From: an uncultured Candidatus Micrarchaeota archaeon
GTDB lineage: Archaea; Micrarchaeota; Micrarchaeia; Micrarchaeales; Micrarchaeaceae
DNA: 64,000 bases
Reading direction: 5' to 3'
Assembly: GCA_963741095.1 (NCBI GenBank)
Contig: CAVUGN010000004.1
Location: 32,001 to 96,000 of the forward strand
A program made the position numbers and the translations under genes. The notes beneath the pieces are model-generated. The model saw only the letters and a program-made list of their open reading frames with translations, searched no databases and was not told where the DNA came from. Shown piece after piece: positions 1-64,000 of this stretch (position 1 is its first letter; each line of letters starts with the position of its first letter).

Positions 1-1
1 A

Positions 2-3000
2 TGGACTCCGGCCGCAGCGTGGGCGGGCAATGTAGTGAATGCCAATGTCATAGTAAAAGATAACAGTGCAGTCACGTCGAACTCGGTCGATAGCGGCAAC
101 ATAATAATAAATTCGGCCCTTTCGCCGAGCACGATAACACCCGCATCGCCCACGATAGACAACGGACAGTGCGTGGCCCTGAACTCCAACCCGCCATTCG
201 GCGGCACCTCGCCGTACACTTACAATTGGTACACCGGTGTTGGGTGCACAACCCCGGTCGGGGTGTACACGTCAACGTACACTCCATGCCCGACCTCGCT
301 GACAACATACTACTATAAGGTGGGGGACAGCGCGAAGGTTCCGACATCCGCCTGCTCTGCCGGCGACCCCGTCACGGTCAATTCGATATTGTACGCTAAT
401 GTCATAACTCCAACATCTCCATCCATAGACCTGGGGCAACCAATCACGCTCACCTCCAACGCTGCAGGCGGCAGCCCGCCTTACACGGTGTACTGGTACT
501 CGCAGGCCCTCTGCTCGGGCACTCTGCTTAACACCGGAACCAGCTACACCTTCAGCCCCACCACGTCAAACACCTACTATTACAAGGTCGTCGACCAGAC
601 TGCGGCATTCAACTGCATCTCAACTGGCGACACCGTGACGGTCGACCCAACTCTGTTCGCCAACTCGATAACCCCGCCTTCGGCCACAATAGACAGCGGG
701 ATGGGTGTGCTGCTCACCTCCAACGCGGCTGGTGGCACTCCATCATTGACGATAAACTGGTTCAGCCAGGCAAGCTGCGGAGGCGCATCGCAAGCCACGG
801 GAACCACATATACGCCCAGCCCGGCATCGACCACGACGTACACCTACAACGTTGTCGATTCGGCATACTCCAAAGTATCGCAATGCTCGGCGAACGACGT
901 GATAACGGTCAACCCGGTGCTTCTCGCCAATGCGATAACCCCCGCATCCCCCAAACTCGATCTCGGCCAGTCAGTCACGCTCACTGCCAATCCGGCAGGC
1001 GGCAGCCCTGCGTACACGATAAACTGGTACATACAGGCTCTCTGCTCCGGCGCAGTTGTCAACACCGGTTCGCCGTACGCCTTCACTCCGATAGCGTCAA
1101 ACACGTATTACTACAAGGTGACCGACCAGGCATCAGCTTTCAACTGCCTGGGCACCGGAGATATCCTCACAGTCAATAGCGTGCAGGTGGTCGGCCTTCT
1201 GACCGAATCGAACACCGTGATAAACAGCGGCGGCGTCTCCCTGCTCACTGCAGCTGCAACGACCGGCGGCACTCCGCCGTACACCTACAACTGGTTCAAT
1301 GCTGCCAATTGCGGCGGCACTAACATAGGCTCCGGTTCGACGCTGCTCGTCAATCCGGCATCAACGACGATCTACAGCTTCAACAGCGTCGATTCGGCGA
1401 CGACGAAGAACGTCGTCTGCAGCGCGTCCAACACGGTCACGGTATCCAGTGCAGTGCAGCCTCCGATATACACAATAATCACGACATCGCCACCAGGAAG
1501 CACTCTCCCGGCTTACGTGGCAAGCTTCAACGGCCTGAGCACCAACATCACTGCTGGCCACGGCGCGTCACTGAATTTGCAAAATGCATTCACGTTATCC
1601 GGATGGGTCTATTACAACGGTTTGCCTCAGGACGATGCAATAATGTACAAAGTGTCCAATCCAAGCGCCTTCGAACCACAATACGGGCTTGGCGCATCCG
1701 ACCAAAACATGGGTGGCGGCACCCCAACAAGCGATACGAGCGTTTTCTATGGCACTGCAAGCACCAGATACAACACCGCCGGCTACGCCGTGAGCCCGAA
1801 CACGTGGATGCAGCAAACCGCAACATACGACGGGTCGACCATCAAACTCTATATGAACGGCGTATACACTGGCGTGTCCAGTTCTGTTTCGGCACCCATT
1901 GATTCATCATCCACTGGCAACCTAATCTTCGGGTCGCGCCCAGTATCAAGCTATATGTGGTTCAACGGTCTCATGTCTGATTTCCAGATCTACAACATCG
2001 CGCTTACACCGGCGCAGGTATCAAGCTTATACGCAGAGGGCATCGGCGGTACTCCCCTTGTGCCAGCCAGTACCGCGGGATGGTGGAAGTTCAATGGCGA
2101 CGCGAACGACTACTCTGGCAACGGCAATAACGGGATGAACTTCGGAACAACAAATGTCATCTACCCGTCAAACTACATTGCCAACTACATAGTGCCAACG
2201 CCAAATGTCGCGCTTGACATAGGTCAATCAATCACCTTCACCGGAGCCACTACCGACACAGTGTCGCCTTACTCCTACAACTACATAATCTCAAACTCCG
2301 TGACGAACGCGCAGATCTCAAGCAATCTGTTCACCTCATGCACGCTGACAACAAACACCTTCGTATGGACTCCTGCGTCAAGCCTCATCGGGAACACCGT
2401 GCAGGGCAACGTGATAGTGAAGGACAACAGTGCGGCAACCTCTAACTCAGTGAAATCCGGCATAATAACAATAAATCCTGCGCTGCAAACCGCGAAGGCC
2501 GCAAATTTCAACAACATACTGAACAGCTACATACAAATGGCAGACACGGGCCTGCCGTTCGGCAACAGCGCAAGATCGGTGTTCGTTTGGGTGTACATCA
2601 CAAGTAAGGGCGATGCCTACACTGTGCACGAATACGGCATAACACAGTCGAACGGGCCAAACCAGCAATCCAACCTCGTGGCAGATTGCAGCACCGGAAC
2701 GTGTTATCCAAGACTCGAAATGTATACCTCCAATGATTTTGATGCCGGTTCGCTTACGATACCCCTTAATACGTGGACGCTTGTCGGGTACACCTACAAC
2801 GGCGTTGCAGGAACGCTCTACGTCAACACTGGTTCATACAGCCAATCATTCGGTCCGTTGATCACGGCATCATCTGGCTATGCCTATCTCGGCCTTACAG
2901 ACTGGGAATGGGGCAACTGGTTCCCAGGTGCCATGTCAAATCTACAGATATACAACACCGCGCTTACCCCAATACAGGAAGCAAGCTTATACGCTGCGGG

Positions 3001-5368
3001 CATGGGCGGCACCCCTGTCCTGCCGTCGAGCCTTGTTGGATGGTTCCCGCTCAACGGCAACTCGATCGACTATTCCGGTAGCGGCAACAACGGCGCAGAT
3101 TCAAATATGGCGTACGTAAGCTCGATAACGGCATCGAACGCTCCAACAGTAACTGCCGGTCAATACGAGCTCTTCCAGGCATCATGGATAGGCGGTACCT
3201 CGCCCTATTCGGCAAACTTCGTCGTATCCAACACGGTAACAGGAACAGTCTTGACTTCGCAGCTCTACACCGGCATAACCGGAACATCCAACTCGTTAAG
3301 TTACCAAATACCTGGCGCATGGGTGGGGAACACCATTGCGGTAAACGTCGTGATAACGGACAGCGCGTCGAACCCCATGACCATAAACTCCGTCAAAAGC
3401 AATACCATCACTGTAGCCTCATCAGTGCTGCCTCCGATATACACGATACTCACTGTAGCGCCCCCAGCAAATGCACTTCCAGCATACGCCGGAAGCTTCA
3501 ACGGAGTGAGCAGTTATATCACGCTACCAGGCGGCCAAACATTGCTTGGCGCCACTCCGACTTCCGGCACCGTATCATTATGGGCCAATATGTTTGCGTA
3601 TCCCGCAAATACGGTGCAGTACCAAAACGATGAAGAAATGCTTTTTGCCATAGCAAAAACCCAAGGCAATGGCTATTCTGACGGCTATAACACAATAGCT
3701 ATAACTATACCGTGGAACAATCACAACACCTTCTGGTGGGCTCTGGCCGGCACGGGCGAAGGCGGCGTTTCTGTAGGCACTGCTTCCCTGAATCAATGGT
3801 ACCTCCTGACGCTTACATTCAATTCCGTCGGTGGCGAGGTATACATCAACGGCGCACCTGTGGGGGCGATAGGCGCCCATGGTACAATTACACTCGATTC
3901 GAACCCCGGGTACATCAGTTACTGGCACTCTGGCGCTCCACAAGATTTCAACGGCGTCATCTCAAACGTCCAGCTCTACAACACCGCACTTTCGGCGGGC
4001 CAAGTGGCTAACCTATACTCTGAAGGCATAGGTGGGACTCCGATTGCTTCGGCTGGCAACATCGGCTGGTGGTCGCTCAACAACAACGCCAACGACGGCA
4101 GCGGCAGCGGCAACAACGGCGCTGCGACTAACGTGGCCTACACAGCCAACTACCTCAACAGCTACATAGTGCCGGTATCCAACGTCGCTCTTGATATCGG
4201 GCAGTCCATAACCCTTACCGGAGCGACCACCGACACTGCAACGCCTTATTCCTACAACTACATAATCAGCAACGCGATCACCAGTGCAATCCTCGCGAGC
4301 ACGCTGTACTCCTCTTGCACGCTGACCACTAACACTCTAGTGTGGACACCAGCAGCCAACCTGGTTGGAAATGTGGTGAAGGCCAACGTCGTAGTGATAG
4401 ACACCAGCGCAATTGCGTCGAACTCGCTGAAGACGGGCAACGTGATAATAAATCCTGCGCTGCTGTCGGTATCGACCGCCAACTTCAATGGCATAAACAG
4501 CCTTATCAGCATACCCGCAACGAAAATCGCGAACACGATGTCCCTCTCCGCCTGGTTCTACTACGCGGGAGACACGGGTGCGTCTGAGGACATATTCGCA
4601 ATATCCTCCGGGGACATATTCTCGCCGTACGTCGCGACCAGCACGCACGTGCTCTGCGCGGACCTCGAATGGTACACCAACGGCTACACCTATTACTGCG
4701 AAGGAGCCACGGTGACCCCCAACACCTGGTACCATCTCGTGATAACCTACGATAAAGTCAATATACGCGGATATGTGAACGGCGTTGCCGGGACCGTCAC
4801 TCCGAATTCGCTCGGATTCAACGGCGTGTCGTACAGCCCATACATCGGTGGCATCGGCCAACAGGTATATTGGAAGGGCAATCTCGCCAACATCCAGCTC
4901 TACAACGCAGTCCTTACGGCTGGCCAGATTTCAAGTCTTTACGCCGAGGGCATAAACGGCGCTCCAATCCTGCCAGGCAACGACGTCGGCTGGTGGCCCC
5001 TCAACGGCAACGCAGTCGACCTGAGCGGTAAGGGTCTCACCGGCACTCCGACCAACGTCGTGTTCTCTAGCTCTTCTGCAAACTCCGTGACGGTAACCCA
5101 CGGGCAAAACGAGTTCTTCCAGACCACATGGACTGGCGGCACTCCACCCTATTCGGCAAACTACGTCATATCCAATACGGTCACCAAAACTGTCCTGGCG
5201 TCGCAGCTGTACTCCGGCATCCCCTCTGGGTTGACATTCAATACGTTGCTGTACCCAATACCTGCGGCATGGGCAGGCAACACCATCACAGTAAACGTCA
5301 TAATTACGGACAGCGCATCAATACCCATGACCATAAACGGAATCAGCAATACGCTAAAGATCACCTAA
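2..5368 (+). CDS. Giant surface protein (5'-partial): Cys-paired Ig-like repeats plus four LamG/concanavalin-A-like domains
   Basis: The frame is open from base 2 (WTPAAAWAGNVV), so the gene starts upstream. S/T/N/G-rich. LamG hallmarks repeated four times (e.g. NTWMQQTATYDGSTIKLYMNG...FNGLMSDFQIYNIALT...GWWKFNGDANDYSGNGNNG). Confidence 0.85.
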   Translation, partial: WTPAAAWAGNVVNANVIVKDNSAVTSNSVDSGNIIINSALSPSTITPASPTIDNGQCVALNSNPPFGGTSPYTYNWYTGVGCTTPVGVYTSTYTPCPTSLTTYYYKVGDSAKVPTSACSAGDPVTVNSILYANVITPTSPSIDLGQPITLTSNAAGGSPPYTVYWYSQALCSGTLLNTGTSYTFSPTTSNTYYYKVVDQTAAFNCISTGDTVTVDPTLFANSITPPSATIDSGMGVLLTSNAAGGTPSLTINWFSQASCGGASQATGTTYTPSPASTTTYTYNVVDSAYSKVSQCSANDVITVNPVLLANAITPASPKLDLGQSVTLTANPAGGSPAYTINWYIQALCSGAVVNTGSPYAFTPIASNTYYYKVTDQASAFNCLGTGDILTVNSVQVVGLLTESNTVINSGGVSLLTAAATTGGTPPYTYNWFNAANCGGTNIGSGSTLLVNPASTTIYSFNSVDSATTKNVVCSASNTVTVSSAVQPPIYTIITTSPPGSTLPAYVASFNGLSTNITAGHGASLNLQNAFTLSGWVYYNGLPQDDAIMYKVSNPSAFEPQYGLGASDQNMGGGTPTSDTSVFYGTASTRYNTAGYAVSPNTWMQQTATYDGSTIKLYMNGVYTGVSSSVSAPIDSSSTGNLIFGSRPVSSYMWFNGLMSDFQIYNIALTPAQVSSLYAEGIGGTPLVPASTAGWWKFNGDANDYSGNGNNGMNFGTTNVIYPSNYIANYIVPTPNVALDIGQSITFTGATTDTVSPYSYNYIISNSVTNAQISSNLFTSCTLTTNTFVWTPASSLIGNTVQGNVIVKDNSAATSNSVKSGIITINPALQTAKAANFNNILNSYIQMADTGLPFGNSARSVFVWVYITSKGDAYTVHEYGITQSNGPNQQSNLVADCSTGTCYPRLEMYTSNDFDAGSLTIPLNTWTLVGYTYNGVAGTLYVNTGSYSQSFGPLITASSGYAYLGLTDWEWGNWFPGAMSNLQIYNTALTPIQEASLYAAGMGGTPVLPSSLVGWFPLNGNSIDYSGSGNNGADSNMAYVSSITASNAPTVTAGQYELFQASWIGGTSPYSANFVVSNTVTGTVLTSQLYTGITGTSNSLSYQIPGAWVGNTIAVNVVITDSASNPMTINSVKSNTITVASSVLPPIYTILTVAPPANALPAYAGSFNGVSSYITLPGGQTLLGATPTSGTVSLWANMFAYPANTVQYQNDEEMLFAIAKTQGNGYSDGYNTIAITIPWNNHNTFWWALAGTGEGGVSVGTASLNQWYLLTLTFNSVGGEVYINGAPVGAIGAHGTITLDSNPGYISYWHSGAPQDFNGVISNVQLYNTALSAGQVANLYSEGIGGTPIASAGNIGWWSLNNNANDGSGSGNNGAATNVAYTANYLNSYIVPVSNVALDIGQSITLTGATTDTATPYSYNYIISNAITSAILASTLYSSCTLTTNTLVWTPAANLVGNVVKANVVVIDTSAIASNSLKTGNVIINPALLSVSTANFNGINSLISIPATKIANTMSLSAWFYYAGDTGASEDIFAISSGDIFSPYVATSTHVLCADLEWYTNGYTYYCEGATVTPNTWYHLVITYDKVNIRGYVNGVAGTVTPNSLGFNGVSYSPYIGGIGQQVYWKGNLANIQLYNAVLTAGQISSLYAEGINGAPILPGNDVGWWPLNGNAVDLSGKGLTGTPTNVVFSSSSANSVTVTHGQNEFFQTTWTGGTPPYSANYVISNTVTKTVLASQLYSGIPSGLTFNTLLYPIPAAWAGNTITVNVIITDSASIPMTINGISNTLKIT
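95..1445 (+). repeat. Five tandem ~88-aa Ig-like repeats
   Basis: Recurrent ITPxSPxIDxGQ..LTSNxAGGxPPYTxxW...C...TYYYKVxD...C..D.VTV; boundaries approximate. Confidence 0.8.
1460..5365 (+). repeat. Tandem duplication of a ~657-codon LamG-spacerA-LamG-spacerB superunit
   Basis: CCTCCGATATACAC occurs at 1460 and 3431 (period 1971 nt). The spacer peptides NVALDIGQSITxTGATTDT and GGTxPYSANxVxSNTVT each occur twice. Confidence 0.85.
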
Positions 5369-5456
5369 GGCAATTAGTCAGTTATCCGGTATGCAAGTCC
5401 CCATTAACGATACCTCATCCACCTAGATTAAATTCTTATCAGTCAATCATATCAAT

Positions 5457-6329
5457 ATGAACAAACTATCTGCCGTGATGCGACTTACGAGGATAGAGCA
5501 CAGCGTGATGCTCGTTATCGCGGTTGTCGCAGCGGAGCTCATAGTCAGCGGGCTTCCTTCGCCTTACATACTTCTGCTCAGCTTAATTGCCCCGATATTC
5601 ATAAGCATGGGCGCCTTCGCGATAAACGACTACTTCGACGTCGCCGCGGACAGGGCCAACGGAAGGACCGACAGGCCCATAGTCAACGGCTCGATAAGCA
5701 AAAAAGAGGCCTTTCGGATATCAATCGCATGCACCCTGATAGGCATTGCAGGAAGCCTGTTCATCAATGTCTACGCGTTCTCTATCTCGATAATCTTCGG
5801 GCTCCTTGCCTTCCTATATGCGTATCGGCTGAAAAACATGCTGATACTGGGCAACGCCTACATAGCGTTGTCGATGGTGATACCTTTCATATACGGCAGC
5901 TACGTCGCCGCTAGCGGCGTGAATGGGAACATAATACTCATAAGCTTCGTCATCTTCCTGAGCGGCTTCGCGCGCGAGATACATGGGATGATAAGGGACT
6001 ATGCTGGGGACGTGAAGGAAAGGCACGTCAAGAATCTCATTTACCACGTCGGAACTGCCCGTTCTGCATACCTGGCGGCGATACTCTATGTAGAGGCGAT
6101 CGCGATAAGCCTGTTCATATTCGTCTATGAATCCCCCTTCCAATACAATCTTGCCTACCTTGCCCCGATATTGGTGGTTGATGCGATGCTCCTTTATGTC
6201 GCGATCGGATACATGCGCGTCAAGAACACAAGGAGCTTCTTCAAGCTTTCAAGGAACCTGAGCCTAGGAGCGATGGCTCTGGCTCTTGTGATATACCTTA
6301 TAGTGCCGCTGCTCTTCGTGCCGATATAG
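5457..6329 (+). CDS. UbiA-family prenyltransferase, probable digeranylgeranylglyceryl phosphate synthase
   Basis: NDYFDVAADRANGRTDRPIVNG and REIHGMIRDYAGD aspartate-rich motifs; multiple TM segments. Confidence 0.85.
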   Translation: MNKLSAVMRLTRIEHSVMLVIAVVAAELIVSGLPSPYILLLSLIAPIFISMGAFAINDYFDVAADRANGRTDRPIVNGSISKKEAFRISIACTLIGIAGSLFINVYAFSISIIFGLLAFLYAYRLKNMLILGNAYIALSMVIPFIYGSYVAASGVNGNIILISFVIFLSGFAREIHGMIRDYAGDVKERHVKNLIYHVGTARSAYLAAILYVEAIAISLFIFVYESPFQYNLAYLAPILVVDAMLLYVAIGYMRVKNTRSFFKLSRNLSLGAMALALVIYLIVPLLFVPI

Positions 6330-6349
6330 AACGAGTGCCTTACTGAGGG

Positions 6350-6991
6350 TTATTGCCTTTCCTGGCGTTCGGGCTTCATCGGCTTCATGTCCATCTTGGC
6401 CTCGAAGTCGCCTACATTGTACTTGAACTCCTCGTTGCTCTTTATGTCCCCTCTCGCCTTCATGCTCTCCCTTGCGAGAAGATAGTAGATGAACGCGAGC
6501 GACCTCCTTCCCCTGTTGTTTGAAGGAATGATAAGGTCGATGAACTTAGTAGAATTGTCGGTGTCGCTCAATGCGATTATGGGCATGTCGACCTTGCTTG
6601 CCTCCTTTATCGCCTGCTTCTCGTTCCTCGAATCGCTGATGAGTATGAGCTTGGGTTCCATGAAGTCCTCCCTGTTCGGGTTTGTGAAGACCCCGGGGGT
6701 GACTCTTCCCTTTATGAAACGCGCGTTTATTATCTCGGCGAACTTCTGCGCTGCTACTATGGCGTATATTCTTGATGCAGTGACAACGATGTCCTGCGGC
6801 TTGTACCTTGCTATCATCGCCGCGGCGACCTTTATCCTGTTGTCTATGGTCTTGAGGTCCAGGAGGTACAGTCCGTCCTCCCTGACGCGGTATATGAACT
6901 TCTTCATGCCAGGGCTCTTGACCTTCGTCGCAATGTGTATGCCTGCCTCTAAGTATTCATTCTGGTTTGCCAATAATTGTTCTTCGCTCAT
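6350..6991 (-). CDS. rps2: 30S ribosomal protein uS2
   Basis: YLEAGIHIATK, PGVFTNP, DLIIPSNNRGRRSLA. Confidence 0.97.
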   Translation of the reverse strand: MSEEQLLANQNEYLEAGIHIATKVKSPGMKKFIYRVREDGLYLLDLKTIDNRIKVAAAMIARYKPQDIVVTASRIYAIVAAQKFAEIINARFIKGRVTPGVFTNPNREDFMEPKLILISDSRNEKQAIKEASKVDMPIIALSDTDNSTKFIDLIIPSNNRGRRSLAFIYYLLARESMKARGDIKSNEEFKYNVGDFEAKMDMKPMKPERQERQ

Positions 6992-7123
6992 CGAAAGCAC
7001 CGAAAAGGAAACTCATTTCTCCAAAAGGAAAAATTAAGTATAAAGTTATAGTATGAAAGACTATAAAAAGATGACCTCGGAAGCCCGAATGCCCAGTCCA
7101 TGCCGTCTCATAATGAAGCAGAC

Positions 7124-7211
7124 TGGGGCCGCCGAGATTTTCAGAGTTTTCCTTTGAACTCGGGTCGCTACCACCCCAAGGTAGAAGCCTTCCAGGCTAG
7201 CAGACGGCCCC
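7124..7211 (-). tRNA. tRNA-Pro(GGG) with 15-nt intron at position 59/60 (T-loop)
   Basis: Acceptor stem GGGGCCG/CGGCCCC; anticodon arm CTACC-TTGGGGT-GGTAG. The T-loop is 22 nt (TTCAAAGGAAAACTCTGAAAAT) and reduces to TTCAAAT on removal of GGAAAACTCTGAAAA (7138-7152). Confidence 0.9.
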
Positions 7212-7219
7212 ACGTTTAT

Positions 7220-7420
7220 CTATTTCCGCCCGAACTGCATGAATCCGTCGATCAGCTCCACGTTGCTTATGAACATGCGCCGGCAGCAGTACCTCTTGAC
7301 TCCCATGTCGTCGAGCACCTTCTCGGCCGACTCGTGGTCCTTGTTGACGCGCTTGTCGTACTCCTCCCACTTGTCCGCTACCACTGCGCCGCAGCTGAAA
7401 CACCTAACTGGCATCATCAT
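7220..7420 (-). CDS. rpoN: RNA polymerase subunit Rpo10/N
   Basis: MMMPVRCFSCG...RYCCRRM zinc motif. Confidence 0.98.
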   Translation of the reverse strand: MMMPVRCFSCGAVVADKWEEYDKRVNKDHESAEKVLDDMGVKRYCCRRMFISNVELIDGFMQFGRK

Positions 7421-7424
7421 AGTA

Positions 7425-7976
7425 TCATCTATACGATTTCTGGAACCTGGCCCTTGCCTTCGGTCCCTTGAACTTCTTCGGCTCTACCCTTCTCGGGTCG
7501 TCGACAAGCATGCTCCTGTCATATTGAAGATAGCCCTTCCTCAGGGTGTCCCCCTCCGAGAAGGCTGAAAGGCCTTTTGCGATCGCGCCCCTGACGGCCT
7601 GCGCCTGTGCGCTCTGGCCTCCTCCTCTGACGCTTATTATCATATCCACATTCTTGAACAGCTCCTCAGTCATGGACGAAACTCCGACCGGCTCGAGCAT
7701 CACGTTCCTCAACGAGACCGGCTCTATCACACCTATGCTGAAGCCATTGACCTTGACCTTGCCGGTGCCCTTCTTTACGGACGCCCTGGCAATCGCCCTC
7801 TTTCTCTTGCTCTTGACGACCACGACCTTCTCGCTCTTCTTCGCGGGCCTCCTTGTCGTGGTCTTCTTCTTCAGCTTTGCGGCTGCTGCAACCGCGGTAG
7901 CATCGGCCGGCTTCAGCTCGATGACCTCGCTAGCTGTTTTAGTTGGCTGGGTTGTCTGTTGTATCGTTTCTGGCAT
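7425..7976 (-). CDS. rps9: 30S ribosomal protein uS9 with Lys-rich N-terminal extension
   Basis: VRGGGQSAQAQAVRGAIAK, EPKKFKGPKARARFQKSYR. Confidence 0.97.
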   Translation of the reverse strand: MPETIQQTTQPTKTASEVIELKPADATAVAAAAKLKKKTTTRRPAKKSEKVVVVKSKRKRAIARASVKKGTGKVKVNGFSIGVIEPVSLRNVMLEPVGVSSMTEELFKNVDMIISVRGGGQSAQAQAVRGAIAKGLSAFSEGDTLRKGYLQYDRSMLVDDPRRVEPKKFKGPKARARFQKSYR

Positions 7977-7980
7977 TAGC

Positions 7981-8430
7981 TCACTTGTCGTAGCCGAGCA
8001 GCTTTGAAAGCTGGCCCACCTTCAGATAGTTAACATAAATCCCCTTCGGGTCCTTCGACTTTATCTCGTTGACCTTGAAGCCCTTCAGCTCCTTCGGTTC
8101 TCCCTGGAAGACCAAAAGCCTCCTGTACGCGTCCTTTCCGCTCGGCTTCTTGTGGTAAGGCAGCATGCCTCGTATGATCCTCCTGACCAGCATGTCCGGC
8201 CTCCTCGACCAGTACGGCGAATGGTCCGGATTCTCCTTCTCCTGAAGGTTCAACCTTACCTTGTACCTCGCGACAGTAACGGCTTTGTTGCCGGTTATTA
8301 TCGCCTGCTCAGCGTTTATCACCGCGATGCTCTTGCCGTTGAGCAACTGCTTCGCGACCACGCTGGCTACCCTTCCCAGCACCTTGTCCTTGGCGTCGTA
8401 AACCTCGTAACTTTTGTCGATTGTCCTCAT
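7981..8430 (-). CDS. rpl13: 50S ribosomal protein uL13
   Basis: DAKDKVLGRVASVVAK, RRIIRGMLP. Confidence 0.97.
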   Translation of the reverse strand: MRTIDKSYEVYDAKDKVLGRVASVVAKQLLNGKSIAVINAEQAIITGNKAVTVARYKVRLNLQEKENPDHSPYWSRRPDMLVRRIIRGMLPYHKKPSGKDAYRRLLVFQGEPKELKGFKVNEIKSKDPKGIYVNYLKVGQLSKLLGYDK

Positions 8431-8437
8431 GCAAGCA

Positions 8438-8788
8438 CTATATCAATACGTGTACCTTCTCAGCGTTAATCATGTCCTTTATGTCGACGATCTTGCAGTC
8501 CGCGGCCTTGAGCGCCTTCAGCGCGCCGGCCGAGAACTCTATCGCGGATATGTTAAACTTGTGCGTTATGGCTCCGGTCGAAAGCACCTTGCCCGGCACG
8601 ACCACGTTCTCCCCGTCCTTCGAGTACTTGTCTATCTTGTACAGGTTCATCGTCGTCCTGTCTCTCGATGGCACTGCCACCAGTCCATAGGTCTTCTTCC
8701 ACAGCTTCGCGTACCTCTTTCCCTTGGCTGCGCTGTCGAGGACCTTGAGCCATTCCTTCACGCTCTGTTTTTCCACGTTTATTTTCAT
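8438..8788 (-). CDS. rpl18e: 50S ribosomal protein eL18
   Basis: VVVPGKVLSTG motif and operon position. Confidence 0.95.
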   Translation of the reverse strand: MKINVEKQSVKEWLKVLDSAAKGKRYAKLWKKTYGLVAVPSRDRTTMNLYKIDKYSKDGENVVVPGKVLSTGAITHKFNISAIEFSAGALKALKAADCKIVDIKDMINAEKVHVLI

Positions 8789-8797
8789 AGCATCACA

Positions 8798-8909
8798 TGC
8801 GGGGGGTGAGATTTGAACTCACGCAATCTCTAAAGATACAGGAGTTCCGAGCAGTTCCGGAATACCGCACCTCAGTCCTGCGCATTTGGCCAAGCTCTGC
8901 CACCCCCGC
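8798..8909 (-). tRNA. tRNA-Leu(GAG) with canonical 25-nt intron at 37/38
   Basis: GCGGGGG/CCCCCGC acceptor; CAGGA-CTGAGG[intron 8845-8869]C-TCCTG; BHB helix CTGA/TCGG; long variable arm; TTCAAAT T-loop. Confidence 0.93.
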
Positions 8910-8911
8910 CT

Positions 8912-9484
8912 TTAAAGCTTCTTTACCTCCTTCTCGAGTTCCTTCATGTCTTCTTTTATTGATTCTATAGCCTTATTAATTATCTGCTTTGGGGGCATCT
9001 GTCCAAATGTCTCAACATAAAACTCGAACTCGTCATCGCCGGTCTGCTCGAACGTTATGAGGCCCGGCTGGAACTTGGCGTGCGACGTGCCGTCCTTGAG
9101 CACCGCCTTGCCGTCAAGCCTGAGCCTCTGCTCGTTGGCCAGCTTCATGACCGGTATGTTCTCGTTCGCGACCTTCACTTCCTTGTCCGCCACGACGAAA
9201 TCTCTTGAATAAACGGTCTTCGGGCCTGTCGCGTCGAGGGTGAAGAGTATCTCCTCCTTCTCGCCGTAGCCCTCTGGAGTCAGTATCGGTATCAATCCTA
9301 TCCGGTGCGCTATGTACTCGTCGAACATCGCGCTCGAATTCTCGTAGAACGTCACCTTGTCGATCGCGAAGGTCTTGACGTGGCTCGTTGCCATTCGCCT
9401 GAGCGCGTTCGCGTAGTTGTTGCTCGCACCGCTGAGCTTGAACCTGAACACTTTGCTGTTATCCTCTAATATCTCGATTTTCAT
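8912..9484 (-). CDS. rpoD: RNA polymerase subunit Rpo3/D (short form, no Fe-S domain)
   Basis: ANALRR, ENSSAMFDEYIAHRIGLIP, HAKFQPG. Confidence 0.96.
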   Translation of the reverse strand: MKIEILEDNSKVFRFKLSGASNNYANALRRMATSHVKTFAIDKVTFYENSSAMFDEYIAHRIGLIPILTPEGYGEKEEILFTLDATGPKTVYSRDFVVADKEVKVANENIPVMKLANEQRLRLDGKAVLKDGTSHAKFQPGLITFEQTGDDEFEFYVETFGQMPPKQIINKAIESIKEDMKELEKEVKKL

Positions 9485-9560
9485 GGCTTCACTTCTTGAT
9501 AAAACCAGCAGAAATATATATAGTTATAGATAATAGCTTTTATAATGTTTTTGGTGTTGC
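9485..9560. promoter_or_regulatory. AT-rich divergent promoter region
   Basis: ATATATATA, TTATA and TTTTATAA tracts between divergent genes. Confidence 0.55.
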
Positions 9561-10167
9561 TCTGACCTTCGAGAAACTGTTCAAAACCGACATTCTTGGC
9601 AGGGATTTCAACAACGACCGCTATCTGCGATGCTACAAGGAGAGGACGAACATCTCGAAGTCGAAGATCGACACCTACTCCAATTCGAAGTACCTTGCGG
9701 ACTACGAGCACTATTCAACGAAGTACGGCGTGCTTTCCACAAGGTATTCCTCGGCATTGTCGCTTAGCTACGACCTCCTGATCGGCTTCTACAACGTCGA
9801 CACGCGGGAATCGCTGACCTGCAGGACCTTCCTTCTGGATTTGAGCGTCAAGAACGTTCTGGAGAGCTATCTCAACGCGCTGAAGCTCAGGAAACAGACA
9901 AACATCGAGGCCAGGATAATCGGCCTGCAGACCGGGCAGGAGTTCAACTACCTCTACGACCTGGCAGAGCTCATCAATTCAAGGGACATAAAGCTGGTCG
10001 AGGTGGACCTTTTCGGCACGGAACTCAGACACATCGCATTCGACACAAGGCTGGGCACGACGCACAACGTGCTGCTCGAAGACAGGCTCTACAGGGCCGG
10101 GGAGCTCAAGAACTACACGACCATGGAGCAATTCAAGGAGAGCAGGCCAAAGGCGGCACCGCGATAG
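9496..10167 (+). CDS. Hypothetical protein, CheD-like fold suspected (true start probably further downstream)
   Basis: Coding-like codon pattern from ~9560. C-terminal IEARIIG...IKLVEVDLFGTELRHIAFDTRLG resembles the CheD C-terminus. Confidence 0.55.
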   Translation: MIKPAEIYIVIDNSFYNVFGVALTFEKLFKTDILGRDFNNDRYLRCYKERTNISKSKIDTYSNSKYLADYEHYSTKYGVLSTRYSSALSLSYDLLIGFYNVDTRESLTCRTFLLDLSVKNVLESYLNALKLRKQTNIEARIIGLQTGQEFNYLYDLAELINSRDIKLVEVDLFGTELRHIAFDTRLGTTHNVLLEDRLYRAGELKNYTTMEQFKESRPKAAPR

Positions 10168-10168
10168 C

Positions 10169-10918
10169 ATGGCGACAAAGGCAAAACTGAACGCGGTCGT
10201 CCGATTGCTGAACAAAGAAGTCAAGATAAAGAGCATAGAAGACAACTCGCGGAACGGCCTTCAAGTCCGCGCTTCGAAAAGCATAGGCAAGGTGGGGCTT
10301 GCGACCGACGCATGCATGGATTCCTTCAAGGCCGCGAAAAGGCTGGGCTGCGACCTCCTCATCGTGCATCACGGCATCTTCTGGAAGGGCGAGAAGGACA
10401 CGATGGGCATGAACAAGAAAAGGGTGCGGTTCCTCAAAAAGAACGGGATCTCGCTCTATGCGGCGCACTTGCCCCTCGACAAGAGCAGGAAGTATGGCCA
10501 CAACACCTACCTGTTCAGCATGTTGGGCGCAAAACCCGTAGCGCAGTTCGGGGGTGTGGGATATCTCGGCTATCTGAGCAGACCCAGAAGCTTAGACGCA
10601 ATAACAAAAGAGATAAACCTGAATCTCGGCACCAAATGCCGCGTCTGGGGGTTCGGCAAGAAAAAGATAAGACGGATAGCTGCAGTTTCCGGCGCTGGCT
10701 CCTCGGACATACCGGAAGCCATCAAAAAGAATGCCGATCTTTTCATAACCGGCGAGGCCTTCTCCTGGATGTACTACACTGCAAAAGAGTGCAAGTTCAA
10801 CGTCATACTCGCGGGCCATTACAAGACCGAAACCAGCGGCGTCAAGGCGCTGGGTAGGCTTCTAGAGAAGAAATTCGGATTGAAGACAGTCTTCATAGAC
10901 CTACCGACGGGCCTATGA
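10169..10918 (+). CDS. Nif3/YbgI (DUF34) dinuclear metal hexameric protein
   Basis: NGLQV, LLIVHHG, LYAAHLPLD, FITGE, GHYKTE. Confidence 0.95.
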   Translation: MATKAKLNAVVRLLNKEVKIKSIEDNSRNGLQVRASKSIGKVGLATDACMDSFKAAKRLGCDLLIVHHGIFWKGEKDTMGMNKKRVRFLKKNGISLYAAHLPLDKSRKYGHNTYLFSMLGAKPVAQFGGVGYLGYLSRPRSLDAITKEINLNLGTKCRVWGFGKKKIRRIAAVSGAGSSDIPEAIKKNADLFITGEAFSWMYYTAKECKFNVILAGHYKTETSGVKALGRLLEKKFGLKTVFIDLPTGL

Positions 10919-10944
10919 CTCCATGCACCCTCGAGCCTCTGCGG

Positions 10945-11523
10945 TCAATCAAGCTTCTTGACAAACAGGTCGCTGTGCAAGGCTCCCTCGCCCGTGAGTA
11001 CGCTCTTCTTCAGCTTCACCTCTTTGCACTCGAAGTTGCCGAAATCCGTGTCCTTGTATTTCTCTATGAACGCCCTGGCCCTCTCGGTGGTGATCCGGTC
11101 GAACCTCTTCAGCCTCAGCATCGTCACGTGCGGCGTGAACTCCTCCTTCTCCAGCTTCATCATCGCCGGCAGTTTGCCGGAGACCGCTTCGTGCATGGCG
11201 TTCAGCTCGTCAGCACCGTAGAGTATGTTCGCGAAGACCACGCGCGGCCTCCTTATCGTGAATGTCCCGGCACCGTGCAGCGATACGCCGAACTCCTTGC
11301 AGTCCATCCCGGCCAAAACGGCTTTTACCGTCTCCACCTGCGTCGCGTCGAGATAGCCCAGGAAAAAGAGCGTTATGTGCATCTGGTCCGCGGCAACGGT
11401 CCTTATGCCGTCCGATTCTGCCTCCTTTGCTGCCGCGCAAATCCTCTCCTTTATCCCGTCGGGAATATCGACTGCTATGAACGCCCGGACCCTCTCGCCT
11501 GGAATTGCCTGCATTTTACCCAT
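10945..11523 (-). CDS. thpR: RNA 2',3'-cyclic phosphodiesterase (2H family, 2'-5' RNA ligase-like)
   Basis: RAFIAVD and two HxT motifs (MHITLFFLG, PHVTMLR). Confidence 0.93.
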   Translation of the reverse strand: MGKMQAIPGERVRAFIAVDIPDGIKERICAAAKEAESDGIRTVAADQMHITLFFLGYLDATQVETVKAVLAGMDCKEFGVSLHGAGTFTIRRPRVVFANILYGADELNAMHEAVSGKLPAMMKLEKEEFTPHVTMLRLKRFDRITTERARAFIEKYKDTDFGNFECKEVKLKKSVLTGEGALHSDLFVKKLD

Positions 11524-11589
11524 AGTGATTTAGCCACTCCTTTAAAATACTAACTGCCTTAAACTTCTACCGAAATTCGTGGTGCTAGA

Positions 11590-12255
11590 GTGGACTATTC
11601 CGATACGACCGTGCTTATACCAGTCAAGGACGAGCCCGCGGCGGGCAAGGTGACAAAAGAAGTCCTGAACAGGCTCAGCAACTGCAAGGTGATCGTGGTC
11701 TACAAGGGCGACAGGAGCTCATTGAACATAGATTTCACTAACCGGAACCTGCTCATCATTAAGCAGCGCGGCTCCGGCAAGGGAGTCGCCTGCGTCCAGG
11801 CAAGGAAGAGCATAAAGACCGACATACTGTGCCTGATAGACGGCGATGCTACCTACGACGTGGACGACCTGAAGAAGGTGATAACCATGGTGCGAGAGGG
11901 CATGGACATGGCGGTCGGCAACAGGTTCAAGAACATCAGCAGGGAGGCGATGCCGTTCTACATAGAGCTGGGCAACAGGGCCATAACGCAGACCGCCAAT
12001 CTGCTCTACAACCTGAAGCTCACAGATTCCCAGACGGGCCTCAGGGCGATGAAGAGCTACGTCTTCAACTCGCTTGACCTGAAGGAGAAGTATTTCGGCA
12101 TAGAGACCGAGATGAACGTCAAGGCGAAGAAGGCGGGCTACAAGATCGGCGAGGTGCCGATACACTACTACAAGAGAGTCGGGAGCTCCAAGCAGATGAA
12201 GCTGATCGACGGCATAAAGCTGTGGCTGATCGACTTCAAATTCCTCTTCAACTGA
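11590..12255 (+). CDS. GT2 glycosyltransferase (polyprenol-phosphate sugar synthase-like)
   Basis: LIPVKDE, GKG, IDGDATY, DSQTGLRA. Confidence 0.92.
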   Translation: MDYSDTTVLIPVKDEPAAGKVTKEVLNRLSNCKVIVVYKGDRSSLNIDFTNRNLLIIKQRGSGKGVACVQARKSIKTDILCLIDGDATYDVDDLKKVITMVREGMDMAVGNRFKNISREAMPFYIELGNRAITQTANLLYNLKLTDSQTGLRAMKSYVFNSLDLKEKYFGIETEMNVKAKKAGYKIGEVPIHYYKRVGSSKQMKLIDGIKLWLIDFKFLFN

Positions 12256-13818
12256 TCAGGACCTTGCGAACCTCAGGGAGTAATCCGCGAGCAGCGCAAT
12301 CGCCGTCCCGATGACCGGCAGTCGCCTGCTCATCCTCTTCAAACCGTCGAGATCCTTTGCGGTCACGCCCTTCAGCAATGCCAGCATGGGCGGATAGACC
12401 ACCATCTGCTCTATCGCTATGCCCGCCAGCAAGCCTATGGAATTGTTGGGGAACAGCAGCATTATGGGAACGAAGACGAGCACGCTGATCACACCCGCAA
12501 GCGCTATCCTAAGCGGCCTGTCCAATTCCAGCCTCACCTTGAGTGCCAGGCTCGATTCGCGCGCGAACAGAAGCACCGAGGCTATCGGCGTTATCACGTA
12601 GATCAGCACAACCATGCCCAGGCCTCCGAACTCCGGGATCAGCAGCGCCATAGCCACGAGCTGCAAAGCGGTGAGCACGACATAGCTCCTGAGAAGAGCC
12701 TTGACCTTGTTGCCGCTTATGAGCAGCGTGGAGGTGTACGCTGCGATTATGTTGATCAGGACCCCGACGCCCACTATGGAAACGTACAGCGGCGCCAGGG
12801 TGTACTCGCCGCTGAAGGCCGTGAAGGTGAACGGCTTGGATAGGAGGGCAACGGACAGCAGAACCGGAATCATTATCATCAGCGAAACGTAGATCGAATA
12901 GTTGTACAACCTGCTCAGGCTGCCCTTCTTCTGCTTCGTGGCAATCGTGGAGGCGAAGGCCGGCAGCAACGACACGCTTATCGATTCCGCGAAAGCGCCC
13001 ACGAAAGAGCCCACCTTCGACGCGATGCCCACGTTGCCAACCACGGCGGTCGTCGCATACACTCCCAGGACCATCACGGCCAGGCTGCTGACCATCGCCG
13101 ACAATGCGCTCGTCGCCGCAATCGGCAGCGAGAATTTGAATATGCTGCCGATCGCTTCGAAGGAAGGCATAACGAGCTTAACATGGTTGACGAAGAATAT
13201 CACGTACAGCGCGTACACTATCTGCGACACCCCGCCCAGAAGCAATCCCAGTATGGGCGCCAGCGCCCCGAAGCCCGCCAGCGCGAGCGACACACTCACT
13301 ATGGTCTGCACCACCACCTGCGCCATCAGCATCAGAGCGAAGTGGATGCCCTTTCCGAAGCCGACCATCGCGTTGTTCAGCGCGGTCGCGATCATGCCCA
13401 CAACGACCATGAATGCAGCCAGCTGCAGCACGTACGCATAGGCCGCGTTGTGCAGCACCAGCGACGCGAGAATCCCGCTCAGCGCTAAAGCCGTAATGGT
13501 GAGCACAATCCCAAGAATCAGGGAGGCGAACAGGCCGTTGGAGATGAGCTCGTCTATCTTGCCTATCCTGCCAAGCGTTTTGTGCTCTGCTATAAACTTG
13601 TTGAACGCCGTGCCTATGCCGAAATCGCTGGCCATGCTGAACAGGCCGGCAACGGCTATCGCCTCGGTGTAGATGCCGTAGACGCTGGGGCCGAGGATCC
13701 TTGCGACCACGATCAGCGCCAGGCCCGCGATGAGCATCCCGATTATCTTGGAGACGAATATGTAGCTCGCCAGCCCTGCGGTCTTCGCGCCCATCTCGTT
13801 TGAATAAACATCATCCAT
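12256..13818 (-). CDS. MOP/Wzx-type oligosaccharide flippase
   Basis: About 14 TM segments; ARILGPSVYG..., DFGI, FKFSLP. Confidence 0.88.
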   Translation of the reverse strand: MDDVYSNEMGAKTAGLASYIFVSKIIGMLIAGLALIVVARILGPSVYGIYTEAIAVAGLFSMASDFGIGTAFNKFIAEHKTLGRIGKIDELISNGLFASLILGIVLTITALALSGILASLVLHNAAYAYVLQLAAFMVVVGMIATALNNAMVGFGKGIHFALMLMAQVVVQTIVSVSLALAGFGALAPILGLLLGGVSQIVYALYVIFFVNHVKLVMPSFEAIGSIFKFSLPIAATSALSAMVSSLAVMVLGVYATTAVVGNVGIASKVGSFVGAFAESISVSLLPAFASTIATKQKKGSLSRLYNYSIYVSLMIMIPVLLSVALLSKPFTFTAFSGEYTLAPLYVSIVGVGVLINIIAAYTSTLLISGNKVKALLRSYVVLTALQLVAMALLIPEFGGLGMVVLIYVITPIASVLLFARESSLALKVRLELDRPLRIALAGVISVLVFVPIMLLFPNNSIGLLAGIAIEQMVVYPPMLALLKGVTAKDLDGLKRMSRRLPVIGTAIALLADYSLRFARS

Positions 13819-13825
13819 GCACTCA

Positions 13826-14530
13826 TCATCCCATGGTCGATTTCAGGGTCGGCAGCACGTGCCTGAACCCGAACTTCGAGCTGCCCTCCTTCCTAATGTG
13901 AAAGGTCGTATAATAAACTTCCCCGATGCTGCTGCGCCGGTCCATCAGCTTCAGTATGTCGAGAAGCACCTTGTAGCCCTCTCCTACGAACCTGCCCCTG
14001 CGCCTCGCTATCATGTCCCTGAACATCGGGGCGTCTATGCCGAAGAAGCCGGACATCATGTCGCTGCAGGTCCTTTTGTTCTGCAGCGCGAACGAGATGC
14101 GCGACAGCGAGTCCATGCCTCTCGATATCGCCTTCCTGCGGACGCCCCAATCCCTGACGCGCGTCCTCACCCCGACGACCAGGTTGTAGCGGTCCAGAGC
14201 TTTTGCGATGCTCCCCACCTTGGCCGGCGGGTGCTGCATGTCGCCGTCCATGACGACGATCTTCCGTGTTCCCGCAATCGTTGCGGCATCGAGCACGCTT
14301 GCTGTGAGCCCGTGCTCTTTCTTCTGCGACCTGTCGAGAAGCCTTATGCGGCCGTTCCTCCTTCCAAGCGCCCGCACCGCGTCACGCGTGCCGTCGTCAG
14401 AGCCGTCGTCGGACACTATTATGCTCGCGTTGGCGTACCTTTTCGTCAGCGCGCCCAGTACCTTCTTTATGCTGTCCCTCTCATTCAGCGTGGGTATTAT
14501 TACGGTCAGGTCAGAATAGTCCAATTCCAA
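13826..14530 (-). CDS. GT2, dolichol-phosphate mannosyltransferase-like
   Basis: IIPTLNE, DDGSDDGT, MDGDMQHPP, DMMSGFF. Confidence 0.92.
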   Translation of the reverse strand: MELDYSDLTVIIPTLNERDSIKKVLGALTKRYANASIIVSDDGSDDGTRDAVRALGRRNGRIRLLDRSQKKEHGLTASVLDAATIAGTRKIVVMDGDMQHPPAKVGSIAKALDRYNLVVGVRTRVRDWGVRRKAISRGMDSLSRISFALQNKRTCSDMMSGFFGIDAPMFRDMIARRRGRFVGEGYKVLLDILKLMDRRSSIGEVYYTTFHIRKEGSSKFGFRHVLPTLKSTMG

Positions 14531-14662
14531 GCACCACGATCAAACCGCAACACCCGGACCACAGAATAAGCCGTGCGTGTCCGGCGGTTGAAATAGATAT
14601 AAAAATATAAAGATATAATAACTACTGTCTGCAATTTGCTCTATCTCTGTAGGCGATTTGAC

Positions 14663-16918
14663 ATGGAAGACCCAAAGGTAAAAACGCGCGGCTTTGACCG
14701 GCGCAAATCCATCCAGTCGGCAAAGGAAAAATGCGGGTCGGTGCTGAAGGCGTTCACCGCGGCAGCGCTGCTGTACCTGGTGATCGCGCTTGCGATCTTC
14801 TACCCGATAACGCTCAACATGTTCGCCTCGGCGCCCGGTTCGGGCGCTAGCCCGTTCCAGAACCTCTGGAACATCTGGTGGGTCAACTACGCGCTGCTCA
14901 ATCTGCACGCCAGCATATACTCGACCAGCCTGCTCTTCTGGCCCGTCGGTGCAAACCTGACCTTCCAGGCCATGGCACCGCTCACAGCGCTGCTGTCCGC
15001 GCCATTCCAGTTGGCCGGGGTCGCGTTCTCCTACAACCTCATGTTCATGCTGGGCTTCGCGTTCTCCGGAGCGGCGATGTTCCTGCTCGCGCGTTATCTC
15101 GTCAAGAACGGTTACGCCGCTTTCATCGCAGGGCTCGTGTTCACCTTCAGCGCCTTCCACATAGCGCAGTCCTACGCCAACCTCGGCTTCGTGTTCATAG
15201 GCTGGGTCCCGCTCTTCCTGTACTTCACGCTCAGGATCCTCAGGGAAAAAAGGAACTACTGGAGCATACTGGGCATGTCCCTGTCTTTCGCGTTCGCAAC
15301 GCTGATGGGCAACGCCGAGCAGAGCCTGATGCTTCTCATGCTGCTGGCGCTCATCGTTCTGATGTACGCGATAAACAAACGCACGCGAAGCAGGGTGTTC
15401 AACAGGGACTTTGCAGTCTCGATGGCGCTTTTTGCGGCGGCTGCCCTCCTGATCGGTTCCTGGAGCTTTGTCCCCATGCTCGGAGCGCTGCTCAAGCCCG
15501 GCGGATTGTCCGCAGTGAATCTGGCGAACACTGCCAAGTACAGCGAGACCTGGAGCAGCGATCTGCTGTCCTTCTTCGTGCCCAGCTATTACAACGGAAT
15601 ATTCTCATTCATGAACGCGTCCTCGATCTACGGTTCGCTGTACTCCGGTTATGAGCTGGGCGAGCGCACGGCGTACGTGGGTTTCACCGCGATTGCGCTT
15701 TCGCTGTATGGGATGTTCCAGAACCGAAAGCGTTCTCTGCCCTGGCTGGCGCTGGCTGTCGTGTTCGGCTGGCTTGCAATCGGGCCCTACCTGCAAATAG
15801 CGGGCACCATGACCCAGATACCGGGGCTGTACCAGCTCTACCATCTCATACCGGCGCTCAATTCGATCAGCGAGCCCGGAAGGTTCAACCTGATACTGAC
15901 CATGATGGTTGCGATACTCTCCGCTTTCGGCGCCAAGGCGCTGATCGAAAAATTCGGAGAGGCAGGAACCAAAAAGAAGGCGCTCTATCTGGCAGTTGCG
16001 TTGTCGCTGCTCATACTGGTGGAAAGCAACGGTATGCCTCTTGGCTCCAGCGCCATAGCGGGCAAGGTGTCTACATCCGTCATACCCTCCAACGTCTACA
16101 CCGAACTGTCGAACCTGCCCGGCAACTTCTCCGTCATCCTGCTGCCCGCGCTTGATACGCAGACATCCGCAATGGCGACCTACTACACCTCCATAATGCA
16201 CAAGCCCATCGTCGGGGGCTACGTGAGCAGACCGAATCTCACGGAAGAGCTGTCCATCTACAACATACCTCTGGCAATCCAATCATCGACCCTGGCATCG
16301 GAGGGCGCGGCCACCTTCGAATCTCCGGTGAACGAGAATTTCACGAACCAGACGCTGCTGTCGCTGTACAATTACAACACCTCGTTTGTCCTGGTGCAGA
16401 AGAACGCCTACAAAAACAGCACCTCGCTGCTGGAGCTGCTCAACTACCTGGTCAAAACCTTCGGAAACCCGGTCTACAACGACAACACCACCACCGCATT
16501 CACGACCGCGAATTCAGTGGACAGGTCGCTGTTCAGGAGTTACGTCTCCTACCCTATAGTGACCGAATGGCAGGAGGTGCCCGTGCCCTTCAACGGCACC
16601 ATCACAAGGATGTGGCTGCCCTCGAGCCCCGGCGCGATGGCCGTCTATGCGCCCTACCTGACATCGCCGCTCATCCAGCAATCCGTCAACACCACCCTGA
16701 CGTTCGAGGCGCTGGCGCCCAAGCCGTCAGTTTTGCTGATCGAAGAGCAGTCGTCTTCCGGCATAGCCCGTATCGCCGCGGTGAACGTGTCGGGGTCGCT
16801 GAGACCGTACCGCGTGAACGCGACGCTGGTGTCGGGGCCGCGGGGCAACCTGCTCTTCTTCATGGAGGACCAGGACTATCCGATATACGTGAGCAACATA
16901 ACCTACTCTAAGGGATGA
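14663..16918 (+). CDS. Polytopic membrane protein, GT-C-like glycosyltransferase with extracellular C-terminal domain
   Basis: Many TM segments; QNLWNIWW, YNLMF, EPGRF, HKPIVGGYVSR motifs typical of YfhO-like/GT-C proteins; flanked by GT2 and flippase genes. Confidence 0.7.
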   Translation: MEDPKVKTRGFDRRKSIQSAKEKCGSVLKAFTAAALLYLVIALAIFYPITLNMFASAPGSGASPFQNLWNIWWVNYALLNLHASIYSTSLLFWPVGANLTFQAMAPLTALLSAPFQLAGVAFSYNLMFMLGFAFSGAAMFLLARYLVKNGYAAFIAGLVFTFSAFHIAQSYANLGFVFIGWVPLFLYFTLRILREKRNYWSILGMSLSFAFATLMGNAEQSLMLLMLLALIVLMYAINKRTRSRVFNRDFAVSMALFAAAALLIGSWSFVPMLGALLKPGGLSAVNLANTAKYSETWSSDLLSFFVPSYYNGIFSFMNASSIYGSLYSGYELGERTAYVGFTAIALSLYGMFQNRKRSLPWLALAVVFGWLAIGPYLQIAGTMTQIPGLYQLYHLIPALNSISEPGRFNLILTMMVAILSAFGAKALIEKFGEAGTKKKALYLAVALSLLILVESNGMPLGSSAIAGKVSTSVIPSNVYTELSNLPGNFSVILLPALDTQTSAMATYYTSIMHKPIVGGYVSRPNLTEELSIYNIPLAIQSSTLASEGAATFESPVNENFTNQTLLSLYNYNTSFVLVQKNAYKNSTSLLELLNYLVKTFGNPVYNDNTTTAFTTANSVDRSLFRSYVSYPIVTEWQEVPVPFNGTITRMWLPSSPGAMAVYAPYLTSPLIQQSVNTTLTFEALAPKPSVLLIEEQSSSGIARIAAVNVSGSLRPYRVNATLVSGPRGNLLFFMEDQDYPIYVSNITYSKG

Positions 16919-17580
16919 AGGGCATGCAAACAACGGTGATAATGGACCAGCGCGAGCGGAACTCGGATATCGCCGCGGCGCTCAAGGCCAACGGCGTTGA
17001 GGTCCGGTGCGAGACCCTGCCGGTCGGGGACTACATAATATCGGACCGCATCTGCATAGAAAGAAAGACCGTCTACGACTTCGAGAGTTCGATGATGAGC
17101 GGAAGGCTCTTCGACCAGCTGGACAGGCTGAGCGACAGCTACGAGGTCCCCATGCTGCTCATCGAGGGCGACCGCGACACCTTCAGGCTCAAGAGCAAGG
17201 TGATAAACGGCGCCATTGCGTCGCTGTACGTCGATTACGGCGTGATCATCATATCCTCGCGCAGCGCGACAGAATCCGGCGAGATAATTGCGGGCATAGC
17301 TAGGCACGAGCAGACCGATGAGAAGCGTGAACCGTCGCTGAAGGGCGCCGCTCGGGCACACACCCACGAGCAGTTCCAGGAGTACATAATAGGCAACCTT
17401 CCCGGAGTCGGGCCGAAGCTGGCGAAGGCGATGCTCACGAAATTCAAGAACGCGCGCAGGATAGCGGACGCAAGCGTGGAGGAGCTCATGGAGATAGAGA
17501 AGATAGGCAAGAAGAAGGCTGAAGCGATACACAAGACCTTCAACTCAGAGTACAACTCCGAGGACGAATCCTACAACTGA
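16915..17580 (+). CDS. ERCC4/XPF nuclease with tandem HhH (no helicase part)
   Basis: DQRE, LPVGDYII, IERKT..D, LPGVGPK, IEKIGKKKA. Confidence 0.93.
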   Translation: MKGMQTTVIMDQRERNSDIAAALKANGVEVRCETLPVGDYIISDRICIERKTVYDFESSMMSGRLFDQLDRLSDSYEVPMLLIEGDRDTFRLKSKVINGAIASLYVDYGVIIISSRSATESGEIIAGIARHEQTDEKREPSLKGAARAHTHEQFQEYIIGNLPGVGPKLAKAMLTKFKNARRIADASVEELMEIEKIGKKKAEAIHKTFNSEYNSEDESYN

Positions 17581-17586
17581 CGCATC

Positions 17587-18636
17587 CTAATCCGCGGACC
17601 TTAGCAGCTCGTCAAGCGGGTGCATGTAACCGTTTGTGCCAAAACCGAAGTCTATGCCAAGATAATGCACCATGGTTGCGGTGCTCGGCGCCAGCGGCAT
17701 GTGCGGATCCAATCCCGCAGACTTCAAATACTCGTGCGGCGAATCCCATTCATCCATCTTTTCGCCGTTGCAGAACATCATCACCGCCGCCGAATGGTCG
17801 CTGCCATTCCTAATCTTCCACAGTATGGATTTGCGCTCGGGAACACCGCCCCTGGCTTCGTGCTCGGTTTCATACCATATCGTTTCCTTCAATCCGCCAA
17901 TCGGCATCCTCATAACATAAGACGGAAGCATCATGTCAAATATCGACGCTTCCTTGCATCCATCCTCGATGGGCGAGAAACCTATCCCGACCGGTATCCC
18001 ATTGAGATAGAACGGCGTGTTCATCCTTTCCATGCAAACCTCGGCATGCACGTTGCCTATCGTCACTCCCCAATCGTCTGCCAGCCTATCCGAAAGCCTG
18101 TTTATCGTCCTGTGCACGTGACCGTTGTACGCCTTCAACTCGGTCTGGGAAAACTGCGGTATCACGACCCTGCCCTTGCGATCAAGAAACATCACCTCTT
18201 CCACCGCTTCACCGACCAACGAGACCAAGGGATCCGCGCTGTTGCCCCTTCCGACCAGCGAATCAAGCGTGTTCGGATTCGTAGGGGCCTTTTCATCCCT
18301 TCTTACCGTAAGAAGATAGCCGCTGCCGTCCTCGGTGATCACTATTGGGGCTGTGCCACCCGCGTAGGCAACATTCTTTACCTTTGCGTATCCCTTGTCA
18401 TGCAGTAAAGCGGCAAACGATACTGGATCAAATCTGACAGGGTCCTTTGCGTAATCCGATATCGAAACGACTGTTTTTGGAGTGAAACGGACGTCCATCC
18501 TGCCATTGTTGTCCCTGACCTCTATGTCGGCCAAAACCCTTTTGCCTTCGTCGGTCCTGCTGCCGCTCCTGAGCAGTTCATTCAGCGTTCCGTAAGAATT
18601 AGAAGTTGCCTGCCGTTCCGAATTAAGGTTCCCCAT
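17587..18636 (-). CDS. Hypothetical protein with degenerate Nudix-like segment
   Basis: Long ORF with its own AT-rich upstream region; LLTVRRDEKAPTNP..GR..GEAVEEV. Confidence 0.6.
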   Translation of the reverse strand: MGNLNSERQATSNSYGTLNELLRSGSRTDEGKRVLADIEVRDNNGRMDVRFTPKTVVSISDYAKDPVRFDPVSFAALLHDKGYAKVKNVAYAGGTAPIVITEDGSGYLLTVRRDEKAPTNPNTLDSLVGRGNSADPLVSLVGEAVEEVMFLDRKGRVVIPQFSQTELKAYNGHVHRTINRLSDRLADDWGVTIGNVHAEVCMERMNTPFYLNGIPVGIGFSPIEDGCKEASIFDMMLPSYVMRMPIGGLKETIWYETEHEARGGVPERKSILWKIRNGSDHSAAVMMFCNGEKMDEWDSPHEYLKSAGLDPHMPLAPSTATMVHYLGIDFGFGTNGYMHPLDELLRSAD

Positions 18637-18734
18637 ACTCTATATGACCTTCATAAATATAAAGCTATTCCCGCTGCGGGTTTTACCGAAAATGTTTTTT
18701 GGAACGAATTTAAGATTTCGCATCGATAGTTAAT

Positions 18735-19706
18735 ATGGGGGTTCTCATGGTCGGGCTTTCACACGCAATCCAATATGAGATAAGACCCATTTCCCCGTAC
18801 AACTTCCGACTCACGATAAAAAAACCAGCTGGCTGGTCACTGTTCACCAACTTCGAGATCTACGAGAAAGGCACGATGTGGACCGCAACGCATCTCAACG
18901 GCGTCCTCGCCGGGGTAAAGTTGGTTTCGAAAGGCACGACAAAGAACCCAAGGATAATCGCAAAACTTTTCCTTAAAAACAAACCTGGCGAAAAGCAGCT
19001 TGCGGAAATGAAGAACCTGTTGAATCATAACATTGGTGCTGATGATGATCTGTCCGAGTTCTACCGTTTCGCAGCGAAAGATAAGATACTCAAGCACGCA
19101 GTGAAGGATCTTCACGGAATGCACAACACCGATTCCAGCACCATATTCCCCGATGCCCTCCTTTCAATACTGCTGCAGATGACGACGCTGAAGCGGAGCA
19201 ACGAGATGATGGATTGCGTGATAAGCAAGTACGGGGATCTGGCCGAATTCGACGGCAAAAAGATATACGCGTGGCCGAGGCCGGAAGACCTATCCGGTCA
19301 TGATGCTGTCGAACTGGCAAGGACCTGCAAATTGGGATACCGGGCAAAACATATCGTCAACCTTTCAAAGAAACTGGCAAGGGAAAAATTCCCGACAACA
19401 AAAGAGCTGGAAATGCTTAAACCAGAAGAGGCGAAGAGCATGCTTCTGGAATTGCCCGGAATAGGCGATTACTCTGCAGACATAATAAATCCGCACGGCG
19501 GTTTCCCGATCGATGTCTGGTCGGCTGAGGTCTTCGGGAAACTGTTCTATGGAAAAGAGCCGAAGAACAACAGGGATTCCGTGGAAAAGATAAAAAGAGA
19601 AGGACTGCGGAGATGGGGCAGGTGGTCATGGATGGCATTCTTCTACACCGTCCAGGACCTCGAGAACCTCTCAAGGAAACTGAAGACAAAACTGCGTCTT
19701 ACATGA
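18735..19706 (+). CDS. HhH-GPD DNA glycosylase (AlkA/Ogg-like)
   Basis: KLGYRAKHI, LLELPGIGDYSAD, FPIDVW. Confidence 0.88.
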   Translation: MGVLMVGLSHAIQYEIRPISPYNFRLTIKKPAGWSLFTNFEIYEKGTMWTATHLNGVLAGVKLVSKGTTKNPRIIAKLFLKNKPGEKQLAEMKNLLNHNIGADDDLSEFYRFAAKDKILKHAVKDLHGMHNTDSSTIFPDALLSILLQMTTLKRSNEMMDCVISKYGDLAEFDGKKIYAWPRPEDLSGHDAVELARTCKLGYRAKHIVNLSKKLAREKFPTTKELEMLKPEEAKSMLLELPGIGDYSADIINPHGGFPIDVWSAEVFGKLFYGKEPKNNRDSVEKIKREGLRRWGRWSWMAFFYTVQDLENLSRKLKTKLRLT

Positions 19707-19742
19707 CGCACTCCCGAAAGGTTTTTTAAATAGGCCAGTTCA

Positions 19743-20234
19743 TTGTCTAATATGAACAAGGGCAAGCTTTTCAAGCTCATCGCGGCGATACTCATCTGCG
19801 AGTTCGTGGGATTGTTGGGCTCGGTGTTCACTCTTTCTTCAATAACAACGTGGTACGCGACCCTGCACAAGCCGAGCTTCAGCCCGCCGAACTGGCTTTT
19901 CGGACCAGTTTGGACGCTGCTGTACGCGCTGATGGGTATCTCTGCATACCTGATCTGGGAAAAGGGCATCAAGGAGAACGGAGTAAAGCCCGCGCTCAAG
20001 CTGTTTTCGTTGCAGTTGATACTGAACTTCATGTGGACCATACTCTTTTTCGGGCTGAAATCCCCGTTGCTGGGCCTGATCTCCATATCCATACTGTGGA
20101 TTGCCATACTTGCAACCATACTAAAATTCTCAAAACTGTCGAAAAACGCCGCAACGCTGATGATACCATACATACTCTGGGTCAGCTTTGCTGCGATCCT
20201 GAATCTTGCCGTGTTGATGCTGAATCTTGCATGA
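19743..20234 (+). CDS. tspO: TspO/MBR tryptophan-rich sensory protein
   Basis: WYATLHKPSFSPPNWLFGPVWTLLY, PYILWVSFA. Confidence 0.96.
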   Translation: MSNMNKGKLFKLIAAILICEFVGLLGSVFTLSSITTWYATLHKPSFSPPNWLFGPVWTLLYALMGISAYLIWEKGIKENGVKPALKLFSLQLILNFMWTILFFGLKSPLLGLISISILWIAILATILKFSKLSKNAATLMIPYILWVSFAAILNLAVLMLNLA

Positions 20235-20277
20235 CAATCAAATGAAAATCCGATGAGAATGCGACCATCTTACTAGT

Positions 20278-21039
20278 GTGCCAATGAACGGTACATATTA
20301 CGATAAAATAGCCAAGAAATTTGGCGGCTACGGATACGGTGTCCGCCCAAAATATAAGACAGAATATCCCGATCTTGATCCCGAAAAAATTTTCAAGGAA
20401 AAATTGCTAGAATTAAGTTCAAAAAGTAAAACCGCGATTGATATCGGCTGCGCTGATGGCAAATTTACCATCTCTATAGCGCCGCATTTCAAAAGAGTGT
20501 ACGGGATCGATAATTCACGAATAAATCTAGACGTGGCAAAAAGCCACAACGAAGACGCAAGAAGCAAAAATGTCGAATACTCCTTCCAGAATGCGCAGCA
20601 TACCTCCTTTAAAGATTCCTTTTTTGATCTCGTATACTCCAGAAGAGGCCCATCATACCCCAAAGAGTATTACAGAATCCTCAAAACAAAAGGCTATTAC
20701 GTCTATATCAGTATAGGCGAAAAAGATACAATGGATCTAAAGAAAATATTCGGCAGGGGGCAAGATTATGGAAAATGGAACAAGTCGGCATTGAACGCGC
20801 GATTAATGGAACTCAAAGACCTCGGTTTCGCGGTCGTCTTTGCAGAGGATTTTTATTATAATGAATATTACCCTTCATATAAACAACTTGACTTATTCCT
20901 ACAAGGTGTTCCTATTTTTGAGGATTTCGATTCGGAAAAAGACAAAAATAAGTTGCAAAAATACGTTGAAAAGTTTTCAACCGATAAAGGAATACTCCTT
21001 CCGCGCCATAGATTTGTTTTCGTCGTCCAAAAGTTATAG
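20278..21039 (+). CDS. Class I SAM-dependent methyltransferase (AT-rich gene)
   Basis: IDIGCADG motif I; FDLVYSRRGP. Confidence 0.9.
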   Translation: MPMNGTYYDKIAKKFGGYGYGVRPKYKTEYPDLDPEKIFKEKLLELSSKSKTAIDIGCADGKFTISIAPHFKRVYGIDNSRINLDVAKSHNEDARSKNVEYSFQNAQHTSFKDSFFDLVYSRRGPSYPKEYYRILKTKGYYVYISIGEKDTMDLKKIFGRGQDYGKWNKSALNARLMELKDLGFAVVFAEDFYYNEYYPSYKQLDLFLQGVPIFEDFDSEKDKNKLQKYVEKFSTDKGILLPRHRFVFVVQKL

Positions 21040-21052
21040 ACGACTTAGCCGA

Positions 21053-21328
21053 CTAGCTCAGACGTTTGATTATGTGATAACCAAATTGGGTCTTCACTAT
21101 CCCTGACACTTGACCCTTCTCAAGCGCGAACGCCGCCTGCTCGAACTCCTTCACCATCATGCCCTTCCCGAACTCTCCCAGGTCCCCTCCGTGCTTCCTC
21201 GAGCCATCAATCGAGTACTGCTCAGCCATCTTCGCGAAGCTCTCGCCGTTGTTGATCTTCTGCAGCACCTCCTGGGCCACAGACAGCTTCTCCACAAGTA
21301 TGTGCGCGCACCTTATTTTGTTGGACAT
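21053..21328 (-). CDS. ppiC: Parvulin-type peptidyl-prolyl isomerase
   Basis: CAHILV, GGDLGEF, MVKEFEQAAF, KTQFGYHII. Confidence 0.96.
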   Translation of the reverse strand: MSNKIRCAHILVEKLSVAQEVLQKINNGESFAKMAEQYSIDGSRKHGGDLGEFGKGMMVKEFEQAAFALEKGQVSGIVKTQFGYHIIKRLS

Positions 21329-21337
21329 AGAATCACA

Positions 21338-21412
21338 TGGTGGGCTCGAGGAGAATCGAACTCCTGGTCTTTACCTTGTGAAGGTAACGTCTTACCACTC
21401 GACTACGAGCCC
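21338..21412 (-). tRNA. tRNA-Val(CAC), CCA encoded
   Basis: GGGCTCG/CGAGCCC-ACCA; TTACC-TTCACAA-GGTAA; AGGAG-TTCGATT-CTCCT. Confidence 0.97.
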
Positions 21413-21462
21413 CTACAATGAAATGTTTATTAAAGATTAATAATGTTATTTAATGGGTTCTT

Positions 21463-22008
21463 ATGGCGTACTACACTGGCGCGGGCGACTGCGGCTGCAC
21501 CGGCACTCTGGGAAAAGCCAGGCTGGGAAAGAACGACAGGCTCATAGTCGCGATAGGAGACATCGACGAACTGAACAGCGCCATAGGCATCGCCATAACC
21601 TCGCTCACTGAAAAGCACGTGTCGAACATGCTCATGCACGTGCAGAACAATCTTTTCATTGTAGGGGCGGAGCTTGCCGCTTCGCTCAATGGCACGGATT
21701 CTGCGCTCAAGGAACGCATAAACAAGCAGAAGGTAAAGGGGCTCGAGAAAGCGATAGACGAACTCGGCGCCACCTTCCCGGAACCGAAGAAGTTCGTGCT
21801 TCCAGGCGGATCTGACGGCGCGGCTCATCTTCATCTCGCAAGAGCGGTGTGTCGAAGGGCGGAGCGCTCGGTGATCGGCGCAAAATCCGAGGCGAAGATA
21901 AACGACGAGCTTTTGAAATACCTCAACAGATTGTCGTCGTTCCTTTTCGTTGCTGCTTTGCACGCGAACAGCAAAGAAGGTGTAGAAGAAAGACATCCAG
22001 TGTACTGA
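21463..22008 (+). CDS. PduO-type cob(I)alamin adenosyltransferase
   Basis: YTGAGD.G.T, GDIDELNSAIG, FVLPGG, ARAVCRRAER, YLNRLSSFLF. Confidence 0.93.
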   Translation: MAYYTGAGDCGCTGTLGKARLGKNDRLIVAIGDIDELNSAIGIAITSLTEKHVSNMLMHVQNNLFIVGAELAASLNGTDSALKERINKQKVKGLEKAIDELGATFPEPKKFVLPGGSDGAAHLHLARAVCRRAERSVIGAKSEAKINDELLKYLNRLSSFLFVAALHANSKEGVEERHPVY

Positions 22009-22494
22009 TCAAAGGTTGAAGTACTCCCTGAATTTCTGCGTTGTCTCAATTTTTTTCGTCCTGCCGACCCTTGTCGCCTTGACGAAATCTTTTTCTGTGA
22101 GCTCCTTCACGTGATCGTATATTGAGCTGCCGAAGGCCTTCACCAGCGCGCTCTGCATAACCGGCTCGTTCTTTCCAACATAAGCCAATATCCTGAGCGA
22201 GCTCTTCGATATGTCCGGGGCTCCGGCAAGGGTGTTGACCTTGCCTATGTAATCATTCTTGACGCCTAGCAGGTACTTGTCCCCTATCCTCGATACCACG
22301 AGCGCGCAGTTCCTTGCCTCGTAGTCGCTAACCAGCTCGTTCATGACCGTTTTGACATAACCCACTCCCGCAAGGCCCATGATGCCGCCGAGCTCCTCGG
22401 CGCTCATCGCCCTGCCTGAGGTGAAGAGCGCGGCTTCCGCTATCCTTTTGTACTCCTCGCTCCTCTTCTCATCTGCCACTACCCTCACTCTCAA
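22009..22494 (-). CDS. scpB: Segregation/condensation protein B
   Basis: EAALF, LRILAYV...EPVMQS, TTQKFREYF; adjacent to scpA. Confidence 0.92.
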   Translation of the reverse strand: MRVRVVADEKRSEEYKRIAEAALFTSGRAMSAEELGGIMGLAGVGYVKTVMNELVSDYEARNCALVVSRIGDKYLLGVKNDYIGKVNTLAGAPDISKSSLRILAYVGKNEPVMQSALVKAFGSSIYDHVKELTEKDFVKATRVGRTKKIETTQKFREYFNL

Positions 22495-23221
22495 GCTTTA
22501 TGAATATCTCGTTGAAGAACTCCTCCTGCATAAGCATGACCTTCTTCATGTGCGCAAGGAACAGCAGCGGCACGAAAAGGTCGAGCAGCATGCTCTCCAT
22601 GTTGCCGAAGCCGCTTGAGACTCGCGCGAAGGTGGTCACCCCCTCGCGATCCGCGCTCTTCTTCACCAGTCCAAAAGCGGCGTCAATCTTCTCGTCTATG
22701 TCATCCTTGCTAAGTACCAGCCTGTCCATGAGTGGCACGAATCTTTCATGCTCTATCGTCTCGCGCTTGCTGCTTGTCTTTATCGCATCGTCAAGCGCAG
22801 CCATAAGCTCGTTGAGCGATATCTTCCTGCCCGGCTGCATCCTCATCCTTGGCAGCAGCTCAGGCACCTCCGGAGTTATTCTGCCCTGAACCATCTCCGG
22901 TACTTCCTCAACAACAGGTTCGGCGAAAATGCCCATGTTCTCGCTCTTCATTCTAAGCAGTATGGAAGCGGCAAGCATTATGTTCGAAGGAACGTGCAGG
23001 TCCATGACCCGCATCTCCTTGACTATCGCCATGTAGCTGTCAACGACCTTCGAGAGGTCTATGTCCCAGGGATCCAGCCTGTTGGTCTCGACAAGCTCTA
23101 TGAGCAGTTCGCGCCAAGTGGCGTTGCTGACAAGGGACTCCAGGTCTATGCCCTTCTCGGTTCCCTGCCTGTAGGTGCTGATGCTGGCTTCTACTAGTGA
23201 TGCCATTGGCACACTTTCCAT
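22469..23221 (-). CDS. scpA: Segregation/condensation protein A (kleisin)
   Basis: LDPWDIDL, AASILLRMKS, FVPLLFL, QEEFFNEI. Confidence 0.92.
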   Translation of the reverse strand: MESVPMASLVEASISTYRQGTEKGIDLESLVSNATWRELLIELVETNRLDPWDIDLSKVVDSYMAIVKEMRVMDLHVPSNIMLAASILLRMKSENMGIFAEPVVEEVPEMVQGRITPEVPELLPRMRMQPGRKISLNELMAALDDAIKTSSKRETIEHERFVPLMDRLVLSKDDIDEKIDAAFGLVKKSADREGVTTFARVSSGFGNMESMLLDLFVPLLFLAHMKKVMLMQEEFFNEIFIKLESEGSGR

Positions 23222-23263
23222 GAAGATGGTCGTTAAACAGTGTAAGGCAAAATATTTATTCCT

Positions 23264-24166
23264 TCAGTACATCTTCTCGAGTATCGCTATCCTTTCATCG
23301 ATCGGCGGGTGAGTCGAGAAAAGCCCCATCACGCTCTGCTTTGTGAACGGGTTCGCGAAATACATCGACGCGGTGACCTCGTTCGCGTGCCTCACGCTCT
23401 GCGCGTTAGGGTTCGCAGAATAGGCCTTCAGCTTCCTTAGCGCGCTCGCAAGCGCTCCAGGATCCCTTGTAATCCTTGCGCCGTTCGCGTCGGCCATGTA
23501 CTCTCTCTTCCTTGATATCGCGAGCCTTATCAGCAGCGCGAAGAACGGGGCCAGCAGCCCAACCACAAACGCAAGCAGCAGTATTATTGCGGATCCCTCG
23601 TTCTTTCTGCCTCCCCCAAGATTGCCGCCGAAAAGGAGCATGTTGCGCATCAGAACGGCCACAAGACCGATAACTCCGGCAAACGCAATCGCTATAGTCA
23701 TGACCTGCACGTCGTTGTCCGCGACGTGCGATATCTCGTGGGCTATCACGCCCTGCAGCTCCTGCTTGTTCATCATTTGCAACAGGCCGCTTGTGACTGC
23801 CACGCACGGCGCGCTGTGCTTGCCCGTCGCAAAAGCGTTCGGATTAGGATCGTCTATTATGTAGATCTTCGGCATCTTTATCTGCGTCGCGAGCGCCAGC
23901 CCCTCCACGACAGAATAGAGCGTGGGGTACTGCTTCTGATCCGCTTCCTTTGCCCTTGACACTGCCAAAACGACCTTGCTGCCGAACTGGTAAGTCAACA
24001 ACGCGTATATCGCCACGAGCACCAGCCCGAAGGCGAAGGCAAAAAGGCCGCCGCCGAACAGGACGACGACCGCGTATATGACTAAAGCGAACAGCATGCC
24101 GAACAGTAGCATCAGAATCAGGGACTTTACCTGGTTCTTGGCTATCTCGTCAAAGAAGCTTGCCAT
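23264..24166 (-). CDS. htpX: M48 zinc metalloprotease HtpX
   Basis: PNAFATG, AHEISH, SRKREYMAD, STHPP. Confidence 0.95.
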   Translation of the reverse strand: MASFFDEIAKNQVKSLILMLLFGMLFALVIYAVVVLFGGGLFAFAFGLVLVAIYALLTYQFGSKVVLAVSRAKEADQKQYPTLYSVVEGLALATQIKMPKIYIIDDPNPNAFATGKHSAPCVAVTSGLLQMMNKQELQGVIAHEISHVADNDVQVMTIAIAFAGVIGLVAVLMRNMLLFGGNLGGGRKNEGSAIILLLAFVVGLLAPFFALLIRLAISRKREYMADANGARITRDPGALASALRKLKAYSANPNAQSVRHANEVTASMYFANPFTKQSVMGLFSTHPPIDERIAILEKMY

Positions 24167-24172
24167 TGCAGT

Positions 24173-24802
24173 TCACTTCTTGCTGGCCTTTGGCGCGGCC
24201 TTCTTCGGCGCACTTGGTGCGCTGCCGGTGGCATCGTCGCTGGTCAGGTCGACTTTCACCGGTTCAGCCGCCTCTTCCGGAGCCTTGAAGAAGTCCGTAG
24301 CCTTGAAGCCGAACATGTTTGCGAAGATGTTGCCTGGGAACTGCTGTATGGCATTGTTGTAATCCAAGACGTAATCGTTGTACGAGGTCCTGACGAACGA
24401 TATCTTGTCCTCAGTGTTCGACAGCTCGTCCTCCAGATTCTTGTAAGTATCAGATGCCTTCAGGTCCGGATAGTTCTCCGCTACCGCGAAGATGCTCTTC
24501 AGTGCTGCGCTGAGCTGGTTGTTCGCAGCAGCCTTGTCCTGCACCGATCCTGTCACTATCGAGCTCCTAAGCTGTGTTATCTGCGTTAGAGTGCTCTTCT
24601 CGTACTTCATGTAGCCCTTGACCGTCTCGACCAGGTTGGGTATCAGGTCGTATCTCCTCTTCAATTGAACGTCGATTTGCGCCAGCGCGTCCTGGACCCT
24701 GTTCCTCTTCGATATCAGCCCGTTGTACGTCCCGTAGACGATTATTCCGAGCACTATGATGATCGCTCCAATCCAAAGCCCTATGCTATCAAGTACGGAC
24801 AT
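24173..24802 (-). CDS. lemA: LemA family protein
   Basis: IDVQLKRRYDLIPNLVETVKGY, AENYPDLKA. Confidence 0.96.
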   Translation of the reverse strand: MSVLDSIGLWIGAIIIVLGIIVYGTYNGLISKRNRVQDALAQIDVQLKRRYDLIPNLVETVKGYMKYEKSTLTQITQLRSSIVTGSVQDKAAANNQLSAALKSIFAVAENYPDLKASDTYKNLEDELSNTEDKISFVRTSYNDYVLDYNNAIQQFPGNIFANMFGFKATDFFKAPEEAAEPVKVDLTSDDATGSAPSAPKKAAPKASKK

Positions 24803-24859
24803 GTTATCGCTTACAATTTAGGCAATATAAGTATAAATTGGTAACTATACTCATCGCTT

Positions 24860-25909
24860 TTATTTCCCACCAATTTTCTCAATTCCGAAGTCGATCACAA
24901 CCTCAACGTCCTTGGCCGAGTATGGTCTCACAATCCTATGACCAAGCATTCTGGTTCTGTATCCTTTGGCTTTTGCATGGTCCTTGATCATGCCCCACGA
25001 ATCCGCAAGAACGCTATCCGTCTTGCCGAAGACGTACAAGTGTATCACAGACTTTCTCTTCGCCATTGCGATAACCGGATCGAGAAACTTCAGGCTTACG
25101 GTGGGCATTGGCACGATTATCCGGTCAGCATAACTGGCGTACTCTCCGAAAACTTTCCTGACGTCCCCCAATTTCGCCTTGGCGTTCTGCGTCTTGTTGG
25201 ATTTTATGTTGTACTTCATCGCGTCGTACGCGTGCCTGTTCGGCTCGATTCCGACAACGCTTGCACCAGGATGCTTTTTCGCAATCTCTATCACGAACGG
25301 GCCCACGCCTGCACCCACCACTATCACATGTTCCCTATCGTGCACCAGAGAAGCCATCCTGGACCGCTCGAAAGAAAGTTTGCTTGAGAAGAAGACCTTA
25401 CGGACATCGAATCTGAACACGCAACCGTTCTCTTTGTAATCTGCAATGTAACTACTCGCGCCTGCGATGTGCCTAAACCGCCTCTTCCTGTAGATCCCGT
25501 AGACTCCTCCGACCTTTGCCAGGACCGTCCTGACTCTCGGGTTCGCCGCGATGAGCGCCTTCGCAATAACCTTTTCCTTCTTCTTCAATTCGTCCGACAT
25601 CTCAATAATGGCTATGTTCCCCAGAAGCTCGTACCCTCTTGAAAGCTGTTCCTTCTCCTTGCGGCCCAGAATCCTATCCAGCGCCTCTTGGTAATCAACC
25701 CTGGCAGATATTTTCGCGCCCCTCATCTCGACCAGCTCTATTCCGGACCTAGAGATAAGCTTTTTAGCTTTTGCATCAGTATCTATAACTGGAAAATAGA
25801 CATAGCTGCGGCTATGCACGGTCTCCCTCGACCTGTCGAAAACACCAAGGCCTGACAGAAGCCTTCTTGCATCCTCGGCATGCCTCTCTGAGATCTTCGC
25901 ATACCTCAT
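24860..25909 (-). CDS. Trm5/TYW2-family tRNA methyltransferase
   Basis: ELLGNIAI, KENGCVF..DVRKVFFS..LSFER, GAGVGPF. Confidence 0.88.
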   Translation of the reverse strand: MRYAKISERHAEDARRLLSGLGVFDRSRETVHSRSYVYFPVIDTDAKAKKLISRSGIELVEMRGAKISARVDYQEALDRILGRKEKEQLSRGYELLGNIAIIEMSDELKKKEKVIAKALIAANPRVRTVLAKVGGVYGIYRKRRFRHIAGASSYIADYKENGCVFRFDVRKVFFSSKLSFERSRMASLVHDREHVIVVGAGVGPFVIEIAKKHPGASVVGIEPNRHAYDAMKYNIKSNKTQNAKAKLGDVRKVFGEYASYADRIIVPMPTVSLKFLDPVIAMAKRKSVIHLYVFGKTDSVLADSWGMIKDHAKAKGYRTRMLGHRIVRPYSAKDVEVVIDFGIEKIGGK

Positions 25910-25969
25910 AAATTCATCTTGAGCAAGGAAAGATTTAATACTTTCAAGAACTCATGTTTAAGTGATATT

Positions 25970-26416
25970 GTGTATTTCGTCGTAAAAGTGACTGCCGGCC
26001 AGGAGCGCATCGCAGCGAACATGCTGCAGAACAAGATAACGCCTCAGGAATCCCCGATATATTCAATTCTTGTCGTGGAGGGCTTCCGCGGCTACATAAT
26101 AGTCGAGGCGGAGAGCGAGCTCTCGATAAGGCAGTTCATAACCAAGGGAAGGAACATACGCGGCGTGCTGCCGAAGCCGCTCAGCGAGGAGGAGCTGGGC
26201 AAGCTGATAGCGGTCAGGGGCAAGGCCGCCGGAATAGAGAAGGGTGACATAGTCGAGTTCACCAGCGGGCCCTTCAAGGGCTACAAGGCCAAGGCGCTGA
26301 AGGTGGACGAGATGAAGGATGAGGTCACTGTCGAACTTATGGACGTTGTAGTGCCGATACCGATAACGACGAAGATGAACACGGCGAAGGTAATACAAAG
26401 AGCAAACAAGATGTAG
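25970..26416 (+). CDS. spt5: Transcription elongation factor Spt5/NusG
   Basis: VKVTAGQE, GYIIVEA, KOW motif GDIVEFTSGPFKG; GTG start after a GTGA RBS. Confidence 0.95.
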   Translation: MYFVVKVTAGQERIAANMLQNKITPQESPIYSILVVEGFRGYIIVEAESELSIRQFITKGRNIRGVLPKPLSEEELGKLIAVRGKAAGIEKGDIVEFTSGPFKGYKAKALKVDEMKDEVTVELMDVVVPIPITTKMNTAKVIQRANKM

Positions 26417-26423
26417 TGATTGT

Positions 26424-26891
26424 ATGAGCGAAACGATAATATCCGGGCTAGTTGAAGGGGGCAAGGCAACCGGCGGTCCGCCGTTCGGCCCCGCACTGGG
26501 TCCTTTGGGCGTCAACATCAACGGGATAGTCGCCGAGATAAACGAGAAGACCAAGCCATTCGCTGGCATAAAGGTGCCGGTGAAGGTCATTGTCGACACG
26601 ACCACGAAGACCTTCAAGATAGAGGTCGGAGCGCCACCAACGAGCGCGATGATAATGAAGGAACTTGGCATATCCACTGGCGCGAAGGTGAAGGACGAGA
26701 TTGTAGGCAACCTGACACTAGACCAGTTGAAGAACGTAGTCAAGTCAAAGGAGGCAAAGCTCTACGGGAAGAGCACCGCCGAGCGCGCGAAGCAGGTCCT
26801 CGGGACATGCAAGAGCATGGGCGTCAAGTGCGAGAACGAGGACCCCCGGGAGATAATAAAGAAGATAAACAGCGGGGAAATCAAGCTGTGA
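26424..26891 (+). CDS. rpl11: 50S ribosomal protein uL11
   Basis: GGKATGGPPFGPALGPLG, GTCKSMGV. Confidence 0.97.
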   Translation: MSETIISGLVEGGKATGGPPFGPALGPLGVNINGIVAEINEKTKPFAGIKVPVKVIVDTTTKTFKIEVGAPPTSAMIMKELGISTGAKVKDEIVGNLTLDQLKNVVKSKEAKLYGKSTAERAKQVLGTCKSMGVKCENEDPREIIKKINSGEIKL

Positions 26892-26895
26892 GCCC

Positions 26896-27561
26896 ATGGA
26901 GGGCGCGAACCCGTCCCTGATCTACAAAAAGCTTAGGTCGAGGTTCGGCTTCCTGGACTGGTGGCCCGGCGACACGAAGTTCGAGATATTCGTCGGGGCC
27001 ATACTCACACAGCAGACCTCCTGGAAGAACGTGGAAAAGGCCATAGATAACCTGAAGAGCGCAGGCTGCCTCGATTTCGACAAGATATCAACGATGAGAG
27101 TGGCAACTCTCGAATCCTTGATAAAGCCGAGCGGTTTCTACAGGCAGAAGGCAAGAAGGCTCATCGGAATATGCCGATCCATAAAAAGGGATTACGGCTC
27201 ATTGAAAAGGCTATTCAGCTTGGAAGAGAGCGAGCTCAGGAAAGTACTTTTATCCTACAACGGCATAGGCAACGAGACCGCGGATTCGATAATCCTATAC
27301 GCCGCAGAGAAGCCGATCTTCGTGATAGACGCATACACGAAGAGGGCGATGCACAGGATAGACCCCAGAATAAAGGAAGAGATAAGTTACGACCAGCTGC
27401 AGAGCTATTTCGAAAGCAGGCTGGAAAAGAACCTGGAGCTGTACGGCGACATGCACGCGCAGTTCGTCGAGCTGGGGAAGCGTTATTGCAGGACGAAGCC
27501 CGCCTGCGCAGAATGCCCGCTGAACGATTTGTGCGAGCACGGCATCCGTGCGGTGGCATAA
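26896..27561 (+). CDS. Endonuclease III-domain (HhH-GPD) protein with 4Fe-4S motif
   Basis: WWPG, GAILTQQTSWKNV, GIGNETADSI, C-x6-C-x2-C-x5-C. Confidence 0.92.
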   Translation: MEGANPSLIYKKLRSRFGFLDWWPGDTKFEIFVGAILTQQTSWKNVEKAIDNLKSAGCLDFDKISTMRVATLESLIKPSGFYRQKARRLIGICRSIKRDYGSLKRLFSLEESELRKVLLSYNGIGNETADSIILYAAEKPIFVIDAYTKRAMHRIDPRIKEEISYDQLQSYFESRLEKNLELYGDMHAQFVELGKRYCRTKPACAECPLNDLCEHGIRAVA

Positions 27562-27627
27562 GGACGTCAAACGTCCAACCACTATAAAAAGGGCTAAATA
27601 TCTGATAAGGCGCTATAATCACTGTAA

Positions 27628-28995
27628 ATGGTTGATGCTATGGCAAGCAAAACAACGGTTATAGACGGCGCTGCTCCAGTGTCCACTTCAATGCCAATTA
27701 ACATATCCGATGCAAGAAAAACCTCTGGCGACGAACAGAAAAACGCAACTGCCACGGTGAAGAGGCTTGTGGACGAGGTGCTAAGGATACAGGGCGCATT
27801 CAAGGGCTACGACCTCTCGACCATAACGAACGAGAAGCTCAAGGCAATATTAGAACTAGACGTGAAGAAGGCGGTAAAAGATTGGCTGGAGGAGGGGGAC
27901 ACGAACGTTCTAAACGGGAAGACGACCCCGTTAACTCACGAAAAGCAGAGCGTAACCAAAATGAAGGAGACATGGGACGAACAATGGAATGCAAAGTATG
28001 CCACGCTGGATCCCACACTATCCACTGTCATCAAGGAAGTGAAGGTCGACAGTCCAACCGAGTTACACAACGAGCTTTATGCGTTGATGAAATCGAGCAA
28101 AAAAGAGGCAGACTTCCTCATGACGGGCAGGAATCCGTCCATGCTATCCGAGATATGGTCCACACCGTTCACGGATCTACGCTATGATTCTTACGAAATG
28201 CGGCAATACCTAAGCAAGGTAAGCCACTCCGGCTCTCCATCGCAATTCACCCGCGCTGTCTACAAAACCGGACAGCTGCTGTCGGCAAAGAGCCTTGACG
28301 AGCAGATGAGAAAAATCCTGGAAACGCTGCCTGACGTTAACAGGCTACATGATGGCGTGGTCCGCTTGGAAGAGTCAATAGTCCAGCTCAGGCTGCCGGA
28401 CGTGGCATTCGACAAGAGGGCACCGGACGACAAGCGGGTCCTGACCCCTGCTGAAATGCGGGAGTTCATCAAGGGTGAAATGGATGCAGGCATGGACAAC
28501 ATAGGCGTCATACGGAAGTACGGCGTACTGTTCGGGGAAGAGAAGGGAGCCACGGCGGCCGGCACCGCAAAGTCCGGAAGCGCAAACGGGACTTACAATT
28601 CCAGCATCCAGGCCTGGGGAATGGCTATGGGCGCATGGTGGACGTCTGCACAGACTCGTCTGGCAACGCCAACCAAAGAAGAAATGGACGCCATCAACCA
28701 GAGACTCAATATTCTAGCCGCGGCGAACAAAGAGGGAAAAGAGAAAGCCGCCATAGAACTGTGGGGCGAGCTGAACAAATTCTGGCTCATGCACACCAAA
28801 ACGATAGCCGAAGCAGACCGGGCGCGTGTGGTGGCTGAGACCGCGCCCGTCAAAACAATGGAGGACGTGGAAAAAATGTGGCGGCGCAGCATGGACATCT
28901 ACGAATCGTTCATGAAGAATCAGCAGGCGAACCCACCGCCAAAATCAAAAAGAGACGATGAGAACGGTTACCAGGAGCCGCCACCTAAACCTTAA
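27628..28995 (+). CDS. Hypothetical helical protein
   Basis: 455-aa ORF with upstream TATAAAA; no recognised motif. Confidence 0.75.
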   Translation: MVDAMASKTTVIDGAAPVSTSMPINISDARKTSGDEQKNATATVKRLVDEVLRIQGAFKGYDLSTITNEKLKAILELDVKKAVKDWLEEGDTNVLNGKTTPLTHEKQSVTKMKETWDEQWNAKYATLDPTLSTVIKEVKVDSPTELHNELYALMKSSKKEADFLMTGRNPSMLSEIWSTPFTDLRYDSYEMRQYLSKVSHSGSPSQFTRAVYKTGQLLSAKSLDEQMRKILETLPDVNRLHDGVVRLEESIVQLRLPDVAFDKRAPDDKRVLTPAEMREFIKGEMDAGMDNIGVIRKYGVLFGEEKGATAAGTAKSGSANGTYNSSIQAWGMAMGAWWTSAQTRLATPTKEEMDAINQRLNILAAANKEGKEKAAIELWGELNKFWLMHTKTIAEADRARVVAETAPVKTMEDVEKMWRRSMDIYESFMKNQQANPPPKSKRDDENGYQEPPPKP

Positions 28996-29065
28996 ACAAC
29001 CTGACGGCTCTTCAGTAATCGGACTGTTCTACTTCGCCGGCAGCGCGTTCTGAAGAATTGCTAGT

Positions 29066-29473
29066 TCATTTCCTAAGTACGGCCTTTATCTCGCTTGTGA
29101 GCCTGTGGATTTTTTCCACTTCCTCCTTCTCCTGCGCGGTTTCCTCGCCGCCGTGGTTGGCTATGTTGTCTTCTATGGCCTCAAGCATCTCCAACCATTC
29201 CTCCGCTTCTTCTTTCATCAGCTCCACTACCGCCCTGTCCGTGGAGAAAAGATCGAGGAGCTTCAGCAGCTTCTGCTTGTCGGTTATCTCCTCGCTGCCC
29301 TGAAGCCTTTCCTTTATGTGCTCCCTGAGCGTCTTTATATCCTCAAGTGTCAGGTCCTTGTTCTCGGCTATCAGGCTGTCCAGGCTCTTCACGAAATTGA
29401 GCATCGCCTCGTGCAGGCTGCCGAAAAGGTTGCTCAGCGTGACATTCTTTATGCCGTCCATCAGCCCTGCCAT
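29066..29473 (-). CDS. Hypothetical acidic helical protein
   Basis: ORF with host-like codon usage and an upstream TTTATAA/TTTAAA region. Confidence 0.75.
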   Translation of the reverse strand: MAGLMDGIKNVTLSNLFGSLHEAMLNFVKSLDSLIAENKDLTLEDIKTLREHIKERLQGSEEITDKQKLLKLLDLFSTDRAVVELMKEEAEEWLEMLEAIEDNIANHGGEETAQEKEEVEKIHRLTSEIKAVLRK

Positions 29474-29595
29474 TGCATCATCTACATCTACGCTTCGTTT
29501 AAAAAGTATTTATAACCCAATCATTTTATTGCACACGCGGTATTGCGCAATACTTATTTAAGATTTCGTTGCAATCATAATACGGAGGTGATAGC

Positions 29596-30642
29596 ATGGC
29601 AAACAAGAACGACAAGGGCAAATACTTGAACGAGAAGCTGAGGCACATAAGCATAGAGACGAAGACGATAAAGGACCTGGTGGACTCCTATTCATACATG
29701 GCGTTCCAGTCCAAGAACCTCGCCAACGCGGCGAACATATACGAGCGTATGCTCGAGGACAAGGACTGCTCTGTGATACTCTGCCTTGCCGGCTCGATAT
29801 TCAGCGCCGGCCTTAAGAACATAGTGCACAGGATGGTGAAGGACAACATGGTCGACGCGATAGTCTCGACCGGCGCGATAATGGTCGACCAGGACTTCTT
29901 CGAGGCCCTGGGATTCAGCCACTACCTCGGCACGCCGATGGTTGATGACGAAGAGCTCAGGTCGCTTGCGATAGACAGGATATACGACACGTTCATAGAC
30001 GAAGATCAACTGCGGGTCTGCGACGAAACGGTCGGGAAGATAGCGGATTCGCTCAAGCCCATACCTTACTCCTCAAGGGAATTCCTGGTGGAGATGGGCA
30101 GGTATCTCGACAAGGACAAGAACAACAAGGCAAAGGAACAGTCCGTGGTCTACGAGTGCTACCGAAAGGGAGTGCCGATATTCGTGCCCTCGTTCTCGGA
30201 CTGCAGCGCCGGCTTCGGTCTGCTGAAGCACCAGTGGGATCACCCGCAGAGCCACGTCTCCATAGACACGGCGAAGGACTTCCTTGAATTGACGAAGGTG
30301 AAGATTGCGTCCAAAGAAACGGGACTGTTGATGATCAGCGGCGGCGTGCCGAAGAACTTCGCACAGGATGTTGTGGTCGCGACAGACGTACTCGGATTCG
30401 AAAAGCCGATGCACAAGTACGCCATACAGATAACCGTGGCGGACGAGCGTGATGGCGGCCTTTCAGGCTCAACTCTCAAGGAGGCCCATTCATGGGGTAA
30501 GGTCAACCTGAGCAACACGCAGATGGTCTACTCGGAAGCGACATTGGCGCTGCCGATCATTGCCTCATACGTGCACGAAAAGGGCGCATGGAAGAACAGG
30601 AAGGACAAGAACTACAACGCGGTTCTTGCGAAGCAGAGCTGA
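29596..30642 (+). CDS. Deoxyhypusine synthase family protein, SpeY-like
   Basis: DAIVSTGA, DFFEALGF.HY, IDRIYD, GGVPKNF, DGGLSGSTLKEAHSWGK (catalytic Lys present); GGAGGTGA RBS. Confidence 0.9.
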   Translation: MANKNDKGKYLNEKLRHISIETKTIKDLVDSYSYMAFQSKNLANAANIYERMLEDKDCSVILCLAGSIFSAGLKNIVHRMVKDNMVDAIVSTGAIMVDQDFFEALGFSHYLGTPMVDDEELRSLAIDRIYDTFIDEDQLRVCDETVGKIADSLKPIPYSSREFLVEMGRYLDKDKNNKAKEQSVVYECYRKGVPIFVPSFSDCSAGFGLLKHQWDHPQSHVSIDTAKDFLELTKVKIASKETGLLMISGGVPKNFAQDVVVATDVLGFEKPMHKYAIQITVADERDGGLSGSTLKEAHSWGKVNLSNTQMVYSEATLALPIIASYVHEKGAWKNRKDKNYNAVLAKQS

Positions 30643-30718
30643 TCGGCAGACCTGATTGCGTTGCAATACGCGGTCAGCCGGAGGCCTGTTGCAGCAACCC
30701 GGTCATCACGAGAGCAGA

Positions 30719-32014
30719 TCATCTGATCTCGGCTTCGGGGAAGTCCAGGGTTGCAAAATAATCTTCCGGGGTTTCTGCGCGCCTGATCAACTTTGCTTTT
30801 CCTGTACTCTGCATCAGAATCTCTGCACTGCGAAGCTTGCCATTATAATTGAAGCCCATCGCATGGCCATGCGCTCCGGCATTGTGTATCGCAAGTATGT
30901 CGCCCATCTTTATCTCCGGAAGCATACGGTCGACGGCAAACTTGTCGTTGTTTTCGCACAGCGATCCGACGACGTCGTATTTGTGGTCTCGCGGCGCGCC
31001 CTCCTTCCCTAGAATCGTGATGTGGTGATAAGCGCCGTACATCGCGGGGCGCATCAGGTTGGCCATGCACGCATCGACGCCTATGTACTCCTTGTAGATG
31101 TGCTTCTCGTGGATCGCGGTCGTTACCAGGTAGCCGAAGGGCCCGGTCATCATCCTGCCGTTCTCCATGAATATCTTAAGCGGCGCGAACCCGTTCTTCT
31201 CTATCTTTTCCGCATAAGCCGCGCGAATTCCGTCTGAAACCACCTGCAGGTCCACTGGCTTCTGCTCGGGCTTGTACGGTATCCCTATGCCCCCGCCCAG
31301 ATTCACAAACTCGAATCTTATCCCCAGTTTGCGCGAGAGTTCGACCACCAGGTCGAAGAGCATGTTGGCCGTTTCTATGAACGCCTGCGGGTCCAGCTCG
31401 TTCGAGGCTATCATCGTGTGCAGGCCGAAACGCTTCACTCCCTTGGCCTTCATTGCCGCATAGGCTTCGAAGAGCTGCGGCCTCGTAAGCCCGTACTTCG
31501 CCTGCTCCGGATTTCCGATCACGTTGCCCGCCGCGGTTTTTCTCAAAGGGCCGGGGTTGTACCTGAAGCATATTATGCCCGGTATGCCGGCGTGCTCTTC
31601 CAAGAAAGGGATGTGCGTTATATCGTCAAGGTTGATTATCGCGCCAAGCTCCATGGCCTTCTTGTACTCCCCCGCGGGGGTGTCGTTCGACGTGAACATT
31701 ATGCTCTCTCCCTTTATTCCGACCTTCTCGGCAAGCAGCAGCTCTGGCAGAGAGCTGCAATCTGCGCCGCATCCCTCCTTTTTCAAGATCTCGACCAAAT
31801 AGGGATTCGGGCAGGCCTTTACCGCGAAATAGTTCTTGAACCCCTGTGCCCATGCGAAGGTCTTGTACAATTTCCTTGCATTATCCCTGATGCTTTTCTC
31901 ATCGTAGATGTGGAAGGGAGTGGGATTCGTCTCCATTATCTTCCGGATCTGCGCCTCGCTGAAAAACAGGTCCTTGTCGTTGTTCATCGGATCCACCAAA
32001 CACAGCGTGTTCAT
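30719..32014 (-). CDS. lysA: Diaminopimelate decarboxylase
   Basis: TPFHIYDE, YFAVKAC (PLP Lys), NLGGG, ENGR, RPAMYGAYH, GSLCENND, MGFNYN. Confidence 0.93.
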   Translation of the reverse strand: MNTLCLVDPMNNDKDLFFSEAQIRKIMETNPTPFHIYDEKSIRDNARKLYKTFAWAQGFKNYFAVKACPNPYLVEILKKEGCGADCSSLPELLLAEKVGIKGESIMFTSNDTPAGEYKKAMELGAIINLDDITHIPFLEEHAGIPGIICFRYNPGPLRKTAAGNVIGNPEQAKYGLTRPQLFEAYAAMKAKGVKRFGLHTMIASNELDPQAFIETANMLFDLVVELSRKLGIRFEFVNLGGGIGIPYKPEQKPVDLQVVSDGIRAAYAEKIEKNGFAPLKIFMENGRMMTGPFGYLVTTAIHEKHIYKEYIGVDACMANLMRPAMYGAYHHITILGKEGAPRDHKYDVVGSLCENNDKFAVDRMLPEIKMGDILAIHNAGAHGHAMGFNYNGKLRSAEILMQSTGKAKLIRRAETPEDYFATLDFPEAEIR

Positions 32015-33234
32015 ACCTTAAGATTTCTCTTTATGCTGCCCACCGCCTTGACAACATTCTCGCGATGCCCGAAAGCGCTCACCCTGAAGTATCCTTCACC
32101 CGAAGGGCCGAAGCCTGCGCCCGGGGTTATGACGACATGCGCCTCGGAGAGCATCTTGTCGAAAAACTGCCACGAACCCATGCCGTTTGGCGTCTTGGCC
32201 CAGATGTAAGGCGCGTTTGTGCCACCAAAAATCCTGAACCCCCTGTCGCGCAGCCCTTCGCCGATTATGCGCGCGTTTTCCATGTAGTAGTCTATGGTCT
32301 GCTGGTTCTCTTTCAGGCCCTGTTCGGAAATGGCGGCCAGCCCGCCCTCCTGCGCTATGTTTGAGGCGCCGTTGAACATCGTGGTCTGCCTCCGGTTCCA
32401 GAGGGCGTTAACCTTCCCCGCAGCCGCATCCTCAGTCACAAGCGCCTTGGGCACCACGCTCCAACCCAGACGCACGCCCGTGAACCCCGAACTCTTCGAA
32501 AAACTGTTTATCTCTATTGCGCATTCCTTTGCGCCGTCGACTTCGTATATGCTTCTCGGCAGTTCCGGGTCCGAGATGAAGGAGTGGTATGCGGCATCGA
32601 ATATGATCACGGCCTTATTTTTGCGGGCGTAATCCACAAACACTTTCAACTGCGCTTTTGTTGCGACCGCGCCAGTGGGGTTGTTCGGACTGCAGAGGTA
32701 GATCATATCGACCTTCTGCTTCGGGACTTCCGGGAAGAACCCGTTCTCTTCCGTGCAGGGCATGTACACCAGCCCCTCATAGGTTGTGCCGTTGGCCCTT
32801 CCAGTCCTTCCGGCAATAACGTTGCTGTCGACGTACACCGGGTATGCCGGATCCTGCACGGCGACGACGTCGCTCATGCCGAAAATCGACTGTATGTTCG
32901 CGGAATCTGGTTTTGCCCCGTCGCTCACGAACACCTCATCGACCTCAAGTTTTACGCCGCGCCGCGCGTAGAATCCTGCGAGCGCCTTCCTCAGTGCAGC
33001 GTTTCCCTGTTCATCCCCGTAGCCGGTGTAAGTCTTGACATCCTTTAATTTTTCGACTCCTGAGCGAAGCCCATCTATCACGCAGGGAAGCAGGGGTTCT
33101 GTCGTGTTCCCGATGCCGAGGCGGAGAATCTCCACGCCGGGATGCACCGCGATGAACTCGTTTGTCCTTTTTGCCACTTCCGGGAACAGATATCCCGCGC
33201 CCAGCTTATCATAATTCTGGTTTATTGTAGCCAT
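32011..33234 (-). CDS. dapL: LL-diaminopimelate aminotransferase
   Basis: GYLFPE, LGIG, GYGDEQG, SDGAK, PVYVD, CSPNNPTG, SFSKSSGFTGVR. Confidence 0.95.
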   Translation of the reverse strand: MATINQNYDKLGAGYLFPEVAKRTNEFIAVHPGVEILRLGIGNTTEPLLPCVIDGLRSGVEKLKDVKTYTGYGDEQGNAALRKALAGFYARRGVKLEVDEVFVSDGAKPDSANIQSIFGMSDVVAVQDPAYPVYVDSNVIAGRTGRANGTTYEGLVYMPCTEENGFFPEVPKQKVDMIYLCSPNNPTGAVATKAQLKVFVDYARKNKAVIIFDAAYHSFISDPELPRSIYEVDGAKECAIEINSFSKSSGFTGVRLGWSVVPKALVTEDAAAGKVNALWNRRQTTMFNGASNIAQEGGLAAISEQGLKENQQTIDYYMENARIIGEGLRDRGFRIFGGTNAPYIWAKTPNGMGSWQFFDKMLSEAHVVITPGAGFGPSGEGYFRVSAFGHRENVVKAVGSIKRNLKV

Positions 33235-33357
33235 CGACCCACCGAATTACGCTTGGCAATCAAAAATATATAAGGCTTGCCCAAAGCGTGCTGCGTCGGA
33301 TGATCATGCCTGCCCAAGACTTTTAAAATTAGCATAAAGCTCCGGAAAGACCTGTCA

Positions 33358-34992
33358 TCAGCCTTTCTTCGAAAGGCATGCTGCCACGAACCCGATGAAG
33401 ACGGGACTCGGCCTCTCAAGCCTTGAGTTGAACTCAGGATGGAACTGGGTGCCCAGATAGAATCTCTTGCCCTTCAGCTCGGCAATCTCCATTATCTTAC
33501 CGCTCGCCGAGGCGCCTGAAAATATCAAACCGTTCTTCTCAAGCTCGTTAACGTAATTGAGGTTTATCTCGTACCTGTGCCTGAATCTCTCCATCGCCAT
33601 GTCCTTGCCATAAAGCTTGCGGGCGAACGTGCCATCCTTTATCGCTATCTCGCGCAGTCCCAGCCTGTTGGTCGCGCCCATCATCTCGGTGAACTTCTGC
33701 TCTGGCATCAGGTCCACAACGGGGTGCGTCGTCTTCGGATCCGCCTCGGTCGAATTCGCATCATTCATCCCGCAGACGTTCCTCGCGAACTCCACGACCA
33801 TGTACTGCATCCCGAAGCACAATCCCAGGTAAGGCAGGTCGTTCTCCCTCGCGTACCTTGCGCATTCCACCTTGCCTTCGGTGCCCCGCGGCCCGTAGCC
33901 GCCCGGCACGATAATGCCGTCGCAGCCCTTCAGCGCCTCTGCCGCGCTCTTGCTGTCCACTATGTCCGTTGTCTCGACCCATCTCAGGTCGACCTCGCAG
34001 TCCGCGCTCGCGCCCGCATGCACCAGCGCCTCCTTTATGCTGACATAAGCGTCCTTCAATGCGGTGTACTTGCCCGTTATCGCAACCGTAACCTTCTTCT
34101 TCGGATTCTCTATCCTTGCAACAAGCTCGTTCCAGTTCTTGAGGTTGCTCTCTTCCCCCTTCAGGCCCAACTTGTCGAGTATCAATCTGCTCAGGTTCTG
34201 GCTCTCGAACAATTGGGGCACGCCGTATATCGTCTTGGAATCGTAATCGTCTATGACCGCTTCTGGCTGCACGTTGCAGAACATCGCTATCTTCCTTCTG
34301 GCGTCTGCGGACAGCCTCGCCCCGCTCCTGCACAGTATTATGTCCGGCTGCACGCCCATGCCCTGAAGCGCCCTTGTCGCATGCTGCGTGGGCTTTGTCT
34401 TCTGCTCGCCCACCGCATCCATAACTGGAACGTACGTTACCTGCACTATCGCGACATTCCCTCTTTCCTCCAACGTGAGCTGCCTCATGGCCTCTATGAA
34501 GTATGCGTTCTCCAAATCTCCGACAGTGCCTCCGACCTCTATGAGCACCACATCGGCCTTGTAGTTGCTGCCAACCCTCTTTATCCACTTCTTGATCTCG
34601 TTGGTCAGGTGCGGTACTATCTGGACGTCATCGCCGAGATAGACCCCCTTTCTCTCATTGTCGATCACGTACTTGAGTATCTTGCCCCCGGTTATGTTGT
34701 TGTCGCCGCTGAGGTCGATGTTGAGGAATCTTTCATAGGTGCCGAGGTCCATGTCGCACTCGCAGCCGTCGTCGAGCACGAAGACCTCCCCATGCTTGTA
34801 GGGGTTGATCGTTCCGCAATCGGTGTTGAGGTAGCCGTCGAATTTTATCGGCACCACGCTGAAGCCCCTCGCCTGCAGCTGCCTTCCTATCGAAGCGGTT
34901 GCTATGCCCTTGCCAAGGCCGCTCATCAGAGAGCCAAGGATTACAACATACTTCCTCTTCGCAGCTCCAGAAACTCCAACGTCACCCTGCAC
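33358..34992 (-). CDS. pyrG: CTP synthase
   Basis: SGLGKG, HGEVFV, KTKPTQH, GLCFGMQ, QFHPE; start taken at a GTG after a G-rich RBS. Confidence 0.97.
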
Positions 34993-35210
34993 GATACCCC
35001 CTCTCTTAGCATTTACCCACAAGCCTTTTTAAGGATTTATGAAAAAAATCGCACCTGTAGCAACCAATAGATATCTTGGCATGGACAAAAGAATAGATAC
35101 TTTGGCTTCGTATAGCCCGTAAAAGAAGAATGAGGGTAAAAATGCGCCCGTGTCACTCGGATTCGGGGGAAATTCGGCATAGTCGGCAGTTCCAGAATCA
35201 GTGATTTATT

Positions 35211-36083
35211 TTGTCAGACCAAAAACACCTCATAAAGGGCATCGTCTTCAGGCTGGTCAAGAAGCACATCGCCGGCTCGACGACCCAGTCGGTTCTCGAG
35301 GCGGTCAGGAGGCTCAACACGTTGGGCATGCATGCAACTGTTACATTGCTGAACGACCACATAGAGCAGCCGCAGCAGGCACGCTACAACGCGAACGCCT
35401 ACGTGCAGCTGATAAAGCAGACCTCAAGGCTGAACCTCAATTCAGACGTATCGCTTAGGCTGACCCAATTGGGCTACGGCCTGGACAGCTCGCTCATGGG
35501 CAAGAATCTCAACGAGGTCATCGACGCGGCCGTGGAAAACAAGCAGAAGGTCTGGCTGGAGAGCGAGAGCAGCATAGACACGGCAGACATGCTATCTCTC
35601 TACCACGAGTTCAAAGACGGCCACAACTGCTTGGGCATGGAGGTGATACCGAGCAACGAGGAGAAGAGCAGCGTGCTCGGATCGATAAGGTCGAAAGACT
35701 TGATCAAGGTCAAGTGCCACCTGCACGGCAAGGAATCCGGCAACAGGAAGGAGAGCTTCGACGCGCTGAAGCTGTACAGGAGCTACATAGACGGGCTCAG
35801 GGCCGCAAAGGCGAACGTGACAATCCTCGACCACAACGCCGGCCTGATAGGCAAGATAGCCGCGCTGAGCAAGGACTACAAGGACGAGGTGACCTTCGAG
35901 GCGCCGATGGGCTACGGGGGCAAAAAACTAAAAAACCTATCAGAGAAGAAGTTCAATATGAGCGTTTACGTGCCCTACGGAAAGGACTGGGTTCCATACA
36001 TGATAAACCGCCTTGCCGAGGGTAGGATAAGAAACATCGCCATAGCGCTGCTGAACGGCGAGAATGGTCATGAGCATGGCTGA
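35211..36083 (+). CDS. Proline dehydrogenase-fold protein, apparently degenerate
   Basis: HIAG..., SLRLTQLG and VYVPYGKDWVPYM..RLAE match PRODH ends; the central FAD motifs are altered. Confidence 0.8.
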   Translation: MSDQKHLIKGIVFRLVKKHIAGSTTQSVLEAVRRLNTLGMHATVTLLNDHIEQPQQARYNANAYVQLIKQTSRLNLNSDVSLRLTQLGYGLDSSLMGKNLNEVIDAAVENKQKVWLESESSIDTADMLSLYHEFKDGHNCLGMEVIPSNEEKSSVLGSIRSKDLIKVKCHLHGKESGNRKESFDALKLYRSYIDGLRAAKANVTILDHNAGLIGKIAALSKDYKDEVTFEAPMGYGGKKLKNLSEKKFNMSVYVPYGKDWVPYMINRLAEGRIRNIAIALLNGENGHEHG

Positions 36084-37095
36084 TACTGACAAGCAGAAGA
36101 CTCCGACGATCGATGTCGTCACCGGGGCGACCTCGAGCCTCGGCATCCGCCTTGTGAGGGAGCTTTTGAAGAGGGGCGACGAGGTGCGGGTCATAGTGAA
36201 GGAAAAACCGACCGTGGCCGAGGACTGGAGGACCCTGCCCGCGGGATGCATACCCTACATCGCTGACATAACCCTGAAGGAGGAGGGCGACAAGGACGTG
36301 ATAGCGAGCGCCTGCGTGGGGGCTAACAACATCTTCCACCTTGCGGCCGCGACCTACAACTACAAATACAGGTACCAGGAGATGATAGACACCAACGTGA
36401 TAGGCACGGAGAACGTGATACGGGCGTACCTCGAAGCGAACGCGAACAAGAGCACGGTCGTGCAATTGATATACACGAGCAGCGTCACGGTCTACGGCTA
36501 CCACCGCCTCGGCGAAGAGCTGACGGAAGACTCGGAGACGAGGCCCACGGAGGGCTATTCGGAGACTAAGCTGATGGGCGAGAAGGTGATACAGTCCTTC
36601 GCGACCGCAGATCCGCGGATAAGGTACACCATATTCAGGCTCGGAACGATGTACGGCGAGGGCTACGAGTCGGAGTTCTACAAGATATTCAAGATGCTCA
36701 AGAGCAAGGACGCAAAGTACATAGGGAACGCGCGCAACCACCTGACTCTTGTCAACGTCAGCGATGCGGCGAAGGCGCTGGTGCTCGCGTCAGGCAATGA
36801 CAAAAGCATAAACAAGGTCTACAACATCACCGACGGGGTGCCCTACACGCAGAAGGACCTCTTCGACCAGGCGGCGCAGTTCCTGGGGGTAAAGCCCCCA
36901 TCAAGCGGTCTTCACCCGCTGATAGCGAAGATAGGCGCGAGGATGTCCGGGCTGAACTACGACGAGTTCGAGTTCCTGGTGAGCGACAGGGTAATAAAGA
37001 TAGACAAAGCAAAGAAAGAGCTGGGGTACAAGCCATTGTGCAGCATGGACGTCGAGGGCAAGCAGATGGCAAAGAACTTCATGAAAAAAGGTTGA
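36076..37095 (+). CDS. NAD-dependent epimerase/dehydratase (extended SDR)
   Basis: VTGATSSLG, FHLAA, NVIGT, TSS, YSETK. Confidence 0.9.
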   Translation: MADTDKQKTPTIDVVTGATSSLGIRLVRELLKRGDEVRVIVKEKPTVAEDWRTLPAGCIPYIADITLKEEGDKDVIASACVGANNIFHLAAATYNYKYRYQEMIDTNVIGTENVIRAYLEANANKSTVVQLIYTSSVTVYGYHRLGEELTEDSETRPTEGYSETKLMGEKVIQSFATADPRIRYTIFRLGTMYGEGYESEFYKIFKMLKSKDAKYIGNARNHLTLVNVSDAAKALVLASGNDKSINKVYNITDGVPYTQKDLFDQAAQFLGVKPPSSGLHPLIAKIGARMSGLNYDEFEFLVSDRVIKIDKAKKELGYKPLCSMDVEGKQMAKNFMKKG

Positions 37096-37099
37096 TAAA

Positions 37100-37885
37100 A
37101 TGAAAGAGGGGAAGGTAGAACTATACATCAAAGAGATGCTGCAGACGAAGGGCGCGATGCTCTTCACGCTGATAGACCCCGTTGACTATGATTCGGTTGA
37201 CGATGCAGTCAAGACCGCGAAGAGGTGCGCGGACGCCTGCGCTGACATGATAGTGATAGGCGGCAGCACAGAAGTCCAGGGCGAGATACTTGACGACACG
37301 GCGAAGCGGATAAAAGAGGAGGTGGACGTGCCGATCGTGCTCTTCCCGGGCAACATCTCCACCGTCACAAAGTACGCGGACGCGATATACTTCATGTCGA
37401 TGCTCAACGCGAGGAACCCATACTGGATAACGCAGGCGCAGATGCTGTCGGCTCCGGCGATAAAGAAGTTCAACCTGGAACCATTGCCGCTGGGCTACAT
37501 AATCATCTCTCCGGGCGGCACTGCCGGCTGGGTCGGAGACGCCAACTTCGTGCCGAGGGAGAAGCCGAAGATAGCCGCTTCGTTGGCTCTTGCGGGCGAG
37601 TACCTGGGCAACAGGTTCATCATAACCGATACCGGGTCGAATCCAAGGCTGCAGAATTCCGGACCCGTGCCAAAGGAGATGATAAGGGCAGTCAGGGCAA
37701 CAATATCCGTTCCCTACATAGTGGCAGGCGGCATAATGTCGGAGAAGGAGCTCAGCGATGCTTATTCTGCAGGTGCGGACATAGTCCAGATCGGCACGGC
37801 ACTGGAAAGCTCCAGCGCATCGTACCGCAAGATAGAATCCTTCTGCAGGGTAGTGAAGGAGGAGGGCAGGAAGAAGCTCAGGTAA
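37100..37885 (+). CDS. Geranylgeranylglyceryl phosphate synthase
   Basis: TLIDP, IGGST, LFPGN, ADAIYFMSMLNARNPYWI, GTAGWVG, AGADIVQIGT. Confidence 0.95.
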   Translation: MKEGKVELYIKEMLQTKGAMLFTLIDPVDYDSVDDAVKTAKRCADACADMIVIGGSTEVQGEILDDTAKRIKEEVDVPIVLFPGNISTVTKYADAIYFMSMLNARNPYWITQAQMLSAPAIKKFNLEPLPLGYIIISPGGTAGWVGDANFVPREKPKIAASLALAGEYLGNRFIITDTGSNPRLQNSGPVPKEMIRAVRATISVPYIVAGGIMSEKELSDAYSAGADIVQIGTALESSSASYRKIESFCRVVKEEGRKKLR

Positions 37886-37889
37886 TCCT

Positions 37890-38996
37890 TTGCGACAGCT
37901 CTACACCATCGAGCTCATCTCGCTTGTGAAGGAGTTGCAGGCGCTGGTGGGCTTCCATGTCGACAAGTTCTACGAGAGCGAAGAGAGCACCTTCAGGCTG
38001 AGCCTTAGCAAAAAGGGAGAGAAGGCTGACGTTCGATGCGCGTTGCCGTACGCGATAGGGAAGACCGAGTACATAGAGCAGGCGGAGGAGCCGACGAATT
38101 TCGCGGTCGCGGTAAGGAAGAAGATCTCCGGGTTCGTGATAGATGCGATAGAGCAGTACAACAACGACCGCATAATACTCATAAGGATGAAGAAGGGCGA
38201 GGAAAGCGTCAGCATGATACTGGAGATGTTCGGGCAGGGAAATCTCATAATAGCGGACAACGAAATGAAGGCACTGCTGGTCTACAAGCCGCACACATTC
38301 AAGGACAGGACCGTGCAGACAAACTCGAAGTACACGCCTCCGAGCAGCAACAACATCGACCTTCTTGACGCGAAAGCCGTGGAAGAGCGGATAAAAAATG
38401 TCGGAGAGGACAAGAGCGAATCAATCATGGAATCCGTTTCGAAAAATGTCGGAATGGGCAAGCTGTACCTAGAAGATGCCATGGTGAAAGCGGGCATTGA
38501 CCCCAAATCAAAATCCGGAACCATCAAAGAAAGATTGACCGATCTCTCGAAGTGCATAAACCAGGAGATAAAAGACTGCACGGGCGGCAAAACAATAAAC
38601 GTCTACAAAAAGGACGGGGAGATGGCCGATTTTTCCCTGGGAGACATCCGCAAGTATTCCAAATTCGAGTGCGTGAAATGCGGCTCGTTGCAGGAAGCGT
38701 TGGATCTTGCATACCAAAACAGGGCGCAGCATGCGACCACAAAGAACGAGGAAGTGGAAGGCCTCAAAATAAGCATAAGCAGACAGAAGGCGACGTTGGC
38801 GGAAATAGACCAGCAGATTGCGGACAACAAAAATATCGGGGACATGATACTGAACAACATGCTGCAGATAAACGATCTCATAAAGAAATCGAACGAGAAC
38901 AGGCACATCACGAAAGAGGAATTGCAGAGGCTCTCAAAAGGCATAAAGATATTGGATATAAATCTAAAAGACAAGACTGTAACCATTGAGCTGTAG
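37890..38996 (+). CDS. NFACT/RqcH N-terminal portion (NFACT-N, HhH, first coiled coil)
   Basis: PTNFAVAVRK, IEQYNNDRII, LEMFGQGNLII; ends at KTVTIEL without NFACT-R. Confidence 0.85.
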   Translation: MRQLYTIELISLVKELQALVGFHVDKFYESEESTFRLSLSKKGEKADVRCALPYAIGKTEYIEQAEEPTNFAVAVRKKISGFVIDAIEQYNNDRIILIRMKKGEESVSMILEMFGQGNLIIADNEMKALLVYKPHTFKDRTVQTNSKYTPPSSNNIDLLDAKAVEERIKNVGEDKSESIMESVSKNVGMGKLYLEDAMVKAGIDPKSKSGTIKERLTDLSKCINQEIKDCTGGKTINVYKKDGEMADFSLGDIRKYSKFECVKCGSLQEALDLAYQNRAQHATTKNEEVEGLKISISRQKATLAEIDQQIADNKNIGDMILNNMLQINDLIKKSNENRHITKEELQRLSKGIKILDINLKDKTVTIEL

Positions 38997-39003
38997 TGTT
39001 CGC

Positions 39004-39894
39004 ATGATAAAGGTAACGTTCCTGGGAACTTCGGGCTCCGCTCCCACAATTGAGAGGAACCTCCCTAGCGTGGCCTTGGAATACAACGGCGACGTCTTCC
39101 TGTTCGACTGCGGCGAGGGCACCCAGCGTCAGGTTCTCAAATACTCGGTGAACCTTTCGAAGACAAAGGCGATATTCCTCAGCCACATGCACGGCGACCA
39201 CTCAATAGGCGTTGCTGGCGTGGTCAGGACACTGGCACTGAACAGGAGGTCCGCGCCTCTGCAGATATTCGTGCCGAAAGGAGAAGAAAAAGCGATAAAG
39301 CCGCTGCTTGAATTCGACAAGGCGGTGATGAGCTACGACATACTGATCAAGCCGATAACGGCCGGGACCATCTACGATGGCCACGGCTTCAAGATAACCG
39401 CGTTCAAGCTCTCGCACTCTGTGCGCGCGTACGGCTTCGTTTTCAAGGAAGACGACAAACTGCATTTCATAAAGGACAAGGCGAAAGAGGCGGGGCTGAA
39501 AGGGCCAATGTTCTCAAAACTAGTGAAGAGCGGAAGGATCACGATAGACGGGAAGAAGATAAGGCTCAAGGACATGACAACAAAAGAGCCTGGCAAGACC
39601 GTTGTCTATTCGACCGATACAAGGCCGTCGAAGGAGATAATCACCGCATCAAAAGGAGCGGACCTGTTGATATACGAATCGACCTACGCGAACTCGGAGG
39701 GCAAGCTGGCGATTGAGCGCAAGCATTCTACTGCCGAGGAGGGTGCTGAATTGGCAAAGAAGGCGAAGGTAAAGAAACTGGTGTTAACGCATATAAGCAC
39801 AAGGTACAAAAATGCTTCAATACTATTAAATGAAGCAAGGAAAAAGTTCACAAACGTTGAGCTTGCAAAGGATGGACTTGCTTTAACGATATAA
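39004..39894 (+). CDS. rnz: Ribonuclease Z
   Basis: FLGTSG..PT..RN, DCGEGTQ, SHMHGDH, DTRP, KHST, THISTRY. Confidence 0.97.
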   Translation: MIKVTFLGTSGSAPTIERNLPSVALEYNGDVFLFDCGEGTQRQVLKYSVNLSKTKAIFLSHMHGDHSIGVAGVVRTLALNRRSAPLQIFVPKGEEKAIKPLLEFDKAVMSYDILIKPITAGTIYDGHGFKITAFKLSHSVRAYGFVFKEDDKLHFIKDKAKEAGLKGPMFSKLVKSGRITIDGKKIRLKDMTTKEPGKTVVYSTDTRPSKEIITASKGADLLIYESTYANSEGKLAIERKHSTAEEGAELAKKAKVKKLVLTHISTRYKNASILLNEARKKFTNVELAKDGLALTI

Positions 39895-39897
39895 AAT

Positions 39898-39969
39898 GAG
39901 CCCGTAGTCGAATGGTAAGACGTCACGTTGACAACGTGGAGATCAGGAGTTCGATTCTCCTCGGGCTCA
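39898..39969 (+). tRNA. tRNA-Val(GAC)
   Basis: GAGCCCG/CGGGCTC-A; TCACG-TTGACAA-CGTGG; AGGAG-TTCGATT-CTCCT. Confidence 0.97.
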
Positions 39970-39997
39970 TATCGATTAAGAAAAGAACCGTGCTGGT

Positions 39998-40678
39998 TTA
40001 TCTCGCCAAAGGCACTATGGCATTGATGTCAGGGTCATCGTAAGCACACAAGTACTGCCGTTCCCACCCATCCTCCGAATTTATCATGTAATCTATGTAT
40101 TTCAGCGTCACCGGCCGTCCTTCTTTGGCTGCCTTCAGGGCACTTTTTTTGACGTACACTACATCTTTGCCGTCATAGCGGTCTGCATATTTGTTCACCG
40201 CTTCACCTCCGGATATGCGTTTGAAAGTTGCTTTCCCACCGTTACGAATGATTTGATGCCATCTAGTCTCCTTTGGCATACCCGTGGAATCCACCGCTAA
40301 TACATCTCCATCCTTCTTCATCTTCTCTATTGTCTTCAAATCACCGACAACCTCATCAAAGGCGGCAAGAGTACCGCCTAATGATATTGCGGTATCCCGT
40401 GCATCCTTAACCAGTGAACGTTGGCTCTGAAATGTATAAGATTTTTGTTTCGGCGCCTTTACTGTTTTGGCATGCTTCTCGCCATTTTTATCCGGCAATT
40501 GCACTTTTGCGCCACCGACCTTGTCTAGCGCCGAAGCAGACGGGCTTTTCACCTCTTCCTCCCTGATGAACTCCTTTAGCGCTTCCACCGTTTCCAGAGT
40601 CATCCTTCCGCTCGTCGCTGTGTTGCCGTTCAACTCAGCAGAAGCATTCGATTTCGTCACGCTTTTACTTGAATCCAT
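39998..40678 (-). CDS. Hypothetical protein: shared N-terminal tag plus possible C-type-lectin-like domain
   Basis: Tag GRMTLETVEALKEFIREEE; KSYTFQSQRSLVKDARDTAISLGGTLAAFDE resembles the CTLD beta1-alpha1 signature. Confidence 0.75.
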   Translation of the reverse strand: MDSSKSVTKSNASAELNGNTATSGRMTLETVEALKEFIREEEVKSPSASALDKVGGAKVQLPDKNGEKHAKTVKAPKQKSYTFQSQRSLVKDARDTAISLGGTLAAFDEVVGDLKTIEKMKKDGDVLAVDSTGMPKETRWHQIIRNGGKATFKRISGGEAVNKYADRYDGKDVVYVKKSALKAAKEGRPVTLKYIDYMINSEDGWERQYLCAYDDPDINAIVPLAR

Positions 40679-40701
40679 CCAAACACACGACCGTTACCTG
40701 T

Positions 40702-41184
40702 TCAAACATCCCTCAAAATCACCATGGGTGCTTTTGCTTTGAAATCAGAATCATCAACTTCAACGCCGATAAACTCTGCTTCAGTATAAGCAAAGAAAGG
40801 CGTATCCCCATTCTCGGGTCTGAGGTGCGCCCACTCCCCCCGCTTCACTGCCTTGGAAAGAACGGCAAACGACTTCCCATCATATATCAATCTCCTCACA
40901 TCTTTAGCGGTGAGCAACTCCTTTCCCTCGATGCTGGCTATCTCTTCCGTGCGCTTAACATTCACTCCTTTGCCCTTTTCGAATCTCAGGATCTCGTATG
41001 TCTCGTCCCCGATCTTGATGGATGTCCTACTGGCCACCCCGGGCAGCTCGGTTTTTGCATCGTTAACCGTATGAATCTGCACTGAAGCCGATATCCTTTC
41101 CGCATCCTCGCTCCTTACGAATGCCCTTATCACCTCTATCCTCTCAAGAGTCATCAGTCCGTCATTTTTTGCGTTGGTTTCCAT
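40702..41184 (-). CDS. Hypothetical protein with shared N-terminal tag
   Basis: Tag GLMTLERIEVIRAFVRSED; its stop is 23 nt before the next start. Confidence 0.75.
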   Translation of the reverse strand: METNAKNDGLMTLERIEVIRAFVRSEDAERISASVQIHTVNDAKTELPGVASRTSIKIGDETYEILRFEKGKGVNVKRTEEIASIEGKELLTAKDVRRLIYDGKSFAVLSKAVKRGEWAHLRPENGDTPFFAYTEAEFIGVEVDDSDFKAKAPMVILRDV

Positions 41185-41223
41185 TTCATACCTTTTTTGC
41201 TGCGTCCTTGAGCTTTTCCCAGC

Positions 41224-42636
41224 TCAATCCCCGCTCCAGTCCATCCATGTCTCTTTCCTTAATGCGTCCTTGAGCAGCTTTTTCATTTCTTTGTCATGGG
41301 TGTAGTGCATCACATTCTTACCCGAATTATCCTTCCAACTCACCTTTGCCCCCGCTTGTATCAGCATCTCGGCCATCTTTCTATTGCCGTGAAATACGGC
41401 ATGCGTCAGCGCTGTCCGGCCTTCGCTTTCAACCACGAGATTCGCACCGCCGTCTATCAAATTTCTTACCATGTCCAAGTCCGGATTGTCTTTGCTGACT
41501 TCATCAAGCAGCGTTGTCCCCCGCTCTGTTGCTGTGTCTTCCAGCAGCTTTTTTATATCCTTGTCTTTGGTTACTTCCATAGCCCTCTGGATTGAGTTCG
41601 AGCCGCTGGATATCAAAGTTTCAACCGCTTCCTTATGGCCCTCTTTCGAAGCCCACATCAGTGCGGTCCAACCGTGTTCATCTCTCGCATTCACTTCCGC
41701 TCCGTCGTTCAGCAGTACTTTGACCATTTCATTACAACCATACATCGAGGCTTGCATCAACGGTGTCGTACCATCATGGCTCTTTACATTTACATCAGCC
41801 CCGTGGCGTATCAATGTCTCGGCAATTTCGAGCGTATCCCCATATGAAGCGTATATCAGCGCTGTGCGACCAGAATTGTTGCTGGCGTCCACCTCGGCGC
41901 CGCTGCTCAGCAAAACGTCAACTACTCCTTTATGCTCTTCTTGTGAAGCCCACATCAGGGCTGTGCTACCTGTGCTGGACTGCAGATTCACATCTGCCCC
42001 GTTTTTCAGCAGGATTTTGATAATATCCTCATAACCCTCCTTCGAAGCCTCCATCAGCGCCGTCCGGTTTCCCTTGTTCTCCAAAGTAGAATCGGCGCCT
42101 TTATTCAGCAGTATACCAACCGTTTCATCATAGCCGTTAATCGAAGCCAAAATCAGCGCCGTGTTTTCGTAATTGCCCGTCATGTTTACGTCTGCCTTGC
42201 CGTCCAGCAGCATCCTGACAACATCATTGTGGCCGCAATACGAAGCCCACATAAGCGCGGTCCAGCCGTCCTCATCACTCAGGTTCACATCAGCCTTGCG
42301 GTCCAGCAATGCCTCAACCGCCTCGCTGTAGCCGGACATCGAAGCGTACATAAGCGCAGTCATACCTTTATGATCCTTTAGATTCACGTCCGCCCCTTTC
42401 TGTAAAAGCTCTTTAATTCCTTCAATATTTCCCGCCTTTACCTCCTTGAACAGCGCATTTCCCAGCTCCTTTGCTCTATCTACGCAAACAACAGGCTCAT
42501 TTGTAGCCCCTCTATGCAACATGGCCGCATTGTTGGCTGCTATGTTGGTTTGTTCATCCGTCTGTCTGACGAATGCCTTTATCGAGTCCAACCTTTCGGG
42601 GGTTATCCTTCCGTCCTTGTTCGAGCTGTTTTCCAT
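41224..42636 (-). CDS. Ankyrin-repeat protein with shared N-terminal tag
   Basis: About eight tandem 33-aa G.TALM.AS..G..E.V..LL..GADVN repeats plus a second short block; tag GRITPERLDSIKAFVRQTD. Confidence 0.95.
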   Translation of the reverse strand: MENSSNKDGRITPERLDSIKAFVRQTDEQTNIAANNAAMLHRGATNEPVVCVDRAKELGNALFKEVKAGNIEGIKELLQKGADVNLKDHKGMTALMYASMSGYSEAVEALLDRKADVNLSDEDGWTALMWASYCGHNDVVRMLLDGKADVNMTGNYENTALILASINGYDETVGILLNKGADSTLENKGNRTALMEASKEGYEDIIKILLKNGADVNLQSSTGSTALMWASQEEHKGVVDVLLSSGAEVDASNNSGRTALIYASYGDTLEIAETLIRHGADVNVKSHDGTTPLMQASMYGCNEMVKVLLNDGAEVNARDEHGWTALMWASKEGHKEAVETLISSGSNSIQRAMEVTKDKDIKKLLEDTATERGTTLLDEVSKDNPDLDMVRNLIDGGANLVVESEGRTALTHAVFHGNRKMAEMLIQAGAKVSWKDNSGKNVMHYTHDKEMKKLLKDALRKETWMDWSGD

Positions 42637-42740
42637 CAAAAAAGCCTCGTTACAAGTGCGATTTGGAGATACTTATGCCTTGCAACGACCTTCGTCAATC
42701 GTAGAAGTCGGCACTCCACAAGAATATTTATTACTTCAAA

Positions 42741-43628
42741 ATGGAGTATACTGCGATGAGAAACAGTTCTGAAAACAGGTTCTGGGCGTATCTGGTCCCG
42801 CTGCTGATCATTGCGATGATGGCGGCATCAAGCCTGTTTTATGCGATCTTTCTGCCCAAACAGGAGAGTGTGTTGGGGGGATTTTTCGGGATATACACCA
42901 GCATTTTCAACGGGTACACTGAAGTTTCGGGGCAATTCTTGGTGGCAGCCCTGAACGCCCTGACTGCAATGATGTTGGTGGCATTTTCCGCAGTCTGCAT
43001 CGACAAACTGCTGCACCTCAGGAAGCACATAAACTTCATCTTCCTGATGATGCTGGCATCGCAATTCCTGTTCGTAGGCCTGGTTGGTTTCAACACCCCT
43101 GGATTTGCCGGTGGCGTCTCATTGTTCGACACGGACTGCATGGTGGTAATCATAGCGGCATTCCTGATGGGCATTGCCACCCTTCTTTCGAAGTCCGTCA
43201 GAACCGGCCGGCGAGCAATCGACAGGATGGGCCCGGGGTTCTTCGTGTTCTCCGGAGTATGCCCTGCGATGCTGGTTGCGCTTCTCTCCGCCGCTGACAA
43301 CAATTATGCCTACATCTACTACGCGCCCATGCTGGTCCTGCTTTCCCTGTTCTATTACTACCTCTACAGCTGGAAGAAGCTGGAATCCGAATCGACAAGG
43401 CTGCTGGGCATCTGGCTGTTAATCGTGATGCTGCTTCTATCAATGGAACTGTACCTGATGTACATAATCGTAGCGCCGCATCTTGTTGGCCTGCTGCTTT
43501 ATTCGGGCATGCTTGTTTTTGCATACTGCGTTTATGCAATCTACCTGATACGCACCGGAAAAATCTTCGGCACCGGCAAAAAGAAGACAAGAGCAAAAAC
43601 GCCAAGACGTAGAATCCGCAATGCCTGA
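42741..43628 (+). CDS. Polytopic membrane protein, divergent rhomboid-like
   Basis: 7-8 hydrophobic segments; YTSIF, LNAL, GGVSL and PHLVG occur in rhomboid order. Confidence 0.5.
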   Translation: MEYTAMRNSSENRFWAYLVPLLIIAMMAASSLFYAIFLPKQESVLGGFFGIYTSIFNGYTEVSGQFLVAALNALTAMMLVAFSAVCIDKLLHLRKHINFIFLMMLASQFLFVGLVGFNTPGFAGGVSLFDTDCMVVIIAAFLMGIATLLSKSVRTGRRAIDRMGPGFFVFSGVCPAMLVALLSAADNNYAYIYYAPMLVLLSLFYYYLYSWKKLESESTRLLGIWLLIVMLLLSMELYLMYIIVAPHLVGLLLYSGMLVFAYCVYAIYLIRTGKIFGTGKKKTRAKTPRRRIRNA

Positions 43629-43682
43629 GCAACGCAGAACAATATTCATATCTTATGGTGCATAAACTATCATAACATCAAG

Positions 43683-45590
43683 ATGCTTGTAATGACGAAG
43701 AACAATGTCACCATAGGGCTCATCCAGACTGCCGTTTCTGAAGACCTGGAGGCCAACCTGAAAAAGACCGTTGCCAAGATAGCCGAAGCCGCGAAAAAGG
43801 GCGCGCAGATAATCTGCCTGCAGGAGCTTTACCGCACAAGGTACTTCCCGCAGCACGAAAAGAAGGATGCAAGCGCCCTGGCGGAGACCGTGCCAGGCGA
43901 ATCGACTTCGGTCCTGTCCGATCTGGCGAAGAAGCTTTCCGTTGTGATAATAGTACCCATATTCGAAAAGGATCCCAGCGGCAAATACTACAATTCCGCG
44001 ATCGTGATCGATGCTGACGGGAAGTTGATGGGCACCTACCGCAAGATGCACATACCCCATGACCCGTTCTTCTACGAGAAAAGCTATTTCACCGCAGGTG
44101 ACCTCGGCTACCGGGTCTTCAAGACGCGCTACGCCTCGATTGCGGTGCTGATATGCTACGACCAATGGTTTCCCGAAGCGGCGAGGATATGCACGCTGAA
44201 AGGAGCCGACATAATCTTCTATCCTACCGCGATCGGCTACCCTGACGGTTACCAATCGCCTGACGAGGATTGGCAGGAGGCATGGGAAGTCATACAGCGT
44301 TCGCATTCCATCGCCAACGGCGTGCACGTCGCGGCAGTGAACCGCGTCGGCAGGGAGGGCAGCATAACCTTCTGGGGAGGATCGTTTGTCAGCGACGCTT
44401 TCGGGAAAGTCCTCAAGAGGGCCGGCAAGGAAGAGGAGGTGCTTATGGTCAAGATAGACACCAGTCAGAACAAGATGCTTCAAGACGCCTGGGGCTTCCA
44501 CAAGAACCGCAGGCCGGAAACATACGCACCGATAATCTCCCAAGATACACCTGCTCATCTTGGATACCATATGCCTGCAGAATGGGAAAAACACAAGGCC
44601 ACGTGGCTGTCATGGCCGCATGATCCGCTGACCTTTCCCAACGGCGTGGAGAAGGCGGAAAAGACGTACCTTGAGATAATAGGCGCGCTGCAAAAAAGTG
44701 AGGATGTCAATCTCTTTGTTACTGATAACGATGCAAAAGCGAGAGTTTCAGGCCTGCTGAAGTCAAGCGGCATAGATCAAAAGAGAGTGAAATTCCACGT
44801 CTGGGACTATGCGGACGTCTGGATGCGCGACTACGGCCCGATATTCCTTGTCAACAAGAACACAAAGAAACTTGCAATGGTGCATTGGATATTCGATGCA
44901 TGGGGCGGCAAATATGCCGAGCTCATGAAGGACACTGGAATGCCGGATTTCATAAACCAGGAATTGAAAATAGAGTGCTTCACTCCGGGCATCGTACTGG
45001 AAGGCGGATCGATAGACGTGAATGGCAGCGGCACGCTCATGACAACCGAGCAGTGCCTCCTGAACAAGAACCGGAATCCCAGCCTCTCAAGGAAGGACAT
45101 TGAGAGATACCTCATGGACTACCTCGGAGTGAGAAACATCATCTGGATAAAGGGCGGGATCGAGGGCGACGACACCGACGGGCATGTCGATGACATCGCG
45201 CGCTTCGTCAATTCCAACACCGTTGTCTGCGCCTATGAAGAGGACGAAAGGGACGAGAACCATTCGATACTGAAGGAGAATTACGAGATGCTGCTAAAAG
45301 CAAAGGATCAGGATGGGAACAGACTGAACGTGATACGCCTGCCCATGCCGCCTCGGCTTGATGACAAATTCACCGACGGGGGCAAAAGACTGCCCGCAAG
45401 CTACCTGAATTTCTACATCGGCAGCGAGGTTGTGCTCGTGCCTGTGTTTGGGCATAAGAATGATGCCATCGCGCTGAAAATCATCCAGGAGGCGTTCCAG
45501 AACAGAAAAGTGGTCGGCATCAACTGCTCGGATCTCGTTTATGGCCTGGGCGCAATCCACTGCATCACGCAGCAGCAGCCCGAGATATGA
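43683..45590 (+). CDS. Fusion: N-carbamoylputrescine amidase-like nitrilase plus agmatine deiminase
   Basis: N-half CLQEL, YRKMHIP, ICYDQWFPE (E-K-C triad); C-half MPAEW, DVWMRDYGP, LEGGS, DDTDGHVD, GAIHCITQQ. Confidence 0.95.
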   Translation: MLVMTKNNVTIGLIQTAVSEDLEANLKKTVAKIAEAAKKGAQIICLQELYRTRYFPQHEKKDASALAETVPGESTSVLSDLAKKLSVVIIVPIFEKDPSGKYYNSAIVIDADGKLMGTYRKMHIPHDPFFYEKSYFTAGDLGYRVFKTRYASIAVLICYDQWFPEAARICTLKGADIIFYPTAIGYPDGYQSPDEDWQEAWEVIQRSHSIANGVHVAAVNRVGREGSITFWGGSFVSDAFGKVLKRAGKEEEVLMVKIDTSQNKMLQDAWGFHKNRRPETYAPIISQDTPAHLGYHMPAEWEKHKATWLSWPHDPLTFPNGVEKAEKTYLEIIGALQKSEDVNLFVTDNDAKARVSGLLKSSGIDQKRVKFHVWDYADVWMRDYGPIFLVNKNTKKLAMVHWIFDAWGGKYAELMKDTGMPDFINQELKIECFTPGIVLEGGSIDVNGSGTLMTTEQCLLNKNRNPSLSRKDIERYLMDYLGVRNIIWIKGGIEGDDTDGHVDDIARFVNSNTVVCAYEEDERDENHSILKENYEMLLKAKDQDGNRLNVIRLPMPPRLDDKFTDGGKRLPASYLNFYIGSEVVLVPVFGHKNDAIALKIIQEAFQNRKVVGINCSDLVYGLGAIHCITQQQPEI

Positions 45591-46709
45591 TCACATATCC
45601 TCGAACAGGCTGGAATAGAACTTATCGATGTTCGAGATTGCGAAGGCATCCATCCCCTTCGCGTTGCTTATGTACCTGGATTTGTCGCCGCTCTTAAGCA
45701 TCTGGACAATCCTGCCGGGTATCCTGCTCTCCTTTTCAACGACGCACATCTTCCTCACCTCCTTCGGCACCGGGGAATAATCTGGGAGCACAACGGGCGT
45801 GCCCAGTGCAAGGCTCTCCAGGACTACCAGGCTCAGGCCTTCTCTCTCCGACATCTGTAGCAGCAACTGAGAACCCTTCACCCTGCCAAAGAGCAGTTTC
45901 TTGTCCCTCTCGCGGTAGAAGCCCCTCATCTCGACCGTCTTGTTCAGCCCAAGCTGGCTTATCATGTCCTTTATGCTGTCTCTCTCCGGTCCCTCTCCTA
46001 CCAACAGTACCTTCAGCCCCCTGATCCTCGTGCTTACCTTCTTGACAATTGTAAGCCATTTATCCAGTCTTTTCTCTTTTATCATGCGGCCGTAGAAGAC
46101 TATCTGGCTGTTGCCCACTGGCTTTATCCCGCCCATGAGCCTGTCATCTATGACCGGAGTGAAAACGTGTATCTTCTTCCTGTTGACTCCGCATTCTTCG
46201 AGCCTCTCCGCGGTCACGCTGGAGTTCGCTATGTACGCGTCTGCGACTCTTATGAACGCGGATGCGTAAGCGTTCGCGATGCTGCCGAAAAAGCTCCCGA
46301 GGTAGCTCGTCCAATAGTCCCTGTCCCAGACCTCGTGCACATCCAGTATCAATTTGCAGTTGTAGAGCTTGCAGTACAGCTTCAGCGTAAAGATGTGGAG
46401 CACCGGAAACTCGTTCGCCTGTATGTAATCGAACCTGTACCTGAAAAGCCTGAACATGTCTATCGAGAAGACGATCGCCTCCCTTATCGATCTTCTGCCA
46501 TGCCGGTAGAACTTGTCCTTGGTGATGTTGTGCTTGGTGTGGAAAATGACGCCGTCGCGCTTGAACTCCCCTTCCATGCCCGGCCATCGGAACGAGAAGA
46601 AGTGCACCTCGTGCTTCTTCGCGAGCTCCCTTGACTCGGTGCCCTCAAGAGTCTCAATTCCCCCGATGTTCCACGGGTAAACCGCATCTGACACGAACGC
46701 AATTTTCAT
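45591..46709 (-). CDS. GT4 glycosyltransferase
   Basis: MKIAFVSDAVYPW..GG.E, GRMIKEK, SEREGLSLVVLES. Confidence 0.92.
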   Translation of the reverse strand: MKIAFVSDAVYPWNIGGIETLEGTESRELAKKHEVHFFSFRWPGMEGEFKRDGVIFHTKHNITKDKFYRHGRRSIREAIVFSIDMFRLFRYRFDYIQANEFPVLHIFTLKLYCKLYNCKLILDVHEVWDRDYWTSYLGSFFGSIANAYASAFIRVADAYIANSSVTAERLEECGVNRKKIHVFTPVIDDRLMGGIKPVGNSQIVFYGRMIKEKRLDKWLTIVKKVSTRIRGLKVLLVGEGPERDSIKDMISQLGLNKTVEMRGFYRERDKKLLFGRVKGSQLLLQMSEREGLSLVVLESLALGTPVVLPDYSPVPKEVRKMCVVEKESRIPGRIVQMLKSGDKSRYISNAKGMDAFAISNIDKFYSSLFEDM

Positions 46710-46784
46710 CTCTTCACGTAAAAACTTATAAACAGCACCATTTAATATTGATGTTGTGAATTTAATCCCTTTGATTGTGATGCG

Positions 46785-49316
46785 ATGAGAGAGGAACCCC
46801 ACAAGACCCTGGGCAGGAACGTAATACCTGGAAACTACAAGCTAACAATAGATTCGGACATCAAGACATTCAAGTTCAAGGGCAACGTCGCAATAAGCGT
46901 TGACATAAAGAAGCCGACAAGGCAGGTCGTGCTCAACGCCAAGGAGTTGAAAATAAATCTGGCAAGCATCACCTCAAACGGCAAGGAATACGCCGCAGAA
47001 GCGAAGGTCGACAAAAAGGAGAACACGGTCACGTTATCATTCGGCAAGCCGATCAAGGGCAAGGCGCTCATAACGATCGATTACTCCGGAAAGAACAACG
47101 ACGAGATGTACGGCCTTTACCGCAGCAGATACTCGTACAAGGGCAAGAACGGGTACATACTCTCAACGCAGTTCGAGTCAACCGATGCAAGGTGCGCATT
47201 CCCCTGTTTCGACGAGCCGGAATTCAAGGCCACCTTCGACCTTTCGCTGGTGATAGACAACGACCTGAAGGCCCTGTCGAACATGCCGATAAAGAGCGAG
47301 GGCAAGTTTGGCAAAAAGAAGAAGGTAACATTCAACACCACTCCGAGGATGTCGACCTACCTGCTCTACATCGGGATAGGCAAATTCGAGTTCCTGGAAG
47401 GCAAGCTCGGAAGCAGATCAATAAGAATAGTGACCACTCCCGGCAAGATCGAATATGCCAAGATGGCGCTGGACTTCACAAAGAAGTTCCTCTCATACTA
47501 CGAGGGATATTTCGGCGTGAAGTACCCACTGCCGAAGCTTGACATGATAGCCGTTCCGGACTTCGCCGCGGGGGCGATGGAGAACTGGGGCGCGATAGCC
47601 TTCAGGGAGATCGAGATAATCGGCAACGAGAAGATAACCTCTGTTGCAATAAAGAGGCGGATAGCCGAGGTCATCGCGCACGAGCTCGCCCACCAGTGGT
47701 TCGGCGACCTGGTCACGATGGCGTGGTGGGACGATCTCTGGCTGAACGAGAGCTTTGCTACCTTCATGGCCTACAAGGCGGTCGACCACGTCTTTCCAGA
47801 GTGGCAGATGGGAACGCAGTACTTCATAGACACGGTCGGGACCGCACTCTCCATGGACCAATTGAAGACGACGCACCCGATAAGCGTGCACGTCAACGAG
47901 CCCAGCGAGATCAACGAGATATTCGACGGCATAAGCTACGAGAAGGGGGGCAGCATACTCTCCATGCTTGAGGATTACGTCGGCGAGGAGACCTTCAGGA
48001 AGGGCCTCAACGTCTACCTAAGGAAGCACGAGTACGGCAATGCCACCAAATACGACCTGTGGGGCGCGATACAGCAGGTCGCAAAGTCAACAGGCAAGAA
48101 CGTCTCCAAGGTTGCAAGCTACTGGATCGACAATCCGGGCTATCCGATGGTCGACGTCAAGCTCGGCGGCAATGGAGTCCTATTGGAACAGAACAGGTTC
48201 CTTCTCTCGGACGGCAAGGGCGCCGGCGTATGGCCGATACCTCTGCACTACAAAACCGAGACCGGGCAGGGATACATGCTCATGAGCGGCAAGAACGATT
48301 CGATAAGCCTTGAAAAAGGCTCTTACGTGAAGCTGAACTACCTTCAGAAAGGCCTGTACAGGGTCAGATATCCGGACAGAATACTGAATTTGCTGGGCGA
48401 ACTGGTCAGGGCGAAGAAGCTGAGCGCCCTGGATGCCTGGGGCATAGAGAACGACCTCTACGCGCTCGTAAGATCCTGCAGGGCGCCATTGAAGACCTAT
48501 CTCGATTTCATAGAACGCTACTGCTTCGATAGCGGCTATCCGCTCAATTTCAGCGTGTCGGGGCACCTGTACGGATTGTCCGTGCTGCTGCATGGCACAA
48601 GCCAGGAATCCAGGATAACAAGGCTGATAATCTCGTACCACAAGCGCATACTAGGCAAGACTGGGTGGCAGACGCGCAGCTCCGATGACGATGTAACCAT
48701 TATGCTCCGGAGCATGGCGATAAGGAACCTCGGCATGGCCGGCGACTCCGACACGATGGACAAGGCAAGGACAATGTTCAAGGACTACATAGAGAAGGGC
48801 AAGCAGATAGAGACCAACATACGCGGCGCGGTCTATGGCACAAACGCATGGAACGGCGACGACCTGACGTTCAACAGGTTCATGGAGCTCTACAAGAAGG
48901 TCGAGCTGCCGGAAGAGCGCGCAAAACTGCTGGGCGCACTGGGAAGTTTCGGCAAGCCCGAACTTGCAAGAAAGGGGCTCGAATTCACGCTTTCGAAATA
49001 CGTCAGGCTGCAGGACGCGCCGAGCATACCCGCCTACGCATCATCCAACTACGTGGGGAAGGATTTCGTGTGGGCATGGACGAAGGCTAACTGGAAGACA
49101 TTGTCCTACAGGTGCAGGGCGCAGCTCATGCTGAGCTCGTTCGTGGGCGACCTCAGCATAGTCAGCGACCAGAAGACCAGAGACGAGATAAAGAGCTTCT
49201 TCGCCAACCCCAAGAACATGAAAAAGGAGATAAAAAGGGAGCTCGCCCAGACTCTCGAACGCATAGACGCCAACATAAGGTTCGAGAAGCTGCAGACCCA
49301 CGATCGGAAGGAATGA
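46785..49316 (+). CDS. M1 aminopeptidase (puromycin-sensitive/tricorn factor F2-F3-like)
   Basis: GAMENWG, HELAHQWFG...LWLNE, ISYEKG. Confidence 0.96.
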   Translation: MREEPHKTLGRNVIPGNYKLTIDSDIKTFKFKGNVAISVDIKKPTRQVVLNAKELKINLASITSNGKEYAAEAKVDKKENTVTLSFGKPIKGKALITIDYSGKNNDEMYGLYRSRYSYKGKNGYILSTQFESTDARCAFPCFDEPEFKATFDLSLVIDNDLKALSNMPIKSEGKFGKKKKVTFNTTPRMSTYLLYIGIGKFEFLEGKLGSRSIRIVTTPGKIEYAKMALDFTKKFLSYYEGYFGVKYPLPKLDMIAVPDFAAGAMENWGAIAFREIEIIGNEKITSVAIKRRIAEVIAHELAHQWFGDLVTMAWWDDLWLNESFATFMAYKAVDHVFPEWQMGTQYFIDTVGTALSMDQLKTTHPISVHVNEPSEINEIFDGISYEKGGSILSMLEDYVGEETFRKGLNVYLRKHEYGNATKYDLWGAIQQVAKSTGKNVSKVASYWIDNPGYPMVDVKLGGNGVLLEQNRFLLSDGKGAGVWPIPLHYKTETGQGYMLMSGKNDSISLEKGSYVKLNYLQKGLYRVRYPDRILNLLGELVRAKKLSALDAWGIENDLYALVRSCRAPLKTYLDFIERYCFDSGYPLNFSVSGHLYGLSVLLHGTSQESRITRLIISYHKRILGKTGWQTRSSDDDVTIMLRSMAIRNLGMAGDSDTMDKARTMFKDYIEKGKQIETNIRGAVYGTNAWNGDDLTFNRFMELYKKVELPEERAKLLGALGSFGKPELARKGLEFTLSKYVRLQDAPSIPAYASSNYVGKDFVWAWTKANWKTLSYRCRAQLMLSSFVGDLSIVSDQKTRDEIKSFFANPKNMKKEIKRELAQTLERIDANIRFEKLQTHDRKE

Positions 49317-50491
49317 TGGTCATCATGCCCGGCAACACCGAAACGGAAATCATCAAGACGATGAAGGAAATCATCCGGATAAAAGCCATCTCGCCCTATT
49401 CTGGCGGAGAGGGAGAATCGAAAAGGGCAGATTATCTTGAGAAGCTGCTGAAAGGGTGGGGCCTCAAACCAGTCAGATACGACTACATCGACGGAATGAA
49501 GGTAAAACGGTCAAATCTTGTGGTGAAGTACGGCAACAAGAAAAAAACCGTCTGGGTGCTCGCGCACATAGACACCGTGACCGAAGGCGAAAAAAGCCTG
49601 TGGGAAACGCCGCCCTTCGAGGCCGTACTGAAAGACGGGAAGATCTACGGCAGGGGCACCGAAGATGACGGCGAAGGTATAATACCCGGATTGTATGCGT
49701 TGAAATCCTTGATCGGAAAAGACACAAAATACAATTTCGGCCTTGTTCTGGCTGCGGACGAGGAGCTCGGGAACACCTACGGGATAGCAAAACTGATGAA
49801 AGAGCGCCTGTTCAAAAAAGAGGACATGTTCATCGTTCCGGACTGGGGCGTGCCGAAGGGCGACCAGATAGAGATAGCGGAGAAAGGCATGCTCTGGCTG
49901 AAGATAACCGTCACCGGGAAGCAGGTGCATGCGGCCCATCTCGGTAAGGGGCTGAACACCTTCAGGGAGTCCGCAAGGTTCATGCTCGAAGCTGACGCAT
50001 ACCTGCACCGGAAATACACCAAGAAGACGAAGCTCATGCCCGACGGTTCAACCTTCGAGATGACAAAGCATGAGGCGAACGTGGGCAGCGTAAACATAAT
50101 ACCCGGCAAGGACGTCTTCTACATCGATGCCAGGATACTGCCCTGCTACAGCGCAGGCGAGATAATCAAGGACCTTAACCGGATAAAAAAGAGATTCAAG
50201 GTAAAGATAGCCGTGGAAGTGATAGGATCGGAAGGCGTCAGGTCCGAGCCGACCGATGCGAACGCGGAGGTCATAGGGATCCTCAGCGAGGCGATAAAAA
50301 TGGAACTGGGGAAGACGCCCAAACTGGTTGCCATAGGCGGCGGCACCATAGCCAAGTTCCTGAGAAATGCCGGATTCGATGCGGCAGTGTGGGGCATAGA
50401 GAACGGCATGGCGCACCAGCCAAACGAGTACACAAGGATAGACAACCTGAAGAAAATAATGAGGGTATTGATCAGAATAGTCTCCCCATAA
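49313..50491 (+). CDS. M20 metallohydrolase (DapE/ArgE-like)
   Basis: HIDTV, GRGTEDD, DEE, GGGT, AHQPNE. Confidence 0.92.
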   Translation: MMVIMPGNTETEIIKTMKEIIRIKAISPYSGGEGESKRADYLEKLLKGWGLKPVRYDYIDGMKVKRSNLVVKYGNKKKTVWVLAHIDTVTEGEKSLWETPPFEAVLKDGKIYGRGTEDDGEGIIPGLYALKSLIGKDTKYNFGLVLAADEELGNTYGIAKLMKERLFKKEDMFIVPDWGVPKGDQIEIAEKGMLWLKITVTGKQVHAAHLGKGLNTFRESARFMLEADAYLHRKYTKKTKLMPDGSTFEMTKHEANVGSVNIIPGKDVFYIDARILPCYSAGEIIKDLNRIKKRFKVKIAVEVIGSEGVRSEPTDANAEVIGILSEAIKMELGKTPKLVAIGGGTIAKFLRNAGFDAAVWGIENGMAHQPNEYTRIDNLKKIMRVLIRIVSP

Positions 50492-50744
50492 CTCCCCTTT
50501 CAGATCCCTTTTCCGTGCAAAAGACGTAGCCCATACATACCTTTATAATTGTTGATATCACTATAGTATTGTCAAAATAGTCATACAGAATAGAGGTATC
50601 AAGATGGCGCGTTTCTATAAGATTTTAAGAAAGGTTTGCTCATTATCTGTAATACGTGAAGAGTTAAGTCTGTAATCAGTAGCATCAACGCGCTTCTCTA
50701 TCCTTATGGCTAGGTTGACACTAGAAAAAAAAACAGGTGTCAAA

Positions 50745-52268
50745 ATGGCAAAAACGTACATAGACGTTGTAAAATACATGGTAAATGCGAAGTTCGAAAT
50801 CTCCGGACTGGTGGAAAAGCCGGACATAATTGGGGCAGTTTTCGGCCAGACCGAAGGCCTTCTTGGCGGCGGTCTTGACCTGAGGGAGCTGCAGAAGAAC
50901 GGCAAGATCGGAAGAATAGAGATCGACGTTCAAACTTCAAACAATAAAACTTTAGGAAAGCTCTTCCTTCCTTCATCTTTGGGCAGGGTAGAGACGTGCA
51001 TACTTGCGGCCGCGGTAGAATCCGTTGACCGTGTGGGGCCGTTCGAGACTGCGTTCAAAGTCGAAAAGATAGAAGACACGAGAAACGAGAAGAGAAGGAA
51101 GATAATCGCAAGGGCGAAGGATCTGCTCAAGACGCTGCTCACGACCGAGATACCGGACAGCAAGGAGATCAGCGAGGTCGTGGAATCGGATGTCAAGTCA
51201 AGCGTTGTGACGACCTACGGCACGGACAACCTGCCGGCAGGGCCGGACATAAACGGCAACGAGGAGCTTATTCTTGTAGAAGGCAGGGCTGACGTGGTCA
51301 ACTTGCTGAAGAACGACATAGACAACTGCATAGCCATAGGCGGCGCGATCGGCAACATACCGAAGACGATAATCGACCTGTCGAAGTCCAAGGAGACGAC
51401 CCTGTTCGTTGACGGAGACCGCGGCGGAGAGATGATAATAAGAGGGGTCGTGAACGTGGCCGAGATAGACTACGTTGCCAAGGCTCCTGACGGCAAGGAG
51501 GTCGAGGAGCTGACAAGAAAGGACATAATAAAGTCACTTCGGTCAAGGATCCCGATAGAGCAGGTGCTGCCGACCATAAAGGGCGACAACGCCGAGCAGG
51601 CCAGAAGGCAGGACCAGTTCGACAACCGCCAGAAGTTCCAGAAGCAGACATCGAGGTTCAGCGAGCAGCCTGCGCCTTCACAGTCCCAGCAGATGGCTCC
51701 GGCGCCGATGCAGAGCCAGCCGCAGCAGTACAGGCCGCAGAGCATGGCACAGCCAAGCGCTCCGCAACCAAAGGTGCTGAGCCCGAACGAGATCTCCAAC
51801 AGGATGACCGGCAAGCCGGAGCAGAGGGGTCCGGAACTCCACACCTACGGGCTGAGGGACGTGTCCCAACAGAGCAGCAGGCCATCAGGAATAGACTCAA
51901 TACCCACTATAGGAAGGCAATCGGCGCCCGCCGCTCCGCAGATGGAGCAGAAGGCGGCCGAAAAGCCGTCAATTCCTCCAGACCCAAAGCTGATCACGGC
52001 TCTGGATGAACTGCACAACACGCTGCGTGGAAGGCTCTACGACCTGAGCGGCGCATTGATATCGGAGGTCCCGATAAGGGAGCTGATACAGACCGTGCAG
52101 GACGGGACCGGCGTGAGCGCGATAGTGTTCGATGGCATAATAACCCAGAGGCTGGTCGAGCTCGCGAACAAGCAGGGCATCAAGTCGGTGTACGGCGTCA
52201 GGGCCGGACAGCTCTCAAGAGTGTTCGACAACATGCTGCTCTACACGAAGGAGCAGGGCAAGCTGTAG
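50745..52268 (+). CDS. dnaG: Archaeal DnaG (TOPRIM; exosome-associated) with Gln/Pro-rich insertion
   Basis: GAVFGQTEGLLG, GKIGRIE, VEGRADV, DGDRGG, FDGIITQRL. Confidence 0.96.
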   Translation: MAKTYIDVVKYMVNAKFEISGLVEKPDIIGAVFGQTEGLLGGGLDLRELQKNGKIGRIEIDVQTSNNKTLGKLFLPSSLGRVETCILAAAVESVDRVGPFETAFKVEKIEDTRNEKRRKIIARAKDLLKTLLTTEIPDSKEISEVVESDVKSSVVTTYGTDNLPAGPDINGNEELILVEGRADVVNLLKNDIDNCIAIGGAIGNIPKTIIDLSKSKETTLFVDGDRGGEMIIRGVVNVAEIDYVAKAPDGKEVEELTRKDIIKSLRSRIPIEQVLPTIKGDNAEQARRQDQFDNRQKFQKQTSRFSEQPAPSQSQQMAPAPMQSQPQQYRPQSMAQPSAPQPKVLSPNEISNRMTGKPEQRGPELHTYGLRDVSQQSSRPSGIDSIPTIGRQSAPAAPQMEQKAAEKPSIPPDPKLITALDELHNTLRGRLYDLSGALISEVPIRELIQTVQDGTGVSAIVFDGIITQRLVELANKQGIKSVYGVRAGQLSRVFDNMLLYTKEQGKL

Positions 52269-52270
52269 GC

Positions 52271-52285
52271 TTCTTTTATTTTTTT
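52271..52285 (+). terminator. Oligo(T) terminator after dnaG
   Basis: TTCTTTTATTTTTTT right after the stop codon. Confidence 0.65.
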
Positions 52286-52426
52286 GATGCAACACTAGCG
52301 TGAGCCATGCGCCAGACGAAGCCGGCAAAATCCTAAATCCGTTGACCGAAGTAACCCCCAATCTTAGATAACTATAAATATTATACTGGAAGCAAATAAT
52401 CTCGGCATAAGGATAGAGGGGTTAAA

Positions 52427-53143
52427 ATGGTCCTAAACTCACAACCTAACCAGTCTAGTATAGGATTGTCCAGAATGGATCTGGCGAGCATGTTGAGGGA
52501 GACTCTTCCTGCGGACACCACGCCAAAAGGCCCCATCGATATTCTTAAAATGGATCCTGCTGCATTCCTGTCAAGATTAGACAAGATCAAATATCTCGAA
52601 CCCGCTAGCCTGGAATCAAAAGAGAATCTGGATCTCTTCCGCGCCGAAACACTGGCCGGGGCCAAGGCAAAGGCAACAGATGCCGCTGGCGGAATCCAAC
52701 AGATAAAAGATGCGAGAACTCTGGAATGGAAGAACACGCATAACGCAGCGCTATCCTCGCCAAATTACGAAGGAACCGAGGGGCTAAGAAACAGACTGAG
52801 CGAATCCGGCACCAGGTCGTTCTCTGCCGTAATCCGTATCATACACAACAAAATCGGGACAATTGCGAACGACATGCGAAACGATGCCGCCGAAGACGCC
52901 ACCATGGCCATGCGATTGATACTGCTGAAGGATCTGGAATTCAATGACAAAGAAAAGCTCGTGCAGATCTACAACGCGAAGATGAACGCCTGGGATGCTG
53001 GGATATGCGTCGCGGCATGCGTGGGCGAGAAAGTCATCGGCTATTACCCGCACACTCTTGCCATACGGCAAGATGCCGCTCCTGCCCGATCCTCCATCCG
53101 AATTGCGATGGGTTTAAATACCTTTAGTTTAAAACTAATATAG
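52427..53143 (+). CDS. Hypothetical protein
   Basis: 238-aa ORF with upstream TATAAATA and GAGGGG RBS. Confidence 0.7.
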   Translation: MVLNSQPNQSSIGLSRMDLASMLRETLPADTTPKGPIDILKMDPAAFLSRLDKIKYLEPASLESKENLDLFRAETLAGAKAKATDAAGGIQQIKDARTLEWKNTHNAALSSPNYEGTEGLRNRLSESGTRSFSAVIRIIHNKIGTIANDMRNDAAEDATMAMRLILLKDLEFNDKEKLVQIYNAKMNAWDAGICVAACVGEKVIGYYPHTLAIRQDAAPARSSIRIAMGLNTFSLKLI

Positions 53144-53159
53144 TTTAAATTTAAACTAT
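53140..53159. promoter_or_regulatory. Perfect 20-bp palindrome, probable PadR operator over the promoter
   Basis: ATAGTTTAAATTTAAACTAT, 10 nt upstream of the PadR ATG; a related imperfect copy TTAGTTTAAAACTAA lies just upstream. Confidence 0.7.
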
Positions 53160-53169
53160 TCGGTATTTG

Positions 53170-53535
53170 ATGGCGACCAAAAAGCTAGTGGATCAGAACC
53201 GCTACATGAGCAAGGACATGCGGCACATAGTGCTTAAGCTGCTGATACTCAAGAGCATAAAGAACGGAAAAACCTACTCCTACGCGCTGGTGAAGAAGTT
53301 CAGCAACGCCCACATATCGGGCCTGCTGCAGAAGGAAGACGGGAATGTTAAGAACGACATCTACAACACGATAAACGCGCTCGAAAAGTCGGGGTACATC
53401 AGAGTCAAGGCGGGCTCAAACAACGCACGGTCCAAGAAGTATTACACCCTGACCGGGAGCGGCAAAGCGACGCTTGAGCAGACAAAAAAGATATTCCTCA
53501 GCTCGATGAAGAGCTTGATGGAGATAATGAGGTAG
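53170..53535 (+). CDS. PadR-family transcriptional regulator
   Basis: YSYALVK, IYNTINALEKSGYI, KKYYTLTGSGK. Confidence 0.9.
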   Translation: MATKKLVDQNRYMSKDMRHIVLKLLILKSIKNGKTYSYALVKKFSNAHISGLLQKEDGNVKNDIYNTINALEKSGYIRVKAGSNNARSKKYYTLTGSGKATLEQTKKIFLSSMKSLMEIMR

Positions 53536-53540
53536 TTCGA

Positions 53541-54527
53541 TTGGAGAACATGATAGAGGTTAAGAACCTGGTCAAGAAGTTCGGCGACTTCACCGCAGTC
53601 AACGGCATAACGCTTGAGATAAAGAAGGGCGAGATATTCGGGCTTCTCGGCCCCAACGGCGCCGGCAAGAGCACCACCATAAACATGCTGCTGGGCCTCA
53701 TGAAGCCGACATCCGGATCCGTCTACGTCAACGGCGTGGACATGCAGAAGAACCCGAACAAAGGGAAGGAGAAGCTTGGAGTTGTAACTCAGGAAACGGT
53801 CGTCGAGCCAGAGCTAACGGCCGAGCAGAACCTGGAAATATTCGGCAGGCTGTACCATGTCCCCAAGGACAAGCTTGACAAGAAAATAGGCTTCCTGCTT
53901 GATCTCGCCGACCTGAAGGCATTTGCCAAATCCTACGCTGGCACCTTTTCGGGAGGAATGAAGAGAAGATTAGAGACAGTCAAGGCGCTGGTGCACGATC
54001 CGGACATACTGTTCCTCGACGAGCCGACAACGGGCTTGGACATACAGAACAGGACAAAGGTTTGGGCATTGCTCAGGCAGATAAACAGGGAGAGGAACGT
54101 CACGATACTCATGACGACTCAATACCTGGAAGAGGCGGACCAGATGTGCAACCGCATAGGGATCATAGACCACGGCAAGCTGATAGCCCTGGGTACCCCG
54201 GCCGAGCTCAGGCAGAAGACTGGACTCAACACCATACTGGAAGTTTCCGCAGACAGGGATGATTTGGCAAAGATAGCGCAGGTCTTCAAGAAAATGGGCC
54301 TTGATCCCGAGATAGCGAGCAACAAGGTGGTGGCATCAGTGAAGACCGACCCGGTGGGCACAATGGAAAAACTTATCAAGGCCATAAACGTCACCAAAAT
54401 AAAGATACAGAGCGTGAGCATGCACGAGCCAACAATAGACGACGTCTTCCTGAAACTGACCGGATCCGAGGTGAGGGACGAAACGGGCTCGTACGCCGGA
54501 AGGCCAATGGTAATGGGCAGGAGATAG
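53541..54527 (+). CDS. ABC-2 transporter ATP-binding subunit
   Basis: GPNGAGKST, FSGGM, LFLDEPT. Confidence 0.96.
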   Translation: MENMIEVKNLVKKFGDFTAVNGITLEIKKGEIFGLLGPNGAGKSTTINMLLGLMKPTSGSVYVNGVDMQKNPNKGKEKLGVVTQETVVEPELTAEQNLEIFGRLYHVPKDKLDKKIGFLLDLADLKAFAKSYAGTFSGGMKRRLETVKALVHDPDILFLDEPTTGLDIQNRTKVWALLRQINRERNVTILMTTQYLEEADQMCNRIGIIDHGKLIALGTPAELRQKTGLNTILEVSADRDDLAKIAQVFKKMGLDPEIASNKVVASVKTDPVGTMEKLIKAINVTKIKIQSVSMHEPTIDDVFLKLTGSEVRDETGSYAGRPMVMGRR

Positions 54528-54528
54528 A

Positions 54529-55635
54529 ATGAGCATAACCTCTGACACAATAACCCTTTTCACAAGGGAATTGCTGATATACAAGAAGAACCTCGTGCCG
54601 AGCATAGCGAGGGCAGTGATATTCCCCCTGATATTCATCCTCCTTCTGGGAAGCATAGGCAACATACCGAAGAACGTGCCCGTAACGGTCGTCAACTACG
54701 ACAACGGCGCCGGATCGATGAGCTTCATAAACCTCCTCGAATCGGGAGGGTCGCTGAGCCTGACTAGCGTGACGAACCAGCAGCAGGCCATGAGCATGCT
54801 TGCACAGGGAAGCACCACCGCGGTCATAGTGATTCCAGGGGGCTTTTCAGATTCCACCTCCTCACAGATATTCGTTTATATTGATCAGTCATCATCCGCT
54901 TCGGCAGCGGTTGCGGGCAGCGTCATAGGCGCGGCCGCGGCAAAATTCAATGCGAGGCTTGCTGCAGGAAATCCACAGGCGGGCGGCGTGTCCGTGGTCA
55001 CCAATCCGGTCTACGGCGCAACCAGCAACAACATCAGCTTCACCGTGGCCGGCATACTCGTTCTCGTCGCCACTTCAGGCGCGATATTCGGCGGCGGATT
55101 CACCGTGCTGTCAGACCGTGAGCTGGGAAACCTCAAGGCATTCCTCATAACTCCGATAAACAAGCTCTCCCTGATGATGAGCAAAATATTCTACGGGACG
55201 ATGCAGTCCGTGTTCAGCGCCTACGCCGCACTGGCGATAGGGCTGCTCTACGGGGCCAGCATCTACTCCGGCGTGTTTGGCACGCTTGAAATAGCATGGT
55301 TCATACTCTTGGCTGGCTTCAGCTTCAGCTGCATAGCCATCACGATGGCGGTAAGAATGAAGTCAACGCAGACCTACGCGCTCGTTGCGCAGACGCTCAC
55401 CCTGCCCATGTCGTTCCTGGCCGGTGCACTGGTGCCGGTGTCGTCGCTGCCATCATTTCTCCGGCCTCTTTCTGTCTTCAATCCACTGACCTATGCGGTT
55501 AATGCCGTGAGAGACATAATGCTCAAGGGCCTGCTGCCGTTCGGGACATTCATGGTAGACTCGGTGATACTCATAGTGTTCTCGCTGGTCATGCTGGTCA
55601 TATGCGCGCTTCTGTTTAAAGGAATGAATGAATAA
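54529..55635 (+). CDS. ABC-2 transporter permease
   Basis: TM pattern; DRELGNLKAFLITP, NPLTYAVNAVR. Confidence 0.93.
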   Translation: MSITSDTITLFTRELLIYKKNLVPSIARAVIFPLIFILLLGSIGNIPKNVPVTVVNYDNGAGSMSFINLLESGGSLSLTSVTNQQQAMSMLAQGSTTAVIVIPGGFSDSTSSQIFVYIDQSSSASAAVAGSVIGAAAAKFNARLAAGNPQAGGVSVVTNPVYGATSNNISFTVAGILVLVATSGAIFGGGFTVLSDRELGNLKAFLITPINKLSLMMSKIFYGTMQSVFSAYAALAIGLLYGASIYSGVFGTLEIAWFILLAGFSFSCIAITMAVRMKSTQTYALVAQTLTLPMSFLAGALVPVSSLPSFLRPLSVFNPLTYAVNAVRDIMLKGLLPFGTFMVDSVILIVFSLVMLVICALLFKGMNE

Positions 55636-55643
55636 GTGATATC

Positions 55644-57257
55644 ATGGGAAAAAATGAATTTTTGGGCAAGAGTTTTGCGTTGGCTGTGCTGCTGCTGTTC
55701 GCCGTGTACCCTGTCGTGGCCGCGGGAGTGTCCGCCGGGGACGGCGCATTGTCGATAATAAATCTGCAGGTTCTGCCACAGCCTGTGATGGCTGGCAGCA
55801 ACATAACGATAACCTTCCAGCTGTACAACGCATACTCTTCGGCTCTGCAGAACGTCAACCTGCAGATGACCGCATCGAATCCGATCATAACCGTTTCGCC
55901 ATCCAGCACCTACCTGACCAGCGCGATAGGCTCCGGCATATACGACGGCTACACAAACCAGCAGGTTTACGACATACACGTGCCTTCGACCATCGCAACG
56001 GGCGAGTACACGCTCGATGTGATTGCCAACTATGAGACTTCGCAGCCGGGCGCCACTGGGGGCACGGTGGAGCTGCCTTCGGTATCGGTGATGCCCATAA
56101 GCATGTACATCTACGGCGCACCCAACGTGACCGTCGGAATAAACAACGTTCAGATCGTGTCAAGCAAGCAGCTGCGCGTCAGCACCCAGATATCGAACAT
56201 CGGCTACACCCAGGCGAGCAACGTCCACGTGACGTTCCTGAACTCCAACACCCTGTCTGTCTCCGGGCTGTCATCAATCAACACCTCAACGCTCGACGCA
56301 GGCTCATCGCTCAGCGCATCGGTGAACTACAACGTTACCGGCAACGCGACGATAGGCGAGGGCGCCTACCCGATGCCTGTGCTGGTCTCGTACACCTCTA
56401 ACTACAACATAAGCTACAGCAAGCGGCTCAACCTGACGTCAAGCATAGTGATAAACCAGCCGGACGTGATAGTGCAGCTCGCCAACCCGCAGCCGCAGTC
56501 GCTCTACCGCGGAAAGAACCAGAGCGCCTCTCTCCAGATAGAGAACATAGGCACCGGCGCCGCGAAGAACCTGACCGTGACGCTGCACTCCGGCAGCGGG
56601 ATAAACCTGCTCAGCTCCATAAGCAGCTTCTTCATCAACAATCTCGCGCCCAACCAGACGGTGTCCGAGCCCATACTCATAGGCGCGAACGGCACCTCGG
56701 GCTCAAGCCTGTTGGTGGGTTTGCAGTACTATCCTGCCAGCTACCAGAACCTGATATCGAAGACGCAGGTGCTGAGCCTGTCGATTGCACCATCGGCGCA
56801 GTTCCTCGTTACGGCTCAGAGCCCGACGTCGCTCGCCCCGGGCGCAACCGCAGTGCCAGTGAAATTCACGGTGGAGAACATCGGCACAGTCGAAGCTGAC
56901 CAGGTCCAGTTCAACCTGCAGACCACCTACCCGATAACGCCGATCGCCGGCACTTCGTACGTCAACAGCCTCGAGCCCGGCGCCTCGACGAACGTCACCT
57001 TTGTGGTGAACGTCGATTCCCAGGGCGTGGTCGGGGACTACCCGATCACGATGTTCGAGAACTGGAAGCAGCCCAACGGGGCATCCAACCAGCAGTTCTC
57101 CGGCTCGAACGTCTACTTCATGAGCATCGCGAGCTCAGGATCCAGCAGCACGCTGCTCATCATAGGCGTCGTTGTCGTGGCCGCGGTCGCAGTGGTCGCG
57201 TACAGGCGCTTCAAGGCGCCAAAGCAGGCGTCGAAGAAGAAGACGGCCTCATCATAA
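55644..57257 (+). CDS. S-layer-domain (COG1361/CARDB-like) surface protein
   Basis: Signal peptide; repeated IxNIG...A.N..V...L.PG beta modules; C-terminal TM plus basic tail. Confidence 0.85.
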   Translation: MGKNEFLGKSFALAVLLLFAVYPVVAAGVSAGDGALSIINLQVLPQPVMAGSNITITFQLYNAYSSALQNVNLQMTASNPIITVSPSSTYLTSAIGSGIYDGYTNQQVYDIHVPSTIATGEYTLDVIANYETSQPGATGGTVELPSVSVMPISMYIYGAPNVTVGINNVQIVSSKQLRVSTQISNIGYTQASNVHVTFLNSNTLSVSGLSSINTSTLDAGSSLSASVNYNVTGNATIGEGAYPMPVLVSYTSNYNISYSKRLNLTSSIVINQPDVIVQLANPQPQSLYRGKNQSASLQIENIGTGAAKNLTVTLHSGSGINLLSSISSFFINNLAPNQTVSEPILIGANGTSGSSLLVGLQYYPASYQNLISKTQVLSLSIAPSAQFLVTAQSPTSLAPGATAVPVKFTVENIGTVEADQVQFNLQTTYPITPIAGTSYVNSLEPGASTNVTFVVNVDSQGVVGDYPITMFENWKQPNGASNQQFSGSNVYFMSIASSGSSSTLLIIGVVVVAAVAVVAYRRFKAPKQASKKKTASS

Positions 57258-57321
57258 GAGGCAGTTGCCTGGCATCTGCAGCCGCAGCGTTGCGGTACTG
57301 CAGATGTCATTAAGGCATCTC
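57258..57321. other. Long GC-rich inverted repeat/hairpin
   Basis: TGGCATCTGCAG/CTGCAGATGTCA, inner CCGCA/TGCGG, outer TGCCT/AGGCA. Confidence 0.75.
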
Positions 57322-57371
57322 CTATTCCTAATCCAAAAATATAAATATTAGGGCGCAATGACAATACCCTA

Positions 57372-58685
57372 ATGGCAATAGAGTCGAGTCTGGGGGGTCG
57401 CTATCTTGTCAACAGGTCCGAGTTGCCCCAGCTTTTGAAATCGATAGGAGAGATGGCCATCGAAGTGCATTACAACGGGAATTGGAACAACACCATCTAC
57501 TTCAACAACACCGATCACGAACTGTATTTCGGGCAGACCGTCAGGGCGAGGAGGTACTCCACCCCCGCTCCAGATGCAAATTTACAAATAGCGCAAAAAG
57601 ACAAATGGGCGCTGGAGCAGAAGAGCGTGCTGTACTCCAAGAATGAAGTGCTCAAACACATACAAAGCGACAACTACGTCATATCGCAAATAAACGACCT
57701 GCTAAGGTTCGAGCGCAAGCTGGATGGCGTGAAGCTGTCCGAAGCCCTCAGGCCCTTCATAGCCGTGAGCTCCCTGAGGTCAAGTTTCCTGGCAAAGAGC
57801 GACGCCAGATTCAAGATAACCGTGGACGACCAGACGAAATACTACGCCTTCATGAACAACTATGTTGCAAGGCAGATAGGCCGGGAGGACTTCGCAAGGG
57901 TGGAGCTGAGGCTGAGCGAGGCAGTTGTTTCCAGCGGTCGCGTGCTGGAGCAGTTCCAAGAGCTGATGCACTCCGTCTGCGCAGTGCCCGTTATCTCAAA
58001 GAAGGACGCCGGCTACAACATGCTTGGCACGAACCTGAAGCTCAAGTACGGCTGGCAGCCTGGGCAGACCGATACAGAAATAGAGTCAAAGCTCTCCCTC
58101 AGCGTGTCCCATCAAAATCTGTTCAACATTATCCTGAACGACTTTGCCACTGACGGGGTGAAGGGATTCGCGCCGTTGGAAAAGTTTCCCTGCATGCTGG
58201 AAGGCGGAAAGATAATCACCTACATGATAACCAAAGACAATCGGTACGTCCGCCTCAATTCCAAAGGCGACCAGCACTTTACTACGACAAAGGAGGGCAA
58301 GGAGATAATGAACGACCCTTACGGTCTGGGCTGCATACTGAAGAGGAATGAGATCGAAACCGAGGTGTCATCTTCGATTCCGAAAGTCAACGGTAAAGAG
58401 ATAGTGCTTTACAAAAAATTCAAGCAATTCTGGGTGTATGGCAAAGAAAGCGGCAATCACTACCACCTCTCGATGGACGGGTGCTACCCGATAAACGGTA
58501 ACCAGTCAAGCCTCAACCAGATCGAGGTGGAGAGCACAATGCTGCGCCCCTCAAAAGAGCAGGTGTCGGTTGCGACGAAGGAGATAGCCGACATCACCAA
58601 GCAGCTGATTGATATGCACGACAAACTGAAGCCCACCACGCTCACAAAGCGGGAATGGATATCGGAATTGATACGGTCGGAGTAA
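57372..58685 (+). CDS. Tandem triphosphate-tunnel (VTC-like plus CYTH-like) protein
   Basis: N-half NTIYFN, VRARRY, LEQK, KITVD, VELR, SKK; C-half EIESK (ExExK), QIEVE, LTK. Confidence 0.65.
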   Translation: MAIESSLGGRYLVNRSELPQLLKSIGEMAIEVHYNGNWNNTIYFNNTDHELYFGQTVRARRYSTPAPDANLQIAQKDKWALEQKSVLYSKNEVLKHIQSDNYVISQINDLLRFERKLDGVKLSEALRPFIAVSSLRSSFLAKSDARFKITVDDQTKYYAFMNNYVARQIGREDFARVELRLSEAVVSSGRVLEQFQELMHSVCAVPVISKKDAGYNMLGTNLKLKYGWQPGQTDTEIESKLSLSVSHQNLFNIILNDFATDGVKGFAPLEKFPCMLEGGKIITYMITKDNRYVRLNSKGDQHFTTTKEGKEIMNDPYGLGCILKRNEIETEVSSSIPKVNGKEIVLYKKFKQFWVYGKESGNHYHLSMDGCYPINGNQSSLNQIEVESTMLRPSKEQVSVATKEIADITKQLIDMHDKLKPTTLTKREWISELIRSE

Positions 58686-58770
58686 GCCCACGCAAATCGA
58701 ATCCTTCTGCTCGAAACAGAAAGCACTTTAATTCTTATCACCTCAGTCTCATCAGATGTTGGTGGGTGCG

Positions 58771-59016
58771 ATGGCAAACAAGAGCATTGCTTCGGCGTTG
58801 GGTCCGACCCTGGCGGTTCTGGGCCTTATCGTGGTCGTAATCGCCGGCGTCGGCGGCATAATATCCAACTGCCCGTCAATATACCTGAGCTGCGCACACA
58901 GCCCGCTGATACTCATCCTGGAAGTGGGCCTGGTCCTCATACTGATAGGGACCTTCGGTCTGGTGTACTACAAGCACGTCATGCTCATCAGGAAGATAAA
59001 GAAGGGCGGCCGCTAG
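58771..59016 (+). CDS. Small two-TM membrane protein
   Basis: Two hydrophobic helices with a Cys pair in the loop; basic C-terminal tail. Confidence 0.65.
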   Translation: MANKSIASALGPTLAVLGLIVVVIAGVGGIISNCPSIYLSCAHSPLILILEVGLVLILIGTFGLVYYKHVMLIRKIKKGGR

Positions 59017-59062
59017 AGAACCTAATAAATACCACGAAATCACAATAATTACGGTGTAGAAC

Positions 59063-59947
59063 TTGAGTTCGCTGATAGACAAGCTTGTTGATCCTATTCT
59101 GGAGCGCTACGGCGTGCCCGCATGGGTGAAGCCTTACGTGATAAAGTACGTCAAGAAAAATCCTGCAAACACGGTCAAGTTTGCTGCGAGCTTCATAGAC
59201 GTCAAGCGGAAGAAGGGAGAGATAACCAGCGAGTACATCAGGCTGCCAAACGGCCTTAAATTCAGGAAGGACCACATACTGCACCTGCTAAACATCGTTT
59301 TCTACGCCGAGGAGAGCATGTCCCGCATAGCCGAGATGTGGTCTAGCAAGGGCGCCGACAACGGCCACAATTACACTGCGCATTTCAAGGAGATGCAGGC
59401 AAAGGATTCAAGCCACGCTAGGGCGATAAAGAATCTCATAGAAGGCCTCGGGAGGAAGCCTGAGAAGCCGCAGCAGGAGATAGTCGAGGTGTTCAACTAT
59501 GTAGCAAACCTCGATTCCTGGTACGATCGCATACTCGCCACGGAACTGATACTGAGGGATTCTTACGCAAGGACCTTCGGCCTGATATTCTACAAGGTCT
59601 TCTACCCGGTCTCGCCGGAATTCATGCGTTCGTTCGGCAAGACCTTCTCTGTCGCAGAACTGGAATCATTATGGGGCATGTCAGAAGCAAGAAAGATAAT
59701 AGAGACGCAGCTGGTTTCCGATGAGCACATCGTGGAGCTTACGCGCGAGATACTCATAAGGATACAGAAGTCAGTCGATGCGAACATGCGGCTTGCAAAG
59801 GCCTCTGGAATAGAGAACGAGGCGAGGCTGCTCTCGGACATAGCGATAGCCTATCCATTGCAGGCTCTCTCAAAGATGGGCGTCAAGGTGAACGTGGGCA
59901 AGGAGATAAACCGCATCAAGAAGGGCGCAGCGAAGCTGAAGTACTGA
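59063..59947 (+). CDS. Ferritin-like four-helix protein (degenerate ligands)
   Basis: YAEESM...QAKDSSHARAIKNLIEGLG helix pattern. Confidence 0.6.
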   Translation: MSSLIDKLVDPILERYGVPAWVKPYVIKYVKKNPANTVKFAASFIDVKRKKGEITSEYIRLPNGLKFRKDHILHLLNIVFYAEESMSRIAEMWSSKGADNGHNYTAHFKEMQAKDSSHARAIKNLIEGLGRKPEKPQQEIVEVFNYVANLDSWYDRILATELILRDSYARTFGLIFYKVFYPVSPEFMRSFGKTFSVAELESLWGMSEARKIIETQLVSDEHIVELTREILIRIQKSVDANMRLAKASGIENEARLLSDIAIAYPLQALSKMGVKVNVGKEINRIKKGAAKLKY

Positions 59948-60031
59948 GACTGCGATAGGTATATAATCTTTGATTCACAAATTATACTTTAGCAGGAGCC
60001 GCAATAGTGCTTGAAGGGAATCAGTGATACA

Positions 60032-60334
60032 ATGGACAATGATGGAGTCGCAAGGACAGAAAGGCCGGAGAACGTGGTGTACATAGGCAAGAAGCCGACC
60101 ATGAACTACGTGCTGGCGGTAGTCACTCAGTTCAACAGCGGCATGCAAGAAGTTACGATAAAAGCGAGAGGCAACGCCATATCCCGGGCGGTCGACGTAA
60201 AGGAGATAGTCCTGAACAGGTTCATGCCCAATCTGAAGGAGCGAAGCATGACGACCTCTTCGGAAGAGATGACGAACGAGGACGGGTCCAAATCGAAAGT
60301 AAGCGCGATGCAGATAGTCCTTTACAAACCATAA
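60032..60334 (+). CDS. albA: DNA/RNA-binding protein Alba
   Basis: [26 protein letters not shown]. Confidence 0.97.
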
Positions 60335-60383
60335 ACTGATCCTGAAAATTTTCTGAAGAATTAGCAATGCTTAGTCGTTGCAA

Positions 60384-61610
60384 TCAGGCGACCTGTCCGA
60401 AACCAGTAAGCCTCCACCTGTGCGCGAGGCTTCTCATGACTGCTATTTTCGCGCCCTTGTCAACGCATATCGGGTGCTTCAATTCCACTTCAAGCGTGTC
60501 CCTCTTCACCTTTTTGATGTAGCCCAGCACGGTTGCTGTGCCTGCTCCCAGTATGAGTGGCTCGTTCTCAACGAACTGCTGCTTAGGTATGTCGTTCCTG
60601 TCGAGCTTGTGATACTCCATCTTGAGGTCACTCGTGACCGGCGGCAGTTTACCAACGTGTCCTATCAAATTTCCGACAAGCCCGTCCGCCTTCGTGAAAG
60701 TTGGATCCAGCTCCGTTGACACTCCGACAAGCCCTCCCGGCTGCGCCTCCTCAAGCTTGTAAGAGCCATTGCTCATCTCCTTTATCACAGTGACAACGTG
60801 CTCGTAAACATCCTTCTTCGCCTTTGTGCCTATCTTTATGCCCGGCCTCACCTCCACCTGATCGCCGGTCTTGAATATCCCCTTCACTACCGCACCTCCT
60901 AGCACTCCGCCGACTATCTTCGTGCCGTCTATTCCCGGTTTGTTGACGTCGAAAGACCTCACGACGTACATCAAAGGATCAGAAGCAAGGTCGCGCTGCG
61001 GCCTCGGCATGTTCGCTATCTTCTCGAGTATGACATTGACGTTTATGCCCAGGTTGGGCATGACCGGCACTATCGGAGCGTTCTCTATGGTGCTGCCCTT
61101 CACGAAGTCGCGTATCTGCTGTGCGTGCTTCAACGCCGCCTCTTTTCCAACTATATCAACCTTTGTCTGTGCAATTATGACATTCTTGATGCCGAGTATG
61201 TTGATTATCATCAGGTGCTCTTTCGTCTGCTGCATCGGGCACGGCTCGTTCGCCGCTATGACGAAAAGAATCCCGTCTATGACGCTTGAACCTGCTATAG
61301 CGGTGGCCATGAGGGTCTCGTGGCCCGGCGCGTCAAGCAGCGATATGCGCATCAATGGCTTCGGAACGCCTCCGCAGCCCTCGCACTTGTCACCCGTGGT
61401 GTAGGCCTTCGCGCCCTCGCATTTCTCGCACTTCTTTATTACCGCGTCGGCGTAGCCGAGCTTTATCGTCATATTGCGCTTTATGCTCTCGCTGTGCCTG
61501 TCGGTCCAGGTGCCCGTTATCGCCCTGGTGAGCGAGGTCTTGCCGTGGTCTATGTGCCCGAGCGTGCCTATGTTCAGCACGCTCTGCTTGGTTTCATCCA
61601 TGATAAACAT
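60384..61610 (-). CDS. eif2g: Translation initiation factor aIF2 gamma
   Basis: GHIDHGKT, RNMTIKLGY, zinc ribbon, DAPGHE, RSFDVNKPG. Confidence 0.97.
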   Translation of the reverse strand: MFIMDETKQSVLNIGTLGHIDHGKTSLTRAITGTWTDRHSESIKRNMTIKLGYADAVIKKCEKCEGAKAYTTGDKCEGCGGVPKPLMRISLLDAPGHETLMATAIAGSSVIDGILFVIAANEPCPMQQTKEHLMIINILGIKNVIIAQTKVDIVGKEAALKHAQQIRDFVKGSTIENAPIVPVMPNLGINVNVILEKIANMPRPQRDLASDPLMYVVRSFDVNKPGIDGTKIVGGVLGGAVVKGIFKTGDQVEVRPGIKIGTKAKKDVYEHVVTVIKEMSNGSYKLEEAQPGGLVGVSTELDPTFTKADGLVGNLIGHVGKLPPVTSDLKMEYHKLDRNDIPKQQFVENEPLILGAGTATVLGYIKKVKRDTLEVELKHPICVDKGAKIAVMRSLAHRWRLTGFGQVA

Positions 61611-62009
61611 TTATTTTGCGGCTTCCGCTGCTGCCTCCTTCTTCTTCTCCGGGAACAGCTCGCTGACCGGCGTGGATCCGTACTCGACTATCATGGTGTT
61701 GACCTGCACCGTGTCGCTGCTTATGGTCGAGCCCCGCACGGTGAGCCTTTCGTGCATGCCGTTATTCCTGCCCGAAGTGGCGACCTTCCTCAGCACGCTT
61801 GTCTTTATCGCGCCGCCTATGCCCTTCATCAAGGGAAAACCGCTGTTGTCGCTGCCTCCTGTTATCTTGAGCTTGTAGCCCGGCAGGCCGATAGTGTCCC
61901 CTTCTATGATATCATTTATCTTGCTGTTCAGCAATGCCACTGCCTTGTCTCCTTCCACAACGAGCTGCGCGCTCTTTCCAGTCTTCGGGTCTGAATAAAC
62001 TATTTTCAT
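61611..62009 (-). CDS. rps6e: 30S ribosomal protein eS6
   Basis: SDPKTGKS, LKITGGSDNSGFP, TVRG. Confidence 0.95.
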   Translation of the reverse strand: MKIVYSDPKTGKSAQLVVEGDKAVALLNSKINDIIEGDTIGLPGYKLKITGGSDNSGFPLMKGIGGAIKTSVLRKVATSGRNNGMHERLTVRGSTISSDTVQVNTMIVEYGSTPVSELFPEKKKEAAAEAAK

Positions 62010-62018
62010 CGTTTCACC

Positions 62019-64000
62019 TCATCTGTACATGTTCTCCGGCTCGTCCTTGAACCTCCTTATCCTGTCTGCAAGTTCCTGCGGTATCGCCGGCTTCACCTCT
62101 ACAAGTGCAAAATTGAAATCCTTCTTCGTGACCTCGGTCCTGCTCTCCCTTATCGCGCACATCCCCGCCTCCCTTATCACGTTCTCTATCTCCGCGCCCG
62201 TGTATCCTTCCGTCTCCTTCGCGAGCTCGTCTATGCTGACGTCCTTCGCGAGAGGCATGCGCTTCGTGTGCACCTTGAATATCGCATTCCTCGTCTCCTC
62301 GTCCGGTATCGGTATCTCTATTATCTTGTCGAACCTGCCCGGCCGCATCAACGCGGGATCTATCATGTCCGGCCTGTTCGTCGCCGCGAGCACAATCACG
62401 TTCTTCATCTCCTGGAGGCCGTCCATCTCCGTCAGCAGCGTGTCCACGACGCGCTCTATGGCCATCGAGTCTCCGGTGTAATCGCTGTCCCTCGTAGAGG
62501 CCATCGCGTCTATCTCGTCTATGAATATTATGCACGGCGCGGCCATCTTCGCCTTCCTGAATATCTCCCTCACCGACTTCTCGCTCTCGCCGACGTACTT
62601 GCTTATCAGCTCCGGCCCCTTTATCGATATGAAGTTCGATTCCCTCTCTGTCGCGACCGCCTTCGCGAGCATGGTCTTGCCCGTGCCCGGAGCCCCGACA
62701 AGAAGGATTCCCCTGACCGGCCTTATGCCTATCCTCTCGAACGCCTCCGGATTCTTTATCGGCATCTCCACGGCCTCTTTCAATTGGGCCTTGACCCCTT
62801 CAAGGCCGCCGACATCCTCCCAGTGTATGTTCGGCCTTTCGACGAAGACCTCCCTCAGCGCGCTCGGCTGTATCGATGCCAGCGCTTCCAGGAAATCGGC
62901 TCTTGAAACATTAAGGCTCAGCAGTATCTCGTTCGGCACGGACCTCTTGTCCACGATTTTCGGCAGTATGTGCCTGAGCTCCGCCATCGCCGCCTCCCTA
63001 GCGAGCGCGGCTATGTCCGCTCCTGTGTATCCGTGCGTCAAGTCGGCAAGCTCATCCATCTTGACGTCCTTCGCCAAGGGCATGTTCCTGCTGTGTATCT
63101 GCAATATCTCCTTTCTCGAGTTCCTGTCCGGCACTCCTATCTCGATCTCGCGGTCGAACCTTCCCGGCCTCCTGAGCGCGGGGTCTATCGCGTTGGGCCT
63201 GTTGGTCGCGCCTATTATTATGACCTGGCCCCTGGAGGCCATGCCGTCCATGAGCGTCAGCAACTGCGATACCATCCTCCGCTCGACCTCGTTCGTCGCC
63301 TCCTCGCGCTTTGGCGCTATCGCGTCTATCTCATCCATGAATATTATCGTAGGGGCCTTCTCCTTCGCCTCGTTGAATATCTCCCTCAGTTTTTCCTCGC
63401 TCTCGCCGACGAACTTGCTCACCAGTTCCGGCCCGGATATGTCTATGAAATGCGCGTCGCTTTCGTTCGCCACTGCCTTCGCGAGCAACGTCTTTCCGGT
63501 TCCCGGAGCGCCGAAGAGGAGCACGCCTTTCGGCGGATCTATCCCCAATCTCTCGAAAAGCTCCGGATACCTTATCGGAAGCTCCACCATCTCCCTTATC
63601 TTCTGTATCTCGGTCTTGAGGCCGCCTATGTCCTCGTAGTGGACCTCCCCTATCTTGACGAGCGATTCCGAGGCCGGCTCGGTCTTGACCACGACCTCGG
63701 TGGTCTTTGCGACCTTGACGATCCCGTGCGGGACCACCTGCACTACCACGAAATTGAATGCGTAGCCGAACATGGCTATCGGGACGACGTCGCCCTTCTC
63801 GAGCGGTTTGTCCTCCAGTCTGCTCTTAGCGTAATTGGAGAAATCCGGAGACAACGGGGCTCTCTGGTTGGGTGGTGGAGCGAGTATGACCTTCTCGGCG
63901 ATTTTGACGTCAGCCTTCGAGACAAAGACCCTGTCGCCTATGCCCACCCCTATGTTCTGCCTGATATAACCGTCTATCCTGACGAAATCGAGGCCCTCGT
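62019..64000 (-). CDS. CDC48/VCP AAA ATPase (5'-partial)
   Basis: Two AAA modules (GAPGTGKT x2, DEID x2, RPGRFD x2); the frame stays open to the window end. Confidence 0.97.

Follow-up and report, generated by a model that had tools for sequence, protein, structure and literature searches.

A constant N-terminal tag on ankyrin-repeat and unrelated proteins of a Micrarchaeota archaeon suggests a lineage-specific address label

Introduction

What does one short N-terminal sequence do on proteins whose bodies have nothing else in common? The question is raised by three consecutive genes of an uncultured Candidatus Micrarchaeota archaeon, which lie in the 64,000-nucleotide stretch of DNA analysed here (the window). 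A preliminary description had taken them for a cassette of tagged cargo, in which a shuffled export or docking address is fused to interchangeable binding modules, possibly for manipulation of a host. To our knowledge, the action of DPANN archaea on their hosts is largely obscure, and neither a set of effectors nor a signal that sorts them has so far been described in this group. Titles and abstracts found for Micrarchaeota ankyrin proteins and DPANN ankyrin-repeat effectors describe no such tag, and one study reports that Undinarchaeota have no ankyrin genes (PMC7414124). The present organism is placed in DPANN by an archaeal 16S match and by the size of its genome. Here we follow the tag through this 1.08-Mb archaeal genome and beyond, and weigh the functions that it may serve.

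Results

Three unrelated genes with a common N-terminus

The three genes are co-oriented on the minus strand at the positions first given, and their N-terminal motifs were exact on re-reading of the translations; the three 9-nt identities quoted for the plus strand can be seen in the DNA (Table 1). Pairwise BLASTP confined the similarity to the N-termini (ORF3 with ORF2, E 1e-7; ORF2 with the ankyrin protein, E 2e-6; ORF3 with the ankyrin protein, E 0.016), all other segments scoring at E 0.065 or above, and the three proteins are without full-length homology. A common register had been claimed for two of them and holds there; ORF3 fits as well if it starts at the TTG listed in Table 1, a codon preceded by the TGA plus 1 nt that is usual for tagged genes. 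The ankyrin protein is a member of the ankyrin families by Pfam (Ank_2, PF12796, E 7.6e-82; Ank, PF00023, E 1.8e-81), and neither ORF2 nor ORF3 has a Pfam match at E ≤ 0.1. Fragments of the block recur at 99–100% identity in contigs of four sequencing runs from four studies, as short pieces, none of which spans it; uncovered stretches carry no information either way. No RNA run is among those listed as containing it.

The block adjoins tRNA-Val(GAC), as first described. The tRNA gene is a neighbour, and its candidate role as an integration site found no support: within 39800-43800 its 3' end has no att-like direct repeat, and GC content is ordinary. The impression of a less GC-rich block came down to a weak difference (0.49 against 0.53 for the window), and the tagged genes as a set are not distinctive (0.523, n = 32, against 0.519 for the rest, s.d. 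0.05, n = 1146; Mann–Whitney p = 0.50), so the picture of a low-GC island beside a tRNA gene was dropped. Upstream of the ankyrin gene, the TATA-like element is a probable promoter for the three-gene unit; elements of the ATAAATATCT type, also read by eye, precede other array-leading tagged genes.

Table 1. Features of the three-gene block and its surroundings (window positions)
Feature	Position	Strand	Details
tRNA-Val(GAC)	39897..39970	+	ARAGORN; convergent with the cassette, 27 nt from the ORF3 stop
ORF3	39998..40678	-	226 aa: tag, linker of ~45-60 aa, folded body at residues ~87-226
ORF3 start alternatives	ATG 40678 or TTG 40633	-	TTG in register with the other tags
ORF3 tag-coding stretch MNGNTATSGRMTLETVEALKEFIREEE	40553..40633	-	codons 1-27 from TTG 40633; profile E 2e-20
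ORF2	40702..41184	-	160 aa; tag and orphan body
ORF2 tag-coding stretch METNAKNDGLMTLERIEVIRAFVRSED	41104..41184	-	codons 1-27; profile E 1.5e-22
Ankyrin 3'-end relic	41186..41221	-	WEKLKDAAKKV-stop, 1 nt, then ORF2 ATG; read from sequence
Ankyrin-repeat protein gene	41224..42636	-	470 aa from ATG 42636; TTG upstream at 42639
Ankyrin gene tag-coding stretch MENSSNKDGRITPERLDSIKAFVRQTD	42556..42636	-	codons 1-27; profile E 1.2e-22
TATA-like element cataagtatctcc	42665..42677	-	~41 nt before the ATG of the ankyrin gene; read by eye

The tag begins 34 proteins of the genome

Regular expressions, strict or loosened and run in six frames, found only the three window copies, and a profile was needed to go further. 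We built one of 40 columns from four copies. It matched 34 places in the genome (E 8e-23 to 5e-5), all at ORF starts and all beginning at or near profile position 1, on at least nine unrelated kinds of body; the genome scan that had been proposed as a check on the tag thus confirmed the original observation and showed it to have been understated. In 30 of the 34 a start codon lies exactly 8 codons before an invariant glycine (ATG in 28, TTG or GTG in 2). The consensus of ~25 residues reads M-E-x-N-A-N-x-D-G-[KR]-M-T-x-[EDQ]-R-[AV]-[DE]-A-[IL]-[KR]-A-F-V-R-Q, and these first residues form a constant module at the extreme N-terminus of 34 proteins, carried by ~3% of genes. Diverged tags on non-ankyrin bodies retain Gly9, Met/Ile11, Thr12, an aromatic residue at 22 and a basic one at 24. 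The tagged genes occupy 11 loci scattered along the chromosome, with housekeeping genes around them. Of the ankyrin ORFs found in the genome, only one, on the 5.4-kb contig C7, lacks the tag. A frameshift affects one of the tagged ankyrin genes.

One expanded ankyrin family and eight other bodies

Clustering by BLASTP after removal of the tag region resolved the bodies into one ankyrin component of 26, mostly in tandem arrays, and 8 singletons. A Pfam ankyrin match is present in three further tagged paralogues besides the window protein, the other 22 being linked by BLASTP only, and none of the 8 singleton bodies matches Pfam; one of the eight is a membrane protein with a truncated tag. The idea of a tag on swappable binding modules stands in so far as the bodies are unrelated and the tag is, in four of them, an add-on, but 26 of 34 carriers belong to one expanded family, and because they do, most copies are explained by common descent alone.

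The add-on nature is seen where bodies can be compared with relatives. Half of the non-ankyrin bodies (4/8, ORF3 among them) have homologues elsewhere that are without tag and linker, so both are an addition in these four. Homologues of ORF3 (P0003, P0004 and loci in genomes G011 and G001) align from about residue 85; those of the three other bodies occur in 3, 13 and 8 of 100 family genomes, their alignments begin at about residue 38-50, and their own N-termini are short and polar. One non-ankyrin body has untagged paralogues within its own genome. ORF2 has an orphan body: at near length it found only itself among 5.8 billion clusters, a sequence search of the PDB gave it nothing below E 0.13, and NCBIfam gave no match.

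Neither PHROGs nor PADLOC matched the eight non-ankyrin bodies, those of the window included, or P0030, a tag carrier from another organism; PADLOC ankyrin-containing models did match the window ankyrin protein. Tandem ankyrin proteins are reported to serve as immunity genes in polymorphic-toxin systems (PMC3482391), and the arrays could be immunity genes of such a system or of another conflict system. We hold this to be extremely improbable: the PADLOC matches span repeats only, beside the 11 loci we saw neither a gene resembling a toxin nor a trafficking domain of any known type, and the same tag on non-ankyrin bodies would go unexplained.

Selection on the protein and a conserved array junction

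Over tag codons 9-25 the median dS was 1.05 (84 of 528 pairs saturated) and the median dN/dS 0.28. Arg15 is encoded by five different codons and Thr12 by four, codon pairs for the same residue differ in 2170 of 5149 cases, and information content falls at the third position in Thr12 and in the codons around it. Judged from these substitutions, the tag is shown to be kept by selection on the protein. Part of its conservation may nonetheless lie at the nucleotide level or stem from gene conversion, as codon choice is biased at Gly9 (GGA in 25/33, against 22% in the genome) and Ala18 (GCG in 23/26, against 36%), and is also more uniform than genome usage at Val23.

Array units meet at a conserved junction in which an ankyrin 3' end and its stop are followed by 1 nt, the ATG and the tag; a stop triplet stands at -4 to -2 before 21 of the 34 tagged starts. 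Conservation of the upstream DNA was considered as a promoter or RNA element and rejected, since what is conserved there is the C-terminus of the ankyrin gene in front. Together with the uniform codons, the junction (TGA, 1 nt, ATG) would fit an expression cassette, a 5' end conserved as DNA or RNA for translational coupling and favourable first codons, whose peptide is irrelevant. This is very improbable, given amino acids that are kept while dS nears saturation, the many synonymous differences, the low third-position information, and the presence of the tag on array-leading genes that have a putative promoter of their own.

In the window, the relic before ORF2 is such a junction and, in our reading of the sequence, lies in a different frame from the ankyrin gene as it now stands. 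That gene has the C-terminal motif a second time in its interior (repeat D3) and is probably the product of fusing two array genes. The tags of non-ankyrin genes are nearest to those of nearby array genes, at 81% and 89% DNA identity. Local recombination handed the tag from the expanded ankyrin family to a few genes outside it.

A predicted helix ahead of a folded payload

Structure models predict that the tag is a helix followed by a low-confidence stretch and then the folded payload. In the ankyrin model (overall pLDDT 85), helices span residues 13-29 (pLDDT ~72) and 34-42, residues 26-46 fall below 50 and the repeats reach 94-98. In the ORF3 model the body stands at pLDDT ~90, residues 1-27 and 39-86 are below 50, and a helix occupies 28-39. 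Alignment of the ORF3 body with VIA-align gave Z scores from 6.1 (1byf) down to 3.9 over 82-106 residues, values (Z < 8) that may reflect a common arrangement only; nearly all rows were C-type-lectin-like domains, and Foldseek returned nothing at E ≤ 0.001. These models and matches support payloads that are largely binding modules, namely ankyrin repeats and, for ORF3, a possible C-type-lectin-like fold.

The helix had been called amphipathic, a description that did not survive a shuffle test, the consensus having a hydrophobic moment of 0.33 where its shuffles average 0.31 and 44% of them reach its value. That the tag is no Sec or Tat signal was borne out. In 33 of 34 proteins no hydrophobic 12-residue stretch was found within the first 60 aa (maximum Kyte–Doolittle mean ≤ 1.22), the exception being the membrane protein at C6:37455 (2.25), and the twin-arginine motif RR-x-[FGAVML]-[LITMVF] occurred near the N-terminus in 0/34. 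When 33 tags were scanned singly against Pfam at E ≤ 10, there was no SHOCT match and no family was matched by more than one member. A prediction of the tag as a dimer of two copies, run without controls, scored 0.03 against a mark of 0.42.

The tag could also be an intrinsic N-terminal domain of the ankyrin family, serving self-association, autoinhibition of the repeat groove or nucleic-acid binding in the manner of helix-loop-helix or ribbon-helix-helix proteins, the eight other carriers having arisen incidentally when arrays recombined at their junction. The weight of one family among the carriers fits this account, as do the closeness of non-ankyrin tags to their array neighbours and a conservation that in many copies extends into the second short helix (seen in the consensus, and at 34-42 in the model). 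Profile comparisons add a sub-threshold likeness to the ParD ribbon-helix-helix antitoxin in the PDB (E 0.15) and matches to PG_binding_1 (PF01471) and HA (PF03457) proteins over short repeated stretches only, at profile positions 6-22. Neither model, however, has a beta-strand in the tag, and the tags themselves match neither the PG_binding_1 nor the HA model, nor any recurrent Pfam family. The linker separates helix from body in both models, and the key residues retained by diverged tags on non-ankyrin bodies point to a use independent of the repeats. We take an intrinsic domain to be a serious alternative, if an unlikely one.

Distribution beyond the genome

No match better than E 0.01 was found in 100 genomes of the family, and 400 genomes of the phylum gave one marginal match (E 0.003). 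Among 1.84 billion representative proteins, tag carriers from other organisms numbered only four (P0016, P0027, P0030 and P0034). Pattern scans gave 127 matches in genomes of 185,579 species and 192 in JGI metagenome contigs, none of them confirmed in either set; a word-based search for longer tagged proteins returned, among 8000 candidates scored, only the organism's own; and the best score in the ESM Atlas, 0.78, lay within the range attained by shuffled proteins. Where this genome has two tagged ankyrin genes, the same-genus genome G001 has two core genes 43 nt apart. Ankyrin arrays in the family genomes G019, G018 and G020 have other N-termini. This distribution suggests that the tag is lineage-specific and accessory.

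Discussion

A recognition tag with variable payloads

In the reading that we tentatively prefer, although we stop short of calling it probable, a single shared partner would recognise the constant helix as a tag, and specificity would come from the variable payloads, mostly protein- or ligand-binding modules. Sorting towards an assumed host would be the most likely purpose. The partner would most likely belong to a pathway that sorts these proteins, or hands them over, to the outside of the cell or to the site where it touches a host, and the tagged set would then be a repertoire of effectors that bears an address label of its own. The conserved array junction offers recombination a place at which genes multiply and the tag is passed to other genes. 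The initial interpretation is partly supported. Against an address stand the small number of transfers to other bodies (only 8 observed) and the outcome of searches for a partner, secretion machinery or a co-occurring gene, which identified none. The neighbours of the 11 loci are housekeeping genes of no recurrent family; the 15 that were scanned with Pfam include a ChaN-like protein, a MoxR-like AAA_5 and VWA pair and HTH regulators, with no recurrent partner. The three T2SSE-type ATPases of the genome are ordinary for archaea, and none is linked to the tag loci.

The same architecture, in which a brief invariant helix at one end is joined through a linker to a binding domain that varies, would suit adaptors that stay inside the cell. 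F-box and SOCS-box proteins are exchangeable substrate receptors, and the helix could likewise plug binding modules into one machine (an unfoldase or protease, a modifying enzyme or a scaffold) with nothing exported, which would agree with the absence of an export signal and of dedicated secretion genes beside the loci. Yet the analysis turned up no candidate for such a hub, neither the ankyrin protein nor any of the 33 tags has an F-box or similar Pfam match, and 34 receptors in one species that are absent from 100 family relatives are hard to explain. Internal docking of this kind is rather unlikely.

If the tag is instead read as an address, its furthest-reaching form would make it the first archaeal signal, defined by its sequence, that sorts proteins towards a host, with a DPANN-type symbiont delivering ~30 binding proteins by a non-Sec route (a cell-to-cell bridge or vesicles); this we regard as distinctly doubtful. 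The 25-residue motif is in any case a handle, which lists candidate effectors, can serve as a peptide bait for its reader and can be fused to reporters. The very small genome also shows a conserved gene junction expanding a family and lending its N-terminus to other genes.

Comparison with known systems

SHOCT (PF09851) is an end module of ~30 aa with a conserved glycine and charged and hydrophobic positions that occurs in many architectures, mostly C-terminally, with a helix before the glycine, and is widespread in bacteria (Eberhardt et al. 2013, PMC3581485). The tag resembles it as an end module with a strongly conserved glycine and, by eye, in the spacing G-x-[IM]-T-x-E; it differs in being N-terminal and in the lack of a SHOCT match in the single-tag scan described above. 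With F-box and SOCS-box proteins it has in common a constant helical motif of ~40 aa joined to exchangeable binding domains, ankyrin repeats included, but not a Pfam match.

The large, lineage-specific ankyrin sets in accessory positions of Legionella and Coxiella (Dot/Icm Ank), Wolbachia and Orientia, which vary among close relatives, offer another parallel, here in a small genome. The effectors of those bacteria depend on a known type IV machine and on signals that sit at the C-terminus or lack conservation in other ways, whereas here an archaeon has a conserved N-terminal tag and no known machine. The NCBIfam models for Legionella Ank proteins matched the repeats only, far below their level (the best, AnkY, reached 181 bits where 600 is the cut-off; others were lower), which leaves the window protein outside these families.

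In the capsid-targeting sequence of phage T4 and the encapsulation peptides of bacterial microcompartment cargo, a short N-terminal helix or peptide addresses unrelated cargo to one assembly. The tag has the same short N-terminal helix, poorly conserved linker and unrelated bodies; unlike them, its genes are scattered over the chromosome among housekeeping genes.

MIX in type VI effectors, LXG in type VII toxins and RxLR in oomycete effectors are N-terminal effector markers, and we know of no polymorphic-effector marker system of this sort (MIX, LXG and the like) in archaea. Like them, the tag is a constant N-terminal element before unrelated C-terminal parts, appears to be spread by recombination and serves as a handle in the search for a repertoire. 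It differs in having no sequence likeness to these markers and no associated secretion genes, in starting at residue 1 without a signal peptide ahead of it, and in its payloads, which are binding modules rather than toxin or enzyme domains.

Tag copies at the starts of open frames in one genome

The three tightly spaced window genes, encoding an ankyrin-repeat protein, ORF2 and ORF3, resemble one another at their N-termini only (pairwise BLASTP E values of 1e-7, 2e-6 and 0.016), as the preliminary description had held, and the 9-base DNA identities it quoted are present in the sequence. The tRNA-Val(GAC) said to adjoin the block does so, 27 nt past the ORF3 stop on the opposite strand. Pfam recognizes ankyrin repeats in the ankyrin protein and no family in ORF2 or ORF3; the ankyrin protein scores far under the cut-offs of the NCBIfam models for Legionella Ank effectors. 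Next to the cassette is a divergently transcribed gene whose product is a multi-pass membrane protein that Pfam does not recognize.

Positions of the features discussed, in the window or on genome contigs (C, contig; L, extracted locus; G000, the source archaeon's genome; G019, another genome of the family)
Feature	Position	Strand
Ankyrin-repeat protein, 470 aa counted from ATG	window 41224-42636	-
C-terminal motif copies in the ankyrin gene	window 41263-41301, 41533-41571	
Out-of-frame relic	window 41186-41221	-
ORF2, 160 aa	window 40702-41184	-
ORF3, 226 aa	window 39998-40678	-
Multi-pass membrane protein, 295 aa	window 42741-43628	+
Tagged ankyrin gene with out-of-frame tail	G000 C6:36811-37314 (L042:3811-4311)	
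Resumed Pfam ankyrin match	G000 C6:37100-37369	
Membrane protein with truncated tag	G000 C6:37455-37928 (L042:4452-4925)	
AAA_5 ATPase and VWA-domain protein	G000 C5:64235-67530 (L039:4235-7530)	
16S rRNA gene	G000 C1:98605-100598 (L074)	
Untagged tandem ankyrin array	G019:C2:266932-270210 (L066)	

A similarity search with ORF3 yielded a fourth copy of the tag on a different contig of G000 (1.08 Mb, 11 contigs; archaeal by its 16S gene). Scanning G000 with a profile of the four N-termini returned 34 places (E 8e-23 to 5e-5), all of them where an open frame begins, as expected of a tag. An ATG stands exactly 8 codons ahead of the invariant glycine in 28 copies, and a TTG or GTG does so in two others, including ORF3 (TTG at 40633); the remaining four frames, in a genome where genes were called simply as longest ORFs, begin elsewhere. 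The consensus reads M-E-x-N-A-N-x-D-G-[KR]-M-T-x-[EDQ]-R-[AV]-[DE]-A-[IL]-[KR]-A-F-V-R-Q.

Codon comparisons place the conservation of the tag at the protein level. Copies compared over codons 9-25 differ by a median synonymous distance of 1.05 (84 of the 528 pairs have reached saturation), and the median dN/dS is 0.28; codons differ in 2170 of 5149 same-residue pairs, Arg15 being encoded by AGA, AGG, CGA, CGG and CGT and Thr12 by all four of its codons. An expression cassette, fourth among our readings, is improbable. A few codons vary less than genome usage would predict (Gly9 is GGA in 25 of 33 tags versus 22%), and part of the conservation may therefore reflect nucleotide-level constraint or gene conversion. 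DNA identity among copies is mostly 65-85%, one pair being identical, and the tags of non-ankyrin genes have their nearest relatives in nearby array genes.

Bodies behind the tag

After removal of the first ~53 residues, BLASTP joined 26 of the 34 bodies into a single component of ankyrin proteins (four confirmed by Pfam, the other 22 assigned through BLASTP links). All ankyrin ORFs of G000 but one carry the tag. The other eight bodies, ORF2 and ORF3 among them, stand alone and have no Pfam match. The reading we rank second, in which the tag is a small domain intrinsic to the ankyrin proteins, is possible but rather unlikely. ORF2 has no relative of comparable length among 5.8 billion clusters. 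Relatives of the ORF3 body (proteins P0003 and P0004, and loci in the family genomes G011 and G001) lack residues 1 to 70-85, that is, tag and linker. Three further bodies, C5:18642, C9:64601 and C9:108723, have homologues in 3, 8 and 13 of 100 family genomes, respectively, the last also having untagged G000 paralogues; the matches run from residue 38-50 on, and the homologues have short polar N-termini without a signal peptide. These tagless homologues mark four of the eight non-ankyrin bodies, by sequence comparison, as older genes that acquired the tag in G000.

The untagged ankyrin ORF (572 aa) lies on the 5.4-kb contig C7, which ends in a HerA/FtsK-like ATPase fragment and could represent a mobile element or a fragment of a plasmid. 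On C6, a tagged ankyrin gene runs into an arginine-rich, out-of-frame tail and is probably a frameshifted pseudogene; a Pfam ankyrin match resumes in a different frame. The small multi-pass membrane protein listed for that contig carries a fused tag truncated after residue ~22.

Growth of the arrays

The tagged genes occupy 11 loci among housekeeping genes such as those for FtsZ, the proteasome and the exosome, most of them in head-to-tail arrays. The array junction consists of a conserved ankyrin-gene C-terminus, TGA or TAA, one base and ATG, and stop plus one base precedes 21 of the 34 tagged starts. Upstream conservation, considered as a separate element, proved to be the C-terminus of the preceding ankyrin gene. 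Between FtsZ and a Rad50/SMC-like gene G000 has two tagged ankyrin genes; 43 nt separate the two in same-genus G001 (L087, C114; FtsZ 92% identical). An immunity array, the last-ranked reading, is very improbable.

The window itself illustrates such growth. Past the stop of the ankyrin gene comes an out-of-frame WEKLKDAAKKV-stop followed by 1 nt and the ORF2 ATG, a relic of the usual ankyrin-gene C-terminus that suggests deletion of an array gene there; TGA plus 1 nt also precedes the in-register TTG of ORF3. The ankyrin gene contains the array C-terminal motif twice, within a 77% identical DNA repeat. An internal motif copy is expected under fusion, and the gene looks like two fused array genes, the second tag having been lost.

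Distribution of the tag and its neighbours

The tag profile found nothing better than E 0.01 in 100 family genomes, including G001 (no match; 84% complete, 140 contigs), and a single marginal match (E 0.003) in 400 phylum genomes. Other family genomes have ankyrin arrays with different N-termini. One such array, in G019, lacks the tag and shares a ~40-aa C-terminal tail (…AELLRPATEEII.KID.RGG.RGVKLR…), which may reflect plain descent, the paralogues being recent. Among 1.84 billion representative proteins, a 33-row profile matched 37. Twenty-seven are at least 92% identical to G000's own tagged proteins, and six are repeat proteins assigned to different families, HA and PG_binding_1 among them, that align with 11-21 profile positions only. 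The remaining four belong to other organisms. Three of these (P0016, P0027 and P0034) are ankyrin proteins that share 40-44% identity with the closest G000 copy, and P0030 is a non-ankyrin carrier with its Met in register. Scanning species genomes and JGI metagenomes for the tag pattern gave no confirmed copy.

Genes co-occurring with the tag, which the preliminary description had proposed to seek, did not emerge: no partner recurs beside the 11 loci, and the three T2SSE ATPases of G000 are ordinary. The sequencing runs catalogued as containing this stretch include no RNA run. That the tagged proteins form an internal family of hub-docking adaptors, ranked third, is doubtful. On C5, the tagged ankyrin gene C5:67543 has immediately upstream of it, 12 nt away, two genes that encode a MoxR-like AAA_5 ATPase and a VWA-domain protein. 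The 16S rRNA gene, which has another tagged ankyrin gene 3 kb upstream, spans 1994 nt versus a 1478-position model and thus contains a ~500-nt insertion.

Structure, interpretation and known families

The tag was modelled as helical with modest confidence (residues 13-29 and 34-42 of the ankyrin protein, 28-39 of ORF3), and in both models a stretch with pLDDT below 50 separates it from the folded body. Its description as an amphipathic helix finds no numerical support, the consensus helix scoring no higher than its own shuffles; the claim that it is neither a Sec nor a Tat signal stands, since 33 of 34 tagged proteins lack a Sec-type hydrophobic region and none has a twin-arginine motif. The ORF3 body was modelled with high confidence (pLDDT ~90). 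Foldseek gave no significant match, and VIA-align listed C-type-lectin-like domains in nearly every row (Z 6.1 to 3.9), a resemblance that is, given the size of Z, only suggestive.

The residue-1 position, selection at the protein level, the linker, the unrelatedness of the payloads, homologues without the tag and restriction to one lineage are together consistent with a constant recognition element that is flexibly tethered to exchangeable payloads, most of them binding modules. Such a tag would sort or hand over host-directed proteins, and a signal of this kind is the reading that we rank first, if tentatively.

No Pfam family recurs across 33 tags, even at E≤10, a comparison that also led us to reject membership of SHOCT, and against the PDB the tag profile gave sub-threshold matches only, including a ParD antitoxin at E 0.15. 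Read by eye, the spacing G-x-[IM]-T-x-E...K is nonetheless SHOCT-like, and SHOCT is described as a short domain of unknown function found at protein ends in many architectures (PMC3581485).
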